64,000 nt of DNA. It comes from Candidatus Yanofskybacteria bacterium (GTDB taxonomy: Bacteria; Patescibacteriota; Minisyncoccia; 2-02-FULL-40-12; GWA2-44-9). The notes beneath the pieces were generated by a model. The model was not told the DNA's origin. It made no database searches and saw nothing but the letters and a program-made list of their open reading frames with translations. Where the stretch lies: assembly GCA_020852375.1 (NCBI GenBank), contig JADZAY010000005.1, positions 19,814 to 83,813 on the forward strand. Reading direction: 5' to 3'. Both the position numbers and the translations under genes were made by a program. Below, in pieces: positions 1 to 64,000 of the stretch (its first letter is position 1; each line of letters starts with the position of its first letter).

Positions 1-2
1 GC

Positions 3-596
3 CAGCTCATGCGTACCGATCCGCTCGGTCCGAAATACGTGGGTGATGTCCTTGCGGGGCAGACACTCATCTGGGTCGGCCCGACGTTCGGCTTCGGTTT
101 CTACCGTGCCGGACAAATGCAGGTCGGATTCGTGTTCGACGCACACGCACGGGGCATCAATGATGCCGTCCAACTTCCAAAGCTGAACGGTCATCTCGTC
201 GATACGACGTGCGCCTTCACTCGCGAGTATTGCTGGTTCTTGGCCTCCACCCACGCGGGCGGGGTCACCGCGAACCACTGTATGGTCATCAGCCGGCAGG
301 GAAGTCTCCTTGCGACGGCGTCGGCGCCTTCGGGTGACGACTCGTGGCTGGGCACTATTCGCGGTCACGCCGCGGTCGGGAATTCACTTCTGGCCGCGAC
401 CGACGAGGGCGTCGTCCGAGTTTCCCTGGACGGGGCTTCGATCTCAGTCGCACAAAAGTTCCCCGACACCGAGCCGTTCGTTCACGCGCACGTTCATCTG
501 TACGCAGTGAAGGACGGACTCTATGCAGTCGGAAAGCACGACGTTACCCTTCTGCGTATCCACGCAACTCAGCAGTCCCAAGGAGGAAAGTCATGA
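3..596 (+). CDS. C-terminal part of a hypothetical protein (runs off the window start), first visible gene of the nicotinamidase/vWA operon
   Basis: Frame is open from the window edge; stop overlaps the next start (ATGA at 593-596). Beta-rich sequence with no recognisable catalytic motif in the visible part. Confidence 0.65.
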   Translation, partial: QLMRTDPLGPKYVGDVLAGQTLIWVGPTFGFGFYRAGQMQVGFVFDAHARGINDAVQLPKLNGHLVDTTCAFTREYCWFLASTHAGGVTANHCMVISRQGSLLATASAPSGDDSWLGTIRGHAAVGNSLLAATDEGVVRVSLDGASISVAQKFPDTEPFVHAHVHLYAVKDGLYAVGKHDVTLLRIHATQQSQGGKS

Positions 597-1672
597 CGCG
601 CAGCACTCTGCCGATGCCGCCGTTCTTCGATCCGAAGAACGCGGAAAGCTGGACCTACGGTCCGAACCAAGGCGAGCTCCTGACGCTCGCGCCCACGTGG
701 GCGAAGCGTCACAGCATCAAGCCGTCGGCATCCGCTCGTCGCCGCATTCACGTGCTGGCGATCGACGACCAGAAGGACTTCAGTCGTCCCGAGGGGTCCC
801 TGTTCGTCGCCGGCCGCTCCGGTCGCGGTGCCATTGACGATGACGTCCGGTTCGCGCAGTTCGTCTACAGGAACCTGGGCCTCATCACGGACATGACGTT
901 CACGCTGGACACGCACTTCCCGTTCCAGATCTTCTTCCCCACCTTCTGGGTGGACGAGGCGGGAAACCAGTTGGCGGCGCACTCGCTCATCGTCCTCTCG
1001 GACGACGAGAAGTGCCTGGTGAACAAGGGGTTGGACGGGTCGGTGCTTCACGAGAGCGTGATGCCCAATCCGGCCATCACTCATCTGGCTACGGGTTCGG
1101 ACAACTACCCGTGGCTGGTGAACCAGTGTCTGTACTACGTTCGCGAGCTTGCCCGGGTGGGCAAGTACACCCTGTACCTGTGGCCGCTGCACTGCCTCAT
1201 GGGGTCCAGCGGGTACGACCTGACGGGCGTCATCCACGAGGCGAGCCTGTTCCACGCGCTGGTGCGTCAGACGCAGGCGCGACGTGAGGTGAAGGGTGGC
1301 AACCCGCTCACCGAGAACTACAGCATTTTCCGGCCCGAGGTTCTCGGCCGGTGGGATGGCAGGCCGCTGGCGCAGAAGAACACTCGGCTTGTACAGGCGC
1401 TCCTGGAAGCCGATGCGGTCGTCTTGGCCGGTCAGGCTGCCAGCCACTGCGTGAAGTCGTCCATCGAGGACTTTCTCACGGAGATCACCGGGCAGGACCC
1501 GTCGCTGGTCAGCAAGGTGTACATCCTAGAGGATTGCACCTCCTCTGTTGTGGTTCCGGGTGCGGACTTCACCCCGCAGGCTGAGGCTGCGCTGGAATCG
1601 TTCCGGCAGGCCGGCATGCACGTCGTGAAGTCCACGGATCCCATCGAGAGCTGGCCTGACATTCGGCTCTGA
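593..1672 (+). CDS. Nicotinamidase/isochorismatase-like cysteine hydrolase
   Basis: SD AGGAGG at 581-586; motifs IDDQKDF, TLDTH, WPLHC, AGQAASHCV, LEDCTS. Confidence 0.85.
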   Translation: MTRSTLPMPPFFDPKNAESWTYGPNQGELLTLAPTWAKRHSIKPSASARRRIHVLAIDDQKDFSRPEGSLFVAGRSGRGAIDDDVRFAQFVYRNLGLITDMTFTLDTHFPFQIFFPTFWVDEAGNQLAAHSLIVLSDDEKCLVNKGLDGSVLHESVMPNPAITHLATGSDNYPWLVNQCLYYVRELARVGKYTLYLWPLHCLMGSSGYDLTGVIHEASLFHALVRQTQARREVKGGNPLTENYSIFRPEVLGRWDGRPLAQKNTRLVQALLEADAVVLAGQAASHCVKSSIEDFLTEITGQDPSLVSKVYILEDCTSSVVVPGADFTPQAEAALESFRQAGMHVVKSTDPIESWPDIRL

Positions 1673-1748
1673 TTGTACGGCCGTCCGGCGGGGCACGTCG
1701 CCCCGCCGGACATCTTCCCCTCATCTCGTTTTCGAGAAGGAGAGTGTC

Positions 1749-2561
1749 ATGAGTAAGAGTTCGCCTGCCGTATCGCAGTTGTTCACGAGCGCGGTGCAGA
1801 ACGGGAACGTGTCCCAGCTTGCCGCGCAGGCGCTGAACATTCCTGATCTGGGAGCCCAGATCCAGGAAGGCCTGGGTGTCGCGCCCGATGATGTGCGCGC
1901 CCAGGAAGTTACGTTGGTGACCACATTGGTGGACGACTCTGGCAGCATCCGGTTCGCTGGCAACAGTCAGCTGGTGCGGGACGGTCACAACGGCATGGTG
2001 GCTGCTCTCAAGGGCAGCAAGCAGGCCGGTGGCGTCCTGATGCACACACGGTACCTCAACGGTACCGTGCTGTATCCGTACAGCCTTCTGGATCAGGTTC
2101 CCCAGATGGACAGCCACAACTACGACCCGAACGGTGGCACGCCGCTGTACGACCAGACGGCGCTCATCTTGGGGACCGTCCTGGCCAAGTACCAGGAGAT
2201 GGAGGAGGCGGGGACGGCCGCGCGGAGCGTGACCGTCATTGTGACCGACGGTATGGACGAGGGGTCGCGCGTTCACACTGCCGACAGCGTCCGCAAGGTC
2301 GTGAACGACATGCTGGCGCGTGAGCGGCACATCATCGGAGCCATTGGCATCCAGTACACTGACAGCCGCACGGGACAGGCCTTCGATTTTCGTGAGGTCT
2401 TCCGTGAGATGGGCCTGCAGGACCGCTGGATCCTGACTCCGGAGAACGATCACAGCGCCATCCGCCGCGCGTTCAACTTCATGTCACAGAGCGCAGTCCG
2501 GGCATCCCAGGGCGGCGCGCAGTTCAGCAAGACGGCCGCTGGCGGGTTCGTGACGCCGTAG
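1749..2561 (+). CDS. vWA-domain protein (TerY-like)
   Basis: MIDAS motif DDSGS, GGTPLYD, IVTDG; SD AAGGAG. Confidence 0.85.
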   Translation: MSKSSPAVSQLFTSAVQNGNVSQLAAQALNIPDLGAQIQEGLGVAPDDVRAQEVTLVTTLVDDSGSIRFAGNSQLVRDGHNGMVAALKGSKQAGGVLMHTRYLNGTVLYPYSLLDQVPQMDSHNYDPNGGTPLYDQTALILGTVLAKYQEMEEAGTAARSVTVIVTDGMDEGSRVHTADSVRKVVNDMLARERHIIGAIGIQYTDSRTGQAFDFREVFREMGLQDRWILTPENDHSAIRRAFNFMSQSAVRASQGGAQFSKTAAGGFVTP

Positions 2562-2618
2562 CGTTCGGGTAGTACAAGGCGAGTGCGCGCGCACTCGCCT
2601 TTTTTGTACAACAACAGA

Positions 2619-3308
2619 TTAGAAGAATTTCTTCAGCTGCGCGGGGGTGCGGCTGACGAATCGATACAAGCGCGCTGGGCGCTGCTTGCCGCCGCGCTCC
2701 ATGCCTCGGGTGGCGCGGATGAGTCCCAGCGAGAGATACTTCTTACGGAAGTTTCGTTTGTCCAGCGCATGACCGAGAATAATCTCGTAGACTCGCTGCA
2801 GGCGTGTGAGCGTGAATGTGGCGGGTATGAGCGAGTACACGATATTGGTATATTCAAGCTTTGCGCGCAGGCGAGCGACCGCAGTGCGGACGATGAGTTC
2901 ATGGTCGAACGCCAGGCGTGGGAGCCGCACAACCGGAACCCAATGGGGCTCCTGGGTGGTGGCGCTATTTCCCAAAGGCACTGCCGTATGCGGCACAAGC
3001 GTCATGTAGGCGACCGTAGGGAAGTCGCCGCGCGGATCGCGGCCGCGGGTATCGAACGTGTAGAGCTGCTCCATGTAGACTGGACGCGTGATGCCTGCCT
3101 TGGTGCGCAATACATGCTGCGCTGCTGCCTGCGTGGTCTCGTCCGCGCGCAAGAACGCACCCGGCAAAGACGCAACATGCGCGTACGGCTCCCACTGGCG
3201 ATTGATCAGAAGGACGCAGAGAGCGTCATCGATGATAGAAAAGAGAACGACATCAATACCCACCTGGGTGGTGTGGGGCTTGCGATGAGTTGGCGCACGG
3301 CGAGTCAT
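2619..3308 (-). CDS. nrtR: NrtR-family regulator (NUDIX + winged HTH)
   Basis: LPGAF, EQLYTF, RDPR, LAFDH, C-terminal LDKRNFRK...RPARLY; NrtR-type palindrome over its start. Confidence 0.9.
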   Translation of the reverse strand: MTRRAPTHRKPHTTQVGIDVVLFSIIDDALCVLLINRQWEPYAHVASLPGAFLRADETTQAAAQHVLRTKAGITRPVYMEQLYTFDTRGRDPRGDFPTVAYMTLVPHTAVPLGNSATTQEPHWVPVVRLPRLAFDHELIVRTAVARLRAKLEYTNIVYSLIPATFTLTRLQRVYEIILGHALDKRNFRKKYLSLGLIRATRGMERGGKQRPARLYRFVSRTPAQLKKFF

Positions 3309-3350
3309 AGTGTGATGTATACACTATATATCATCCTAATCAAAAAGTCA
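3307..3350 (-). promoter_or_regulatory. nrtR promoter (TTGACT-17-TATAGT) overlapped by a 21-bp NrtR-type operator ATAGTGT-N7-ACACTAT
   Basis: Perfect 7-bp inverted arms at 3307-3313 and 3321-3327; GT-N7-AC core typical of NrtR sites. Confidence 0.8.
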
Positions 3351-3407
3351 AGCAATACGGAGAGATCGCTTGCACCGCAAGGTCCGAGAGGGTAACCTGA
3401 GGGCAAT

Positions 3408-3731
3408 ATGTCCTCATCCATCACCAAGAACGCCATCGGGAACGCGGTCGCGACCGCGGCGTACGTCGTGCTCATTGCGCTGTTCTTCTCGCACGCCGAA
3501 CGCATCTTCGGCCCGGAGGATCCGAAGACCTTTTTGATTCCCACCGTGATGCTCCTCCTGCTGGTGCTCTCTGCCGCTATCACCGGCTTCCTGGTCTTCG
3601 GCCGCCCGGTCATGTGGTACATCGACGGGAGAAAGAAGGAAGCCATCATTCTACTAGGGCAAACTCTCGCCTCGCTTGCCGTCATTCTCCTCCTCGCCTT
3701 TACTGTGCTGTATGTGGTGGCAGTGAAGTAA
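3408..3731 (+). CDS. Small membrane protein (3 TM)
   Basis: 107-aa ORF with three hydrophobic segments. Confidence 0.75.
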   Translation: MSSSITKNAIGNAVATAAYVVLIALFFSHAERIFGPEDPKTFLIPTVMLLLLVLSAAITGFLVFGRPVMWYIDGRKKEAIILLGQTLASLAVILLLAFTVLYVVAVK

Positions 3732-3760
3732 GGGGGGATTCTTTCGAGGTGGAGTGACTG

Positions 3761-3961
3761 ATGGAGAAGAAAGTCGAGCGGGCGAAGCCTCGGCGGGCGG
3801 ATGTCGGGCCGAGGTTCGAGGATGTGGTCGCGCATGCGACGACGCCGAGCGGCGCGATCGATGCGGCGAAGCTGGAAGAGCTGGAAGGTCGCTTCGGTTT
3901 CAACGGCGGCAGGGGATGCGATGTCAGCAGCGGCCCCTGCTCCTGCGGGGCATGGCATTAG
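3761..3961 (+). CDS. 66-aa protein with a C-terminal Cys/His motif
   Basis: SD GAGGTGGAG; ends GCDVSSGPCSCGAWH; followed by a terminator. Confidence 0.65.
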   Translation: MEKKVERAKPRRADVGPRFEDVVAHATTPSGAIDAAKLEELEGRFGFNGGRGCDVSSGPCSCGAWH

Positions 3962-3969
3962 CGCTTCAC

Positions 3970-4060
3970 GGCGCCCTCTGGGGCGCCTTTCTTTTTTGGT
4001 ATCCGTCCAAAAGCGTCCCAAGCCAGTCGGCGAGGGATTACCGCGAATCGTTCGATGGGG
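3970..4060 (+). repeat. 91-bp intergenic direct repeat, copy 1 (terminator + conserved structured segment)
   Basis: 89/91 identical to 4522-4612. Confidence 0.95.
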
Positions 4061-4067
4061 CATCGAG

Positions 4068-4095
4068 TTGACTATCAATAAAATAAGAGTATAAT
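4068..4095 (+). promoter_or_regulatory. sigma70-type promoter TTGACT-16-TATAAT
   Basis: Near-consensus boxes in an AT-rich islet. Confidence 0.75.
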
Positions 4096-4134
4096 ATGAG
4101 TATCCTGCCGTTGTGTGGGATGAGGAGGTTGAAG

Positions 4135-4515
4135 GTGAAGCATCTGTATCGCGTCACATACCAGTGGGCGGGCATAGAAAGGGTGGCCGAGCTCGGAGCG
4201 GCGGATGTCCTACTCGATGGTGAGCCCAAGGACTGCGGAGATCTGGTTCGTGCCATTGTACAGCAAGCTCCGAATGGTGGGGAAATGAGGCTGATTTGCC
4301 CTCTCGGCTGGCAGAAGTATTCCGAGCCGGTGGGGGCTCCCGCAGGCAAGGCCAAGCAGGAGAAGAGCGTCGACCTCGGCGAGCTCAAGGACGAGACGAC
4401 GAAACTCCTCGCCCTGCTCGAGGATCCTCAGCCGGGGACGATGGCGTGGAACGACTTCATGCGGGATCGTCTGCAGAACCTGCACGCGCTCATCGCACCG
4501 GTCGTCAGTACGTAG
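4135..4515 (+). CDS. Hypothetical protein between the two direct repeats
   Basis: SD GAGGAGG at 4122-4128 before GTG; in frame with ORF 4096..4515. Confidence 0.65.
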   Translation: MKHLYRVTYQWAGIERVAELGAADVLLDGEPKDCGDLVRAIVQQAPNGGEMRLICPLGWQKYSEPVGAPAGKAKQEKSVDLGELKDETTKLLALLEDPQPGTMAWNDFMRDRLQNLHALIAPVVST

Positions 4516-4521
4516 TAGTTG

Positions 4522-4612
4522 GGCGCCCTCCGGGGCGCCTTTCTCTTTTGGTATCCGTCCAAAAGCGTCCCAAGCCAGTCGGCGAGGGATTACCGCGAAT
4601 CGTTCGATGGGG
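4522..4612 (+). repeat. 91-bp intergenic direct repeat, copy 2
   Basis: 89/91 identical to 3970-4060. Confidence 0.95.
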
Positions 4613-4665
4613 TGGGTTGCATCGACGGGCTGGTCTGCTAGGATTCCCGCCGGAGGTGCGGAGCG

Positions 4666-4995
4666 ATGCGGATGATCTGGATGGGCTTCTTTGTATACGA
4701 GCATTCTTGGTGTCCCACCGAGTATACGCTCGAACGGCTGTTCACTGTTGCGGATTCTCGGGAGCGGGCCGCCGAGATAATGGTGGGGTTCATTCGTGCG
4801 AAGCTCGGGCGTGATCCGCTCCGCGGGTTCAACGTATCCGAGCTCGTCGAGCCCTGGCTGGGGTTCCAGCGAACCAAGGCGTCCGAGCTGGCCAACACGC
4901 TGGCCATGTACGGGTTCACCTTCGTCGACCCAAGCCCTCGGCCGGTGGCGATGAAGTCGGTTCCCCAACGTGTCGAGGCGCTGATGGGGCGGTAG
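4666..4995 (+). CDS. Hypothetical protein
   Basis: SD GGAGGTG; promoter TTGCAT-16-TAGGAT; terminator hairpin at about 5003-5029. Confidence 0.65.
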   Translation: MRMIWMGFFVYEHSWCPTEYTLERLFTVADSRERAAEIMVGFIRAKLGRDPLRGFNVSELVEPWLGFQRTKASELANTLAMYGFTFVDPSPRPVAMKSVPQRVEALMGR

Positions 4996-5070
4996 TCGGT
5001 GTGCCGGACCTTCGCGGTCCGGCTTTTTTGTGCGCTTCTGTGGTGCGTTCGCATTTGGTATCATGCTGGT

Positions 5071-5544
5071 ATGCGGGCCATTCCAAAACTCATCATCGCG
5101 GTCGCGGTTTCGCAGCTGGCGGGCGGTGTCGGTTCGCTGTTCACCACCCCCGCGATCCCCGGGTGGTATGCCGGGCTCCTGAAGCCCGCGGTCGCTCCGC
5201 CGAATTGGGTGTTCGCTCCCGTGTGGACGACGCTCTTCCTGCTCATGGGTATTGCGGCATTCCTCGTGTGGCAGAAGGGGCTCGGACGGCGTGATGTGCG
5301 CATCGCGTTGGGCGTCTTCGTGGGGCAATTGGCGCTCAATACGCTCTGGTCGGTGCTCTTCTTCGGCCTCCGCGCGCCGGGTGCGGCATTCGTGGAGATC
5401 CTCATCCTCTGGCTCGGTATTGCTGCGACGATCGTCGCCTTCGCGAAGATCTCCCGACCGGCCGCATGGCTTTTGGTGCCGTACATTCTCTGGGTCAGTT
5501 TTGCCGCCTACCTCAACGCCGCTCTCTGGCTTCTCAACACATGA
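5071..5544 (+). CDS. tspO: TspO/MBR tryptophan-rich sensory protein
   Basis: WYAGLLKP..PPNWVFAPVWT, LNTLWS.LFF, LLVPYILWVSFAAYLN. Confidence 0.95.
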   Translation: MRAIPKLIIAVAVSQLAGGVGSLFTTPAIPGWYAGLLKPAVAPPNWVFAPVWTTLFLLMGIAAFLVWQKGLGRRDVRIALGVFVGQLALNTLWSVLFFGLRAPGAAFVEILILWLGIAATIVAFAKISRPAAWLLVPYILWVSFAAYLNAALWLLNT

Positions 5545-6053
5545 AACGCACAGTAACGGTACGCGACCGGATGCAGACGGGATATCGCTACGAACTGAGC
5601 GAACCCATAGGGAAGCATTTTGATCCGCGGTTCACCCCGGATCTGACGCCTAAGCAAATGCTCGCCATCGGTGTCTTCGGTGGCGTCTACATGCGCGACT
5701 GCGTGAAAGAGTTTCCGAAGGATTGGTTCACCAAAGCGAAGTTCCAGAAGAAGGGCACCTTTGCGCGCGATCCGAAGCTCAACCACTTCGGCGTGAATGC
5801 GAGTCAGCCGCTCGCGGTATGGCGGAAGAAGGGGTGGATTTACAAGGACGATCCGCGCGGGTGGTTCCAGTGGTACTGCCGGTACTACATGGGTCGTCGC
5901 TCTCCCGATGACGACCGTCAGATCAAGCGCTGGCGAGCGATCGCGCGGCATATCGCCCAGCTCAAAAAGCATTGCAGGAAAGGGGACTTCTCATGTCACC
6001 CTGTTCAGCGCCAGGCGATCCTCCACTGGGCCTACGACAGCAGAAAGATGTGA
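5541..6053 (+). CDS. Conserved-looking aromatic/basic hypothetical protein
   Basis: Start overlaps the tspO stop; motifs PDLTPKQML..GVFGG and DPRGWFQWYCRYYMGRR. Confidence 0.8.
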   Translation: MKRTVTVRDRMQTGYRYELSEPIGKHFDPRFTPDLTPKQMLAIGVFGGVYMRDCVKEFPKDWFTKAKFQKKGTFARDPKLNHFGVNASQPLAVWRKKGWIYKDDPRGWFQWYCRYYMGRRSPDDDRQIKRWRAIARHIAQLKKHCRKGDFSCHPVQRQAILHWAYDSRKM

Positions 6054-6175
6054 ACTCGCCGTGCTCGTATTCATCATCGGCATCGTTGTTGTGCTCGTCA
6101 TCGCCGCCTTGTGGTTCTTTGGGAATGATTGACAGCTGTTAAATATTCGGTATAATCTACGTCGGAGGTGCGACG

Positions 6176-6310
6176 ATGAACTCTGAGCGGCGATGGTGTG
6201 CGCAGTGTCGTTGTGTCGAAGTGCACGAGTACGTGATCCGCTACAACTTCGGTGACCAGCGCCTGGGCGTGGCCTGGGAGGGCTGGGTCTGCCGGGGGCG
6301 CCATTCGTGA
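6176..6310 (+). CDS. 44-aa putative Zn-ribbon protein (not in ORF track)
   Basis: TTGACA-16-TATAAT at 6129-6156; SD GGAGGTG; MNSERRWCAQCRC...WVCRGRHS; TGA overlaps the next ATG. Confidence 0.65.
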   Translation: MNSERRWCAQCRCVEVHEYVIRYNFGDQRLGVAWEGWVCRGRHS

Positions 6311-6816
6311 TGCCGCAGGCGCTCATGAGCGGCGGCGCTCTCGATGTCGTGATCCGTGAGGCAGAGCGATCAGAATGGGCGGCGATCAGTGAGGTTACGG
6401 TCCGAGCGTTCAACGAGCCCACCGGTCCCGATCCGCATGCAGGGTCGTACCGTGAAGTTGCCGGCGGCATCGAGTGGCTGATGCGTCTGGGGTATGACCG
6501 GCACGCCATCGTCGCGGTGTTCGGTGGTTCGGTCATCGGTGGTGTGCTCTGGGAGCGGTGGCCGCCTTGTGCTGATGCCGTCGCACTCTTCCGGCTCGGG
6601 GTGCTTCCCGAGTATCGGAATCGTGGCATCGGGGCTCTTCTCGTGGGTGCCGTAGAGCGTGCTGCGCAGGTGCACGGGTATACCGCTGTCGTCCTGAAGG
6701 CGATGCTGGAGAAGGGCCTTCCGGAGTACTACGCCCGGCTTGGCTTCACTGTGTTCGAGACGCGAGCGGGTGCTGGTGGGCACGAGATCACCATGCTCAA
6801 GCGCCTCGTGCCGTAG
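6310..6816 (+). CDS. GNAT-family N-acetyltransferase
   Basis: LGVLPEYRNRGIG motif A; YYARLGF. Confidence 0.9.
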   Translation: MPQALMSGGALDVVIREAERSEWAAISEVTVRAFNEPTGPDPHAGSYREVAGGIEWLMRLGYDRHAIVAVFGGSVIGGVLWERWPPCADAVALFRLGVLPEYRNRGIGALLVGAVERAAQVHGYTAVVLKAMLEKGLPEYYARLGFTVFETRAGAGGHEITMLKRLVP

Positions 6817-6882
6817 TCTCCAGCAGAAATCGGGAATTGACATTTCCCGATTTTTTTATACTATTTTCTGCGGAGGTGAAGC

Positions 6883-7116
6883 ATGAGTGATTGTCCGCGG
6901 TTCACGGTCGGACAGAAGGTCCGCCTGCTGGACTCGCCGTTCCTGCGACGGACGATCGGGCATCTTGCCTGGGCGCAGCTTGCGCTCCAGCGGAAGACCG
7001 TGTTCACGGTCGTCCGTGAGCAAGCGATCTACGGCGAGCCGTTCGTGAGTGTGCGCGGCGAGGGCATCCCCTCGCATACCCCGCTCAATGCACACCTGTT
7101 CCAGCTCGCAGAGTAG
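6883..7116 (+). CDS. Small hypothetical protein (SH3/KOW-like start RFTVGQKVR)
   Basis: SD GGAGGTG and upstream TTGACA promoter. Confidence 0.6.
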   Translation: MSDCPRFTVGQKVRLLDSPFLRRTIGHLAWAQLALQRKTVFTVVREQAIYGEPFVSVRGEGIPSHTPLNAHLFQLAE

Positions 7117-7126
7117 GAGGAGAGCG

Positions 7127-7381
7127 ATGGCAATCATGAAGGAAGACATTTCGTCGACGCTCGATCGCCTTCAGCGGAATCAGCTGGAGCGCGTCGAGCA
7201 GCACATCGACGAGATTCTCGCTGAGCAATACGTTGGGAAGCCGCTTGTCATCGAGTTCAGCAGATGGAGCTGCATACACAGCGCGGTATGGGCTGCCCTC
7301 GAGCGGCGATACCGGCGTGCCGGCTGGGCGGTTACTCTCATCGGAAAGAAGCGGAAGTACAACGCGATCGAGCTCGGTTAG
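7127..7381 (+). CDS. Small hypothetical protein
   Basis: SD GGAGG; terminator hairpin with T-run downstream. Confidence 0.6.
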   Translation: MAIMKEDISSTLDRLQRNQLERVEQHIDEILAEQYVGKPLVIEFSRWSCIHSAVWAALERRYRRAGWAVTLIGKKRKYNAIELG

Positions 7382-7446
7382 CTCTCCACACCCGCATCCG
7401 CGGGTGTTTTTGTATGAAAACGGCGACCACGAGGGTCGCCGGAGGG

Positions 7447-7728
7447 TTAGTCCTTCACTGCCTGCGCCTCTTCCTGCTGTTTGATCGGGCACCACGCGGG
7501 AGAGGTGGCCTCCTTGCGGAGGTTGTAGGGCCGGATTGCGCACATCACGACGCGGTGCGGGGAGCGCTCGGACAGGAAGCGAGACCGCGGCTTCTTCTTC
7601 GGGTTGGGAGTGAGCGTGCAGACGATGGCTTTGTCGTCATCGCAGAACCAATCGTCAGGGTCGGGATCGCGGACGACCTCGTGGTGAGGGCAGTTCATGC
7701 AGTTCTTCGGCGCTTTTGACTTCGCCAT
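7447..7728 (-). CDS. Cys-rich hypothetical protein (CMNCPHH...WCP)
   Basis: SD AAGGAG; upstream TTGACT...TATAAT promoter. Confidence 0.7.
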   Translation of the reverse strand: MAKSKAPKNCMNCPHHEVVRDPDPDDWFCDDDKAIVCTLTPNPKKKPRSRFLSERSPHRVVMCAIRPYNLRKEATSPAWCPIKQQEEAQAVKD

Positions 7729-7821
7729 GGCGACTCCTTTCGGTGTGCTAGGAATTATATACAACAAATCGTTGTATTAGTCAACGCCATCGGGTGCGGC
7801 GAGGGCGTGGTATACTGCGAT

Positions 7822-8379
7822 ATGGCAAAGCGACAGGCAGTATCGGTGGTGCGAGACTTTGCGACAATCGCACTGAGCATTTTGGTTGCGATCCTCTTGG
7901 TTCGTACGCATGCGTTGGCGGATATTCTCACGGCGACGAAGCAGATCGAGGTGATTGGCAGTTTTGTTGCCGGCATATTCTTTACGTCGGTGTTCACGGT
8001 TGCGCCGGCGGTGGTGGTGTTGGGTGAGCTGGCGCGTAGCAACTCGCTCATACTGGTGGCGGTTGCTGGCGGTCTAGGTGCGGTTGTTGGCGACCTCATC
8101 ATTTTCCGATTCGTTCGCGATCGGCTCTCTGGGCACGTGCTCGAATTGCTCCAGCAGCATGGGGTGGGGAAGCGGATGCGCGCGTTGTTCCGGCTCAACT
8201 ATTTCCGCTGGTTCACATTCTTACTTGGCGGGCTCATCATCGCATCGCCGCTTCCCGACGAGCTCGGCGTGAGTTTGCTCGGTTTCACCCGGATGCGCCT
8301 TCCCGTCTTTATTCCACTTTCTTTCACCTTCAACGCGGTCGGTATCTTTCTGATCGGGTCATTGGCTCGCGCGCTCTAG
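7822..8379 (+). CDS. Membrane protein, DedA/VTT-like
   Basis: GGLGAVVGDLIIFRF, SPLPDELG; TATACT just upstream of the ATG. Confidence 0.75.
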   Translation: MAKRQAVSVVRDFATIALSILVAILLVRTHALADILTATKQIEVIGSFVAGIFFTSVFTVAPAVVVLGELARSNSLILVAVAGGLGAVVGDLIIFRFVRDRLSGHVLELLQQHGVGKRMRALFRLNYFRWFTFLLGGLIIASPLPDELGVSLLGFTRMRLPVFIPLSFTFNAVGIFLIGSLARAL

Positions 8380-8440
8380 CATCTTGACGCGTCTCAGGCG
8401 GGGAGCGCATGATGTTTCCAGTTCATGTGGGAGGTGGAGT

Positions 8441-8638
8441 GTGGCGAAGCGCGCAGTGCGACAGACCGCCGGCATCATTATGCTGGCGTGGAGTCCGGCC
8501 GTTTTCTTTCTCGTGGTCGGGCTGGCGGAATCCCTTCGTAGTCCGTGGCAGTATGTTGTCGCCACGTTCGGATTGTTTGTTTGGCTCGGTGTCGGAACGT
8601 ACCTTGCCGAGTCCATAAAGCGCCCGCCTGCCCGATAG
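8441..8638 (+). CDS. Small 2-TM protein
   Basis: SD GGAGGTG before GTG; two hydrophobic stretches; terminator follows. Confidence 0.55.
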   Translation: MAKRAVRQTAGIIMLAWSPAVFFLVVGLAESLRSPWQYVVATFGLFVWLGVGTYLAESIKRPPAR

Positions 8639-8716
8639 CCGGATCGCCGCCCCTTTCCTGGGCGGTTTTATTTGACAAAGCGAAAGTTAAGTTCATAATC
8701 ATTCCTGGAGGTGGGT

Positions 8717-9097
8717 ATGTCTGAGCTTCAGTATCTGTGCGCATCGTGCGGCGACCCTTTTTCTCGTAACCACGGCGTTTTTCTCGGAACGAAGATGTGT
8801 CCGAGCTGTCGCGAGAGCTCTCCGCTGAGGGAAAAACTTCACGAGGCGCTCGAAGACTTCCGCGAGCAGGGCCTCGGGGCCACCCGCGACGAGCGGGCGG
8901 TAATGGAGGTTCTTGAGGATCGCGCATCGGAGCCGGAGACGCGGTACGTGTGCGGAGATTGCCGAGAGACGGTGGTCTCGGAGGGATCGATCCGGTGCTA
9001 CGGGTGCGAGCAGGAGTACGAGCGGCGAGAGCGTGAAGAGGAGCGCGCCCGTGAGCAGGCAGAGCGCGACTGGGAGCGGTTCAAGCGGTCCATCTAG
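8717..9097 (+). CDS. Double Zn-ribbon hypothetical protein with a charged C-terminal helix
   Basis: CASC...CPSC and CGDC...CYGC; TTGACA-16-CATAAT promoter; SD GGAGGTG. Confidence 0.7.
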   Translation: MSELQYLCASCGDPFSRNHGVFLGTKMCPSCRESSPLREKLHEALEDFREQGLGATRDERAVMEVLEDRASEPETRYVCGDCRETVVSEGSIRCYGCEQEYERREREEERAREQAERDWERFKRSI

Positions 9098-9178
9098 TTT
9101 CGTAATTCTCACGGCGGCCGGCAACGGCCGCTTTTTGGTGGAATAAAAAGCCGCGCAGTTTGTCTGCGCGGCGGAGCT

Positions 9179-9544
9179 TCAGGCGCTCTGCTTCAGGATC
9201 AACGGGATGACGCCGAGCGAGTACCGGACGAAACCGTCTCGGGGCTCTCGGAAGAGCGGATAGTTGAGGATCCAGTTCTCTGAGCTCTGGGCGACCTGGG
9301 GGAGGACGCTCTCGAACGTGCGCCCCTTCACCATGAAGCAGTCGCCAGTGCTCTCGTCCACCACGACGACCGTGACGGGGAAGTCCTCGCTCCCACCGTC
9401 CTTGACGAGCTGGTGGCCGGCGAAGGTGATGCCAGTGAACACCTTCCCGCCCTCGGCGTCCTGAATGGGCTCCCATTGGGCGCTACACAGGGCTTGGAGG
9501 AGTTCGGCCGGCGCGTAGCCGGTCACTTCTGCCATCTCTCGCAT
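9179..9544 (-). CDS. Hypothetical protein
   Basis: SD GGAGGTG; TTGACA promoter at 9598-9603; terminator downstream. Confidence 0.65.
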   Translation of the reverse strand: MREMAEVTGYAPAELLQALCSAQWEPIQDAEGGKVFTGITFAGHQLVKDGGSEDFPVTVVVVDESTGDCFMVKGRTFESVLPQVAQSSENWILNYPLFREPRDGFVRYSLGVIPLILKQSA

Positions 9545-9649
9545 GCCTCACCTCCGGAAGTGAATGCTGACACAAGAATATAACACATTTGCATATTTGT
9601 CAATTTACCTGGCTGGTGAATCGTGGCATACTCACGGCCGGAGGTGGAG

Positions 9650-9883
9650 ATGAAAAAGCGGTACTGGTTGCGTCTCCCGGGGCTTCCCTGGCGGGAAGTT
9701 TCTCGGGAGCGGTACATCGAAGTCGAACGGAATGCAGGTTTTCGTCCGAAGCCCGGACTTGAGCCGCCCGCGACAGCGGCATTCTCGAACGGTATTGTCG
9801 CAGGAACCACCACGCTCGGTCGCAAGATCCCGCCGGTGGTGCTTCCGGTGACCTGCGCCAAAAAGGCGGATGGAGGCAAGTGA
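9650..9883 (+). CDS. Small hypothetical protein
   Basis: SD GGAGGTG; stop overlaps the next start. Confidence 0.55.
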   Translation: MKKRYWLRLPGLPWREVSRERYIEVERNAGFRPKPGLEPPATAAFSNGIVAGTTTLGRKIPPVVLPVTCAKKADGGK

Positions 9884-10314
9884 TGAACATTCACCCGAAC
9901 AGTGCCGCGCTCGGTGCGGCTCTCCTCTTCGGTATCGTCGTCTTTCCCTGGAAGTCGACGGTCGTGACGCTGGGACAGTCGGGGATGTTCCTGTTCGTGG
10001 GTGCCACCTACCTCGCGACTGGCATCATCCTGTATCGGATGTCCGGGTTCTCGTCACAGCTTACGGGAAAGGTGTTCGCGGTCGCGATGGTGATGGCGCT
10101 CATGTATGTGGGCGCTCTCCTCTGCTGTAACTACGCATTCGCGCATCCGAAGGCCAATCTGCCGATCGCGGCGGCGATCACGGCGGCATATCCGCTGGTG
10201 AGCGCCGCGATTACCGTGGTAGCGTTGGGTCAGCGATTCACGCTCCGAGAGACCGTTTTCTTCCTGATGGCGGTCGTCGGTGTATCAGGTCTCGGACTTT
10301 CTTCGAAGGGGTGA
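9883..10314 (+). CDS. Small DMT/EamA-like membrane protein
   Basis: About 5 hydrophobic segments; AAYPLVSA...LGQRFT. Confidence 0.7.
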   Translation: MNIHPNSAALGAALLFGIVVFPWKSTVVTLGQSGMFLFVGATYLATGIILYRMSGFSSQLTGKVFAVAMVMALMYVGALLCCNYAFAHPKANLPIAAAITAAYPLVSAAITVVALGQRFTLRETVFFLMAVVGVSGLGLSSKG

Positions 10315-10322
10315 GGTGAATA

Positions 10323-10526
10323 ATGGGCATGAGCAGTGAGCAGCGGACCCATGAGTGCGGGGAACTGGTAACGCGGGTGCGGATTTCCGATGCGCACGAC
10401 CCGTTTCCGTTCACCCAGTTTCTCGTTCGCGACCCGGAGGACCAGCAGACCTACACCAGCGACTACTGTCCGCGGTGCGGGAAGGAGCTGACCTCGCAAA
10501 ACACGACAGCAGTGAAGCGAACGTAA
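10323..10526 (+). CDS. Small Zn-ribbon protein
   Basis: HEC...YCPRCGKEL; SD GAGGTG. Confidence 0.65.
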   Translation: MGMSSEQRTHECGELVTRVRISDAHDPFPFTQFLVRDPEDQQTYTSDYCPRCGKELTSQNTTAVKRT

Positions 10527-10607
10527 GTTCACCGCCCCTTGTGGGCGGTTTTTGTTGGGGGTATCGTTGGTGTGCAGTTCTTTGAAAATCACCACAAGGA
10601 GTTCGTC

Positions 10608-11357
10608 ATGACGGCCAAAGGTCTTTTATTCGACGTCACTCGGTGCGCACTTTGTGGTGCGTGCTGGTTAGCCGACAAGGAACGGAACGAGCTTCCCATT
10701 CCCGATGGCGATTTCACCGGTGATCGATTGTCGGATACGACATTCCTCGCCATTGAGCGTCACGGGGCTCGGGGTGTTCGGCATTCCTGCATGCATTGTG
10801 TTCAGCCGACGTGCGCTTCGGTGTGCCCGGTTGCTGCGCTCGAAAAGACTTCGATTGGCGCCGTGGTATACCACCAGGAGCGCTGTATCGGGTGTCGGTA
10901 CTGTGTCGTTGCGTGTCCGTTCTGCATTCCGAAGTACGAGTGGAGCAAGCAGCTTCCGTATGTTCGGAAGTGCGACTTCTGCTACAGCCGCATCGTTGCT
11001 GGAGAGTCTCCGGCATGTGCGGCAGCGTGCCCAACCGGTGCGCTTCTCTACGGTGAGCGGAGTGCGCTTCTGCATATCGCGCATGAGCGCATCGCCGCTG
11101 GCAACGGAACATACGTTGATCGTGTGTATGGGGAGTACGAAGTTGGTGGTACCTCGCTCCTCATTCTGACGGATATCCCACTCGAGGAGTTGGGCTATCC
11201 TACCAACCTTCCCGGTACCCCCATGCCGTCTTTGACGTGGGAGGCGCTCGTAAATGTTCCACGGGTTGTTCTACTCGGTGGGGCGATACTAACCGGACTG
11301 TGGTGGCTCACGAAACGCCGCGAAGAAGTGCATGCGGCTCGGAAGGAGCAGCAATGA
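10608..11357 (+). CDS. 4Fe-4S dicluster protein, HybA/NrfC/DmsB family, with C-terminal TM helix
   Basis: CMHCVQPTCASVCP, CIGCRYCVVACP, KCDFC...CAAACPTGAL, VYGEYEVGGT. Confidence 0.92.
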   Translation: MTAKGLLFDVTRCALCGACWLADKERNELPIPDGDFTGDRLSDTTFLAIERHGARGVRHSCMHCVQPTCASVCPVAALEKTSIGAVVYHQERCIGCRYCVVACPFCIPKYEWSKQLPYVRKCDFCYSRIVAGESPACAAACPTGALLYGERSALLHIAHERIAAGNGTYVDRVYGEYEVGGTSLLILTDIPLEELGYPTNLPGTPMPSLTWEALVNVPRVVLLGGAILTGLWWLTKRREEVHAARKEQQ

Positions 11358-12892
11358 AACGCAGACTCAGCATCGGGTGGCTGTTCCTGGTTACCGTCCT
11401 GGCGGCGGGCCTCTACAGCATGGCCGTGCGCGTGTTCAAGGGGCTTGGTGCGAGTACACATCTGAGCGACCAGTTCCCGTGGGGGCTATGGGTTGGCTTT
11501 GATGTCTTGTGCGGAGTGGCGCTCGCGGCTGGAGCATTCACGCTCAGTGGCGCGGTCTACATTCTGCACCTGGATCGCTACAAGCCGCTGGTTCGGGCAG
11601 CGATCATGACCGGATTCATCGGATACCTTGCGGCGATCGTCGGCCTTCTGTTCGACCTCGGACACCCCTATCGTATCTGGCACCCACTCATCATGTGGAA
11701 TCCGCACTCGGTAATGTTCGAGATCTCGTGGTGCGTGACCCTCTACACAACGGTGCTTGCGGTGGAGTTCAGTGCGTTCGTGTTCGAGCGCCTGCGGATG
11801 ACCTTCGCTGCGCGCGCGGCGCTGGCCATAACGGTCCCACTGGTGATTCTGGGAATCATTCTTTCTACCCTCCACCAGTCGTCGCTTGGCTCGCTGTTCC
11901 TTATCGTGCCGTCGAAGCTGCATCCGCTGTGGTATTCGCCATGGCTCCCGATATTCTTCTTTGCTTCAGCGCTTGCAATCGGATGCGGCATGGTTATCGT
12001 CGAGTCGTTCCTCAGTTCCAAGGCATTCAATATGGAGCTTGAGGTCGACATCCTCTCTAGCCTGGGGCGGGTGCTTGTCGTTGTGCTCGGCGTGTACGGT
12101 CTTGCGCGGGTCATTGATCTGACCGACCGCGGCGTTTGGTACCTGGTTGCAGTTCCCGGCTTCGAACGGTGTATGTTCCTTGCCGAGATTCTCCTTGCTC
12201 CCATTGGTGCGATGGTGCTCATGATGATGCCGAATGCGCGGAAGAACCGCCTCGGGCTCTTCATGGGCGGCCTCATGACGGTCGCCGGGTTCATCTTGAA
12301 TCGCTTCAACGTGAGCATGACAGGTCTCGTCCGCGCTTCGGGAACGAAGTATGTTCCCAGCTGGATGGAGATTTCTGTGACGCTGACGCTTGTTGTGGTA
12401 GCGGTCGCGCTTTTCGCTGTTGCAGCGCGCACACTGCGCATTTTCCCTGATGCCAAACCGTGTTTGGAAGAAGGGCAGACGTGCAAGGATAAGCCGAGCT
12501 GCTGTCTCGTGACGCCTGCGAAGCTGTGGATTCTGGCGATATGGGTTGCGGTGGGTATGCTCATCGTGAACGCCGTACGAGATTTTGCGGCATACCAACC
12601 AGCGGCGGTGCAGCACGAGGCAGTACAACGTGGACCCGCTTCCTATCCCGTGCTTCCGAAGACGCTCACATTTACGCCGTCGGCCGACAGTCCTGGACCG
12701 GTTTCTTTCAGCCATGAGACGCATCATGCGCTTGGGGCCTGCGCGGACTGTCATGCCGGTCGGTTCAGCATTCTACCTCGGGGGACGCACAGCGGAGCGG
12801 GGCGCGACATGCATGCGCCCGAGCGCTGTGGCATGTGTCATGATGGCAAGGCTGTGAGCAATGAATGCACAGCGTGCCACGCTGTTCCATAG
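11354..12892 (+). CDS. NrfD/PsrC (HybB-like) membrane subunit fused to a C-terminal c7-like triheme cytochrome
   Basis: PWGLW, DLGHPYRIW, STLHQSSLG, YVPSWMEI; C-terminal FSHETH, CADCH, CGMCH, CTACH. Confidence 0.9.
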   Translation: MKRRLSIGWLFLVTVLAAGLYSMAVRVFKGLGASTHLSDQFPWGLWVGFDVLCGVALAAGAFTLSGAVYILHLDRYKPLVRAAIMTGFIGYLAAIVGLLFDLGHPYRIWHPLIMWNPHSVMFEISWCVTLYTTVLAVEFSAFVFERLRMTFAARAALAITVPLVILGIILSTLHQSSLGSLFLIVPSKLHPLWYSPWLPIFFFASALAIGCGMVIVESFLSSKAFNMELEVDILSSLGRVLVVVLGVYGLARVIDLTDRGVWYLVAVPGFERCMFLAEILLAPIGAMVLMMMPNARKNRLGLFMGGLMTVAGFILNRFNVSMTGLVRASGTKYVPSWMEISVTLTLVVVAVALFAVAARTLRIFPDAKPCLEEGQTCKDKPSCCLVTPAKLWILAIWVAVGMLIVNAVRDFAAYQPAAVQHEAVQRGPASYPVLPKTLTFTPSADSPGPVSFSHETHHALGACADCHAGRFSILPRGTHSGAGRDMHAPERCGMCHDGKAVSNECTACHAVP

Positions 12893-12999
12893 TGTACGGG
12901 GAAACCCGCGGCCGAGGACTCTGTCCTCGGCCGGTTATTATTGACGAGTCTTGCTGCAGTGGTATATTCGGGAGTGGCACATTAAGAAGGGGTGGTGTC

Positions 13000-13251
13000 A
13001 TGGGACCTCTTATCGTCCTGACGGTGACGTTCTGCGTGTTCTGGGTGATCACATACATCGCCATGCACGTTTCCTGCTATCTCAAGCGGAAATACAAGGA
13101 CACCGAGAACAAGATCGCGAAGTTCCTCATGTCCCTCATGTGCGAATCTTGCCGGGCGGCTTGTGAGAATCACATCATGCTCTTCAAGCGCTCGGTCATG
13201 TTCGCGCTACTTCTTTCGATCGTCGCTACGGCGGCCTACTTCATTCGTTGA
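13000..13251 (+). CDS. Small 2-TM hypothetical protein
   Basis: TTGACG-16-TATATT promoter; hydrophobic ends; terminator follows. Confidence 0.6.
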   Translation: MGPLIVLTVTFCVFWVITYIAMHVSCYLKRKYKDTENKIAKFLMSLMCESCRAACENHIMLFKRSVMFALLLSIVATAAYFIR

Positions 13252-13309
13252 CCACCCTTCGGGGTGGTCGTTTTGTGCGTTCATTGGGTTGAGTATGGTA
13301 CAGTGGGGC

Positions 13310-13735
13310 ATGCATCTCAAACTCCAGCGGCTCCACCCCGCCGCGACACTTCCTAGTTATGCGAACCCTGGCGATGCGGGCATGGACCTGCACACCGTTG
13401 AGCGGGTACTCATTCGTCCCGGAGCGTCCGCGGTGGTCGCGACCGGCATTGCCGTTGCATTGCCGCGTGGGTGTGTCGGGCTTATTTGGGACAAAAGCGG
13501 TCTTGCGACCAAGCACGGACTGAAAGTCATGGGAGGCGTCATCGATGAAGGATATCGGGGCGAGATCAAGGTCGGCCTGGTGAACCTCGGGACGAAGCGT
13601 CTGGTGCTCGAGCCTGGCCATAAAGTTGCGCAGATGTTGGTGCAGAGGGTGAGTCGTGTGACGGTAAAAGAAGTGCCCTCGCTCTCGAGCACTCGCCGCG
13701 GCGCCAAGGGTTTTGGATCCAGTGGTATCAAATGA
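13310..13735 (+). CDS. dut: Trimeric dUTPase
   Basis: AGMDL, KSGLA, GVIDEGYRGE, AQM, RGAKGFGSSG. Confidence 0.97.
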   Translation: MHLKLQRLHPAATLPSYANPGDAGMDLHTVERVLIRPGASAVVATGIAVALPRGCVGLIWDKSGLATKHGLKVMGGVIDEGYRGEIKVGLVNLGTKRLVLEPGHKVAQMLVQRVSRVTVKEVPSLSSTRRGAKGFGSSGIK

Positions 13736-13747
13736 TATAGTGGGTTC

Positions 13748-14254
13748 ATGCTGTTGTTCTCATGGTTCGGGCGGCGCTTCTCATGGAAGAAGGCATTCGT
13801 TGCATTCCTGGGCGCGCTTGTAGTGAGCATTGGTGTCGTGATCGTACGAAATGAGCGCTTGCCGAGCGCCCCAGATGTGAAAGGAGCAACCTATCTCCTT
13901 GATGGCGAGCGCATCACGCTTACCGGTATATATACTTACTTTGGCAATGAGGCTGCTGGCGACTTGAATGGCGATGGGAAGGACGATGTCGCATTTTTGT
14001 TTGTTGCTCAGCCGGGGGGTTCAGGCTCATTCTATTATGTTGCGGTCGCGTTGCGGGATGGCGGTGGATATCGGGGAACGAATGCCGTATTTCTCGGCGA
14101 CCGGATCGCTCCCCAGACGATTGGGATCAAAGATGGAGCGGTTGTGGTGAATTATGCCGACCGTCGCGCAGGCGAGCCCTACTCGGTGCGCCCATCCGTG
14201 GGCATCTCGAAATACTTTCATGTCCGGAATGGATCGCTGATCGAGATCAAGTAA
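13748..14254 (+). CDS. Membrane-anchored hypothetical protein with a DxNxDG loop
   Basis: N-terminal TM; GDLNGDGKDD, GGSGSFYY, LGDRIAPQ. Confidence 0.75.
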   Translation: MLLFSWFGRRFSWKKAFVAFLGALVVSIGVVIVRNERLPSAPDVKGATYLLDGERITLTGIYTYFGNEAAGDLNGDGKDDVAFLFVAQPGGSGSFYYVAVALRDGGGYRGTNAVFLGDRIAPQTIGIKDGAVVVNYADRRAGEPYSVRPSVGISKYFHVRNGSLIEIK

Positions 14255-14290
14255 AAAGCCGCGAAGAGAGTCTTCGCGGCTGCTGCCGGG

Positions 14291-15604
14291 TCAGTGGCAG
14301 ACGGGGTTTGCAGTGAGCGTTCCGGTTGCGGTGACCAGTGCCGAGCACTGCATGCCTTTCTTCAGGCCTTTCCAGTACTCCAGCGGTGGGTCGGCGAGCT
14401 GATAGCTCCGGCCCTTCTGGTCTGTGAACGTGACGCGCCGCGTCTCGCTTCGCGCCTTTTCACGCTGTCGGGGTGACAGGTCGGGCGTCGGCCACTTCGG
14501 ATCGGTGTCGAAGGCGCCGGCTCGATCCATGCGCAGGTCGGACCATCGCTCGATGTCGTACGTGTGCTTCAGGGCGTAGACCGGGAACGGTTCCATGATG
14601 TCTTCCGTGCAGGGATGCTTGCACGACACGTACCCGTACTGGTTTTCTTGGCAGTCGTGCGTACAGGAGCGCGTGGTGTACGTGTCCTCGCTGCAGTCGT
14701 GCGTGCACGGCATTGTCGAATAGGTCGGCTCAGAGCAGTAATTTTGCCTGAATCGGCCGTTGCCAAGGTTCGTGGTGCCGCAAGCGTACCGGCGGGTGCC
14801 GGTCTGCATGCGGTGGCCAGAGTGGCAGCGGAAGTGTCGGGTCCCCGTTCTCTCTCGATGCCCACCGGGATGGCAGGTGAAGTGGCGGACGCCGACTTTT
14901 TCACGATCGCCTTGGGGGTGACAGCGGACCGGCCGCTCGCCGATCTTGCGCGAGCCGTAGTGGTGGATGGCCTGATACGAACCGGTCTCGCGACCTCCGG
15001 GCGGGACGGTCCAGTCTTCTTCGTGAACCGTGCGCTCTTCCTCGATGTTGATCGTGCGCTCCCAGGAGACGGTCGTGACCGTGAGCTTCGTCGGGTGCGG
15101 GGTCACAAGCCACCAGATGCCGATCATGGCTCCGATGGCGAGGAGCGCGAGGAGCAGCATGTGGACGGTCAGTGCTCGGTTGATGCGGTCCGGATCGGCG
15201 GCGTTGCTAGCGGGGCGTGAAGCGGTCCTCTTCGGCGCCGCTTCCTCGCGCTGGCGTTGCGTGCGCGGGCTCTCGCTCGGCGCAGCTTCGCGGCTCGTGT
15301 ACTCGGTGACCTTCTGCCGTCGGTTCTCGTCCAGCGGGGCGGAACACTGCGGACACGAGGTCTGACCGGCGGCGACGCTGCTTCCGCAGCTATCGCAGAT
15401 GAGGTCGGATCCGGCCTTCGCCGCAGCGATGCGGCTCGGGTCGGTGACGACTCGGGCATCCGAGGGCAGGTAGAACTCGACGTCTTCGGGGCGCGGGGCG
15501 CCGCAGCCGGCGCACGCCATCGCTTCGCCGTCTTGTCCGGGGTGCCCGTAGGGGCAGTCCCACTTCCCGACGAGGATCTCAGAATCCTCAGGTTCGTCGG
15601 TCAT
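14291..15604 (-). CDS. Zn-ribbon membrane protein with a Cys/His-rich nested repeat insert
   Basis: WDCPY..CAGCGAPRP and CDSCG..CPQC; one TM; repeat block at about 14600-14925; TTGACT-16-TATAAT promoter. Confidence 0.8.
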   Translation of the reverse strand: MTDEPEDSEILVGKWDCPYGHPGQDGEAMACAGCGAPRPEDVEFYLPSDARVVTDPSRIAAAKAGSDLICDSCGSSVAAGQTSCPQCSAPLDENRRQKVTEYTSREAAPSESPRTQRQREEAAPKRTASRPASNAADPDRINRALTVHMLLLALLAIGAMIGIWWLVTPHPTKLTVTTVSWERTINIEEERTVHEEDWTVPPGGRETGSYQAIHHYGSRKIGERPVRCHPQGDREKVGVRHFTCHPGGHRERTGTRHFRCHSGHRMQTGTRRYACGTTNLGNGRFRQNYCSEPTYSTMPCTHDCSEDTYTTRSCTHDCQENQYGYVSCKHPCTEDIMEPFPVYALKHTYDIERWSDLRMDRAGAFDTDPKWPTPDLSPRQREKARSETRRVTFTDQKGRSYQLADPPLEYWKGLKKGMQCSALVTATGTLTANPVCH

Positions 15605-15720
15605 GGCTTGTTCCTTTCCTGTAAACGAACGATGGAATTATTATATACAAATTGTAGGAAAAGTCAATTATTCGGCACTTCACGCCTTGCTCGCTCGCGG
15701 TTGCGGTGTATGCTTACGCT

Positions 15721-16308
15721 ATGAACAAGAAACTCATTGCGGGAGCAGTTGCACTGCTCGTGGTCGCGGGTGCGGTGTGGTACCTCGGCGGTCGAGGCGG
15801 CGGTGGCGGGGCGACGATGACTCTGCGGTCCTTGATGGCAGCAGGGCGCGCGCAAAAATGCACGTACACATTCTCTGCTGGCGGCGTAACGAGCGCCGGA
15901 ACCGTGTACCTGATGGGCAATCGGATGCGTGGTGACTTCACGACAACGCAGGGTGGCACGACGACCGGTGGGCATATGATCGTCAATGGCGACACCACTT
16001 CATTCTGGACGGACGGTCAGACGCAAGGATTTACGGTGAAGGGTGAGGCATCGGGGGAAGCGGGGAATGCTGTGCGTGATGCGGTAGACCTCGATGCGAA
16101 CACGGCATACAACTGCACGGGGTGGAGCGGCGATGAGCGGCAGTTCACGCTTCCCGTGGGCGTCACCTTTTCCGACTTTTCTTCGATGATGCAGGAGGTT
16201 CAGAAGTCGGCTGGGAATGGAGCTAACCCGCAGTCTGCCTGCGGTGCGTGCGATTCGCTCTCCGGCGACGAGCGAACGCAGTGCCGAGCGGCTCTGCAGT
16301 GTAACTAA
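15721..16308 (+). CDS. Membrane-anchored exported hypothetical protein
   Basis: N-terminal TM; C-terminal CGACDSL...C...C. Confidence 0.75.
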   Translation: MNKKLIAGAVALLVVAGAVWYLGGRGGGGGATMTLRSLMAAGRAQKCTYTFSAGGVTSAGTVYLMGNRMRGDFTTTQGGTTTGGHMIVNGDTTSFWTDGQTQGFTVKGEASGEAGNAVRDAVDLDANTAYNCTGWSGDERQFTLPVGVTFSDFSSMMQEVQKSAGNGANPQSACGACDSLSGDERTQCRAALQCN

Positions 16309-16309
16309 C

Positions 16310-16486
16310 ATGATCCCGTGTACGAATAGATCATCTTCGGGGGCGGTGTACGGTATGGGGTTCATCGGTGCGGCGGTGTATTTTATCCAGCAGGCAACCT
16401 CCTTCGGGAGCGGCGTTGTGGGATTCCTGAAGGCGATCGTGTGGCCGGCCTTCATGGTCTACAAGCTGTTCCAGCTTCTGGGGTAG
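16310..16486 (+). CDS. Small membrane protein
   Basis: GAVYGMGFIGAAVYF...GFLKAIVWPAF. Confidence 0.7.
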   Translation: MIPCTNRSSSGAVYGMGFIGAAVYFIQQATSFGSGVVGFLKAIVWPAFMVYKLFQLLG

Positions 16487-16571
16487 CGCGGGTTATCAAG
16501 GGTGCGCATTGACGCTTCCGCACGGGTGGTATACTTGAAGTGTATTCGTATCAACCTTACCCGCTCTCACT

Positions 16572-16724
16572 ATGTGGTATCTCATTGGTGCAGTGGTTCT
16601 GATCGCGCTTGCGTGGTGGCTCCTCGGTCGTAAAAAGGCGGCTCCGAGCGTCGCTCCGATGCCTCCGCAGCAGCCGATGCCCCCACAGCAGCCTCCGCAG
16701 CAGCCCGGGCAGCCGCAAATGTAG
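16572..16724 (+). CDS. 50-aa single-TM protein with a Pro/Gln tail (not in ORF track)
   Basis: [26 protein letters not shown]...PPQQP repeats; own promoter at 16509-16535 and terminator at 16730-16759. Confidence 0.7.
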
Positions 16725-16783
16725 GTAGCAACAGCGCCCCCGTCCGGGGGTGCTGTTTTGTGCGGTTTTGCTATACTGGGCGC

Positions 16784-17179
16784 ATGGAACCGGATGCGCT
16801 TCCCAAAAACGACGAAGAATGGCGGAAACGGCTCACTCCGGAGCAGTACGATGTGCTTCGGCGGGGCGGCACGGAAGCCCCGTTCTCCGGGGCATACGTT
16901 GGCGACCATGACGCGGGCATGTACGCATGCGCCGCGTGCGGGCAAGAGCTTTTTTCGAGCGATACAAAGTTCGACTCCGGAACCGGGTGGCCCAGCTTTA
17001 CCGACCCGGTAAACCTGGAGCACATCGAGCTCGTTCCGGACACCAGTCACGGTATGGTGCGTACGGAGGTCCGTTGCCGGCGGTGCGGGTCGCATCTCGG
17101 CCATGTCTTTAATGATGGTCCCCCTGAAAAAGGCGGAAAGCGGTATTGCATCAATTCGGTGTGTCTCCTGAAGAAGTAA
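16784..17179 (+). CDS. msrB: Methionine-R-sulfoxide reductase
   Basis: [29 protein letters not shown]. Confidence 0.97.
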
Positions 17180-17186
17180 GCGCTCT

Positions 17187-17552
17187 ATGACGCCCACAAC
17201 GCTCAGAACCATTGCCCTCTGCACGGGAGCCGCGCTGATCGCGACGGCGGTGTTCGGATTGTGCGCGATGACCGTTGATGCCATGGGGTCGCACGACATG
17301 CAGTGCGGGGGCATGGCGCTTGCTTCGTTGCTGTGTGAGTCGACCGTTACGCAGACGAATCTGCATTTTATAACGGTCGCGCTTGCGCTGTTTGTCGGGA
17401 TGGTCGTTTGCCTCGCCGCTTTCCATCGAGTGGCGGCGCCCCTCCTTCGCCCGGCATATCAGCGGGAACGTTTCTATTCTCATCTCCCCATGACCGCTCT
17501 GCGGCTTGCACTCGCGCGGGGTGTCTTGCAACCGAAAGTGTTTTCCAACTAG
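17187..17552 (+). CDS. Hypothetical membrane protein upstream of the copper operon
   Basis: Two TM segments with His/Met/Cys residues; ends RGVLQPK. Confidence 0.6.
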   Translation: MTPTTLRTIALCTGAALIATAVFGLCAMTVDAMGSHDMQCGGMALASLLCESTVTQTNLHFITVALALFVGMVVCLAAFHRVAAPLLRPAYQRERFYSHLPMTALRLALARGVLQPKVFSN

Positions 17553-17595
17553 GGCGCGTTGCGCACAGGCGCAGTGGTCGGATAACACTGAAGTC

Positions 17596-18936
17596 ATGGA
17601 ATACGAATATTACATTGGAGGAACTCATTGCAACTCTTGTCAGATCATTCTTGAGCGAGAGATCGGAAAGCTCCCGAATGTCGCTCGGGTCCGCGTCGAT
17701 GCGGGCAGCGGACGTACGCGAATACGGTGGAATGGAGCCCCGGATCTTGAGCGGCTCGCGGCGACCGTGCGGCATGCCGGATATCAGTTCGGGCGCCGCT
17801 CGCGTTCGTGGATAGCGACCGACGGTTCTACCTGGAGTGCGGCGCTGGTCGCGGCGTGTCTCGTCTTCATCGGTTGGATCGCCGTGCGACTCCTGGGCCT
17901 TGATTCGCTCGCTGCGCGCACTGGCACCGGTATTGGTGCGACCGGCGCATTGGTCGCTGGTCTTACCGCTGGCGTTTCGACCTGCATGGCGTTGGTTGGC
18001 GGGCTGGTGCTGGCGTATGCCGCTCGGCATGCACAGAAACATCCGGAAGCGACGACGATCCAGAAGTTCCGTCCCCACCTCTTCTTCAACGCGGGGCGCA
18101 TCCTTGGTTTCGCGTTGTTGGGCGGGATCGTTGGTGCTGTGGGATCGTTGGCGCGACCGACGCCGGTCGTTACCGGTTGGCTTGTCGTGCTTGCGGGTGC
18201 GGCGATGGCGCTTGTTGGACTTTCGTTGACCGGTCTCGTACCGCGACTCTCGACGCTTTCCTTGCCCGGTTGGATCGCGCGACGATTGGGGATCGGATCG
18301 GATGTACGGGAATACAGCCACCGCGGAGCCATGGTGACCGGAGCGCTCACGTTCTTCGTCCCGTGCGGTTTCACGCAAGCGGCGCAGCTCGCCGCATTGG
18401 CGACCGGCAGCTTCGGAGGCGGTGCGCTCCTGATGGCCGCGTTCGCGGTCGGAACCGCGCCGGGTCTTCTGGGGGTTGGCTGGTTGTCATCGGCGGTGCG
18501 CGGCTCGGGTGGGCGCATCTTCTTCGCCGCGGCGGGGATCACTGCATTCGCGCTCGGCGTCTGGAACATCTCGAACGGATGGACCCTGACCGGCATCGTG
18601 TTGGGAGGTCCGTCGACGGCCGCCCCGGTCCGTCCGGGTGAGCGTGTGAGCGTTGCCGAGGTTCGCGATGGAAAGCAGTACGTCGATATGACGCAAGATG
18701 CGTTCGGGTATAGCGTTGACCGCATCGTGGTGAAGCGCGGGATCCCGGTCGTGTGGCGTGTTACATCGGAGAACTCGTACACCTGCGCGAGCTCGTTGAA
18801 TCTTCCCGCGATGAACATCGCGGTGAATCTTCAGCCTGGCCAGAACGTTGTCGAGTTCACCCCTCAAACGACCGGTCGGATGCGGTTCTCCTGCTCGATG
18901 GGCATGTACCGCGGTATCATCGAAGTTGTTGATTAA
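17596..18936 (+). CDS. HMA + DsbD_2/TauE-like membrane domain + cupredoxin fusion
   Basis: GTHCNSC, STCMALVGG, FFVPCGFTQ, FSCSMGMY. Confidence 0.9.
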   Translation: MEYEYYIGGTHCNSCQIILEREIGKLPNVARVRVDAGSGRTRIRWNGAPDLERLAATVRHAGYQFGRRSRSWIATDGSTWSAALVAACLVFIGWIAVRLLGLDSLAARTGTGIGATGALVAGLTAGVSTCMALVGGLVLAYAARHAQKHPEATTIQKFRPHLFFNAGRILGFALLGGIVGAVGSLARPTPVVTGWLVVLAGAAMALVGLSLTGLVPRLSTLSLPGWIARRLGIGSDVREYSHRGAMVTGALTFFVPCGFTQAAQLAALATGSFGGGALLMAAFAVGTAPGLLGVGWLSSAVRGSGGRIFFAAAGITAFALGVWNISNGWTLTGIVLGGPSTAAPVRPGERVSVAEVRDGKQYVDMTQDAFGYSVDRIVVKRGIPVVWRVTSENSYTCASSLNLPAMNIAVNLQPGQNVVEFTPQTTGRMRFSCSMGMYRGIIEVVD

Positions 18937-18947
18937 CTCACTATCCT

Positions 18948-19307
18948 ATGAGTACTGATGAGATCGCTGTGGTCGTCATTGCGACGATCGGTATTGCGGG
19001 CATCGCGTGGTTCTTCTTTGGAAAACGAACTCGCGCGGTTCGCGCCGGGACGGTTATCGATATCGTAGTCGATGGGGGCTACTCACCCGATACGATCACG
19101 GTTCTGGTCGGGAAGCAGACGACGCTTCGGTTCTTCCGAAAAGATCCGTCCGATTGTCTCGAAGAGGTTGTTATTGCCGATCTCAAGATCCGGCGCACGC
19201 TTGCGCTCGGAGAAGTCACTGAGATCACACTTACTCCGCCGCGTGCTGGTACCTACCGCTTTTCATGCGGTATGGGCATGTATCACGGGGCGATCATCGC
19301 ATCATGA
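18948..19307 (+). CDS. Cupredoxin-domain copper chaperone (CupA-like)
   Basis: [20 protein letters not shown]. Confidence 0.9.
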
Positions 19308-21541
19308 GCCAAACGACCAAAACCTTCCCGATCAAAGGGATGCATTGTGCGTCGTGCGTGACCCTGATCGAAGGGGCGCTCCGTGACGTGCACGGGGTTA
19401 GTACCGCGAATGTGAATCTCGCAAACGAGCGCGCGACCGTTACCTATGATCCGGCGCAGGTCACCGATGAGCAGCTGCGTTCGGCCGTTGCGAGTGTCGG
19501 GTATCAGGCGCTCATGAGTGATGAGCTGGCGCATGAAGATGCTGAGCGAGCTAGGAAACGGCGGGAGCTGGTTGCGCTCCGTTTTCGGGCGCTGTTCAGT
19601 CTTGCGCTGGGTGCGGTGATCGTCTGGGGAAGCTTTCCCGGGATCTCCGCCATTGCCCCCGCGCTGCTTCGGAATGCGTGGTTCCAGTTCGCGGTCGCGA
19701 TACCGGTCCAATTCTGGGCGGGATGGCAGTTCTATCGGGCGACGTGGTCGTCGCTTCGGCATCGGAGCGCGAACATGGATACGCTGGTGACCATTGGAAC
19801 GAGCGTCGCATTCATCTATTCGGCGTTCATGACCATTGCCCCGCATCTCGTTCAGCGGCTTGGTATCATGCCGGAACCCTACTTCGACGTTTCAACCGTG
19901 ATCATCGGGCTCATCCTGCTCGGACGCTACTTCGAGGCACGCGCAAAAGCGGGCACATCGGAGGCGATCCGAAAGCTGTTGGGCCTGCAGGCGAAGACCG
20001 CCCGCGTGATCCGTGACGGGCAGGAGATCGATGTTCCGCTTGCCGAGGTTGCGGTAGACGACGTGCTTCGGGTGCGCCCGGGTGAAAAAGTTCCGGTTGA
20101 CGGGGTTATTCTCGAAGGCGCTTCCGCGATCGATGAATCCATGGTGACCGGGGAAAGTATTCCAGCAGATAAAGGTCCCGGAGATGCCGTTATTGGCGCG
20201 ACCGTGAATCGGAACGGTTCATTCACCTTCCGCGCCACGAAGATCGGTTCTGAAACGATGCTTGCGCAGATCGTTCGCCTCGTGCAGGAAGCGCAGGGAA
20301 GCAAGGCACCCATTCAGCGGCTGGCGGATACCGTCTCGTCCTACTTTGTTCCGGTCGTGCTCATGCTTGCGATCGCAACGTTCGCGCTCTGGTATGTCGT
20401 TGGCCCGGAGCCGTCACTACCGTTCGCGACGCTCTCGATGGTCGCGGTGCTTATCATCGCTTGTCCGTGTGCGATGGGATTGGCGACGCCAACGGCGATC
20501 ATGGTGGGGACTGGTCTTGGCGCTGAGCACGGTATCCTCATCAAGGACGCGGAGGCGCTCGAGATCGCCCATACGGTGAACACGGTTGCCTTCGACAAGA
20601 CCGGAACGCTGACCGAAGGGAAGCCGCGCGTTACTCGCGTCGTTGCCCGAGAGGGGCGCGGTGAAGCGGATATTCTTGCGATCGAGTATGCGCTGGAGCG
20701 CTCGTCGAGCCATCCGGTTGCCGCGGCCATCGTCGCAGAGGCGCGTGAGCGCGGGTTAGCGACACCGCCGGAACCGGAATCGTTCGTCGCAGTGCCCGGG
20801 CATGGCGTCCAGGGAGTTGTTCGTGAGATGTCCGTGCGTGCGGGGACTGAGCGCTTTCTTCGAGCGGGCGGCATCGATACTGCGGTGATGCGAGCGGAGA
20901 TCGACCAGCTTATGGACGAGGGAAACACCGTGACCCTTATCGCGTCCGACGGTGAGCTTGTCGGGGTCATCGGTGTTGCGGATACCGAACGGGCAACAGC
21001 TCGTCAGGCGGTGGCGCAGCTTGTTCGGCGGGGCATTGAGGTTGTGATGATCACAGGGGACCATGAACGGGTCGCCCGCTCGGTCGCGACGCGTCTTGGT
21101 ATCACCCGATTCGTCGCGCAGGTGCTTCCCGAGCAGAAGTCGGCACAGGTTGAGGCGCTGCAGGCGGAAGGAAAGCGCGTTGCGATGGTCGGTGATGGTA
21201 TTAACGATGCTCCGGCGCTCGCGGCGGCCGATATCGGGATCGCTATGGCGAGCGGAACGGATGTCGCGATTGAAGCTGCGGATATCACGCTGGTCAGCAA
21301 GAATCTCGGTGCAATCGCGGTCGCACTGGACTTGTCGCGGCGAACCCTCCGGACGATCCGCATGAACCTTGTGTGGGCGTTTGGCTACAACATCGTTCTG
21401 ATCCCGGTTGCGATGGGAGCGTTGTATCCCGTCTGGGGAGTGCTCTTGAATCCAATGCTGGCATCCGCCGCGATGGCGTTCAGTTCGATCTCGGTCGTGC
21501 TCAACTCGCTCCTGCTCAAGCGGTGGCATGTGAGGGTGTAG
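19304..21541 (+). CDS. copA: Cu(I)-translocating P1B-type ATPase
   Basis: [29 protein letters not shown]...P...M..SS. Confidence 0.97.
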
Positions 21542-21559
21542 CGGTGCTATACTCGGGTC

Positions 21560-22807
21560 ATGCCAGATGTACGTCGGACGATCGTAATCCTTGGCGCGGG
21601 GTTCGGAGGTATCTATGCATACCTCCGACTTCGCGCGCGGATCGATCGGACGACGACTCGCATCGTCATTGTGAATGCGACGAATCACTTTCTCTTCTCA
21701 CCGCTTTTGCACGAGGCGGCAACCGGGAGTCTCGGACTGCATAACGTGGTGCAGGGGGTGCGCGAGATCATCGATGGCGACTGCGCCGACTTGGTTCAGG
21801 CGACGGTCGAATCCATCGATATTTCGGGGCACGTCGTGCGTACCGATCGGGGTCCGATCGGATACGACCACTTGGTGATTGCTACTGGGGCGCATACCGA
21901 TACGATGCGGGTGCCCGGTATCACCGAACACGCTCTATTCTTGAAGGATTTGCACGATGCCCAGCGTCTCCGTGAGCGATTCATCGAGCAGTTCGAGTGC
22001 GCCGGTGCCGCCGGAGCGTCGGGTGTGGTGCAGGGGGCGCTGCGGTTCGTCGTTGTCGGCGGCGGGCCGACAGGCGTGGAGCTTGCCGCCGAGATGAGCG
22101 ACCTACTCTCGACGACCTTTCTCCGATTGTATCGCCGGCGCATCGCTCCGGGGGACGCCGAGATCGTTCTTGTGCATGCCGGGGAGCGGCTGTTACCGCA
22201 GTTCGATGAACATCTTTCGAGGGCCGCGCTTGCGACTCTCCGCCGGAAGGGTGTTCGCGTGCTTTTGAATACTCGCGTTGCCCGCGTCCAGGTTGATGGT
22301 GTTCATGTGGGCGGCGGTTCGTTTCTAGATGCTCATACCGTGATCTGGGTCGCGGGTGTCTGCCCAAGGGTTCCGCTCGCATTTCCGGCACTCCCGCTTC
22401 ACGAGAGTGGGCGTATCGCGGTCGACGAGTTCCTTCGCGTGCGCGGGACTGATTCGGTGTGGGCGCTCGGCGATGTTGCCGCCGCGTTCGATCAGAACGG
22501 AACACTCCTGCCGATGCGGGCACAGGTTGCCGTGTGTGAGGCGGAGTATTGCGCGGACAATGTCGTCGCAGCGATCGCAAAGAGGCCGCTTTCCGCGATG
22601 CAGTACGAGAGCAGAGGGGACCTCGTGTCGCTGGGACGCTGGAGCGCGGTCGGCCGCATTGCAGGGATCCGCTGGTCGGGACCGTCCGCCTGGTGGCTCT
22701 GGCGGACCGTGTATCTGTTCAACTTCGCGTCGTGGGGGAAGCGGCTCCGGATCGCTGTCGATTGGACGGTCGGCCTATTCGCCCCGCGGGACATCACAAG
22801 CGTCTAG
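21560..22807 (+). CDS. ndh: Type II NADH dehydrogenase-family FAD oxidoreductase
   Basis: GAGFGG, GGGPTGVELAAE, W.LGD, C-terminal WWLWRTVYL. Confidence 0.9.
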   Translation: MPDVRRTIVILGAGFGGIYAYLRLRARIDRTTTRIVIVNATNHFLFSPLLHEAATGSLGLHNVVQGVREIIDGDCADLVQATVESIDISGHVVRTDRGPIGYDHLVIATGAHTDTMRVPGITEHALFLKDLHDAQRLRERFIEQFECAGAAGASGVVQGALRFVVVGGGPTGVELAAEMSDLLSTTFLRLYRRRIAPGDAEIVLVHAGERLLPQFDEHLSRAALATLRRKGVRVLLNTRVARVQVDGVHVGGGSFLDAHTVIWVAGVCPRVPLAFPALPLHESGRIAVDEFLRVRGTDSVWALGDVAAAFDQNGTLLPMRAQVAVCEAEYCADNVVAAIAKRPLSAMQYESRGDLVSLGRWSAVGRIAGIRWSGPSAWWLWRTVYLFNFASWGKRLRIAVDWTVGLFAPRDITSV

Positions 22808-22867
22808 CAGGTTGCTCTCCCTTGGAAACATGGTATAACTTTTAGTGTTCTTTCAGAAGGGGGTTTC

Positions 22868-23782
22868 ATGAACGGCAGGATCGTGGTGACAGGTGGTGCC
22901 GGATTCATCGGCGGCAATCTTGTGCATCGACTGTGCGAGAACGACTACGAAGTGGTTGTTCTCGACAATCTCGCGTCCGGAAAGCGCGAGAATGTGCACC
23001 GCTGGGCGACATTCATCAAGGGAGACGTTCGGGATCCGAGCGCGCTCGCCCAGGCGTTCGCAGGTGCCGATGTGGTGTTCCATCTCGCGGCGCTTCCTCG
23101 CGTACAGCTGTCGATCACCGATCCGGTCGGGACCGGGGCGGTGAATGTGTTCGGCACCGTGAACGCGCTGGTCGCGGCGCAGGTGGCGCGTGTCCGGCGA
23201 TTCGTGTTCGCCAGCTCAAGCTCGGTGTACGGGAATCCGCCCGTGCTACCGACGCCCGAGAATTCCCCGTATCAGCCGTTGAGCCCGTACGCCATCCACA
23301 AGATGCTGGGCGAGATGAACTGCCGAACGTGGTCCAGCATCTACGGACTGGATACGGTCTGCTTCCGATTCTTCAACGTGTACGGTCCCGGGTTCGATCC
23401 GTCGGGGGAATACGCGCTGGTGATCGGGAAGTTCATCATGCAGCGGCTCGCCGGAAAGCCGATGACCATTTGGGGAGACGGTCAGCAGGCACGCGACTTT
23501 ACGCACGTCGACGACGTAACGCACGCGTGCGAGCTCGTTATCTCGGCGAAGCTTCCTGATAAGGCGAACGCCTTCAATATCGGGGCCGGGCGGCCGACCG
23601 CGGTCGCACGCATTGCGGAGCTGATCGGAGGCGATGTGATGCACGAAGCCCCGCGTGCTGGAGAGCCGCGCAACTCGTTCGCTGACATCCGGTGGGTCAG
23701 CCATGCTCTGGGGTGGAGCCCGCAGGTGTCGATCGAGCAGGGCATCACGATGCTGAAGGTGAAGCTCGGATTGTGCGCATAG
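22868..23782 (+). CDS. NAD-dependent epimerase/dehydratase
   Basis: TGGAGFIG, SSSSVYG, YAIHK, RFFNVYGP. Confidence 0.95.
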   Translation: MNGRIVVTGGAGFIGGNLVHRLCENDYEVVVLDNLASGKRENVHRWATFIKGDVRDPSALAQAFAGADVVFHLAALPRVQLSITDPVGTGAVNVFGTVNALVAAQVARVRRFVFASSSSVYGNPPVLPTPENSPYQPLSPYAIHKMLGEMNCRTWSSIYGLDTVCFRFFNVYGPGFDPSGEYALVIGKFIMQRLAGKPMTIWGDGQQARDFTHVDDVTHACELVISAKLPDKANAFNIGAGRPTAVARIAELIGGDVMHEAPRAGEPRNSFADIRWVSHALGWSPQVSIEQGITMLKVKLGLCA

Positions 23783-23820
23783 CGCACCAGCGCCCTCTTG
23801 AGGAGGGCGCTTTTTATTTC

Positions 23821-24855
23821 TCACGACTGTGCCGGACGGACGAGCGAGAGGTAGATGTCGAGTAGTGCGTACAGAAGACTGAAGAGGATGGGTCCGAGCA
23901 GGATGCCCATTGGCCCGAACATGCCGATACCTCCAAGCACGGCGATCATCATAACGAGCGGGTGGATGCGAGCGCCACGTGCCATCAGGCGTGGTCCGAG
24001 GAAGTTGTCGAGCATGCCCACGGCAACGAGTGCCCAGAGCGCGAGGCCGATGGCCGGCCCGGTGCCGGCCGTCGCGGCAAGATATGCGATCGCTGGAACT
24101 TGGACCAGCGCAGTGCCGAGCGTCGGGATGAACGCCGCGACCATGATGACACTTCCCCAGAGGGCGGGGTTTGGGACCCCGAAGAGAGCGAATCCGATGC
24201 CTGCAACAAGTGCCTGGAGGAGCGCGAGCACGAGTTGGCCGCGGACCGTTGCCGTGATGGCGCGTCCGATCTTCCCGAGGATCTCCTGTTCGTGTGAGTC
24301 GGAGAGAGGGGAGATCTCCATGAGGCGACGTTTCAGGCGTTCGCCGTCACGGGTGAGGTAATAGAAGAACAGCAACAGGAAGAAGAAGTGAAGGATGGTG
24401 CGCGCGATGCCCGAAAATACCGGGCCGATAGACCCGACGATCCATCCGAACGCTTGCTGGAACCACGCACTGATCGCTTGCGTGTTGAGGGATGTCGCCG
24501 GGATCAGCTGACGGATTGACGGCGGCAGTTGGCTGACGATCTGCGCGATCACTTCTCCGGTCGCGTGTGCGCGGGCGTATCCGTACAGCCCCGCTGCCTC
24601 CTGCGCGATGCGGTATCCCGCAAGCGAAATGGGAGCCACGATGGTGATCAGGACGAGCAGGGTGAGTACGAGGGCTGCGAGCGAACGGTTCGGGATGAGT
24701 CGGAGGAGTTTTTGATATACCCCAGAAAAGAGGAATGCAAGAATAGCTCCCAGAATGAACGTGTTCAGATAGGGGAGCACCAAAACCGCGACCAGAGCGA
24801 TCGTCCCCAGCAGAAGAGCGAGGAAGAAAAATGATTCAATGTAGCGGCGCTCCAT
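23821..24855 (-). CDS. AI-2E family transporter
   Basis: Multi-TM; DNFLGPRL, GG...FG..G..LGP. Confidence 0.92.
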   Translation of the reverse strand: MERRYIESFFFLALLLGTIALVAVLVLPYLNTFILGAILAFLFSGVYQKLLRLIPNRSLAALVLTLLVLITIVAPISLAGYRIAQEAAGLYGYARAHATGEVIAQIVSQLPPSIRQLIPATSLNTQAISAWFQQAFGWIVGSIGPVFSGIARTILHFFFLLLFFYYLTRDGERLKRRLMEISPLSDSHEQEILGKIGRAITATVRGQLVLALLQALVAGIGFALFGVPNPALWGSVIMVAAFIPTLGTALVQVPAIAYLAATAGTGPAIGLALWALVAVGMLDNFLGPRLMARGARIHPLVMMIAVLGGIGMFGPMGILLGPILFSLLYALLDIYLSLVRPAQS

Positions 24856-25017
24856 GCCGTTAGTATACCATACCGGGCGATGTTCCCGGCTGTTCGCGGA
24901 AGTATTGACTTATGTGAATTATAATGTTATAGACTTATGTCTTCGCGTACGGGGACATACGGGTCGTTTCCAAAGAACGCCTGGCGGATATGCCCGCTTG
25001 GCAGAATAAGGAGAGTT

Positions 25018-27048
25018 ATGAGCACCCGAAGACACTGGCTTCCGGCAGCAATCATCGCTATCGGAATCGCCGTGGCGTGCACTCAGCCGGCGCCGACGCC
25101 ATCCTCGCCCTCGTCCATCGGAGACGCGGTCGTGGCCGGTGGTCAGGCGATCGAAGCGCCCGTGAGCGCTCCGTCTCCCAGTCCGGAAGCGGACTGTTCG
25201 GGCGAGCGCGCACTGGACTTCATCTCGGTCCTGGAGTTCAGCATCCCCAACGGGACTGCCAAGGTGAAGAACAACGGAACCTGCCCGCACTGGGTGGGCC
25301 TCGCGCTGTACGACCTTCGCGAAGGCCTCATGAAGCAGTACTTCGTCGCCGAGGACTTCAAAGAAGTTCCTCCGGGAGCGACCGCGAGGTTCGCGGTCGT
25401 CATTCCGGATGATGTCTGCTTGTACCAGTCCGACCTGCTCGCGGGAATCTCCGAGGCAGTGAAGGCAAACGGGACCTTCCCGAATCAGGCAGGACACCTA
25501 GTCGATACGGATGCGTTCGGCGGCAACTTCGGGAACAACGCGGCATGCAAGAAGCCGAAGGATCCGCCGACGCCCCCGCCTCCTCCGCCTCCGGTTTGTT
25601 CCGGTGTCGGGACGCCGAGCTTCTCGTTCGACAAGAACGAAGGCGAGACGACCGCTGGTGTGAAGTCCATCCTGACGTTCCCAGCGGGCTTCGCTGGCTC
25701 CGTTGCGCTGGCTCCGGCCCCGATCTCCGGGTTCCCCGGTGGCTCGGTGACCTCGGGCACGCCGAACACCTCAACGTATAATCGTCCCGCTGCCGGACAG
25801 CAGCCGCTGACGGTCATCGGGTCGTGGGAGGTGCGTAAGAGTGGTGAATTGTGCGCTTCCAATTCGGCTAGCGTGAGCATCACACCCCTGTCTCCGCCAC
25901 CTCCGCCTCCGCCGCCAACGTGTTCGGCCATCAACCTGAACGGCTCGGCGAGCGTGAGCGGTACGACGGCGACCATCACAGCAACCTGGAACGGGAGTGG
26001 CTCGACTACCGTCAAGTTGGACAACGGCACCGCGCAGCCCATCAGCAACGGGCCTCCCGGGGTGACGTATCCCGGATTGGCATCTGGAAACCATTCCGCT
26101 CTTCTGCACTACTCACAGGCTGGTGCGAGCTGTGACAAGACCGTTTCGTTCACCATTCAGGAGCCGCCGCCACCCCCACGAACCTGTGGCGACATTCATG
26201 TCGTCCTGCAGAATCCGCAGGTGAACGGCACATCGGCCACCTGTGCCGGCACCTGGAATGCGCCGCCGGCGGCAGGGACGATGTTCCTTGACGGCGGAAC
26301 GCCGCGAACCGTTGCCAGTGGTGCGGGGACGACCTACGCCAATCTGGCGGCTGGCAGCCACACCTGCAAGCTCGATGTGATGAACGGGAACGAGCCGTGT
26401 TCGGCGAGCAAGTTGTTCACCATCGAGCCTCCGCCTCCGCCGCGTGACTGCGAGGACGTGAAGGCGAAGATCGCCTGCTCTGTGTCGAATGACGATGCCA
26501 GTTGTCTGGTCGGCTGGGTCAACCCCGGCACCGGTGGCATCAAGCTCAACAATGGTCCATTCGAGCCGGTGGCGAACGGGGCGACGAAGCAGTACCCCAA
26601 CCTGAGCGCCGGCACCTACACCGCGACGCTGAAGGTGGAGGATGGTAGCCTCACCTGCACCGACTCCGACACCTTTACGGTCGAGGGCGGACCCAGTTGC
26701 CCGCCCAACCAGACCACGTGCAACGTTACGTGGACCAACCTGCTGGAAAGTCAGTTCGGTAACAACCCGAAGTGTTCGGACTTCGGTCTGCAGCGACTTC
26801 TCAAGCAGGAGAGCTTCCCGGATCCGAACTCGTGGGAGACCGATCGCGACGCATCCATGGTCATCGTGAAGGATGGCGCCTGCGGCACCGATGCCAATCG
26901 GTACTTTGCCAAGAAGGTGACGCCCAACCCGAACACGAAGTGGATCGCCGCCGGGCTTCATGTCGACTTCCTGTGCGAGGCCACTGGCCAGTACAAGAAC
27001 CTCTCGCATGTCGAACTGTGCGGTTGTCCCATCGGCACGGGCCGCTAG
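25018..27048 (+). CDS. Putative lipoprotein with tandem Cys-bracketed beta-sandwich repeats and poly-Pro linkers
   Basis: SD AAGGAG; signal peptide ending IAVA-C; repeats with Y(P/A)(G/N)L..G.H/Y; terminator at 27060-27095. Confidence 0.8.
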   Translation: MSTRRHWLPAAIIAIGIAVACTQPAPTPSSPSSIGDAVVAGGQAIEAPVSAPSPSPEADCSGERALDFISVLEFSIPNGTAKVKNNGTCPHWVGLALYDLREGLMKQYFVAEDFKEVPPGATARFAVVIPDDVCLYQSDLLAGISEAVKANGTFPNQAGHLVDTDAFGGNFGNNAACKKPKDPPTPPPPPPPVCSGVGTPSFSFDKNEGETTAGVKSILTFPAGFAGSVALAPAPISGFPGGSVTSGTPNTSTYNRPAAGQQPLTVIGSWEVRKSGELCASNSASVSITPLSPPPPPPPPTCSAINLNGSASVSGTTATITATWNGSGSTTVKLDNGTAQPISNGPPGVTYPGLASGNHSALLHYSQAGASCDKTVSFTIQEPPPPPRTCGDIHVVLQNPQVNGTSATCAGTWNAPPAAGTMFLDGGTPRTVASGAGTTYANLAAGSHTCKLDVMNGNEPCSASKLFTIEPPPPPRDCEDVKAKIACSVSNDDASCLVGWVNPGTGGIKLNNGPFEPVANGATKQYPNLSAGTYTATLKVEDGSLTCTDSDTFTVEGGPSCPPNQTTCNVTWTNLLESQFGNNPKCSDFGLQRLLKQESFPDPNSWETDRDASMVIVKDGACGTDANRYFAKKVTPNPNTKWIAAGLHVDFLCEATGQYKNLSHVELCGCPIGTGR

Positions 27049-27099
27049 TCCATTTCGTGACGGCAGTAGCGCAAATGCGCTACTGCCGTTTTTTCTTAT

Positions 27100-28359
27100 C
27101 TACGGCACGAGCAGTATATACAGGTCGCTCACATTGGAGCCGGTAGGGCCGGTGAAGACCAGGTCGCCGGTTCCTGCGAGGAGGGGTTGTTCATTGAACT
27201 GCTGGAGCATGGTGTCTGGCGAGAATCCGCATGACGTCGCGCGTTCGAGGGTCGAGTCGTCGACGAGTGCTCCAGCGGTATCGCCGTTGTCGCGCCCGTC
27301 GGATGCGATCGCCGCGAATGCCTGACCGTCGGCCAGCATGGTTGCCGCGGTGAGCGCGACGTGCTGATTCCTCCCCCCAATGCCTCCACCAGAGGCGATT
27401 ACGAGGCGCGCTTCGCCGCCAACGAGCACGACCGAGTGTGGTTCGGAGCGCTGGCGCATCATATGGATAAGTTCCTGCGCCGAGCCGGTGAAATCGTTGC
27501 CAATGACCTGCGCGGTGTATCCGAGCGTACGCGCGTGTGCCGCCATCGCATCCAGTGAGACGGTGTTACTTGCGAGCACGATATTCGTGACGTGCTCGAA
27601 GTAGCGGGGCTCTTTCGGCGTTTCACGGAGATCGAACGAGCCGAGCCGATGGCGGTCGATGATCGCCTGTGCGTCGGCGACGGTTGTGTGATCGGGATAG
27701 GTCGGACCGGATGCGACGAGTGCCGGCGCATCGCCAGGAATATCGGAAAAAACGATGCCGATGACCGTCGCTGGATAGAGTAGTTTTGCAAGCCCGCCTC
27801 CTTTTAGACCCGAAATATGCTTCCGAACGGTGTTGAGCTCTTCGATGGTGAGACCGGCGCGATTCGCAGCTTCGTAGAGTCTGACCCCTTGGGCATATTC
27901 GCTCATGGGCCACGCGAGCATCGCTGATCCGCCGCCGGATACGATCACGATAACGAGGTCGTCGGAGCTGACCCCTTCGCACTGCCGTACCAGCCGTTCG
28001 GTAAGCTCGACGTTCCGCTCCGAGGGAAGCGGATGGCTCGCTTCGCAGATGTCGATGGTCTGGCATACGCGGTGCTCGGTTCCGAGCGCGATGCCGTGAT
28101 TCAGGCGATCGCCGAGGATGCGTTCAAGTTCAGCTGCTGCTGCGCAGGAGGCTTTTCCGAATCCGATCGCATGTACGCGGCGGAATGTGCGAAGGTCCCA
28201 CGAGTGCGCGCCGACCGTCAGGATGCTGCCACGGTAGGTGATGGTGCTCCGGACGATCGTTGCGGTATCAATAGCCGCGAGCCCTGCCTCGATGATGTCG
28301 AGCGCGTCGCGCCGCGCCGGTGTCCGCGCGAGGGCGGTGTAGTTCTGAATGCGATGCAT
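27100..28359 (-). CDS. Glycerate kinase type 2 (DUF4147 + MOFRL)
   Basis: GFGKA, HPLP, SGGGSA, VRKHIS..KGG, GGRNQ, TGSNVSD. Confidence 0.93.
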   Translation of the reverse strand: MHRIQNYTALARTPARRDALDIIEAGLAAIDTATIVRSTITYRGSILTVGAHSWDLRTFRRVHAIGFGKASCAAAAELERILGDRLNHGIALGTEHRVCQTIDICEASHPLPSERNVELTERLVRQCEGVSSDDLVIVIVSGGGSAMLAWPMSEYAQGVRLYEAANRAGLTIEELNTVRKHISGLKGGGLAKLLYPATVIGIVFSDIPGDAPALVASGPTYPDHTTVADAQAIIDRHRLGSFDLRETPKEPRYFEHVTNIVLASNTVSLDAMAAHARTLGYTAQVIGNDFTGSAQELIHMMRQRSEPHSVVLVGGEARLVIASGGGIGGRNQHVALTAATMLADGQAFAAIASDGRDNGDTAGALVDDSTLERATSCGFSPDTMLQQFNEQPLLAGTGDLVFTGPTGSNVSDLYILLVP

Positions 28360-28365
28360 ACGGAT

Positions 28366-29367
28366 CTAGAGATACGCTTGCTCAGTGCCTGCGATGAAGT
28401 TGGAGATGCTCTGCGCGGTGACGCGGGAGATCTCGAGCATGGCTTCGTCAGTGGAAAATGCGATGTGCGGGGTGATGAGCACGGTGGGGTGGTCGATAAG
28501 GAAATGGTTAGCGGCGAGGAGGCGGTAGTCGACGTCCGGCAGGCGGGCGGTAAGTGCCTCAGTCTCTTCTTTGAGCGCTCGTTCTCCCTCGAGGACATCA
28601 AGTCCGGCGCCGGCAACGGTTCCGCTCGTGATCGCGGCGACCAATGCGTGCGTGTCGATGAGTTCCCCGCGGGCGGTGTTGATGAGGATGACGCCTTTCT
28701 TCATGCGACCGAACGCTTCCGCATTGATGATGTGGTGCGTTTCCGGTGTGTAGGGCATATGCACACTGAGGACGTCGGCTTTGGCAAGCACATCGTCCAG
28801 TGGAGCGTAGGTGAGGGGCGTCGTTGCGGCGAGCTGCTCGTCGGGGTGAATATCGAATGCCAGAACGTTCATACCGAACCCGCGCGCGATACCGCACACG
28901 GTTTTCCCGATGCGTCCGGTTCCGAGAACGCCGATCGTCTTTCCGGACAGGGTGACCCCCTGGAGCTTCCGGATGTCGTAGCTGGTGCCTTCGCGGAGCT
29001 GGTCATAGGCGGGGTAGATGTTTCGAGCCACTGCGAGGAGAAGCGCGAACGCGAATTCGGCTACCGGATGGGCGGCATAGGTGGTCACGTTCGATACTCG
29101 GATACCTTTCTCTTTCGCGTACGCGATATCGATGTGGTCGTAGCCCATCGAGCGCGTTGTGATGAGCTTCAGATTCGGAAGGCCGTCGATGATCGAGCGC
29201 GTGATCTGGGAATTCACGAACACGGAGATGATATCCGCATCGGCAAACTGCGCCGCGGACCGTTCGGTGAGCTTCTCCTCGGAGAACGCGACTGCATGTC
29301 CGGCAGGGATGCTGGATTCGAGGTGTTCCCGCTCGCCTGGCATGATCTCGAAGAAGACGATATGCAT
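28366..29367 (-). CDS. D-2-hydroxyacid dehydrogenase (D-LDH/hydroxypyruvate reductase family)
   Basis: RSMGYDHID, GTGRIG, NTARG, LDVLEGE, TPHIAF. Confidence 0.95.
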   Translation of the reverse strand: MHIVFFEIMPGEREHLESSIPAGHAVAFSEEKLTERSAAQFADADIISVFVNSQITRSIIDGLPNLKLITTRSMGYDHIDIAYAKEKGIRVSNVTTYAAHPVAEFAFALLLAVARNIYPAYDQLREGTSYDIRKLQGVTLSGKTIGVLGTGRIGKTVCGIARGFGMNVLAFDIHPDEQLAATTPLTYAPLDDVLAKADVLSVHMPYTPETHHIINAEAFGRMKKGVILINTARGELIDTHALVAAITSGTVAGAGLDVLEGERALKEETEALTARLPDVDYRLLAANHFLIDHPTVLITPHIAFSTDEAMLEISRVTAQSISNFIAGTEQAYL

Positions 29368-29450
29368 CTCCTGTAGTATATCGCGTTTCGCCGTCCACCG
29401 GAACGGAGCACCTGGAAACCCACGACCCTGTTTGCTATGATGAGGCGACC

Positions 29451-30224
29451 ATGAACGAGAACGAACCGATGCTTGCAGAGGGCGGAATGTCCCGCCAAGA
29501 ACGCCGAGAATTGAAACGGCAGCAGCGCCAGTATGCCCCGCTTTTCCAGCGTCGAGGGGTTCGACGCGGACTTCTCTGGGCGGGTGGATTTGCCGTGCTC
29601 GTGCTTATCGGCTGGGGGATGGTGAAGCTTTCGGCGAACGAACCGCTTCCAACGAACGGAAGTGGAAGCGTCCTTTCCATCCCCGTGGGTCCGCAAGACA
29701 ACAGCAAGGGCCCGCAGGACGCCCCGGTCACGCTTGTCGAGTATAGCGACTTCCAGTGCCCTGCATGCGGTGCGTTCGCTCCGGTCGTCGAGCAGTTGTT
29801 GAAAGACCCGGAACTTGTCGGCAAGGTGCGTTTCGTGTATCGCAATTTCCCGCTCTCCAGCATCCATAAGAACGCCGATCTTGCAGCGCAGGCCGGACAG
29901 GCAGCGGCGGCGCAGGGGAAGTTCTGGGAGATGCACGACCTCCTATTCGAGAACCAGACCAAATGGTCCGGGTTATCGTCTTCCGGCGCGCGGGATGCAT
30001 TCATTGGCTTCGCACGCACCATCGGATTAAATGTGGACGCCTTCACGAAAGCGCTCGCGGACAGCGCTGTTGCCGCGCGGGTGAAGGCGGACTTCGACGG
30101 AGGGCTGCAGTCGGGAGTGAACAGCACGCCGACATTCTTCGTGAATGGTACGAAGATGCCGCATCCGCAGAGTCTCGCGCAGTTCAAGCAGTATCTAACC
30201 TCCGCACTCAATGCGACTCCCTAA
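29451..30224 (+). CDS. dsbA: DsbA-family thiol oxidoreductase
   Basis: EYSDFQCPAC, GVNSTPTFFVNG; one TM. Confidence 0.93.
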   Translation: MNENEPMLAEGGMSRQERRELKRQQRQYAPLFQRRGVRRGLLWAGGFAVLVLIGWGMVKLSANEPLPTNGSGSVLSIPVGPQDNSKGPQDAPVTLVEYSDFQCPACGAFAPVVEQLLKDPELVGKVRFVYRNFPLSSIHKNADLAAQAGQAAAAQGKFWEMHDLLFENQTKWSGLSSSGARDAFIGFARTIGLNVDAFTKALADSAVAARVKADFDGGLQSGVNSTPTFFVNGTKMPHPQSLAQFKQYLTSALNATP

Positions 30225-30630
30225 ATACCTTGCAATCCTGTTCTGCGTCGCCGCGCTCGTTGGATTCGCCGATGCCGCATACCTGACCGCGCAGCATGTG
30301 CGTGGCGTGATCCCGCCGTGTGTCGTGCTCAACAACTGTGAGCGCGTTCTTACGAGCGCATACGCGAGCATCGGACCCATCCCGGTTGCTGCGCTTGGCG
30401 TGTTCTACTATGGCGCGGTTCTCCTCTTGCTGATCGCGTTCTTCGATACGAAGAATCGCCGGCTCCTGCATATCGCGGCATGGCTCGTGAGCGCGGGCAT
30501 GCTTGCGTCGCTGTACTTCGTGTACGTCCAGCTCTTTATTCTGAACGCGCTTTGTCCATACTGTCTGGTATCGGTGCTGACGACCACGATCATGTTTGCG
30601 GTCTCGGTGCGGATCATGTATCTCGATTAA
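30211..30630 (+). CDS. Vitamin K epoxide reductase (VKOR) family protein
   Basis: C....NCERVLTS, LCPYC; 4 TM. Confidence 0.93.
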   Translation: MRLPKYLAILFCVAALVGFADAAYLTAQHVRGVIPPCVVLNNCERVLTSAYASIGPIPVAALGVFYYGAVLLLLIAFFDTKNRRLLHIAAWLVSAGMLASLYFVYVQLFILNALCPYCLVSVLTTTIMFAVSVRIMYLD

Positions 30631-30646
30631 CTCACTTCTTCTGCTT

Positions 30647-31381
30647 ATGGAAGTTCCCGAACAGATGCCGGTCGAGTCGAATGGTACGAAGTTTTCGGTA
30701 AGCGTCTCGGTTGCGGTTCTGATCGCCGCGGCGATGATCTCCGGCTCCATTCTCTATGTTGGTGGCGGGGAGGGCGCGGCGTTGTTCCCCGCGGCTGGGA
30801 AGGCGACCCCGGCCCCGGAGCGGTCCGTCGACCCGACTGCGCTCATCGGCACCGATGATCCGGTGATCGGTGCGAGCAATGCGCCGGTGACGATTGTTGA
30901 GTTCAGCGATTTCCAGTGCCCGTTCTGCCGCTCGTTCTTCACGGAGACGTACAGCAAGATCAAGAAGGACTACATCGATACCGGAAAGGCGCGCCTAGTG
31001 TTCCGAGACTATCCGCTTCCATTCCACGATGCTGCGCGTCCGGCGGCGCTCGCCGCGCAGTGCGCGGATGCGCAGGGGAAGTTCTGGCAGTACCACGACG
31101 CGCTGTTTCAGGAACAGGCAAAGAAGGGACAGGGAACCGTCGCGTTCGGAGCGGCTGAACTGAAGTCATGGGCGGCTCAGATCGGGCTCAACACGACGGC
31201 GTTCGCGACCTGTCTCGATAAAGAGACCTATGCAAAACGCATTAGCGAAGATATGGACGATGCCTCCACTCTTGGCATCACGGGAACCCCGAGCTTCTTC
31301 GTGAACGGAGAGCTCATTGTCGGGGCGCAGCCCTACTCGGTCTTCAAGTCTGCAATCGATAAGGCGCTTGCAGCGCGCTAG
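30647..31381 (+). CDS. Second DsbA-family protein
   Basis: EFSDFQCPFC, GITGTPSFFVNG. Confidence 0.93.
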   Translation: MEVPEQMPVESNGTKFSVSVSVAVLIAAAMISGSILYVGGGEGAALFPAAGKATPAPERSVDPTALIGTDDPVIGASNAPVTIVEFSDFQCPFCRSFFTETYSKIKKDYIDTGKARLVFRDYPLPFHDAARPAALAAQCADAQGKFWQYHDALFQEQAKKGQGTVAFGAAELKSWAAQIGLNTTAFATCLDKETYAKRISEDMDDASTLGITGTPSFFVNGELIVGAQPYSVFKSAIDKALAAR

Positions 31382-31614
31382 CGCACTTGCTCGTCGACGG
31401 TTCGATGCAGCTGCTCTCGGAGCAGCTGCATCGTTTTTTCCCGAACCGTATCCGCGGCGGCAGATCCGTATGATCGGACGACTTCGCTCGCTGAGGCGGT
31501 GATGGTGTCGAAGATGTGGGCGTTCTGTCGAATGCGTTCCGATACCGCCGTGTGCGCGGGGGTTGCCCAGACGAAGACACCGAGTGCGGCGAGGAGCATG
31601 AGTACGTACGCCAT
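31378..31614 (-). CDS. Small membrane-anchored hypothetical protein
   Basis: N-terminal TM; directly downstream of the pilin-like gene. Confidence 0.55.
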   Translation of the reverse strand: MAYVLMLLAALGVFVWATPAHTAVSERIRQNAHIFDTITASASEVVRSYGSAAADTVREKTMQLLREQLHRTVDEQVR

Positions 31615-31623
31615 AGATAGGGG

Positions 31624-31983
31624 TTACCGGTTTTCGATGTTTCCTCCTTGCGGGAAGGGCTGGGTGCCGACAAGATCGGGATTGATCGAATTCAGGATGA
31701 GGTATGCCGAGAAAAGCAGAATGACGCCGATGACCGCGTCCTTGATAAGCTGGAGGGGATCCTTGATCTTCAGGGAAGTTTTGATTGGCGGGAACATATA
31801 GGCAAGCCCCGCCAGGAGGAACATGATGAATGCGGCAAGACCGACGATGCGCAGGGAGTAGTCGTAGAGATCGCTGATGACCCTCCCGAGCGGAACCGGT
31901 TGTAACTCGCTGATCGCGAGCGCGGGTTGCCCGACGCACAGGGCGAGGATGCCGATAAGGATGATGAGGAGCGCTCGCGCCAT
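31624..31983 (-). CDS. TrbC/VirB2-like pilin
   Basis: Signal peptide plus two TM; AVIG..LLFSAYLILNSINPDL. Confidence 0.75.
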   Translation of the reverse strand: MARALLIILIGILALCVGQPALAISELQPVPLGRVISDLYDYSLRIVGLAAFIMFLLAGLAYMFPPIKTSLKIKDPLQLIKDAVIGVILLFSAYLILNSINPDLVGTQPFPQGGNIENR

Positions 31984-32072
31984 GGCTGTAGTATACATGA
32001 GGAGGCATGCCCCGCACAGGAGCGTCTATCCACCCCTCTGTTGCGGGCGGTCCGGTTTGGTATACTGAAGGC

Positions 32073-32543
32073 ATGGATACTCCATACTCACGAAGACAGC
32101 TTCTCATCGCAGGGCTTCTGCTCGCAGCGATCGCGTTCGGGATAGGTTTCCTGGTGCGTGGTAACGGGTCATCGTCTGAAACGACCGCGACGCCGACCCC
32201 ATCCGCATCCGCTTCCGTATCGACCCGCCCACGGAGCACCGCAACCCCCGCATATTCACCGAAGTCGTACATCATTCGCATCACCCAGGATGGACCGACG
32301 CCGAAGTCGCTCACCGTCCATACCGGTGATAGCGTCTCGATCATCAATGCGACCGACGCGCTCTACTGGCCGGCGTCCGATCCCCACCCGAGCCATACGA
32401 ATTGCCCCGGGTTCGACGCGAAGCGCGGATTGCAGCGCGGTGATGGATATACGCTGACCTTCAGTGAGAAGCGCACGTGCGGCTACCATAACCACGTGGA
32501 TCCCGCAAATGCCTCTCAGCGCGGGACCATCATCGTGCAGTGA
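32073..32543 (+). CDS. Membrane-anchored cupredoxin-like protein
   Basis: TM, Thr/Pro linker, WPASDPHPSH, GYHNH, GTIIVQ. Confidence 0.8.
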   Translation: MDTPYSRRQLLIAGLLLAAIAFGIGFLVRGNGSSSETTATPTPSASASVSTRPRSTATPAYSPKSYIIRITQDGPTPKSLTVHTGDSVSIINATDALYWPASDPHPSHTNCPGFDAKRGLQRGDGYTLTFSEKRTCGYHNHVDPANASQRGTIIVQ

Positions 32544-33892
32544 GCGTCCGGAACATCTCACTACGAGCACTCATCTTGAATGCCACGGCGATCGCCGTGG
32601 TCTTCAACCTGCTGACTCCCGCAGCATCGTATGCGGGCATTACGGAAGAAATCCAGGCGCGTCAGCGGCAGATCGACGAGCTACAGCGGCAGATCGATGA
32701 GTACGAAACGCAAGCGCAGGCCGTCGGCCAAAAGTCGCGTACGCTCGAAAATGAGATTGCCCGGCTGAACGCACAGATCGGGCAGATAGCAGCACAGATA
32801 CGCCAACTCGAGACATCGATCGATCAGACAGGACTCGAGATCACCGAAACAACAAATGACATCGCCGCTGCCGAGCGGAAGATGAACCTCCATCTCGAGG
32901 CGCTCGCGCAGTACATCCGTACGTCCAATGAGATGGACCAGCAAAGTTTTGCGCAGCTCATCCTGCAGAACAATGCGCTTTCAGACTTCTTTGACTACGC
33001 GCAACAGATACAGCGCACCCAGGACAGCTTGCGGATGACCATTCGCTCAATCCGAGACCTGCATGCGCAACTCGACAGCCGTCGCGAGGAGTTGGAAGGT
33101 AAGAAGGGCGAGCTTGAGCGCATGAAAGAGCTTACCGAGATCCAGAAGCGCGATCTTGCGTCCACGAAAGGAGCGAAGAACACCGTACTGAAGGAGACCA
33201 AGGGGCAGGAAGCGAAGTTCCAACAGATCATCAAGAGCAAAAAGCAGGACCTTGCCCGGTTGCGGGAGCAGATCAATTATTTGGTTGCGAGCGGTATCTC
33301 CGTGGAGGATGCCGTGAGTTTTGCACAGCTTGCAGCGATCGGTGCGGGTATCCGTCCTGCGTTCCTTTTGGCGCTCTTGGAGACCGAATCTCGACTCGGG
33401 CGCAATGTGGGAACTGGCAACTGGCAGGATGACATGTATCTGTGCTATCTCCGGCTCGCGAACATCGCCAAGACTGCTGAGCGGAAGCAGTACTACCAAA
33501 ATCGAGCGGAGACCGAAAAGAACGCGTTCCTCGCCGTTATCGGGAAGCTTGGCCTGGACGCGAATGCCGTCAAAGTCTCGAAAGAGCCGTCGTACGGATG
33601 CGGGGGAGCGATGGGTCCTGCGCAGTTCATTCCTTCAACATGGCTCGGCTACGAGTCGGAGGTCATTCGGATTACCGGGCACACGGTTCCGAACCCGTGG
33701 AACTTCCAGGATGCGTTCACAGCTGCAGCGGTTAAACTTGCGCGAGCAGGGGCGAGCAGCAAAGATCGGACCGGGGAGGTTCGCGCCGCGAAGGCATATA
33801 TCAGCGGGAATCCCAGCTGCACGAGTGCGACCTGCACGAACTACGCGAATACGATCCTGAAGAAGGCTGCGGATATCGAGCAAGACCTCTAA
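32540..33892 (+). CDS. Coiled-coil protein with a C-terminal lytic transglycosylase (MltB/SLT-2-like)
   Basis: Long coiled coil; ETESRLG.N, GGAMGPAQFIPSTW, NPWN..DA. Confidence 0.88.
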   Translation: MSVRNISLRALILNATAIAVVFNLLTPAASYAGITEEIQARQRQIDELQRQIDEYETQAQAVGQKSRTLENEIARLNAQIGQIAAQIRQLETSIDQTGLEITETTNDIAAAERKMNLHLEALAQYIRTSNEMDQQSFAQLILQNNALSDFFDYAQQIQRTQDSLRMTIRSIRDLHAQLDSRREELEGKKGELERMKELTEIQKRDLASTKGAKNTVLKETKGQEAKFQQIIKSKKQDLARLREQINYLVASGISVEDAVSFAQLAAIGAGIRPAFLLALLETESRLGRNVGTGNWQDDMYLCYLRLANIAKTAERKQYYQNRAETEKNAFLAVIGKLGLDANAVKVSKEPSYGCGGAMGPAQFIPSTWLGYESEVIRITGHTVPNPWNFQDAFTAAAVKLARAGASSKDRTGEVRAAKAYISGNPSCTSATCTNYANTILKKAADIEQDL

Positions 33893-33954
33893 TGACAAGC
33901 GCGTTCCACATGATATTGTCTTCCCAGAACGTTTCCAATCAGAAAGGAGGGCGC

Positions 33955-35391
33955 ATGCGCGCGACGTTCAGTGTTTTGTCCGTAGCAGTTGCTGCGATGT
34001 TCGTCGGCGCGTGCGCGGCTCACACGGCCCGCACGGTGTTCGTTCCGACGCCAACCGCCGTGGCGGCAGACGTCGATACGATCGATGTGCTTCCGATCCG
34101 TCAGTTTTCGCTGGCCGAGATCGTCGCACCCGTGGTGACCGCGAATCGCGAAGAGGCGCCTCCGTCGTGTGATGTTGCGGCGATCGTTGCGGGGACGTTT
34201 ACCGACTCCCAGCTTCTCGATGCCCCGCTTACCGCGGGAGCCAAACAGTATTCGTATGTCGAGGTGCGCGCAGGGAAGGAAACCTCGTTCAAGGATTACG
34301 AGAAGGATTTCGCTCTGCGCGTACTCGATCCGGCTACCTGCACCACTGAGGTGGTAACGCTTCGAAAGACCTATGCATCTCGCCCGCTTGCCGTTCCGGT
34401 TCGAACCAAGACGGGTACGGTGACGCGCGAACTCCCGCGAACCGTTGCCGTGGCAAAGTCGCCAGCGGGGTGGGATATTTCCGTTGTTCAGCGGAAGAAC
34501 GGCATTGCGTGGAACAACTGGGCTACCACATTCCAGGTCAACGCTCCCGCGAACCGTATCGTAGTCGGCCTGAAATATGTGAAGGTCGAGAAGGTCGTCA
34601 AAGGGAAGCCGATCCTGACGTCCGTACTGTACATCCCGCACAGTGATGAGTTGGTGACTGCGGCCCCCGGTCTGATCGACCATGGCATCGCATACATCAA
34701 AGAACAGGAGCAGCGCGTGAAGGATGATCTGCGCGCTCGCGGTGTGCAGTCTGCAGCGATCCCCGGCATGCTGCTCGCTGATGCGATGGAGCGCTATGCC
34801 GCCGCATACCCACTCCAGCCGCTCCTTCCGATCGAACATACCGATATGGGCGAGTTCATTCTTGATCCGGTGTGGACGGTCAATCGCGTGTACGCCATCA
34901 TTGGCGCGAACCGCGAACAGTTTGCGGCGAATACCTGCAGTCCTGCCGCAGCGTGCGGCCCTCAGCAGTTCATGCCGGCATCGTATCGCATGGTACGCGA
35001 CCGTTTTCCTGCCGCGGGGCTCATCCGCGATGTCGACGAAGGTCGGCGGGACGGTTTCAACAGTATGAAGGCCGCCGCACTGCTCATGGACCTCCAGCTG
35101 AAGACCCTCATCGAGATGCGCGGGGATGCCATCCTGCACGACCCCAACGTCGGAGAGTTGCAGATCGCTGGGTACAACACCGGAGCATCGCGCTCGGCTC
35201 GCGTCTACGGCATTGCCCTTGCGAAAAACATCCTTGAATGGACCGAGGCGCGCGGGAAGCGGTGCAGTCGGGTCACGAAGTGGTCCGAGTGCCTTCTTAC
35301 CGAGACGAAAGGGTATATCGCGAAGTACCGCTACCTCACCCAGCAGTGGCCTCAGGAGCGCACACTTGCCCTCGACGAACAAACCCCGTAG
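33955..35391 (+). CDS. Putative lipoprotein with a C-terminal SLT-like lytic transglycosylase domain
   Basis: SD AAGGAGG; VGA-C lipobox-like; IEH, SPAAACGPQQFMP, AGYNTG, ETKGYIAK. Confidence 0.75.
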   Translation: MRATFSVLSVAVAAMFVGACAAHTARTVFVPTPTAVAADVDTIDVLPIRQFSLAEIVAPVVTANREEAPPSCDVAAIVAGTFTDSQLLDAPLTAGAKQYSYVEVRAGKETSFKDYEKDFALRVLDPATCTTEVVTLRKTYASRPLAVPVRTKTGTVTRELPRTVAVAKSPAGWDISVVQRKNGIAWNNWATTFQVNAPANRIVVGLKYVKVEKVVKGKPILTSVLYIPHSDELVTAAPGLIDHGIAYIKEQEQRVKDDLRARGVQSAAIPGMLLADAMERYAAAYPLQPLLPIEHTDMGEFILDPVWTVNRVYAIIGANREQFAANTCSPAAACGPQQFMPASYRMVRDRFPAAGLIRDVDEGRRDGFNSMKAAALLMDLQLKTLIEMRGDAILHDPNVGELQIAGYNTGASRSARVYGIALAKNILEWTEARGKRCSRVTKWSECLLTETKGYIAKYRYLTQQWPQERTLALDEQTP

Positions 35392-35464
35392 CACGCTACG
35401 GGGTTTCTTTTTGCCTAGAAAAAGATACAAGCCCTTGCGGGCTTGTATCAGAGCGAAGTCGAGG

Positions 35465-35530
35465 TTACCTCTTCTTCTTCTTTGCTGCAGCCTTCTTTTT
35501 CTTCGGGGCTGCTTTCTTCTTCTTTGCCAT
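35465..35530 (-). CDS. 21-aa Lys/Ala-rich basic peptide MAKKKKAAPKKKKAAAKKKKR (not in ORF track)
   Basis: ATG...TAA; terminator hairpin at 35424-35449; TATAAT at 35687-35692; alternative in-frame start at 35584. Confidence 0.65.
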   Translation of the reverse strand: MAKKKKAAPKKKKAAAKKKKR

Positions 35531-35763
35531 GTGGGAACGGTGAGCGATCCAGTCTGACGGCGCCGCGGCGCAGACACACTGCATCGCATCCCTCCTTATG
35601 GGTGTACGACGACGGGCGACCCATCTGTGCTCGAGCGAGTACTGATGTTACCGTCGCTGATACCGATGTGAATGACCAACACCTTCATTATAAGTTTGCA
35701 CGGAGACGTTGCATAGAAAAAAAGTGGATAACTCAAAAATTTTTTCCGTGCTATGCTCGCGCT

Positions 35764-36039
35764 ATGAACGAACAGCATTCACCTGAGCGGCTCACTTCGA
35801 AAGATTTTCAGTTGAGCGTGGAGCGTGTTGATGTTGAGCATGGCCACGTGTATATCGCGGATGGTCCCGTCGTGTGGAAATGGTTTTGGGACAAAGATGC
35901 CGGGCGCGCCATCCTTGTGACGGGTACTGGCAACGAGCAATCGATCGCTCCCGAGAAGCGTATGGCGATGAGGGACCAGGTGCGCAAGATCATGACCGAT
36001 CGTCTTGCCAGAGCGGAGGCGCGCGCGGAGGAGCACTAG
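35764..36039 (+). CDS. Hypothetical protein
   Basis: TATGCT just upstream of the ATG; fills the gap before the convergent DUF167 gene. Confidence 0.6.
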   Translation: MNEQHSPERLTSKDFQLSVERVDVEHGHVYIADGPVVWKWFWDKDAGRAILVTGTGNEQSIAPEKRMAMRDQVRKIMTDRLARAEARAEEH

Positions 36040-36257
36040 CGGATCTCAAACACTTTCGTGCGTGATGCGTCGCCCATGACCAGCGATACGCGGCTGGGCG
36101 CGATATGGAGGTGCTGTGCAAGAGCCCTGCGGATCGCAGCCGTAGCTTTTCCGCGTTCCGGGGCTTCGGTGACCCAGATACCATACTCCGAGGGGCCGAG
36201 CTGTTGCATGCGGGCCTGCTTTGCCTTCGGATGAGCGCGCACGGTGATACGGGTCAT
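36036..36257 (-). CDS. DUF167/YggU family protein
   Basis: V.AHPKA, VTEAPERGKA, G..SR.K. Confidence 0.88.
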   Translation of the reverse strand: MTRITVRAHPKAKQARMQQLGPSEYGIWVTEAPERGKATAAIRRALAQHLHIAPSRVSLVMGDASRTKVFEIR

Positions 36258-36886
36258 GTGCGAGCGCGAAGTGAGTGGATCTTACGGAGAATCGCTGCGC
36301 GTGACTCGGGGTCGCGGAGAAGCTTCCAGATGCCAGGCGTGACCGAGGTGAAGAGGATGAGAGCCACGATGAGGGTCATGTAGCGGTCGATGCCGGGAAC
36401 TGATGCGCCGAGCCAATACCCTGCGAGCGGGATGCCGACACCCCACACGAGACTGCCGAACAGATTGTAGAGGATAAACGTTCGGCGATGCATACTCCCG
36501 ACACCGGCAAGAACGGGCGCAATGCTTCGCACGACCGGGACGAATCGTGCGAGGACGATCGTTTTCGGACCATGTTCGGCGTAGAAGCGTTCTGCGCGGG
36601 CGATGTGTTCGGGGTCGAGCAGAAGAGATCCCTGGCGAGAGAATACCGAACGGCCGAATTTTTTTCCGAGCCAGTAGCCGACATTATCGCCGATGGCGGC
36701 GGCGGCGAATGTCAGTGCGACAAGGGGGGCGATGCTGAGGTATCCTTGGGACGCCAAAAAGCCTGCTGTGAAGAGCAGGCTATCACCTGGGAGGAAAAGT
36801 CCGATCAGGAGGCCGCTCTCGGTGAACACGATCGCGGCGACACCGATATATCCTGCGGTCTTGATGAGCGCGGCGATGTCGAACAT
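36254..36886 (-). CDS. dedA: DedA family protein
   Basis: ESGLLIGLFLPGDSLLFTAG, GDNVGY, ARFVPVVR. Confidence 0.95.
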   Translation of the reverse strand: MFDIAALIKTAGYIGVAAIVFTESGLLIGLFLPGDSLLFTAGFLASQGYLSIAPLVALTFAAAAIGDNVGYWLGKKFGRSVFSRQGSLLLDPEHIARAERFYAEHGPKTIVLARFVPVVRSIAPVLAGVGSMHRRTFILYNLFGSLVWGVGIPLAGYWLGASVPGIDRYMTLIVALILFTSVTPGIWKLLRDPESRAAILRKIHSLRART

Positions 36887-36900
36887 ACGGGCAGTATACG

Positions 36901-37722
36901 CTATTTTTGCTTGGGATGCCCGTAGGGGACCCGGACGTGTTGCGGCTCAGACACGGTGATGATCTGTGCGTCGTGGATCTTGTACACGATATCTTTCCGC
37001 TCGACGACGATCTGCCAACCGCGATCCTGGGCGACGGCGGCGAGTTCAGCGCTTGGATTGAATGCGATCGGGTTCCCGACAGCGTTCAGAAGGGGGATGT
37101 CGCCCTCACTGTCTCCCACGGCGATGGAGTGCTTGAGGTCGGCATTGACGCCATGGGTGCTCAGGAATGATGTGAGGATCGCGACCTTGTCGAGGTGCGC
37201 CTCGATGGGGAATCGCTTTCCATCGTAGAGCACCCGTCCGGTATAGATGCCGTCAACGACCTCCAGGGCTCGCCCGATCGCGGCATCAAATCCCAGTACA
37301 TGCGCGAATCGCTGCACCATGGAATTCTGAGAGTTCGAAATGGCGAGGAGGTAAAATCCTTTTGCGCGGAGCTCCTTGATGAGGTCGCGGGTGTACCGGT
37401 AGACGCGGTCTTTCTGCCATGCGATAACGGCGCGGATGGCCGGCTCGACCTGGCGAACCGTGCAGCCGGTCTGGTAGCGGTAGTGCACCTTTACCAGCTT
37501 CATGAGGTAGTCATTGTAGTGGCCTTTCCGATTCAGCCAGGCAACAAAGTTGCGCTCGACCTCGAGGCTCGCTTGGCGCGGGAACACACCGCGACGGACC
37601 AGCTCATTGAAGAGCTCGATCAGGAGGCTTGAGCGGAAGATGGTTCCGTCAATGTCAAAGATCGCGAGGCGTACTCGGGGAGACTGCCGTGCACCGGACG
37701 TGCGGGAACGGCTCGTTGTCAT
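36901..37722 (-). CDS. HAD-IB family phosphatase
   Basis: FDIDGT, GDSEGD, NP. Confidence 0.9.
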   Translation of the reverse strand: MTTSRSRTSGARQSPRVRLAIFDIDGTIFRSSLLIELFNELVRRGVFPRQASLEVERNFVAWLNRKGHYNDYLMKLVKVHYRYQTGCTVRQVEPAIRAVIAWQKDRVYRYTRDLIKELRAKGFYLLAISNSQNSMVQRFAHVLGFDAAIGRALEVVDGIYTGRVLYDGKRFPIEAHLDKVAILTSFLSTHGVNADLKHSIAVGDSEGDIPLLNAVGNPIAFNPSAELAAVAQDRGWQIVVERKDIVYKIHDAQIITVSEPQHVRVPYGHPKQK

Positions 37723-37798
37723 AGTGGGCGGTATGGTACGGAACCGCTCGCTTCTTGGCAATAGTTGCCAAATTTCTATTTTATTGCAAAATACTTCC

Positions 37799-38860
37799 AT
37801 GCATCAGGCGAAGCCCCATCCCACCCCACTGGTCTACGTGGCCATGTCAGGCGGTGTTGATTCATCGGTTGCCGCCGCCCTGCTCAAGGAGCGGGGATTT
37901 CGCGTCGTCGGTGTGTATATGAAGCCGTGGCAGCCGCGAGGTGTCGCATGTCTCTGGCAGGAAGAGCGCGCCGATGCGCTACGGGTTGCCGACGCGCTGG
38001 GCATTCCCCTGAAGACCTGGGACGTCTCGCGCGCGTATCGTGCGAAGGTTGCCCTGCCCATGGTGCACGGATATCGCAGCGGTCGCACCCCGAACCCCGA
38101 TGTTGAGTGCAATCGGCACATCAAGTTCGGTGTGTTCTATGAGCGTGCGCGCCGCGAGGGGGCGGATTATGTTGCGACTGGTCATTATGCGCGTATCGCG
38201 AAGCGGACAGGTGGCCCCGCACTCCTGAAGGCGGTCGACGCGAATAAGGACCAAACCTATTTTCTTTGGGGTATTCGGCGAGCACAGCTGGCCCATATTT
38301 TGTTTCCAATCGGCGGCATGACGAAACCGGAGGTTCGCGCGTATGCGCGGGCGGCCGGCCTTCCGACGGCAGAGAAGAAAGACAGTCAGGGCGTGTGCTT
38401 CGTGGGGCCGCTCAATATGAAATCATTTCTCGCGTCTGTCATTCGGCCGCGTTCCGGCGTGATCCGGCATCGCGACGGGCGGGTACTCGGGACGCATGAC
38501 GGTGCGGCATACTACACTATCGGCCAGCGGCACGGACTCGATATTCGCGTCGGCGGCGGACCCTATTATGTTCTGCGCACGGACATACAGAAGAACGTCG
38601 TGATCGTGGGAACCGATGGGGATCTGGACGGGCGTACCGCTCGCTTTGTACGTCCGAACTGGCTCGGCCCGAAACCGGCGCTCGGGGCCCGGGTGACCGC
38701 GAAGATCCGGTATCGGACCACCGAGGTTCCCGTAGTCGTCACCAAGGGGAAGCTGGTCTTCGCTCGCGCGGTCCGTGCGCTCACTCCCGGGCAGTCGGTG
38801 GTCTTCTTTCGGGGCTCTCGGGTGCTGGGAGGCGGCATCCTTGCCGCGGCCGCTCGGTAG
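37799..38860 (+). CDS. mnmA: tRNA 2-thiouridylase
   Basis: AMSGGVDSSV, TPNPD..CN, ATGHYA, KDQTYFL, DSQGVCF, TPGQ. Confidence 0.97.
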   Translation: MHQAKPHPTPLVYVAMSGGVDSSVAAALLKERGFRVVGVYMKPWQPRGVACLWQEERADALRVADALGIPLKTWDVSRAYRAKVALPMVHGYRSGRTPNPDVECNRHIKFGVFYERARREGADYVATGHYARIAKRTGGPALLKAVDANKDQTYFLWGIRRAQLAHILFPIGGMTKPEVRAYARAAGLPTAEKKDSQGVCFVGPLNMKSFLASVIRPRSGVIRHRDGRVLGTHDGAAYYTIGQRHGLDIRVGGGPYYVLRTDIQKNVVIVGTDGDLDGRTARFVRPNWLGPKPALGARVTAKIRYRTTEVPVVVTKGKLVFARAVRALTPGQSVVFFRGSRVLGGGILAAAAR

Positions 38861-38986
38861 TGGTATGCTGTGGCCATTAATGTAATTGGGCCGCAGCACA
38901 CCCGATGATCCTCACGAACCGAGCACGCATGTTCTGTGTCACTCCCGGCGTGATCAGCACCGAGCGCTTTGCTGCGCAACGCATCC

Positions 38987-40504
38987 ATGTCACTGACACT
39001 TTCGATCCCCGCAGTCGCGGTGGGGTTTCTCGTTGGGTTCTTCCTCCGGAAGTACCTCGCAACGCGTAAGACAGCGCAGGCAGAGGAGCGCGCACAGGCG
39101 ATCCTCACCGAAGCAAAGACTAAGGCGCAAGACGTCGTTCTTGAGGCGAACAATCGAGCACTGAAGGTGCTTGAGGACGCGAAGCGCGAGGAGGCCGACC
39201 GACGCAAGCAGCTCGATCGCATCGAAAATCTGCTGACGAAAAAGGAGACCGACCTCGAGGAGCGGACCGCTGAGATCGCGAAGGAGCGCACCTCGCTGAA
39301 GCAAAAGCACGATGAAGCCGCGGTGCTGAAGGCGGACCTTGATCAGATCCGTTCCCGACAGCTCGCCGAGCTCGAACGAGTGAGTGGGTTGAACCGTGAA
39401 CAGGCGCGAGAGCAGATGCTCACAAAGGTTCAGGAGGAGTATCGGGAGGACCTCTACCACCAGCTTCGCAAGTTGGATGGCGAGAATCGGGAAGAACTGG
39501 AGAAGAAGGCCCGGGAGATCATGACCATGGCGATCCAGCGCTATGCGGGTTCGCATATCGCCGATGCCACCACAACGGTCGTTACCCTGCCGTCCGACGA
39601 ACTGAAGGGGAAGATCATCGGGAAAGAGGGGCGCAACATCAAGGCGCTCGAGCGACTGACAGGAGTCGACGTCATCATCGACGATACGCCGGGCACGATG
39701 GTCATTTCGGGGTTTGATCCGGTTCGTCGGCAGATCGCGAAGATGGCGCTCGAGAAGCTTATCGCTGATGGGCGCATTCACCCCACGAAGATCGAGGAGA
39801 GCGTCGAGAAGTCGCGGCTCGAGATCAATGACAAGATCCGTCAGGCGGGAGAAGCGGCGCTCATCGAATGTGGCGTCGGTATGGTGGATGCGAAGCTCGT
39901 GTATCTGCTGGGTCGCCTTGCGTTCCGCACCAGCTTCGGGCAGAACGTCCTCATTCATAGCATCGAGATGGCGCACGTCGCCGGTATGCTCGCGGCCGAG
40001 CTGGGCGCCGACGTGATGGTCGCGAAGAAGGGCGCGCTCTTCCATGACATCGGCAAGGCGGTCGACCATGAGGTTCAGGGGACGCACGTTGAGATCGGCC
40101 GGAAGATCCTCGCGAAGTTCGGCGTTGACGACAAGATCGTCAAAGCCATGGAGGCGCACCACGAGGAGTATCCGTACAGCTCACTGGAGAGTCGCATCGT
40201 GCAGGCTGCGGACGCCATCTCCGGCGCTCGCCCGGGTGCCCGCCGCGACACCGTCGAAATCTACCTCAAGCGTCTGGAAGACCTCGAGCGCATCGCCAAC
40301 TCGTTTGACGGCGTGGAGAAGAGCTATGCCATTCAGGCTGGTCGCGAAGTCCGCGTATTCGTGACGCCGAGCAAGATTGATGACCTCGCCGCGCTGGCAC
40401 TTGCCCGCGACATCGCCCAGAAGATCGAAACGGAAATGAAGTATCCGGGAGAGATTCGGGTGAATGTCATTCGAGAGACTAGGGCTGTCGAATACGCTCG
40501 CTAG
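38987..40504 (+). CDS. rny: Ribonuclease Y
   Basis: TM, coiled coil, KH (KGKIIGKEGRNI), HD (FHDIGK), ADAISGARPGAR. Confidence 0.98.
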   Translation: MSLTLSIPAVAVGFLVGFFLRKYLATRKTAQAEERAQAILTEAKTKAQDVVLEANNRALKVLEDAKREEADRRKQLDRIENLLTKKETDLEERTAEIAKERTSLKQKHDEAAVLKADLDQIRSRQLAELERVSGLNREQAREQMLTKVQEEYREDLYHQLRKLDGENREELEKKAREIMTMAIQRYAGSHIADATTTVVTLPSDELKGKIIGKEGRNIKALERLTGVDVIIDDTPGTMVISGFDPVRRQIAKMALEKLIADGRIHPTKIEESVEKSRLEINDKIRQAGEAALIECGVGMVDAKLVYLLGRLAFRTSFGQNVLIHSIEMAHVAGMLAAELGADVMVAKKGALFHDIGKAVDHEVQGTHVEIGRKILAKFGVDDKIVKAMEAHHEEYPYSSLESRIVQAADAISGARPGARRDTVEIYLKRLEDLERIANSFDGVEKSYAIQAGREVRVFVTPSKIDDLAALALARDIAQKIETEMKYPGEIRVNVIRETRAVEYAR

Positions 40505-40687
40505 CCATAACTCTCGCGCAGAAAAAGCCGCACAGTCACTGAAATGGACTGGCGGCTTTTTCGTGCCCTCCGGGTTTGCCCGATTTCATCGTTGCCACTC
40601 CGGTTCTCGCTCACCGTACACTCTTGTACGGCTCGCTTCGCTTCCTCGTTTGCGCCTCGAACTCGGGCAAACGCGAGAAGTTCTGGC
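40504..40687. repeat. Multi-hairpin palindromic element with an embedded terminator, downstream of rny
   Basis: Outer IR gccataactctcgcg/cgcgagaagttctggc; inner IR gtttgcccga/tcgggcaaac; ccgtaca/tgtacgg hairpin. Confidence 0.6.
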
Positions 40688-40768
40688 GTGCTCAAAGCGC
40701 TTAAGCATGTTTTTGCACACACAATAGAAAACGCCCCTGCCGGTGTGGCGGGGCGTGGAGGGGAGGGG

Positions 40769-40987
40769 CTAGGCCTGCTCGGTTTGGAGCGAAAACGTCC
40801 AGCCAGTCCCCAGGTCAAAGGAGGCGGACTGGCCGAGTGTGTCGATGAACTGGATCGCGCGCGTGCCGCCGGTATAACGGTAGACCTGATGCGACCTGAT
40901 GCGGACAGGGGGATCGGTTACGCACACGCCGGTGGGCGCATACACCCTCAGCAGCATTTCCAGCTGCGTTTCATTCGGTTTCGGCAC
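40769..40987 (-). CDS. Small hypothetical protein
   Basis: SD AAGGAG before GTG; TTGACA promoter in an AT-rich islet; terminator downstream. Confidence 0.55.
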   Translation of the reverse strand: MPKPNETQLEMLLRVYAPTGVCVTDPPVRIRSHQVYRYTGGTRAIQFIDTLGQSASFDLGTGWTFSLQTEQA

Positions 40988-41303
40988 CGGGAGCTCCTTT
41001 GTGAAAGACGGCTTATTATTTCAAATTTAATAGTTTTGTCAATAATTTCAAAACCGAAACGCCATGCCGCTGTTTTTGAAGAGCATGCATATTTCCTAGG
41101 GTTTTCCACAGGGGTATTGCAAAACCCGCGTAAAAAGCCCAAACTTTACACTGTCCGTGTGAAAGCCTAGGTTTTCCGCGGATTTATAGAGTGAAACGCT
41201 CACGCTTGGCCGGTTTCCTCAAGAAAACGGGCAAGCCATTCCGGTTTGGCCGAGTTCATGGCCAAACGCGAGCGTTCCACCGCCATAGAATGGGGGTGTC
41301 TAC

Positions 41304-41588
41304 ATGACCATCAAGAAAACTCAGCTCATCCAGATGCTGGCCGACAAGTCCGGTCTTTCCAAGAAGGACCAGTCCGCCCAGTTGGATATCTTCGTTGAGA
41401 CGTTGACCGGACTCCTCCGCAAGGGCGAGAAGATCAACATCACCGGCCTCGGTATCTTCAAGGTTGCAGATCGCAAGGCTCGCGAGGGCCGCAATCCTCG
41501 CACCGGCGAGACCATCCAGATCCCGGCCTCGAAGAAGCTCCGCTTCACGCCGTCCAAGGTGTTGAAGGAAGCGGTAATGAAGAAGTAG
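41304..41588 (+). CDS. hup: DNA-binding protein HU
   Basis: GLGIF, REGRNPRTGETIQIPA, FTPSKVLK. Confidence 0.97.
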   Translation: MTIKKTQLIQMLADKSGLSKKDQSAQLDIFVETLTGLLRKGEKINITGLGIFKVADRKAREGRNPRTGETIQIPASKKLRFTPSKVLKEAVMKK

Positions 41589-41651
41589 TCAGTGTTGTGT
41601 CTAGACACAAGCAGAAAGCCGCCCACCGGGCGGCTTTCTGCTTGGGGATAT

Positions 41652-41771
41652 TGAGCGGGGTACGGGAATCGCCTTCGGTCTGCGCCACTCCGTCGAGCGT
41701 CGCAGCCTCGGGGCCGGGCCTCGCGGCAGTGACCGCTATCACTGCATCGCTCCGGCCGTTCGATTCCCGTA
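41652..41771 (-). repeat. tRNA-Gly-linked structured element (20-bp copy of the tRNA 3' end + core + inverted T-arm copy)
   Basis: 41652-41671 is identical to 41821-41840; GTTCGATTCCCGTA at 41758-41771 in the opposite orientation. Confidence 0.85.
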
Positions 41772-41822
41772 TAGCACTGTTCGATACTAAAACAGCGCCC
41801 ACAGGGGCGCAATTTTAGTATG

Positions 41823-41893
41823 AGCGGGGTACGGGAATCGAACCCGTGCGTCGACCTTGGAAGGGTCGCGTCATACCATTAGACCAACCCCGC
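41823..41893 (-). tRNA. tRNA-Gly(TCC)
   Basis: Acceptor GCGGGGT/ACCCCGC; anticodon arm CGACC-CTTCCAA-GGTCG; GTTCGATTC. Confidence 0.95.
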
Positions 41894-42023
41894 GGCAAAA
41901 ATTATTGTAGCTCAGAATCGTCTAAGCGGCAATGCCGCAACGATTCTGCCCGTTTTGAATTCACCTCAATGAATTCAAAACGAAAAACGCCCCGCTTCTC
42001 GGGTGAGAGGCGGGGCGGGCGTG

Positions 42024-44432
42024 CTACTTTCCGTTCAGCTCGGGATACCGTCGTGCCCGGTAGGCATCGATCCGCGCTTCGATGCGCTGCGGGAACTTGG
42101 GTGGATCGCCGAGCACTCCGGCAGGTCCGTACAGCGCGAGCATGATCTCGCGTGCGACGGGGAGCGCAACGCTTCCGCCGGTCGCACGATTCGCGAGCGG
42201 TGCTCCGAAGTCGTCATATCCGACCCAGATACCGATGGTGACGCCATCGGGACCGTAGGTTGAGCAGATGAACCACGCATCGCGGAAGCTGTTCGATGTT
42301 CCCGTCTTTCCCATCACCTGGATGGGGAAGTTGCTGGTGTCGAGACTGCGTGCGGTGCCACTTGGCAGCCGTACTGTCCCTCGCAGGAGCTCCTGAACGA
42401 GATCCAGTTTTTCCGGAGGGATGGGGAACGGTTTGTCAGTGGCGGAAGCGCGATACAGCGGCGCGCCGTTCGCGTCGGTGACCGCACCGACGATGTGGGG
42501 CGAAGCGACGGTCCCGCTCGCGAGCGAGCGGTACGCGTTCGTCATCTCGAGGAGCGTGACGCTGCTGGCACCGAGCGCCGTCGAGATGTAGGGGTCGAGC
42601 TCGCTCTGGATGCCCAGCGTATGAGCCCAGGTGATGAGTGGTTCCGGCCCGCCGAGTTCGTCGCGGACCAAGCGCAGGATGGGGACATTGCGCGACTGAG
42701 CGATGGCTTCCCGGAGCGGAATGATGCCGAGATATCTCCCGTCATAATTCTTCACCGGCTTTTGCCAGCCGCCCATATTCACACTGATGGGTGTATCGGT
42801 GACGAGGTCGTCCGGGGTTTTCCCGCTCATGACCGCTGCCGCGGCGACGATGCCCTTCATGGTCGAACCGGGCTGCCGCTTGGCATGGATGGCACGGTTG
42901 TAGAGCGTGTAGTTGTGAAGCCGCTCGTCGTAGATGCCGCCGAACTCCGCCAAGATGTCGGCGTTCCGATTGCCGAGCACGACGACCGCGATCTGCGGAT
43001 GTGTTCCGTCGCGGGTGCCGTACTGGTTCACGTAGCCGGGCATGGTGGGAGAGTCGGTGCCGTAGATGCCATCGAGCGCTGCCGCGTTCACGATCGCCTG
43101 GATGTGGCGGTCGGCGGTCAGATGTACACGCACGCGTCCGGCGAGTAGGTCGCTGCGGGAGTACCCGAGGCTGTCCATCTCTTCCAGAGCGGTCGACACG
43201 ACCGCCGGCTCATCCGTTTTTGTCTTCAGTCGGGGAGTCTGCAGAATGAGCGGACGCGTCTTCAGCATGGTGAGACGCGAAGCATCCAGAAAGCCATTCT
43301 CGGCCATGCGGTCGAGTACGGCATTCCGCCGAGCGACCTGCTCGGCGCGGATCGACGGATCGTCGTCCAGCTGTGCGAACTGACCGGGCGCCGGAATGAT
43401 GCTGGCCAGGAACGCTGCCTCGTCCGGTGTGAGCGCTTCCATGTCTTTCCCGAAGTAGAAGCGAGCGCCGTAGGAGACGCCGTACACGCCGTGTCCCAGA
43501 TACACCAGGTTGGCGTACGACCCGAGGATGTACTCCTTGGCTTTCGTGCGCCCATCATACTGACCGAGCACGCCGTACCATAGCATTTCGCGGAACGTGT
43601 GGGACGGCGGGCGCGTCTCGATGAAGTGCTGGGTGAGCCCTCGCTCGAGGCGGACGGCGTACTTGATCTCGCGGACCTTGCGCGTCGCGTTATTGGTCCA
43701 CACCGTCCCCTTGAAGAGACGGATGACGCGCGTCACGATGTTGTCCACGAGCAGCTCATTTCCGCTCTGGCGGAGCAGCCAGTCTTCAAGGTAGATGTTC
43801 CGGGCGACCTGTTGCGTGATCGTGCTTGCGCCCTGCTGACGAAAGTTGAGAACGCTCCGGGTAGCGGCTTTGAACGCCGCGCGCGTGGTCGCTCGCCAGT
43901 CCCAGCCGTCGTGGCTCCAAAAACGCTTGTCCTCCGCGGACACGAGCGCTTGGCGAACGACTTCGGGAACCTGTTCCGATCCGATATTCTCGCGATAGGC
44001 GGTGGCAAGACGGATCGTGACCAGACCGTTTCGATCTAGGACATATCCGATCTGCGCCGGACGCCATTCGAGGAGTGTGCGGGGGTCGGGAGTGTCGCTG
44101 CCGTCGATGTAGATGTACCACGTCGGGTATGCGGCAACGGCGAGTACGAGCACTGCCGACTGAACGGTCCAGCGAACGTACCGATGTGCACGGAGGAAGG
44201 CCCGCGCGAGATCGAAGATATCCCGCAGAGCATGCCCGGCCGTGCGGACCGGTCCCAATCGGGGGTCTGCCCATTCGATGAACGGTACGGCGATGCGATC
44301 GCCGAACTTCCCGAGCAGCCATCCGATACTCGCCATGACCGCTGCGGTGCCGAGGGGCAGGAGTAGTCCTGCCCCTGCGGCGGCGATCACAACGATCACG
44401 ACCTTGAGGAGGACTTCAAGCGCCTCGAGCAT
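42024..44432 (-). CDS. Class A penicillin-binding protein (transglycosylase/transpeptidase)
   Basis: EDKRFWSH.G, GASTITQQVAR, RKVRE, STMK, SRN, KTGT. Confidence 0.93.
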   Translation of the reverse strand: MLEALEVLLKVVIVVIAAAGAGLLLPLGTAAVMASIGWLLGKFGDRIAVPFIEWADPRLGPVRTAGHALRDIFDLARAFLRAHRYVRWTVQSAVLVLAVAAYPTWYIYIDGSDTPDPRTLLEWRPAQIGYVLDRNGLVTIRLATAYRENIGSEQVPEVVRQALVSAEDKRFWSHDGWDWRATTRAAFKAATRSVLNFRQQGASTITQQVARNIYLEDWLLRQSGNELLVDNIVTRVIRLFKGTVWTNNATRKVREIKYAVRLERGLTQHFIETRPPSHTFREMLWYGVLGQYDGRTKAKEYILGSYANLVYLGHGVYGVSYGARFYFGKDMEALTPDEAAFLASIIPAPGQFAQLDDDPSIRAEQVARRNAVLDRMAENGFLDASRLTMLKTRPLILQTPRLKTKTDEPAVVSTALEEMDSLGYSRSDLLAGRVRVHLTADRHIQAIVNAAALDGIYGTDSPTMPGYVNQYGTRDGTHPQIAVVVLGNRNADILAEFGGIYDERLHNYTLYNRAIHAKRQPGSTMKGIVAAAAVMSGKTPDDLVTDTPISVNMGGWQKPVKNYDGRYLGIIPLREAIAQSRNVPILRLVRDELGGPEPLITWAHTLGIQSELDPYISTALGASSVTLLEMTNAYRSLASGTVASPHIVGAVTDANGAPLYRASATDKPFPIPPEKLDLVQELLRGTVRLPSGTARSLDTSNFPIQVMGKTGTSNSFRDAWFICSTYGPDGVTIGIWVGYDDFGAPLANRATGGSVALPVAREIMLALYGPAGVLGDPPKFPQRIEARIDAYRARRYPELNGK

Positions 44433-44500
44433 GGTTTCACCTCTTGTAAACGAACTAAACGAACGCGGTGGTTATACCACGTTTTTCCTATGGCAACAAT

Positions 44501-44651
44501 CTCCACTCCCGCTCCCCTCGGCACCCCGACTCGGACGGTTTCTCGGCGCTCCCGGTCCGGAGCGCCTCATCCCTCACGCTCCCGCTCGGCAGTGACTCTG
44601 CCTCCCGGTCCGCGAAGCCTCGCTGGGGTGCCGAGGCGTTCAGTCGTGGAG
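44501..44651 (-). repeat. Structured palindromic element A (core related to 60451-60592)
   Basis: Stem cctcggcacccc/ggggtgccgagg; minus-strand core GCTTCG..GAGGC..CTGCCGAG..hairpin..GTCCG. Confidence 0.65.
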
Positions 44652-44658
44652 GAAAGCA

Positions 44659-44814
44659 CTCCCGTGCCCGGCATGTCCCCTGAGGACCGTCACGAATGCC
44701 GGAGCACGGACCCGTCAAGGGTCACTCCTTGACGGGTCCGGCACCGAGTGCAGAGCGAAGCCGCCGCGCAGGGGCGGCAAGCGTGTCCGAGGGGGATGTG
44801 TCGGGCGAGGGAGG
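44659..44814 (+). repeat. Structured palindromic element C (core related to the tRNA-linked elements)
   Basis: Long terminal stem; CGAATGCCGGAGCA; 13-bp perfect hairpin ggacccgtcaagg/ccttgacgggtcc; ends GTCCG. Confidence 0.65.
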
Positions 44815-44821
44815 GGGAAGA

Positions 44822-44935
44822 GTCGGGCCGCCGAGAATCGGCCTCGTCTCTCGTGTTGCCGTCGCGACACTTGGACTAGCCACCGCCTCGCGGCTGCGCC
44901 AGCTGACGCAGCATTGCTCCGGCGTTCGATTCTCG
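44822..44935 (-). repeat. tRNA-Pro-linked structured element
   Basis: 44822-44840 duplicates the outer tRNA-Pro 3' end (44993-45011); inverted GTTCGATTCTCG at 44924-44935. Confidence 0.85.
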
Positions 44936-44990
44936 TCAGCTGAATCATTCGCGCAAAAGCAGGACCAGCAGTGGTCCCGTTTTTGTATGA

Positions 44991-45198
44991 TGGTCGGGCC
45001 GCCGAGAATCGAACTCGGTCTCCGTCGCCACAGCGCCTGGGAATGCGAACTCAACGCATTCCCGCTCAATCCCAATGTCGGGGTGCCCAGAATCGAACTG
45101 GGTCTACCTGTACCCAAAACAGGCGTACTACCGGTATACGACACCCCGACATTGTTATTGAGCCCCACACACGTGTACTACCGGTATACTACGGCCCG
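44991..45198 (-). tRNA. Interrupted tRNA-Pro(GGG)-like gene with an insert of about 133 nt after the anticodon that contains a second tRNA
   Basis: Acceptor CGGGCCG/CGGCCCG + A + encoded CCA; intact D and T arms; GGG at 45166-45164; anticodon stem imperfect. Confidence 0.65.
45078..45148 (-). tRNA. tRNA-Pro(TGG), nested in the gene above
   Basis: Acceptor CGGGGTG/CACCCCG; CCTGT-TTTGGGT-ACAGG; CCCAG-TTCGATT-CTGGG. Confidence 0.93.
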
Positions 45199-45267
45199 TG
45201 AAGCAGTGGCATCATACCAGAATCTCCGTGCGTTGGCGAGGGGCATAAAGTATGGTAAAATATATCC

Positions 45268-45339
45268 GGCCTCATAGTTCAATGGATAGAACAGGAGACT
45301 TCTAAGCTCTTGATCCAGGTTCGATTCCTGGTGAGGCCA
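45268..45339 (+). tRNA. tRNA-Arg(TCT)
   Basis: Acceptor GGCCTCA/TGAGGCC; loop CTTCTAA; GGTTCGATTCC. Confidence 0.92.
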
Positions 45340-45353
45340 CTGAGGAAAAGCGC

Positions 45354-46271
45354 ATGATCTCATACTGGAAACGGACAACTGAATCGGGGGCCACGGGGCA
45401 GGTGGTGGGACCGGCGACGGACACCTGGGCGTATGTGACCGACCCGACGGATGCGGAGTTGGATGCGCTCGTCGCCGACGGTGTGCTTGAGCGCGACCTC
45501 CTCCAGGATGCCATCGATCCGAACGAGGTGCCGCGCGTTCAGCATGAGCGGGGAGTCACCTATTTTTTCTTGCGCGCGCCGAGTGGACAGGCGGAAGGCA
45601 CACAAACTGTTCCGCTGCTGATCGCGCTCGCCCCAACATTTCTTTTGACGGTATCCCGTGCCCCGTTCACGTGGCTCGAGCGATTCCGTGGCGAGGAGAC
45701 CTACTCGACCGCGTGGCGCAGTCAGCTGGTGTGGCGCATATTCTTGGCGCTTGCCGGTCGCTATCAAACCACGGTGACCGATATCGCGCGACGTGTGCGG
45801 AGCAATGTCGGGGTCAGCCAGTCCATTCACAATGAAGATATCTTCCGCCTCGTCGCATACGAAGGAGTATTGAACGACATGCTCGCTGCGCTGGTCCCGA
45901 CGAGCGCCATTTTGGCCGGGGTTGCGACCGGAAAACACATGAAGATCTACGAAGAAGATAAAGATCTTATGGAAGACGTCGTTCTCAGTGTCGGGCAGGT
46001 CATTGAGGCGGCGAAAGCGCAACTCAAAACGACCGTGAACTACCGAGAGGCGTATTCGGTGATCGCTACGAACAACCTGAACCGGATCATCAAATTCCTG
46101 ACCTTGGTGACGGTCGTACTCACGGTGCCGATGGTGGTCTCGGGGCTCTATGGCATGAATGTCCGATTGCCGCTCGGCGACCATCCCTACGCGTTCGGAT
46201 TTATTGTGACGGGTACGATCGCGGTGGTCATCGGACTGCTCCGTGTGCTATCGGCAAAGCGCCTCCTATGA
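45354..46271 (+). CDS. corA: CorA-family Mg2+ transporter
   Basis: GLYGMNV signature; two C-terminal TM. Confidence 0.93.
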   Translation: MISYWKRTTESGATGQVVGPATDTWAYVTDPTDAELDALVADGVLERDLLQDAIDPNEVPRVQHERGVTYFFLRAPSGQAEGTQTVPLLIALAPTFLLTVSRAPFTWLERFRGEETYSTAWRSQLVWRIFLALAGRYQTTVTDIARRVRSNVGVSQSIHNEDIFRLVAYEGVLNDMLAALVPTSAILAGVATGKHMKIYEEDKDLMEDVVLSVGQVIEAAKAQLKTTVNYREAYSVIATNNLNRIIKFLTLVTVVLTVPMVVSGLYGMNVRLPLGDHPYAFGFIVTGTIAVVIGLLRVLSAKRLL

Positions 46272-48244
46272 CCTCATTCCTTCCTTCGTGGACAACCGGA
46301 CCAGCCACTGCGGTCGACGCCGCAATCACTGATGCGCTCGCGCGGAAGCGTGCGATGCTCGACGCGATCAGTGCGGTTCCCGATGACGCTCGTACATTCC
46401 GCAACACGATCGCGGCCCTCGAGTATGCGAACGACGAGCTGAACGATACCACGCAGTGGTGCGATCTTCTTGCGAGCGTACATCCCGACGCAGATCTCCG
46501 GAAAACATACCAACGCGCCGGCGAGCGCGCCTCCGAGGAGTCGATCGAAATGGATGCAGATCCGCGTCTGTGGAGTGCGGTTTGTGCGTGGCGGCAGCGC
46601 GGCGAAGCGCTTGAGCCGGCCGATCAAAAACTCGCCGATGATACGATCCGCGCGATGCGGCGCACGGGGTTCGAGCTCCCCCCCGAAGCGTTCCAGCACT
46701 TGAAGCGGAATCGGATTGAGTTGGCGAATCTCGAGCAAGCGTTCGAGCTGGCGATCAATGACTGGGAGGATGGCATCGAGGTGGCCCATGAGCAACTTGC
46801 TGGGTTGCCCCAGCGCTACATCAATGGTCTTATGCGGACCGATGACGGACGATACCGGATCACCTTGGCGTATCCGGACCTTCTGCCGTTTATGCGCCAC
46901 GCACACGACGATGCTGTTCGCCGCGAGCTGGCTCGCAAGAACTTGCAGAAAGGCGGGAAGGAGAACCTTGAACGACTTGCGCGGATGATCGCTCTCCGAC
47001 AAGAGAATGCGCGCCTGCTCGGGTACGCATCGCATGCCGATTACCAGGCGGAGATCCGTATGGCGAAAACCGGGCGAGCCATTGATGAATTCCTGCGCGA
47101 TCTGATCGTGAAACTCAGGCCAGAAGCCCAGAAGGAGCTGCGCGATTGTATCGCCCTCAAACGGCGCGTGCTTCAACTGGAGAAGCCGGCGCCGATCCAT
47201 TTTCATGAACTTTCCTACTGGAGCGAGCGGCTGCTCCATGAGCGGCATGCGATCGACAGCGAACAGGTGAAGGAATATTTCCCGCTTTCTCGCGTCCTCG
47301 ACGGCATGCTCGGTATCTTTCAGGAATTGCTGGGACTTTCGTTCGTGAAAGTTTCCGATGCTACTCTCTGGCATTCCGATGTCGAGCTGTACGAGGTACG
47401 GCAGGGCGATGTGATACGTGGACGCTTCGCATTGGATCTGTACCCGCGGGCGGGGAAGTACGGACATGCCGCGTCATTTTCGCCGGTGCTTGGGAGGGTA
47501 AGCGAATCAGGCGAGGCGATCCCGGGCTTTTTTGCCCTGGTTTGCAACTTTGCGCGTCCGACCGCCGAACATCCATCACTGCTTACGCATGATGAGGTGG
47601 AGACGCTATTCCATGAATTCGGGCACGTTGTCCACGGAATCGTTTCCGGAGGGCGATGGCAAGCACAGAACGGGCTCTACACCGCATTTGATTTTGTGGA
47701 AGCCCCCAGCCAGATCATGGAGGAGTGGCCGTGGCATCCGGCGGTGTTGGCTCGCATCAGCGGTCATGTATCGAGCGGCGAACCGATCCCTGCCGACATG
47801 CGCGAGCGTATGCTTGCCGCACGCCACCATCTGCGCGCCATCAGCTACCTGACCCAGGCAGTGCACGCATTCTACGATCTTTCCATTCACGCACGACCGA
47901 CCGACGCGCCGGTTGATGCTCCGACGCTGGCGCAAGCCTATCGCGATATGAAGCTGGAGTATGAATCGTTCGATCTCCCGGAAGATTCTCTGTTTCCTGC
48001 CGGGTGGGGTCATATGGCGGACTACGATGCCGGGTACTACGGGTACCTGTGGAGCAAGGTGTATGCGCTCGACCTCTACAGCCGTTTTGCGAATGATCCG
48101 TTCGACGCAACGGTGGGGTCCGCGTATCGCGATCGGGTGCTCGCTCCCGGAGCTTCGATCGACGAGCGTGACGGGGTCGTCGCATTCCTTGGACGCGAAC
48201 CGTCGCATGCGGCATTTTTGGAAATGCTTGGTATACTCACCTGA
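46268..48244 (+). CDS. M3A metallopeptidase (thimet oligopeptidase/oligopeptidase A-like)
   Basis: LFHEFGH, DFVEAPSQ, YYGYLWS. Confidence 0.95.
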   Translation: MTSFLPSWTTGPATAVDAAITDALARKRAMLDAISAVPDDARTFRNTIAALEYANDELNDTTQWCDLLASVHPDADLRKTYQRAGERASEESIEMDADPRLWSAVCAWRQRGEALEPADQKLADDTIRAMRRTGFELPPEAFQHLKRNRIELANLEQAFELAINDWEDGIEVAHEQLAGLPQRYINGLMRTDDGRYRITLAYPDLLPFMRHAHDDAVRRELARKNLQKGGKENLERLARMIALRQENARLLGYASHADYQAEIRMAKTGRAIDEFLRDLIVKLRPEAQKELRDCIALKRRVLQLEKPAPIHFHELSYWSERLLHERHAIDSEQVKEYFPLSRVLDGMLGIFQELLGLSFVKVSDATLWHSDVELYEVRQGDVIRGRFALDLYPRAGKYGHAASFSPVLGRVSESGEAIPGFFALVCNFARPTAEHPSLLTHDEVETLFHEFGHVVHGIVSGGRWQAQNGLYTAFDFVEAPSQIMEEWPWHPAVLARISGHVSSGEPIPADMRERMLAARHHLRAISYLTQAVHAFYDLSIHARPTDAPVDAPTLAQAYRDMKLEYESFDLPEDSLFPAGWGHMADYDAGYYGYLWSKVYALDLYSRFANDPFDATVGSAYRDRVLAPGASIDERDGVVAFLGREPSHAAFLEMLGILT

Positions 48245-48249
48245 TCACT

Positions 48250-49101
48250 ATGTATCTCGTCGGCAACGCACCATTTCCCGATTTCGAACTCATCGACTCC
48301 GGCGAAGGCTATCGCCTGGAGCGGTGGGGCACCTATACGCTCGCGCGCCCCGATCCCCAGACGATCTGGAAGCGGAGTGCGGATGAAGCCGAGTGGCAAC
48401 GGGCGAACGCCATCTTTCGCGGCGACCAGTGGGAGATGCGCGGCGAAATGCCAGAACACTGGGATATGTCATTTGGCGACATGAAGCTGCGCGTCCGCCC
48501 GATGAACTTCAAGCATACGGGCGTATTCCCGGAGCAAGCGGAAAACTGGAAATGGATGGAAGCACGACTCAGCGGGCTCACGCGGCCGAATGTGATGAAC
48601 CTGTTCGCTTATACCGGCGCCGCGAGCGTATGGCTGACGCGCCGCGGTGCGTTCGTGACTCATGTCGACGCTTCACGCCCCGCGATCGGGTGGGCGAAAG
48701 ATAATCAGGAGCTCAACGGCCTCGCACCGGATTCGATTCGGTGGATGCTCGAAGACGCCGCGGTATTTGCTAAGAAGGAGGCGAAGCGGGGAGCTCAGTA
48801 CGAGGGAATCGTGATGGACCCGCCCGCGTTCGGTCACGGCCCCACCGGGAAGGTGTGGAAGTTCAATGAGCATATGCCCGCCCTCATTCGCGACTGCGTC
48901 GCGCTCCTTTCGCCAGACGCTCGGTTCCTGCTCATCAATGCCTACGCGACGAACACCTCCGAGCTTGCACTCAAGAACCTTCTCGAAGACGCCATCGGCG
49001 ACCGCGGCGGAACCATCGAGGCGGGGCAGCTGTGTCTTCAGCAGCGCAACGGACGACTCCTCTCAACGGGCATCTTTGCCCGGTGGTCACGCTCGGAGTA
49101 G
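48250..49101 (+). CDS. Class I SAM-dependent methyltransferase (RlmI/YwbD-like)
   Basis: FKHTGVFPEQ, NLFAYTG, DPPAFG. Confidence 0.9.
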   Translation: MYLVGNAPFPDFELIDSGEGYRLERWGTYTLARPDPQTIWKRSADEAEWQRANAIFRGDQWEMRGEMPEHWDMSFGDMKLRVRPMNFKHTGVFPEQAENWKWMEARLSGLTRPNVMNLFAYTGAASVWLTRRGAFVTHVDASRPAIGWAKDNQELNGLAPDSIRWMLEDAAVFAKKEAKRGAQYEGIVMDPPAFGHGPTGKVWKFNEHMPALIRDCVALLSPDARFLLINAYATNTSELALKNLLEDAIGDRGGTIEAGQLCLQQRNGRLLSTGIFARWSRSE

Positions 49102-49284
49102 CCTGGACGAAAGGCTATTCATATTGTATTGTATCCCCACGCCCGCACACTGTGTGCGGAAGCGTGTGTGCCCTAATCCGGCATGCGTTGTTTGAAAACC
49201 CCTGGCAGCCGTCGGGAGCATCTACTCGGCCGCTGTCACCCGCTTCGCTCGTGTCGCACGGACGGAGCCGGAAAGGAAATTGCG

Positions 49285-50157
49285 ATGATTGGCTTTGGTG
49301 GTACCGTCGGACCTAGCCCTAAAGACGTCAAACCGATTCGTCTCCACTGGGCAGTCATACTCATGGCGTCCGTCTGCGGTGGACTCCTCTTTGCAGTCCA
49401 CAAGAGTGCGCTAAACGACAACGAGAAGTTCTTCCTGGGATTGCTCGGGGGTGCTGCTCTTGTGTTCTGCATCCTTGTGCTCGGCGGCCCAAAGAAGCTC
49501 TTCATGGACTGGTTCGATCGCAACTTCTGGGGCTACTACTGGGTGTTGCGGAGAACGGGGCAGAACGCGCTGACGGGTGAGTTCGTAAACGACCGTCACC
49601 TGAATCTGTTCACGCGTGATGAGTGGACACTCCACATTCCCGTTGGCGGCTGGTTCAACCGCCCGTTCTTCCGCCATGACGGGAGTAGTTCTTCCTCCTC
49701 CTTTCGTATCACCCGTGTTCGCTGGGATTCCGTGGGACAGGTGGAGAGCATCACGGTGCAGGATCGCATGGGTAATCGCTTGACCCATCATCCTGCTTGG
49801 TTTCTCGAGCGGCTTTCCGGGCTTCTTCGCACCGATTTTTCCATCGGCACCTACGATTCGGTGAGCCGGCTCGCGATGGTGGACGCGAACCGCTTGATGA
49901 GTGAAAAGAGGGCGGTTGCGGAAGAGCTCGATGCGGTGAAGGCGAAGTGGAAGTGCGTGAGCGACGTGGTCTGCGCCCAGATCCGTGTCATGGAGGGATG
50001 GCTACATGTCATCGACTCGGGTACGCGACTCCGCACGACACGGGAGGGCAGTAAGATGCGACACCTCATCGGTTATGAGGTGTCGTTCATCAAGCACTCC
50101 ACCGCGCAGGCGCTCCATCCCGAGAGTCTGACGAAGCACGAGAATTCTGCTGCCTGA
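49285..50157 (+). CDS. Hypothetical 2-TM membrane protein
   Basis: SD AAAGGA; long leader; terminator at 50164-50194. Confidence 0.65.
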   Translation: MIGFGGTVGPSPKDVKPIRLHWAVILMASVCGGLLFAVHKSALNDNEKFFLGLLGGAALVFCILVLGGPKKLFMDWFDRNFWGYYWVLRRTGQNALTGEFVNDRHLNLFTRDEWTLHIPVGGWFNRPFFRHDGSSSSSSFRITRVRWDSVGQVESITVQDRMGNRLTHHPAWFLERLSGLLRTDFSIGTYDSVSRLAMVDANRLMSEKRAVAEELDAVKAKWKCVSDVVCAQIRVMEGWLHVIDSGTRLRTTREGSKMRHLIGYEVSFIKHSTAQALHPESLTKHENSAA

Positions 50158-50207
50158 CCATCACCCCCGCCTTGCAAAGGGCGGGGGTCTTTTTATACTG
50201 AGGGGGT

Positions 50208-50330
50208 ATGAAGAAATCGTTCCTCATCCTGCTCGGGATCGCGATCGCGCTTGCGCTCGCATTTGTCTACTCTCGCCCCGCGGCGCATGCGCCGACCGGC
50301 GAGTCGCCGACTCCCACGGCGGCGCGCTAG
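50208..50330 (+). CDS. 40-aa single-TM peptide (not in ORF track)
   Basis: MKKSFLILLGIAIALALAFVYSRPAAHAPT...; TATACT upstream; ends 4 nt before pyrD. Confidence 0.6.
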   Translation: MKKSFLILLGIAIALALAFVYSRPAAHAPTGESPTPTAAR

Positions 50331-50334
50331 CGGT

Positions 50335-51459
50335 ATGCGCGATCCCTTTTCCACGCGCCTGATCGAGGCGTTCTACCGGCGTGCGGCAAAGCCGCTGCTG
50401 TTCCGAGCAGATCCTGAACGGGTGCACGACCGTTTTACGGCGATCGGGAGGGTGCTTGCTTCCATAGAGCTGACGCGGCGTGCGACGCGGGCGCTCTTCC
50501 GTTTCGATGATCCGGTGCTCGAGACCGTCGTTGCCGGCATCCGCTTTGCAAATCCCGTCGGGCTCGCCGCGGGATTCGATAAGAACGCCCAGCTGTGGAA
50601 TATTCTCCCGGATGTCGGATTCGGGTTCGCCGAGTTCGGGAGTATTACCGGAAGGCCGTGTGCGGGAAATCCGAAACCACGGTTGTGGCGTATGCCCGAG
50701 CACGAAGCATTGCAGGTGTACTACGGCCTCAAGAACGACGGCGCAGCAGTGATCGCCGCGCGGCTTCATGGAGTACATCCCCGCATGCCGATCGGTGTGA
50801 GCGCCGCAAAAACGAACAGTCCGGAGACTGCGGAGCCGGATGCGGCGATTGCCGACTATCGCGCAGTGCTCGACGCGTTTCGGGATATCGCTGACTACTA
50901 CACTGTGAACATTAGTTGTCCGAATGCGTACGGCGGTCAGCCGTTCACCGATCCGGCGTTATTGGATCGGCTCATGTCAGCTGTTGATACGGGGTCGTAT
51001 CTGCAGCCGATCTTTGTAAAGCTCTCGCCCGATCTCGATGATGCTCAGCAGGATGCCATTCTCGAAGTGCTCGACGGGCACCGGGTGCACGGAATCGTGT
51101 GCACGAACCTCACGAAGGATCCCCGCAGTGCCGGAATCGCGCCCGAACGGGTTCCCGGGCGGGGAGGAATCTCTGGACGAGCGGTGCAGGCGGCGTCCGA
51201 GCACCAGCTCTCACGGATATGGCAGCGCACGCACGGGAAGTATGTGCTTGTCGGCGTTGGCGGCGTGTTTACCGCCGAAGATGCGTACCGAAAGATCCGT
51301 CTGGGCGCATCGCTGGTTCAGCTTATTACGGGTATGGTCTATCGCGGTCCACAGGTGATCGGGCAGATCAACCGGGGACTCGCAGCGCTTCTCCGTCGGG
51401 ACGGGTTTTCGAGCATTACCGAGGCAGTGGGGGTGGGGGTAGGAGAGAAGGGGAGTTGA
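50335..51459 (+). CDS. pyrD: Quinone-dependent dihydroorotate dehydrogenase (class 2)
   Basis: DPERVH, NPVGLAAGFDKN, GNPKPRL, NISCPN, VKLSPD, GVGGV. Confidence 0.95.
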   Translation: MRDPFSTRLIEAFYRRAAKPLLFRADPERVHDRFTAIGRVLASIELTRRATRALFRFDDPVLETVVAGIRFANPVGLAAGFDKNAQLWNILPDVGFGFAEFGSITGRPCAGNPKPRLWRMPEHEALQVYYGLKNDGAAVIAARLHGVHPRMPIGVSAAKTNSPETAEPDAAIADYRAVLDAFRDIADYYTVNISCPNAYGGQPFTDPALLDRLMSAVDTGSYLQPIFVKLSPDLDDAQQDAILEVLDGHRVHGIVCTNLTKDPRSAGIAPERVPGRGGISGRAVQAASEHQLSRIWQRTHGKYVLVGVGGVFTAEDAYRKIRLGASLVQLITGMVYRGPQVIGQINRGLAALLRRDGFSSITEAVGVGVGEKGS

Positions 51460-51573
51460 GCGGGTATCGCCCTCATGTCGGAGCGAGTCCGTCGACTCAC
51501 TCCGCACTCGGGACCCCGCCTCCGGGCGACGCCTGCAGGCGTCGCTTCCGTCCGGCGGATCGATGCCCGCTCA
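51450..51573 (-). repeat. tRNA-His-linked structured element
   Basis: Diverged 3'-end copy at 51450-51469 (AGCGGGTATCG identical); inverted GGATCGATGCCCGCT at 51557-51571; terminator at 51584-51622. Confidence 0.75.
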
Positions 51574-51625
51574 TGACCTCACGATACAGAAGCGCCCCCA
51601 GCAGGTGGGGGCGCTTCTGTATATG

Positions 51626-51697
51626 GGGACCTAGCGGGTATCGATCCCGCGACCGCGCTTCCACAGAGCGCTGTGATACCATTTCACCATAGGTCCC
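51626..51697 (-). tRNA. tRNA-His(GTG)
   Basis: G-1:C73; GGACCTA/TAGGTCC; GCGCT-CTGTGGA-AGCGC; atypical T-loop ATCGATA. Confidence 0.9.
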
Positions 51698-51762
51698 ATA
51701 TCAACGAGGCAGCTTGCAGGACGGGAGGAATTATACCAGAATTCCTGTGTTCACGCAATTTT

Positions 51763-52344
51763 ATGCTGCTCACGACGATCATGCTATCCTGGGCTGCTGC
51801 TGTGCTTTCGCAGTTTGAAGGGCACACCTGGTACGACGTGGTTTCGTACGGGCTTGCTGTTCCGCTGCTCGCGCTGGTCCCCGGTGCTGCCTATCGGCGA
51901 ACAATACATCTCGCTCCCCGATGGAGGGAGATCATGGATCGCCTCGCATTTGCGCTCCTGGTGATCACCGCGCCCGCGACCGTGAAGCTGCATGCGATGG
52001 GATTTCAGTATGACCGCTTCCTTCATTTTGCCGCAGCAGCGCTTTCGCTCGGAGTTGTTGTATGCGGCGTTGCGGCGTTTCGTCCGGTGATGCTCCGGCG
52101 CGGTGCCCGTGTGATCGCGCTCGCAGCGAGCATTCTGTTCGTCGGGCTGTTCGTTTGGGAGGGGCATCAGTACACCGCCGACCGTCTCTTCGGGACGCAG
52201 TTATTCCACGATGCGAACCAATCCATCGTTCGCGATTTCTGGGAGGACATCGGATTTGGTATACTTGGCATTGTCACGGGGAGTGCGATCCTGGCCCGAT
52301 ATCGGAACCGCTTCCCGGAGCTGATCCGCGTATCATCGCAATGA
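51763..52344 (+). CDS. Multi-TM hypothetical protein
   Basis: YDRFLHF, WE..QY..D, D..EDI motifs typical of VanZ/DUF2238-like membrane proteins. Confidence 0.7.
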   Translation: MLLTTIMLSWAAAVLSQFEGHTWYDVVSYGLAVPLLALVPGAAYRRTIHLAPRWREIMDRLAFALLVITAPATVKLHAMGFQYDRFLHFAAAALSLGVVVCGVAAFRPVMLRRGARVIALAASILFVGLFVWEGHQYTADRLFGTQLFHDANQSIVRDFWEDIGFGILGIVTGSAILARYRNRFPELIRVSSQ

Positions 52345-52805
52345 CTGCTAACCTTTTCAAAACAGCGCTCATCGGGGGTGTCGTGCTGGTTGCCATTATC
52401 GCGGGAGCGTGGTACTTTATCGCACCTCCCGATGCCGCTCCGATCGCTCTGAGCGGATACATTGAAGGAACGACCGGGTACCCGAGCGAGTTCAATCCGG
52501 CTCAGGTCGTGTGTGCAGAATCGACCACCGATGTCGCGCTCAAGCGGTGCGTCGAAGCGCCGGAGCAGGAAGGTGGGGTCGCTCCCGCGTTTCGCATCAA
52601 GGTCCCCGCGGGAACGTACCGCGTCTACGCGACGCTCAAGGACCCGTCCGATCTCGGGCTTTCCGAGAGCGGAAAGGCGTACTGGAGCGCGTTTGTGACA
52701 TGCGGATTCCTTGCGTCGTGTAAAGACCACACGCCGCTGGAGGTTGTTGTTCATTCGGGCGCTACCGCGTCGGGCATTCTCCCGCACGATTGGTACGTCC
52801 GCTAG
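52341..52805 (+). CDS. Membrane-anchored exported hypothetical protein
   Basis: N-terminal TM; YPSE, GTYRVYA, CG...C.DH. Confidence 0.75.
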   Translation: MTANLFKTALIGGVVLVAIIAGAWYFIAPPDAAPIALSGYIEGTTGYPSEFNPAQVVCAESTTDVALKRCVEAPEQEGGVAPAFRIKVPAGTYRVYATLKDPSDLGLSESGKAYWSAFVTCGFLASCKDHTPLEVVVHSGATASGILPHDWYVR

Positions 52806-52810
52806 TGCGT

Positions 52811-52942
52811 ATGTTCAAAGATCTCTCTGACGACGAAAAAAAATTCGTGTGGTTCTGGATGTTCGTCTTCGGATCAGCCGTCGGATTTTGGGTCGTATTC
52901 GTCCGCTGGGCGTGGCATGCGGCCCAGGCCTACTTGGCCTAA
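52811..52942 (+). CDS. 43-aa Trp/Phe-rich membrane peptide (not in ORF track)
   Basis: MFKDLSDDEKKFVWFWMFVFGSAVGFWVVFVRWAWHAAQAYLA; starts 5 nt after the previous stop. Confidence 0.55.
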   Translation: MFKDLSDDEKKFVWFWMFVFGSAVGFWVVFVRWAWHAAQAYLA

Positions 52943-52987
52943 TATTATAGAAAGACCCCCGCACATGAGTGCGGGGGGGGGGATGAC

Positions 52988-53380
52988 CTACGCTTCGGTG
53001 TAGAACGGGGTCACGGTGTGGGCGCTGCCGCTCTGTGCCTCGGTCTCCTCCTGGCACGCCAGGCAGCGGGTCGCGAGCGGGTTCGCCTTGAGACGCCTGT
53101 GGGGGATCGGCTTCCGACAGTCGAAGCAGATGCCATACATCCCCGCGGCGAGGCGCTTGAGCGCGATGTCCACCGACCGAATGAGTCGCTGGTCCGCGTC
53201 GAGCTGCCCCGCCGAGACCGTCGCAGCGACTTCGCGGTCGATATCCTCGAGCGCGTCACCGATGTTTCGGCGAGACACTTCTTCCGCGAGGCTGTCGCGA
53301 GTCGCTCGGTAGCGATGAAGCGCTTCGTCGCGAACCTTCTCGAGCTGCCGGCGGACGCTCTTCTCGTTGATGTGCGTCAT
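52988..53380 (-). CDS. TraR/DksA C4 zinc-finger protein
   Basis: YGICFDC..PI...RL.ANP....CLACQ; SD GGAGGTG; own promoter. Confidence 0.88.
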   Translation of the reverse strand: MTHINEKSVRRQLEKVRDEALHRYRATRDSLAEEVSRRNIGDALEDIDREVAATVSAGQLDADQRLIRSVDIALKRLAAGMYGICFDCRKPIPHRRLKANPLATRCLACQEETEAQSGSAHTVTPFYTEA

Positions 53381-53474
53381 GCGCACCTCCTAGAAAGATA
53401 ATATCACATATTCATATACCGGTCAATATCTCCGAATCTTCAAATTTGTCGGATATCCGATATACTTGCACCAC

Positions 53475-55235
53475 ATGACGCACCAAGAGCTTCGCGAACG
53501 ATATCTTGCTTTCTTCCGTTCCAAAGGACATGCGGGCATTCCGTCTGCCCCGGTTGTGCCGCTCAACGACCCGACGGTGCTGTTCACCACGGCCGGCATG
53601 CATCCGCTGGTTCCGTATCTGTTGGGCGAGCCGCATCCGGCGGGCACCCGCATCACCGATGTGCAGAAGTGCATCCGCACCGGTGATATCGACGAAGTCG
53701 GGGACGATACGCACCTGACCTTCTTCGAGATGCTTGGCAACTGGTCGCTGGGCGACTACTTCAAACGCGAGGCGATCTCGTGGAGTTTTGAGTTTTTAAC
53801 CTCGCCCGAATGGCTCGGTATCCCGCTCGAGCGGCTGGCGTTCACGTGCTTCGCTGGCGATGAGCATGCGCCAAAAGACGAGGAGGCGGCGGACATCTGG
53901 CGTTCGCTGGGCGTTCCGGATGCGCGCATCGCGTTCTTAGGGCGCGAGAATAACTGGTGGGGACCTGCCGGCACGACCGGGCCCTGTGGTCCTGACACTG
54001 AGATGTTCTACTGGATCGATAGTGCCGTGCCGGCGCCGGAGCGCTTTGATCCGTCCGATGCGCGGTGGGTGGAGATCTGGAACGATGTGTTCATGCAGTA
54101 CCGGAAAACGGAATCGGGCGCCTACGAAAAACTCGCAAAACCCAATGTCGATACTGGCATGGGACTGGAGCGCACTCTGACCGTCCTGAATAATAAGCGT
54201 TCGGTGTATGAGACCGAGTTATTCGTGCCGCTCCTCGCCGCGCTTCGCGAGCAAGCGACTCTCGAGCACCCGCACCGGGAGCGTTTCCTGCGCATCATCG
54301 CCGACCATATGCGCGCGGCGGCATTTATGATTGCCGACGGCGTTGAGCCGTCGAATAAGGATCGCGGTTATGTGCTTCGTCGTCTTTTGCGGCGGTCGAT
54401 GGTGTATGCGCGTCAGCTCGGCATGCATGAGCGATGGTGGCAGTCACTTTTGGATGCTTTGCGCGCTGTACTCGGGCAGGTATATCCCGAACTGGTTGCA
54501 ACCACAGATGCTGCTGATCGTGTCATTACCGCGGAGGACGAGAAATTCGGCAAAACACTGGACAAGGGCCTCCGTGAGTTCGAGAAGCTGGAGGTTGTCG
54601 ATGGCGAGGCCGCATTCAACTTGTACCAAACCTACGGGTTCCCGTGGGAGCTTACCTACGAGCTTGCCGCGGCAAAGGGGCTGCATCCCGATCGACACGC
54701 GTTCGAGCTTGCGTTCACGAAGCATAAAGACCTCTCGCGCACTGCATCGGCTGGCACGTTCAAGGGCGGCTTGGCGGACCACTCGGAGGTCGTGGTGCGT
54801 TACCACACCGCTACCCATCTCATGCATCAGGCGCTCCGCACGGTGCTTGGAGAGCACGTGCTCCAAAAAGGGAGCAACATCAACGCCGAGCGCACGCGGT
54901 TCGACTTTTCGCACCCGCAGAAGGTGACATCCGAAGAACTGCGTCGCGTAGAGGAGCTCGTAAATGGATGGATTCAGCGCGATCTGCCGGTCACGCGGGA
55001 GATGATGCCGCAGGAGAAAGCGCGAGAACTTGGCGCGCTGGGCGCGTTTGGCGAAAAGTACGGCGACATCGTGTCGGTTTATACCGTGGAAGATCCTGCG
55101 GCACACAAGGTGGTCAGCCGTGAGTTCTGCGGCGGTCCCCATGTTGAGCGCACCGGCATGATCGGACATTTTCGCATCCTCAAAGAGGAGGCGGTCTCGA
55201 CGGGCATTCGCCGCATCAAGGCGGTACTAGAGTAG
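53475..55235 (+). CDS. alaS: Alanine-tRNA ligase (short form)
   Basis: LFTTAGM, HLTFFEMLGN, DTGMGLER, HTATH, CGGPH, GIRRI. Confidence 0.97.
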   Translation: MTHQELRERYLAFFRSKGHAGIPSAPVVPLNDPTVLFTTAGMHPLVPYLLGEPHPAGTRITDVQKCIRTGDIDEVGDDTHLTFFEMLGNWSLGDYFKREAISWSFEFLTSPEWLGIPLERLAFTCFAGDEHAPKDEEAADIWRSLGVPDARIAFLGRENNWWGPAGTTGPCGPDTEMFYWIDSAVPAPERFDPSDARWVEIWNDVFMQYRKTESGAYEKLAKPNVDTGMGLERTLTVLNNKRSVYETELFVPLLAALREQATLEHPHRERFLRIIADHMRAAAFMIADGVEPSNKDRGYVLRRLLRRSMVYARQLGMHERWWQSLLDALRAVLGQVYPELVATTDAADRVITAEDEKFGKTLDKGLREFEKLEVVDGEAAFNLYQTYGFPWELTYELAAAKGLHPDRHAFELAFTKHKDLSRTASAGTFKGGLADHSEVVVRYHTATHLMHQALRTVLGEHVLQKGSNINAERTRFDFSHPQKVTSEELRRVEELVNGWIQRDLPVTREMMPQEKARELGALGAFGEKYGDIVSVYTVEDPAAHKVVSREFCGGPHVERTGMIGHFRILKEEAVSTGIRRIKAVLE

Positions 55236-55283
55236 CTTGACACGATTCTATTTTCTGGTACGGTCCTTTCGGAGGTGGGTACG

Positions 55284-55592
55284 ATGCTGAAGGTTGCTGA
55301 ATTTGCCATCGCAGCCGTTGTGATGACCGCCGGAGTGTTGCTGGGTTGGTACGGGACGATGCTGACGCTTGGTCTCACGGCCATCACGGCACTCCTTTCC
55401 GTTGCTGTGTTGGAGGTGATGCGAGGTGTCGCCGGGTCGGAGGGAGACGCGATGATGTTCGGCCCGCTGGTCGACCTCATCTCGTTCGTCTCGCTCGTGC
55501 TCACCCTGGTCGCCCTTGTCGCATGGGTGACCGCGGGACTCCGGTTCTTGTTCGTGATCTCGCGTCCGGTGGGCACATTCTTCCGGTCCTGA
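55284..55592 (+). CDS. Small 3-TM hypothetical protein
   Basis: TTGACA promoter; SD GGAGGTG; terminator. Confidence 0.6.
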   Translation: MLKVAEFAIAAVVMTAGVLLGWYGTMLTLGLTAITALLSVAVLEVMRGVAGSEGDAMMFGPLVDLISFVSLVLTLVALVAWVTAGLRFLFVISRPVGTFFRS

Positions 55593-55673
55593 CAGCTTCC
55601 GCCCCGCGCTCTGCGGGGCTTTTATTTTTGGGATTACCTCGCATCCCGCCTCACTTTCTGGTATATACAGAGC

Positions 55674-56081
55674 ATGCATATCACCTCTCGTTTCATTATT
55701 ATCTGCCGCGAAGCATTCCTGACCGCAGGCAGCAATAACCTCAATCTGATCGGCATTTTCACACAGATCAATGCCGACCGGTTTCCGTTCGTGTATCCGC
55801 AGTTCGCGCTTGTGGTGAGTATTGATGTGGACGATGGCGGCACGCATACCATGGAAGCCGATGTGATCGGTCCGGGCGGTGCACGCATTGCGCGTTCCGA
55901 GTTGCCGCTCCAGGCTCGAACCGGGAATATGCAGGTCATCGCGAACTTCGAGCAGATGCAATTCGCTGCGCCTGGAACGTACACGTTCCGCGTCTCGATC
56001 GATGGGACTTCGCTCGGTGAGCGCGCACTTGAGGTGAAACCGGTGATCGCTCCTGGTCCTGAAAAGAACAACCTTGCGTAA
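55674..56081 (+). CDS. Hypothetical beta-sandwich protein
   Basis: ICREA...NLIGIF...FP...PGTY.F.V.IDG. Confidence 0.7.
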   Translation: MHITSRFIIICREAFLTAGSNNLNLIGIFTQINADRFPFVYPQFALVVSIDVDDGGTHTMEADVIGPGGARIARSELPLQARTGNMQVIANFEQMQFAAPGTYTFRVSIDGTSLGERALEVKPVIAPGPEKNNLA

Positions 56082-57024
56082 TTTTTGGCTCACTCTTCCG
56101 CGGCCGTTCTTCGTGCTCGCGCCCATGGCGGACGTTACCGATGTGCCGTTTCGGTCCATCGTGGTGCAGTGCGGGCGGCCTGATGTGTTCTACACCGAGT
56201 TTGTCTCGGCGCACGGGCTCGCGTCAGCCGGGAGAGAACGGCTCATGCTCGACCTTGCGCTCACTCCGACCGACCATCCGATCGTCGCGCAGTTCTTCGG
56301 GACGGAGCCCGAGCACCTACGCGCCGCCGGTGCCCTTGCGCGGGAGCTTGGATTCGACGGTGTCGATATCAATATGGGCTGTCCCGATCGCGCCATCATG
56401 AGGCAAGGGGCTGGTGCGGCGCTCATCCGCGATCCCGGTCGTGCGAAAGAACTGATTCATGCGATCCGTGAGGGCGCTGGTGATCTGCCGGTGGCGGTAA
56501 AGACGCGGCTCGGTCTCCGGAGTATAAGCGAGATGAATGTCTGGATCCCCGAAGTCCTTTCTGCGAAGCCCGATGTGCTTGTGGTGCACGGCAGAACCGT
56601 TGCGGAGATGAGCAAAGTCCCTGCGCATTGGGATCTCATCGGCCAGGTGGCGAGCATGGCTCGTGACGCCGATATCTTGTGCGTCGGGAATGGTGACGTG
56701 ATGAGCCGGGCGCAGGGGCTTGCATGTGCTGCGGAGTCGGGCGTTGACGGCATCATGGTCGGACGCGGCATTTTCCACGATCCCTGGCTCTTTGCGGGTC
56801 ACACAGCGCCGAAGAGCCCGCGTGAGCGGCTTCAGCTGTTGCTCGACCACACGGATGCGTGGGTCGCGCACTGGGGCGGCGTCAAATCGTTCGACCTCAT
56901 GAAAAAGTTCTACAAAGTCTATGTGTCCGGCTGGGACGGCGCCGCCCATCTCCGCGCTCGGCTCATGGAGGCGAGGGACCCTGAAACGGTGCGAGCAGTG
57001 GTCGCGGAAAGTGGTATGCTCTAG
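56074..57024 (+). CDS. tRNA-dihydrouridine synthase
   Basis: LAPMADVTD, DINMGCP, VKTRLG, HGRT, GNGDV, MVGRG. Confidence 0.95.
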   Translation: MRNFWLTLPRPFFVLAPMADVTDVPFRSIVVQCGRPDVFYTEFVSAHGLASAGRERLMLDLALTPTDHPIVAQFFGTEPEHLRAAGALARELGFDGVDINMGCPDRAIMRQGAGAALIRDPGRAKELIHAIREGAGDLPVAVKTRLGLRSISEMNVWIPEVLSAKPDVLVVHGRTVAEMSKVPAHWDLIGQVASMARDADILCVGNGDVMSRAQGLACAAESGVDGIMVGRGIFHDPWLFAGHTAPKSPRERLQLLLDHTDAWVAHWGGVKSFDLMKKFYKVYVSGWDGAAHLRARLMEARDPETVRAVVAESGML

Positions 57025-57026
57025 CC

Positions 57027-60005
57027 ATGCCGACCTCATCGGAATTTGAGCGACGGTACGAGGCGCTGAATCCCCGGCAACGGGAGGCCGTTGATGCGGT
57101 CGAGGGGCCGGTCATGGTCATTGCCGGACCCGGTACAGGGAAGACGGCTATTCTCACGCTCCGCATCGCCAACATCATGCGCCACGGAACTGAGCCGGAA
57201 GCGATCCTTGCGCTTACCTATACCGTAAACGCTGCGGTGGAAATGCAGCAGCGGCTAGCTACCATTGTCGGTGCTGCGGCATATCGCATCACGGCAGTGA
57301 CGTTCCATGGACTGTGCGAGAAGATTATTCGCGATCACGAGGACCGTTTTGCCGATCTAGCGGGGCGACGTGTTGCGGATGCAGCGGATCGGCGCCGTAT
57401 CATGGAGCGCCTCTTTGCGGATGCGCCCTACCTCGATCTTCTCGGCGGATTTGGCGATGATCCATACTACATCGACCCCGCGCTGCAAACGATTGAGGAA
57501 CTCAAGCGCGAAGGAGTGAGTCCTGAGCGACTCACTGAGCTGGTCGCGGCCGAGCGAATTGCTATTGCTGAAAATCCGGAGAATATCAGTTCCCGAGGAG
57601 CGACCAAAGGCCAACTCAAGGCAGATGCGAAGCTGTCACTTGAGCGTATGGATCGTTTGGATGAGTTGGTGTTGCTGTACCGCGACTACGAACGCGTGCT
57701 GGCAGCGGAGGGACTCTACGACTACAGCGATATGCTCACTCGTGTCTGTGCCGCATTGGAGCATGACGAGCTGCTCCGGCTGGCAGTTCAGGAGCGGTTT
57801 CAATATATTCTCGTTGACGAGCACCAAGATACGAATACGGTGCAGAATCGAATCATCGAACTCATTGCGCAGTTCTATGATTCACCGGATCTCTTTATCG
57901 TAGGCGATGAGAAGCAGGCTATCTATCGTTTCCAAGGGGCATCGCTCGATAACTTCCTCTACTTCAAGGATCGTTTCCGCGGAGTTCGTCTCATCGTACT
58001 TACCGAAAACTACCGTTCTAGTCAGCGCATTCTCGATGTCGCACACGAAGTTCGGCCGTCACATGAGCCGCTTACTGCACGGGCAGGGCATGCTGATGCG
58101 CCGATCGGGCTTGTGGCGGTTGCCACGCCGGACCTCCAGCACTACGCTGTTGGGCGCATGATCCAAGATCGGATAGCCGACGGCACCCAACCGGGAGAGA
58201 TTGCCGTGCTGTATCGACGGAATAGTGACGGTCAAGAACTCGCCGGCATGCTTGCGCGGATGGGCGTTCCGTACAGCATCGACGCCTCGCTCGACCTCTT
58301 GGACGACCCGGATATCTTCCGCCTTCTTTTGCTTCTTGAAGCGATCCGCGAGTACGGTGTACCCGGCCCGCTTTATGAGGCGCTCCACGTACCGTGGCTC
58401 GGTGTTCTTCCTTTAGATCTCTATAAGCTGAATTGGTTCTGTGGACATGTTCGTAATCCTTATGATGTTATTGCGAGCACGCCACTGATGCGCGAGGCGC
58501 ACCTTACCGAGCCTGAGCGTTTGGTGACACTCTCACATCGCTTGGCGGGGTGGCATGCGCTTGCAAAGCACGAAAACCCGGCTCGTACATTGGAGACGAT
58601 ACTCGAGGAATCCGGATGTCTCGCCGCATTCCTCGCTCACCCGGAGAGCCAGCAAAAGCTGGCCCGCCTTCACTCCATGTATGATATCGCCCGCGACCTC
58701 GTTCGAACTGATCGCCAGGCGACCCTTCTCGATTTCGTGGATCGTATTCGCTACATACGCGACAAAGGGATTCGCCTTCAGATGCGCACCACGGTCGTTC
58801 CCGGTCGCGTTCGTCTCATGACGGCTCACAGCGCAAAGGGGTTGGAATTTGATTCTGTATTCCTCATCGATTGCTACGAAAAACATTGGCCGTCACCACG
58901 GCGTGGATCCCCATTGGCGCTTCCTGCATCGGTGTATCGGCTCCGCCCGGTCGCCCAGACTGATGACGCCGAAGCGGAGGAGCGGAACTTGTTCTTTGTC
59001 GCGCTCACGCGTGCTCGAAAGAATGCTGTAATCTGCTGGCCCACGCACGATCAACAGGGCAAAGAGCTTACTCCGAGCCGCTTCATCGAACTGCTCTCGC
59101 CGGATATGGTGGAAACGGTGGACATGAAGGCGGTCGAGCGCAACTATGCGGAACAGCAATACATTCGACTCACTCCGCTGCCTGCCCGCCAGCCCGAGAT
59201 CGCTGACCGGGAGTACTTGAGAGATCGATTTTTGCAGCAAGGACTTTCCGCAACTGGTCTCAACAACTACCTTGCCTGCCCGTGGAAGTACTTCTATCGC
59301 AACCTCGTGCGTATCCCGGAGGCGCCAAGCGCCCCACTGATGTACGGGAGCGCCGTCGATCGAGCACTTGAGCGCTTCTTCAACGCCCGAGATGCAGGGG
59401 AGCCCGTAGTATGTGAAACGCTTCTCGCGTTTTTCCGCGAGGGGGTGCGAGAGCATCCGTTCTCCGGCCGGGATTTCGCGGAGGCAACTGCGAAGGGAGA
59501 GCGTGCGCTCCAGGGTTGGTATGAGCGGCACCATGCAGCATGGCCGATGCGAAGCCGACAGCAGGTTGCCATTTCGGGTATTCCTATTCCCGATACGGGC
59601 GGCGCAACACTAAAGGGCACCCTCGACAAATTGGAGCTGCTCGGTGACAACCGTGTCCGGGTCGTTGATTTCAAGACGGGCCGTTTTAGCAAGGCGAAAA
59701 CGGCATCGGACGGGGACTATGTACGCCAGCTCACATTTTATCGCGCACTCCTCGATCGTTGGCAGGATGGGCGCTTTACCATGACTGAAGGCGCTCTCGA
59801 TTTCATCGATCCCGATGCTCGCGGGACATATCACCGAGTGAGCTTCGACATCACTCAAAAGGACGGCGATGCGCTTGTGGAGCAGGCGGCAGATGTGGCA
59901 CAAAAAATACTTGCGCTCGAATTCTGGAATGCCCGATGCGATGACCCCGACTGTCAGTATTGTCAATTGCGGGAGGGGATGAACGCGTCGGTTGCACCGG
60001 CGTAA
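57027..60005 (+). CDS. UvrD/PcrA-family helicase with C-terminal PD-(D/E)XK nuclease
   Basis: AGPGTGKT, VDEHQD, QAIYRFQGA, AKGLEF, VALTRAR; GTLDK..VVDFKTG; Cys cluster (CP...C....CQYC). Confidence 0.95.
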   Translation: MPTSSEFERRYEALNPRQREAVDAVEGPVMVIAGPGTGKTAILTLRIANIMRHGTEPEAILALTYTVNAAVEMQQRLATIVGAAAYRITAVTFHGLCEKIIRDHEDRFADLAGRRVADAADRRRIMERLFADAPYLDLLGGFGDDPYYIDPALQTIEELKREGVSPERLTELVAAERIAIAENPENISSRGATKGQLKADAKLSLERMDRLDELVLLYRDYERVLAAEGLYDYSDMLTRVCAALEHDELLRLAVQERFQYILVDEHQDTNTVQNRIIELIAQFYDSPDLFIVGDEKQAIYRFQGASLDNFLYFKDRFRGVRLIVLTENYRSSQRILDVAHEVRPSHEPLTARAGHADAPIGLVAVATPDLQHYAVGRMIQDRIADGTQPGEIAVLYRRNSDGQELAGMLARMGVPYSIDASLDLLDDPDIFRLLLLLEAIREYGVPGPLYEALHVPWLGVLPLDLYKLNWFCGHVRNPYDVIASTPLMREAHLTEPERLVTLSHRLAGWHALAKHENPARTLETILEESGCLAAFLAHPESQQKLARLHSMYDIARDLVRTDRQATLLDFVDRIRYIRDKGIRLQMRTTVVPGRVRLMTAHSAKGLEFDSVFLIDCYEKHWPSPRRGSPLALPASVYRLRPVAQTDDAEAEERNLFFVALTRARKNAVICWPTHDQQGKELTPSRFIELLSPDMVETVDMKAVERNYAEQQYIRLTPLPARQPEIADREYLRDRFLQQGLSATGLNNYLACPWKYFYRNLVRIPEAPSAPLMYGSAVDRALERFFNARDAGEPVVCETLLAFFREGVREHPFSGRDFAEATAKGERALQGWYERHHAAWPMRSRQQVAISGIPIPDTGGATLKGTLDKLELLGDNRVRVVDFKTGRFSKAKTASDGDYVRQLTFYRALLDRWQDGRFTMTEGALDFIDPDARGTYHRVSFDITQKDGDALVEQAADVAQKILALEFWNARCDDPDCQYCQLREGMNASVAPA

Positions 60006-60050
60006 AAAAAACAACCCCGCGCTAGGCGCGGGGCGGGGAGCGGTGAATTA

Positions 60051-60167
60051 CTACTGGGGCGGATTCGCTCGGCACATCTTCTTCTGGATGGGCTTCCGAA
60101 CCAGCGCCCACCACAGGATGCGCATGCCGACCGCGGCGAGCACGACGGCGACGATCCAGCTGGTCAT
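60051..60167 (-). CDS. 38-aa single-TM peptide
   Basis: SD AAGGAG; MTSWIVAVVLAAVGMRILWW. Confidence 0.5.
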   Translation of the reverse strand: MTSWIVAVVLAAVGMRILWWALVRKPIQKKMCRANPPQ

Positions 60168-60175
60168 AGTTCTCC

Positions 60176-60382
60176 TTACCGCCGAAGCAGGCCCTGAAGG
60201 CGGGCAGCCTCGGCCTCTTCCTGCTGCCGGCGCACCTTCTCGGCGCGCTCGGTAGTGTAGGTTCGGTGCGCCCAGTTTCGGAGCGCCAGGACGCCGATGA
60301 CGGCTCCCACGATGAGTCGGAACCCAACCACGGCAGTGGTCTTCGCCACGGCGGTCAGACGCTCTTTCGTCGCCTGTTCCAT
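60176..60382 (-). CDS. Small single-TM protein
   Basis: TTGACT-16-TATAAT promoter; SD AGGAGGT. Confidence 0.6.
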   Translation of the reverse strand: MEQATKERLTAVAKTTAVVGFRLIVGAVIGVLALRNWAHRTYTTERAEKVRRQQEEAEAARLQGLLRR

Positions 60383-60450
60383 GCCGACCTCCTGTGAGTC
60401 CATTATAGCATATACACACAAAAAGTCAACTTTCCACAATAGCGATAGAT

Positions 60451-60592
60451 CTCCTCCGCCGCCATTCACTTCGCCGCAATGCTTCGGAGGGCCGAGGGCT
60501 TGGTTCTGCCGAGGCCCGAGAACTCAAGGACACCGGCGGCCGCCGGAGCCGTCGGATGTCCGGTTGCGCCGAGGTGGATGGCGGCGGAGGAG
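60451..60592 (+). repeat. Structured palindromic element B with a 29-bp terminal inverted repeat
   Basis: 26/29 complementary, two of the deviations being G-U on the + strand; core related to 44501-44651. Confidence 0.75.
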
Positions 60593-60652
60593 TGTCAGCC
60601 GTCCACACGGGTAGAGTTGGCGGCTGCCGTGGGGTGCGCTATACTGAATTGC

Positions 60653-62668
60653 GTGAAGATCATCAACGTTCTCAAGGACGACTCGCTTGCCGACATTCTC
60701 GACATCTTTCGGCAGGCACCCGCTGGGGAGGTCATTCTCGTGCTGCCGCGCGTCGGAAAGCTTTTTCGGACCGAAGATCACTTTGCCGCTTTTGCATCCG
60801 AAGCATCCCAGGGGGGCAAGACGGTCTCTCTTCTCACAGGCAACCCCACGACCGCGCAGCTTGCGCGAAAGTTCGGTTTTGCGGTGATGGCCTCGAATGC
60901 CACGAAAAAACCCACTTCAAAGAAGAAGACGAAAGCGGCTCCCAAGGCTCAGCTGGCAACCGCACCATTTCCGGGCGATCCTGATGTTCAGGATTTTGGC
61001 GACAATGCCGACCTCGGCGATGTCGTCCTGCCGTCGGATCAGACCATGGGCTCAACACCGAGTGATGCTGACGAGGTCGACCCGCTGCACGGGATGACGC
61101 TGCTCGACGAAGAAGGGAATCCGGTTGATGAGAATGAGGATGGTGAGCCGGACCAGCCCGATAATGAAGATCTTATGATCGGCGACGACGCCGAATTGAT
61201 GGCGAGTGACGGTTCCGCTCCGACCGCAACGCTTGCGGCTTCGGTCGACGGTGTCCGGCAGGGAGCTGCCCGCAAGAACATCACCCCATCGGCACGCGCC
61301 GAGCGGCCCACGAAAGTTCCGGTACAGCGTTCTGCCGCTCGGGATGACCTCGATTATATCGACGCAATGTGGCGCGATAAGATCGGTCGTGCAGCAGCGC
61401 GTCCGCTGCCCGCAGCGCGTTTTGGGTCGCGTATTCCTTCTTTCTTCGCCAAGATGACCCGCATGACCGGCAGGTCGCTGGGGAGCGTCTCAGCGTCCAA
61501 GAAGATCGCGGCCGGCATGCTCGGCGGGGCGATCATTATCCTTGGTGCCGTCGTATACCTCGTGACCGGTTCTGCGAACGTTCGCATCGTCCCGGTTGCC
61601 CATTCTGTGGATGCGCAGTACACCGTTCAGGCGTCCGACGTCTTTTCGACCATCGATGACACGTTCCTCAAAATTCCCGGCCAGCTCCTTGAGGTGAGCA
61701 AAACACAGTCCGCAACCATCTCTGCCAGCGGCATGCGCGATGTCGCCTCCAAAGCACGCGGCACCATCACGATCTCCAACGAATACTCCTCGTCGCCGCA
61801 GACGCTGGTTGCAACGACGCGATTCCGCGCAGAGGATGGACACATTTTCCGAACGCTCCAGTCGGTAGTGGTTCCGGGGAGCACGCTGGTAGCGGGAAAG
61901 TCCGTCCCGGGAACCGTTCGAGTCGAGGTCATCGCGGATAAACCGGGTCCCGAATACAACGTCCCCGCCGGAACGTTCACGATCGCCGCCTTCCTTGAGA
62001 AGGGCGATACCGAAAAAGCGAAAAAACTGTACGGCACCTCCTCGCAAGCGATGTCTGGCGGTGCGAGCGGCCCATCGAAGGTCGTAACGCAAGCCGACTA
62101 CGACCAGGCGAAATCCCTTGCAACGGCCGGCGTGAAGGAACAGATCAAAGCCGCGCTTGCCGCGCAGGGCGGAGGACTGCTCGTCATTCAGGCGGACGCT
62201 CCGGCATTCAACGAGGCGCAGTCGACCGCCAAACCCGATGATGCTGCCGATGCCGTCACCGTTACCATGTCTGCACGCCTGAAGACGATCGCGTTCCGCG
62301 AGTCGGATCTGCACGAGCTCATCCGACGATTTTCGCTGAAGAAGGACCGGCTGGTCGTCGATCCCGCCCGCCTTGCGATCACATACGGCGACGTCCAATT
62401 CAAAGAAGATATGGGCATCCTGAGTTTCACCCTGGCGCTGACAGGTTCCGGATATCAGCCACTCGATATTGAGGCGATCCAGAAGGATGTGGCTGGGAAG
62501 AAGAGCGCCGGAATTCGCGAGTATTTCCAAGGCAAAGCCGAAGTCCAGTCAGCGACCGCAACGCTTTCGCCGTTCTGGGTGCGCACCGCTCCCAAAAATC
62601 CGGCCCGTATTCGTGTCGACATCGTCTTCCCTGAGGATGGGTCCCCGGCACCCGAGGAATCCCGTTGA
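60653..62668 (+). CDS. Membrane protein with a baseplate-J-like extracellular domain
   Basis: Acidic linker, one TM, ARGTITISN...QTLVATTRF...ADKPGPEYN...GG, PFW. Confidence 0.8.
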   Translation: MKIINVLKDDSLADILDIFRQAPAGEVILVLPRVGKLFRTEDHFAAFASEASQGGKTVSLLTGNPTTAQLARKFGFAVMASNATKKPTSKKKTKAAPKAQLATAPFPGDPDVQDFGDNADLGDVVLPSDQTMGSTPSDADEVDPLHGMTLLDEEGNPVDENEDGEPDQPDNEDLMIGDDAELMASDGSAPTATLAASVDGVRQGAARKNITPSARAERPTKVPVQRSAARDDLDYIDAMWRDKIGRAAARPLPAARFGSRIPSFFAKMTRMTGRSLGSVSASKKIAAGMLGGAIIILGAVVYLVTGSANVRIVPVAHSVDAQYTVQASDVFSTIDDTFLKIPGQLLEVSKTQSATISASGMRDVASKARGTITISNEYSSSPQTLVATTRFRAEDGHIFRTLQSVVVPGSTLVAGKSVPGTVRVEVIADKPGPEYNVPAGTFTIAAFLEKGDTEKAKKLYGTSSQAMSGGASGPSKVVTQADYDQAKSLATAGVKEQIKAALAAQGGGLLVIQADAPAFNEAQSTAKPDDAADAVTVTMSARLKTIAFRESDLHELIRRFSLKKDRLVVDPARLAITYGDVQFKEDMGILSFTLALTGSGYQPLDIEAIQKDVAGKKSAGIREYFQGKAEVQSATATLSPFWVRTAPKNPARIRVDIVFPEDGSPAPEESR

Positions 62669-62749
62669 CAGCCGAGGAGGGGTTTGCTATCATGGACGAG
62701 CTTTGTTGCCATGGCCTGAGTGCTTTGGCACGGCCTTTTCCAAGCACCC

Positions 62750-62962
62750 TTGAGCGACCAGAACAAGCAAAAAGTCATCGGCATCGTCATTGAGGCGTTG
62801 CCTGACGCCACATTTCGTGTCCAGCTGGACGACGGAACGGTTGTGCTGGCCTATTTGGCCGGCCGTATGCGCCTTCACTATGTGAAGGTTATGGTGAGCG
62901 ATCGGGTCACGCTCGAACTGAGTCCCGACCGGACTCGAGGGCGTATCGTATATCGGAATTGA
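62750..62962 (+). CDS. infA: Translation initiation factor IF-1
   Basis: GIVIEALPDATFRV, AYLAGRMR, RGRIVYR; probable TTG start; promoter TTGACA-17-TATCAT at 62665-62693. Confidence 0.95.
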   Translation: MSDQNKQKVIGIVIEALPDATFRVQLDDGTVVLAYLAGRMRLHYVKVMVSDRVTLELSPDRTRGRIVYRN

Positions 62963-62974
62963 TCATATTCAGTC

Positions 62975-63088
62975 GTGAAGGTCCGTGCATCTGTAAAACC
63001 AATGTGCAAGAACTGCAAACTCGTACGGCGCAAGAAGCGCTTGTATTGTGTGTGCAAGATCGCCAAGCACAAGCAGCGTCAGGGCTAA
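62975..63088 (+). CDS. rpmJ: 50S ribosomal protein L36 (not in ORF track)
   Basis: [37 protein letters not shown]. Confidence 0.97.
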
Positions 63089-63106
63089 CATCCACGACCA
63101 CTCACT

Positions 63107-63493
63107 ATGCCACGCATTTTCGGTGTCACCATTCCCGATAATAAGAAGATCCTCTACTCTTTGCCGTACCTGTACGGCATCGGCCTGACGACTGCAGGGG
63201 TCATTCTGAAGAGCGCGGGGATCGATCCGAACAAGAAGGCAAGCGAGCTTTCGGGCGAAGAGCTCGGTAAGATCCAAAAGATCATCGAGCGTGCATACAA
63301 GATCGAGGGAGATCTTCGCAAGGAGATCAGCTCGAACATTAAGCACTACCGCGAGACGGGAACGTGGCGTGGTTCGCGGCTTGCTCGCCGTCTGCCGGTG
63401 AAGGGTCGCAGCAAGACCAACAGCCGCACGACCCGCGGGAATGTTCGCAAGACGATGGGTTCTGGCCGCGCAAAGGCAGCTGAAAAGACATGA
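63107..63493 (+). CDS. rpsM: 30S ribosomal protein S13
   Basis: YGIG, EGDLR, RRLPVKGR.KTNSRT. Confidence 0.97.
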   Translation: MPRIFGVTIPDNKKILYSLPYLYGIGLTTAGVILKSAGIDPNKKASELSGEELGKIQKIIERAYKIEGDLRKEISSNIKHYRETGTWRGSRLARRLPVKGRSKTNSRTTRGNVRKTMGSGRAKAAEKT

Positions 63494-63501
63494 TCTGAAC
63501 C

Positions 63502-63939
63502 ATGGGAAAACGGACTATCATCACAAAGGAAGGGGAATCAGCTGCACCCGAAGCCGCGGCAGCTCCCGCAGCCCGCAAAGGCGCCAAGAAGCAGGTGCTC
63601 AACGGTGTCGTGCACATCAATATTTCATACAACAACACGCTCATTGCCGTGTCTGATCTGGCAGGCAATGTGATCGCATTCTCCAGCGCAGGGCTGCTCG
63701 GATTCAAGGGAAGCAAGAAGTCCACTCCGTATGCCGCAAGCCTGGTCGCGAAGGATGCGGTTGAGAAGGCGAAACGGTTCGGCCTCATGAACGTTCGCAT
63801 CGTCGTGAAGGGAGTTGGTCCTGCTCGCGAGAGCGCGGTCCGCAGTGTTGCCGGAACGGGTTTAAATATCACGGCTTTGATGGACTCGACGCCGGTGCCA
63901 CACAACGGAGTGAAGTCACCGAAGCCTCGCCGCATCTAG
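63502..63939 (+). CDS. rpsK: 30S ribosomal protein S11
   Basis: YNNT, GFKGSKKSTPYAA, PVPHNG..PKPRR. Confidence 0.97.
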   Translation: MGKRTIITKEGESAAPEAAAAPAARKGAKKQVLNGVVHINISYNNTLIAVSDLAGNVIAFSSAGLLGFKGSKKSTPYAASLVAKDAVEKAKRFGLMNVRIVVKGVGPARESAVRSVAGTGLNITALMDSTPVPHNGVKSPKPRRI

Positions 63940-63951
63940 CATTTTGTACAC

Positions 63952-64000
63952 ATGGCACGCTATCTCGGACCAAAAGAAAAGATCGAACGACGCCTGGGCG
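63952..64000 (+). CDS. rpsD: 30S ribosomal protein S4 (N-terminus, truncated by the window)
   Basis: MARYLGPKEKIERRLG directly after rpsK. Confidence 0.92.
   Translation, partial: MARYLGPKEKIERRLG

What the first reader, a model, noticed from the sequence alone, without database searches (positions are those of the whole stretch)
41652..51622. tRNA-tailored structured elements: one conserved core, ends copied from each host tRNA
Seen behind tRNA-Gly, tRNA-Pro and tRNA-His, in tRNA sense: tRNA, terminator, antisense copy of that tRNA's T-loop/T-stem, then a shared core (GCCGGA..., hairpin, GAGGC, hairpin with a GACG loop), then a direct copy of the tRNA 3' end. The closing stem differs at each locus and tracks the host, even the unusual A54 of tRNA-His (GGATCGAT). 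No integrase is nearby. Inference: a non-autonomous element or RNA whose ends are templated from the target tRNA; it could be a minimal integrative element, an att-site decoy or a tRNA processing/antisense module.
Basis: partly seen in the sequence, partly recalled or inferred. Interest (0 to 1): 0.8.

Follow-up and report, generated by a model that had tools for sequence, protein, structure and literature searches.

The report
Mini-elements re-tailored to each tRNA
Behind about half of this tiny-celled (Patescibacteria) bacterium's tRNA genes sits a gene-less, tightly folded unit of about 170 bases whose two ends copy the tail of whichever tRNA it follows, and it is likely a small mobile element that rewrites its own targeting sequence from each new site.

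Summary
The three elements are real. They belong to a gene-less family with a 106-nt three-way-junction fold: 19 model hits in this genome, found in 46 of 61 order-level genomes, no Rfam match. Each unit is tRNA, cap hairpin, antisense copy of positions 53-65, conserved core, direct copy of 56-73. Both ends track the host tRNA.

The antisense arm follows the tRNA itself: 9 of 9 elements with a variant arm sat behind rare C55 tRNAs, a position the direct copy lacks. Cores cluster by genome, not by tRNA type. Near-identical cores sit at different tRNAs, relatives have empty sites, and unlike units stack in tandem.

Correction: the 'Pro' unit matches an older, split tRNA-Pro gene, not the intact one.

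No dedicated enzyme was found. Y1, IS110 and Cas1 were not found here; serine recombinases and RTs do not co-vary with copy number. Small GIY-YIG nucleases at tRNA ends are only a weak candidate.

Best reading: a non-autonomous T-loop insertion element with a host-written guide; the mechanism is inferred. This scan noted the family before on other DNA. I found no paper on it in 10 searches.

The parts
41822..41893 (-). tRNA-Gly(TCC), host of unit 1
   Evidence: ARAGORN, Rfam tRNA
41784..41821 (-). cap hairpin (terminator-like) of the Gly unit
   Evidence: sequence; terminator scan hit on both strands
41758..41771 (-). antisense arm, exact reverse complement of host positions 53-66
   Evidence: 14-nt exact match
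41672..41757 (-). conserved core (P2 with GGA/GA internal loop, junction, P3 with GACG loop)
   Evidence: model R1 77.4 bits
41652..41671 (-). direct copy of host 3' end from C56, 20 nt
45169..45198 (-). 5' piece of the older tRNA-Pro(TGG) gene
   Evidence: identical to the first 30 nt of the intact orthologue in G003
45077..45148 (-). second, intact tRNA-Pro(TGG) allele nested in the anticodon loop of the older gene; not the host of the unit
44991..45025 (-). 3' piece (with CCA) of the older tRNA-Pro gene; true host of unit 2
   Evidence: matches the G003 tRNA-Pro 3' half and the unit's direct copy
44945..44990 (-). cap hairpin of the Pro unit; absent from the empty site in relatives
44924..44936 (-). 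antisense arm of the Pro unit
44841..44923 (-). conserved core of the Pro unit
   Evidence: R1 104.9 bits (training member)
44822..44840 (-). direct copy of the older tRNA-Pro 3' end, 19 nt
   Evidence: (family D6)
51625..51696 (-). tRNA-His(GTG) with unusual A54, host of unit 3
   Evidence: identical in G003
51584..51622 (-). cap hairpin of the His unit
   Evidence: sequence; not listed by the terminator scan
51558..51570 (-). antisense arm mirroring A54 (12 of 13 match to host 53-65)
51470..51557 (-). core of the His unit; 90% identical to the core behind tRNA-Trp in G001
   Evidence: R1 67.9 bits
51450..51469 (-). direct copy, exact for 11 nt then decayed; overlaps the DHODH stop codon on the + strand

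Best explanation
These are copies of a gene-less unit of about 170 bp that sits at the T-loop of tRNA and tmRNA genes, has both ends matched to the host tRNA, and is likely a non-autonomous mobile element that would insert through a folded single strand, using its antisense arm as a guide rewritten from each new target. SHOWN: the fixed anatomy; covarying fold on the tRNA-sense strand; host tracking of both ends, including positions 54-55 that only the tRNA can partner; cores that change tRNA while the ends change with them; empty, filled, decayed and stacked sites. INFERRED: (1) in single-stranded form the arm pairs with host positions 53-65 and lines the T-loop (55/56 or 56/57) up with the core end, like a splint; (2) a nuclease supplied in trans, perhaps a small Slx1-like GIY-YIG protein, would nick there; (3) fill-in or template switching would duplicate 56-73, which leaves the tRNA intact, and would correct the arm to the new host; (4) the cap hairpin likely stops transcription before the arm, which would otherwise unfold the tRNA's T-arm; (5) loss likely occurs by deletion of the folded part.
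For: Covariation score 0.526 versus 0.155 shuffled; 26 of 40 pairs show two-sided changes; 24 sequences. Antisense arm 4.04 of 5 variable sites versus 1.97 shuffled, direct copy 10.05 of 12 versus 4.70, n=141. Replicated on new metagenome copies: 3.73 versus 1.83 (n=70) and 10.1 versus 5.0 (n=35 of 70 parsed). All 5 hosts with an odd T-loop are mirrored. Prospective scan: 9 of 9 true elements with the variant arm follow C55 tRNAs, base rate 4 of 141; 7 were new and 1 of 10 hits was a chance coding match. Core tree (108 tips): genome labels 74 changes versus 87.9+-2.1 shuffled, tRNA labels 90 versus 91.7+-1.8. In 26 pairs with cores 87% or more identical on different hosts, the arms differ at 58 of 67 host-different sites versus 21 of 115 host-same sites. 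Pro site empty, without cap, in 5 of 5 genus relatives. Unlike units stacked at 174-175 bp. G.T 164 versus A.C 66 and G.A 445 versus T.C 15 in core stems.
Against: No enzyme found. The genome has no Y1 transposase, IS110 or Cas1 hit. A GIY-YIG gene lies within 700 bp upstream or 500 bp downstream of only 4 of 190 elements, and 0 of 80 loci of one tRNA-linked GIY-YIG clade hold a full core. No copy in 51 viral loci, in phages or in plasmids. No excised or joined form of a unit in contigs of 4 runs from one study, though contigs drop rare variants. The G003 His site looks like a deletion scar rather than a pre-insertion site, so only Pro is a clean gain in the window. Both arms follow their hosts exactly at only 38 of 67 sites, and 29 of 130 arms keep a G.A/A.G mismatch at 57/58, so copying is not exact. 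Whether the working form is DNA or RNA is not settled.
Confidence: 0.55

Rival explanations
1. Old resident repeats with no dedicated enzyme. Cores are swapped between filled sites by gene conversion or DNA uptake, and ends are kept matched by ordinary replication template switching in the tRNA-arm quasi-palindrome and between the direct repeats.
For: Caps of near-identical cores are no more alike than background (0.29-0.67 versus 0.49+-0.07). 71 of 108 nearest neighbours lie in another genome and at another tRNA. Orthologous T-stem changes are mirrored in both ends. No enzyme co-varies.
Against: It does not explain the clean gain of cap, core and ends at Pro, stacks of unlike units each with its own cap, or why a fixed-length core with invariant unpaired motifs is kept.
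Confidence: 0.17
2. A cis-acting RNA module. Read-through of the cap makes a trailer whose arm sequesters the T-arm and so tunes or degrades the pre-tRNA, or the core is a small RNA bound by a protein.
For: The fold is on the tRNA-sense strand. The arm is predicted to collapse the T-arm from 0.78 to 0.11. The Tyr unit lies inside a Thr-Tyr-Thr cluster.
Against: Presence is patchy at orthologous tRNAs. Truncated and decayed copies are common. 15 of 61 order-level genomes gave no hit. GNA triloops in caps (14 of 31 loops matched on the sense strand, 1 of 20 on the other) suit DNA better than RNA (recalled thermodynamics).
Confidence: 0.14
3. A decoy or spare landing site that draws other tRNA-targeting elements away from the real gene.
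For: A second repeat family sits on the 3' ends of 2 direct copies as well as 2 real tRNAs in this genome.
Against: The copy lacks positions 53-55. Serine-recombinase islands insert at the real tRNA and push the unit aside. A decoy does not need an antisense arm.
Confidence: 0.07
4. Ordinary attR scars or shrunken remnants of integrase-bearing islands.
For: A direct repeat of the tRNA 3' end starting in the T-loop is the classic island signature (established knowledge). Some units lie at the far end of islands.
Against: One covarying core is shared across 40 host types (39 tRNA anticodon types and tmRNA). A scar has no host-matched antisense arm. G026, G033 and G057 have 10-13 units and no serine recombinase hit.
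Confidence: 0.05

Closest known systems
Integrative elements and gene-less derivatives at tRNA/tmRNA 3' ends (tyrosine integrase, T-loop sites; recalled)
   Same: Direct repeat of the tRNA 3' end starting in the T-loop, intact tRNA, tandem stacking, tmRNA also used.
   Different: No integrase. One core serves about 40 host types. The repeat starts at 56/57, not across the whole loop. There is a host-matched antisense arm.
REP/REPIN with RAYT and TIRYT Y1 transposases (PMC3733652, passages read)
   Same: Small intergenic hairpin repeats, no gene, likely single-strand fold, variable copy number.
   Different: No Y1 transposase in this genome or in 10 of 11 genus members. The target is strictly tRNA T-loops and the ends are host-specific.
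Bacterial MITEs (PMC3184786, passages read)
   Same: Under 200 bp, gene-less, folds into a stable structure, flanked by a direct repeat, empty sites in relatives.
   Different: The apparent terminal inverted repeats are copies of the target and differ at every site, rather than being conserved transposase-binding ends.
Casposons (PMC5137440, abstract and passages read)
   Same: Target at a tRNA 3' end that includes the T-loop segment; insertion makes a 15-bp target duplication.
   Different: No Cas1 in 5 element-rich genomes, no conserved terminal repeats, and the duplication here covers 56-73.
IS110 bridge-RNA recombinases (PMC11208160, search listing only; mechanism recalled)
   Same: A structured nucleic acid carrying target-matching segments in a conserved scaffold.
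   Different: No IS110 transposase. The sense and antisense segments overlap on the target and pair with each other, and appear to be rewritten from the target.
E. coli tyrT 178-bp tRNA-linked repeat / RtT RNA (recalled; search did not retrieve it)
   Same: About 170-180-bp units ending in a tRNA 3' end, in tandem behind a tRNA gene.
   Different: No Rfam match in the window, and this family spans all tRNA types with an antisense arm.

Membership tests
tRNA-integrating elements (tyrosine integrase) | Direct repeat of the tRNA 3' end flanking the element | tested here: met
tRNA-integrating elements (tyrosine integrase) | Cognate integrase in the element or genome | tested here: not met
   One PF00589 hit in the genome, a 314-aa protein that looks like a housekeeping Xer (my reading), away from the window
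tRNA-integrating elements (tyrosine integrase) | Excised circle | tested here: inconclusive
   No such joint in contigs of 4 runs; contigs drop rare forms
Large serine recombinase islands | Recombinase gene and a short crossover near the tRNA end | tested here: not met
   Recombinase hit in 38 of 61 genomes but not in G026, G033, G057; such islands displace the unit
REP/REPIN-RAYT, IS200/IS605 | Y1 HUH transposase flanked by the repeat | tested here: not met
   0 in G000; 1 of 11 genus members; no R1 hit in 12 Y1 loci
MITE | Conserved terminal inverted repeats shared by all copies | tested here: not met
   Closing stem varies with host
MITE | Empty orthologous sites | tested here: met
Casposon | Cas1 casposase | tested here: not met
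   0 of 5 genomes, control rang in 7 of 14
IS110/IS1111 bridge or seek RNA | IS110 transposase | tested here: not met
   0 in G000, control rang in 6 of 14; relatives not searched
IS91-like rolling-circle elements | Y2 transposase; insertion next to a GTTC-type tetranucleotide (recalled) | tested here: inconclusive
   The junction lies at the T-loop GTTC; PF04986 gave 0 but its control was silent
Retroelements | Linked reverse transcriptase | tested here: not met
   4 RT genes in G000; two sit beside an Avd-like ORF and a template-repeat-like stretch and look DGR-type (my reading). G001, G003, G032, G033 have 8-15 units and no RT hit
Known Rfam RNA families | Match to a covariance model | tested here: not met
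Functional RNA | Expression as a discrete RNA | not testable with these tools
   No RNA holder listed

The most novel reading that the evidence does not exclude
A self-programming, protein-less insertion element. Its 13-nt arm is a guide that base-pairs with the T-arm of any tRNA or tmRNA gene, splints the T-loop to the element end, and is rewritten from each new target, with a small host-encoded nuclease doing the cutting in trans. This would be a new class of nucleic-acid-guided site-specific integration.
Probability: 0.3. Interest if true: 0.9.

Novelty: categorically new. Interest (0 to 1): 0.72.

Why it matters
Known tRNA-targeting elements carry an enzyme and one fixed attachment site. 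This family carries neither, yet it occupies about 40 host types across Patescibacteria and keeps a sense and an antisense copy of each host's T-arm, down to single unusual T-loop bases. If the arm is a guide that is rewritten from the target, it is a natural retargeting mechanism at universal safe sites. That matters for mobile-element biology and possibly for genetic tools in these minimal genomes. Even on the conservative reading it is a large, uncatalogued structured-repeat family in genomes thought to have little non-coding structure. It also shows that their tRNA loops are contested by several kinds of element.

Tried and rejected
Rfam scan: nothing beyond the tRNAs.

Loose DNA patterns over public genomes gave mostly chance hits: 28 of 120 true; one search was likewise mostly chance. 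Viral collections gave 0 of 11 and 0 of 40 loci with the model. Phages and plasmids gave no match.

Enzyme hunt. Y1 transposase, IS110 and Cas1 were not found; the Y2 search was uninformative because its control was silent. RT and serine recombinase do not follow copy number. GIY-YIG is in 61 of 61 genomes and so cannot discriminate. One tmRNA-linked GIY-YIG cassette abuts the 3' half of a core in two related genomes (L453 = L470, and L475), but 0 of 80 loci of that clade hold a full core. Clustering of neighbouring ORFs found no recurring partner gene beyond 4 GIY-YIG loci.

Serine-recombinase attP reading of the unit: rejected, because the core end has no shifted T-loop motif. Integron attC reading: rejected, because the GTT/AAC polarity is reversed (recalled consensus). 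Direct copy as a sponge for the arm: not supported at equilibrium. Wobble test in the arm was weak: G.T 36 of 723 versus A.C 28 of 779.

No RNA holder listed; this is not evidence either way. The phylum-wide search (7 of 151) scored only 26 candidates per genome and is a lower bound.

Ten literature searches found no description. The library lacks most subscription papers and I read no supplements.
Full report
OBSERVATION. The window holds four tRNA genes. Behind Gly(TCC), a Pro gene and His, on the minus strand, the sequence reads tRNA, long hairpin, short spacer, reverse complement of tRNA positions 53-65, a core of 83-88 nt, and a direct copy starting at C56. The three folds beat dinucleotide shuffles as RNA (z -5.1, -2.9, -8.1). 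As DNA, Gly and His do and Pro does not (z -4.3, -1.2, -6.3). Rfam has no match beyond the tRNAs. One correction: the Pro unit matches the 3' piece of an older tRNA-Pro gene at 44991-45025. That gene is intact in relative G003 but is split here by a second tRNA-Pro allele nested in its anticodon loop.

THE FAMILY. The genome has 743,932 bases and is scored 100% complete. A profile found cores 66-72 nt behind the annotated end of most host tRNAs. I aligned 24 equal-length copies and named a three-way-junction structure: 88.6% of cells pair, 26 of 40 pairs have two-sided changes, and the covariation score is 0.526 against 0.155 in shuffles, while slid controls pair at 31-41%. Related sequences can inflate the shuffle control, but the slid control keeps relatedness. 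Unpaired motifs (GGA/GA loop, GGTG junction, GACG loop) are near invariant. The model gives 3 hits in the window and 19 in the genome (150 of 798 candidates scored). With two truncated copies and one with another core seen by eye, 22 of 47 tRNA and tmRNA loci carry a unit. It hits 46 of 61 order-level genomes and 7 of 151 in a shallow phylum sample. Among named records with true copies in the first 80 loci, 15 of 18 are titled Patescibacteria and 3 'Gammaproteobacteria'; I did not test whether those titles are right. Of 190 distinct copies, 151 have an annotated tRNA or tmRNA within 450 nt upstream, spanning 40 host types. The other 39 mostly follow intron-split tRNAs, tmRNA, contig ends or island junctions.

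THE ENDS FOLLOW THE HOST. In 141 copies with a parsed host, the antisense arm matches 4.04 of 5 variable sites (shuffled 1.97, maximum 2.26) and the direct copy 10.05 of 12 (shuffled 4.70). An independent metagenome set gave 86 new copies, 70 with a tRNA within 100 nt: 3.73 against 1.83, and for the 35 whose copy parsed 10.1 against 5.0. Where host and copy differ, the arm follows the host 35 times, the copy 10 and neither 6; the new set gave 11, 2 and 5. All five hosts with odd T-loops (four C55, one A54) are mirrored at positions the copy does not contain. I then predicted that units with the variant arm would sit behind C55 tRNAs. All 9 true elements did, 7 of them new, against a base rate of 4 of 141; 1 of 10 hits was a chance coding match. 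The signal fades past position 65 but stays above shuffles at 66-73 (2.84 against 2.29 of 8). The direct repeat usually ends within 3 nt past position 73 (62 of 88 copies).

WHICH FOLD. In core stems G.T outnumbers A.C 164 to 66 and G.A outnumbers T.C 445 to 15, so the tRNA-sense strand is the one that folds. In 70 of 99 eligible whole loci folded, the arm pairs with the tRNA's T-arm with mean probability 0.75 and with the copy 0.08; the T-arm falls from 0.78 to 0.11 (nearest-neighbour model, no modified bases or tertiary contacts). In context the arm can hold positions 53-55 of the tRNA and 56-65 of either copy, which is the geometry of a splint (inference; likeness to group I intron P1/P10 recalled). 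It also means read-through RNA would misfold the tRNA, which may be why a hairpin nearly always lies between.

THE CORES MOVE. On a tree of 108 cores, genome labels cluster (74 changes against 87.9+-2.1) and tRNA labels do not (90 against 91.7+-1.8). Cores 95-98% identical sit at fMet and Ser, Ser and Arg, Val and Gln; the window's His core is 90% identical to a Trp core in G001. In 26 such pairs the arms differ at 58 of 67 sites where the hosts differ, both matching their host at 38, and at 21 of 115 where they do not. Caps are no more alike than background. The Pro site has neither unit nor cap in 5 of 5 genus relatives, and G003 has the same T-arm, so the unit was most likely gained here, already tailored. 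The His site lacks this core in 5 of 5 relatives examined. G003 has the same A54 tRNA, a cap and an 8-nt remnant of the copy, which looks like a loss. G011 has an unrelated core with a perfect 19-nt antisense arm. G007 has a unit of this family at His. Unlike units with their own caps stack at 174-175 bp (G033 Trp, G001 Asn), and near-identical tandem units also occur.

THE ENZYME IS NOT FOUND. The genome has one tyrosine recombinase, one large serine recombinase on a 7-kb island in tRNA-Asn, four RTs, two of which look DGR-type, and no Y1 transposase, IS110 or Cas1 hit. Serine recombinases (38 of 61 genomes), Y1 (26 of 61) and RTs (45 of 61) are missing from several element-rich genomes. Three of five GIY-YIG hits here lie just 5' of tRNA genes, two with a duplicated tRNA 5' piece and a hairpin; one resembles UPF0213 proteins and Slx1. 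A related clade has a tRNA or tmRNA within 800 bp in 46 of 80 loci and its own hairpin repeats, but no full core, and only 4 of 190 units have a GIY-YIG gene close by. It is therefore a candidate by neighbourhood only. No copy was found in viral, phage or plasmid collections. No RNA run was listed. Contigs of four runs of one study showed no joint that skips a unit.

COMPARISON. It works like a gene-less tRNA-integrating element, but it fails the defining tests of tyrosine-integrase islands, serine-recombinase islands, REP/RAYT (PMC3733652, passages), MITEs (PMC3184786, passages), casposons (PMC5137440, abstract and passages) and IS110 (PMC11208160, listing only). Ten searches found no description. 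Most subscription papers are not in the library and I saw no supplements, which could hold repeat or RNA catalogues. Earlier notes of this scan describe the same family in this genome and in others. I read them after the main analysis; they agree but are not independent support.

VERDICT. The feature is real, widespread and apparently undescribed. Host-written ends and movement of cores are well supported. The guided single-strand insertion mechanism is my best inference (0.55), with enzyme-free conversion (0.17) and a cis-acting RNA (0.14) as the main rivals. Interest 0.72.

Noticed in passing
window 44991-45198 (-): An older tRNA-Pro(TGG) gene, intact in G003, is split at the anticodon loop by an insert holding a complete second tRNA-Pro(TGG) allele between inverted arms plus a side hairpin. 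It looks like a tRNA replacement cassette.
   Followed up: partly
window 44501-44821: A roughly 320-bp GC-rich, highly folded repeat directly after the Pro unit's direct copy. It has many copies up to 96-99% identical elsewhere, often at contig ends, and is likely a recently active element.
   Followed up: partly
G000 C8:26113-26322, C5:12794-12991, C9:58622-58834: Small GIY-YIG genes just 5' of tRNA-Cys, -Gln and -Ile. Two are preceded by a duplicated 5' piece of the tRNA and a hairpin, mirroring the 3' elements.
   Followed up: partly
L453, L470-L549: A GIY-YIG clade preceded by REP-like hairpins that begin right at tRNA or tmRNA 3' ends; 46 of 80 loci have such a gene within 800 bp.
   Followed up: partly
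G000 C6:45804, C9:55054, C9:57980, C9:58310: A second gene-less repeat resembling the ends of that GIY-YIG cassette sits on the 3' ends of tRNA-Thr(GGT) and tRNA-Leu(GAG), and on the direct copies of the Val(TAC) and Ile(TAT) units.
   Followed up: partly
L154 (G000 C19:9100-17000), L182, L303, L307, L311, L369: Units displaced from their tRNA by inserted DNA; L154 and L182 hold a large serine recombinase. The far junctions usually carry the T-loop hexamer about 5 bp further from the tRNA-end remnant than in the tRNA, like the attP/attB offset of zinc-ribbon recombinases (offset recalled).
   Followed up: partly
L568 (G011 tRNA-His); G000 C9 tRNA-Arg(GCG) and the first tRNA-Phe unit: Other cores, unrelated or distant, with the same tailored architecture. 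The G011 one has a perfect 19-nt antisense arm.
   Followed up: no
G000 C9:55630-55910: tRNA-Phe missed by ARAGORN because of an insert of about 200 nt in the anticodon loop, likely an intron.
   Followed up: no
G000 C21:4384, C3:10745, C8:1011, C8:46086: Four reverse transcriptase genes in a 744-kb genome; two have an Avd-like ORF and a template-repeat-like stretch beside them.
   Followed up: no
L325 (G003 tRNA-Asp) versus G000 C8:67548-67925: A flank that lies upstream of tRNA-Asp in G003 aligns to the downstream side in G000, hinting that the gene is flipped.
   Followed up: no
G000 C6:29584 versus L020 (G003): tRNA-Val(CAC) at the same locus differs strongly in sequence between these close relatives.
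   Followed up: no
window 3970-4060 and 4522-4612: A 91-nt direct repeat, 98% identical, 552 bp apart.
   Followed up: no
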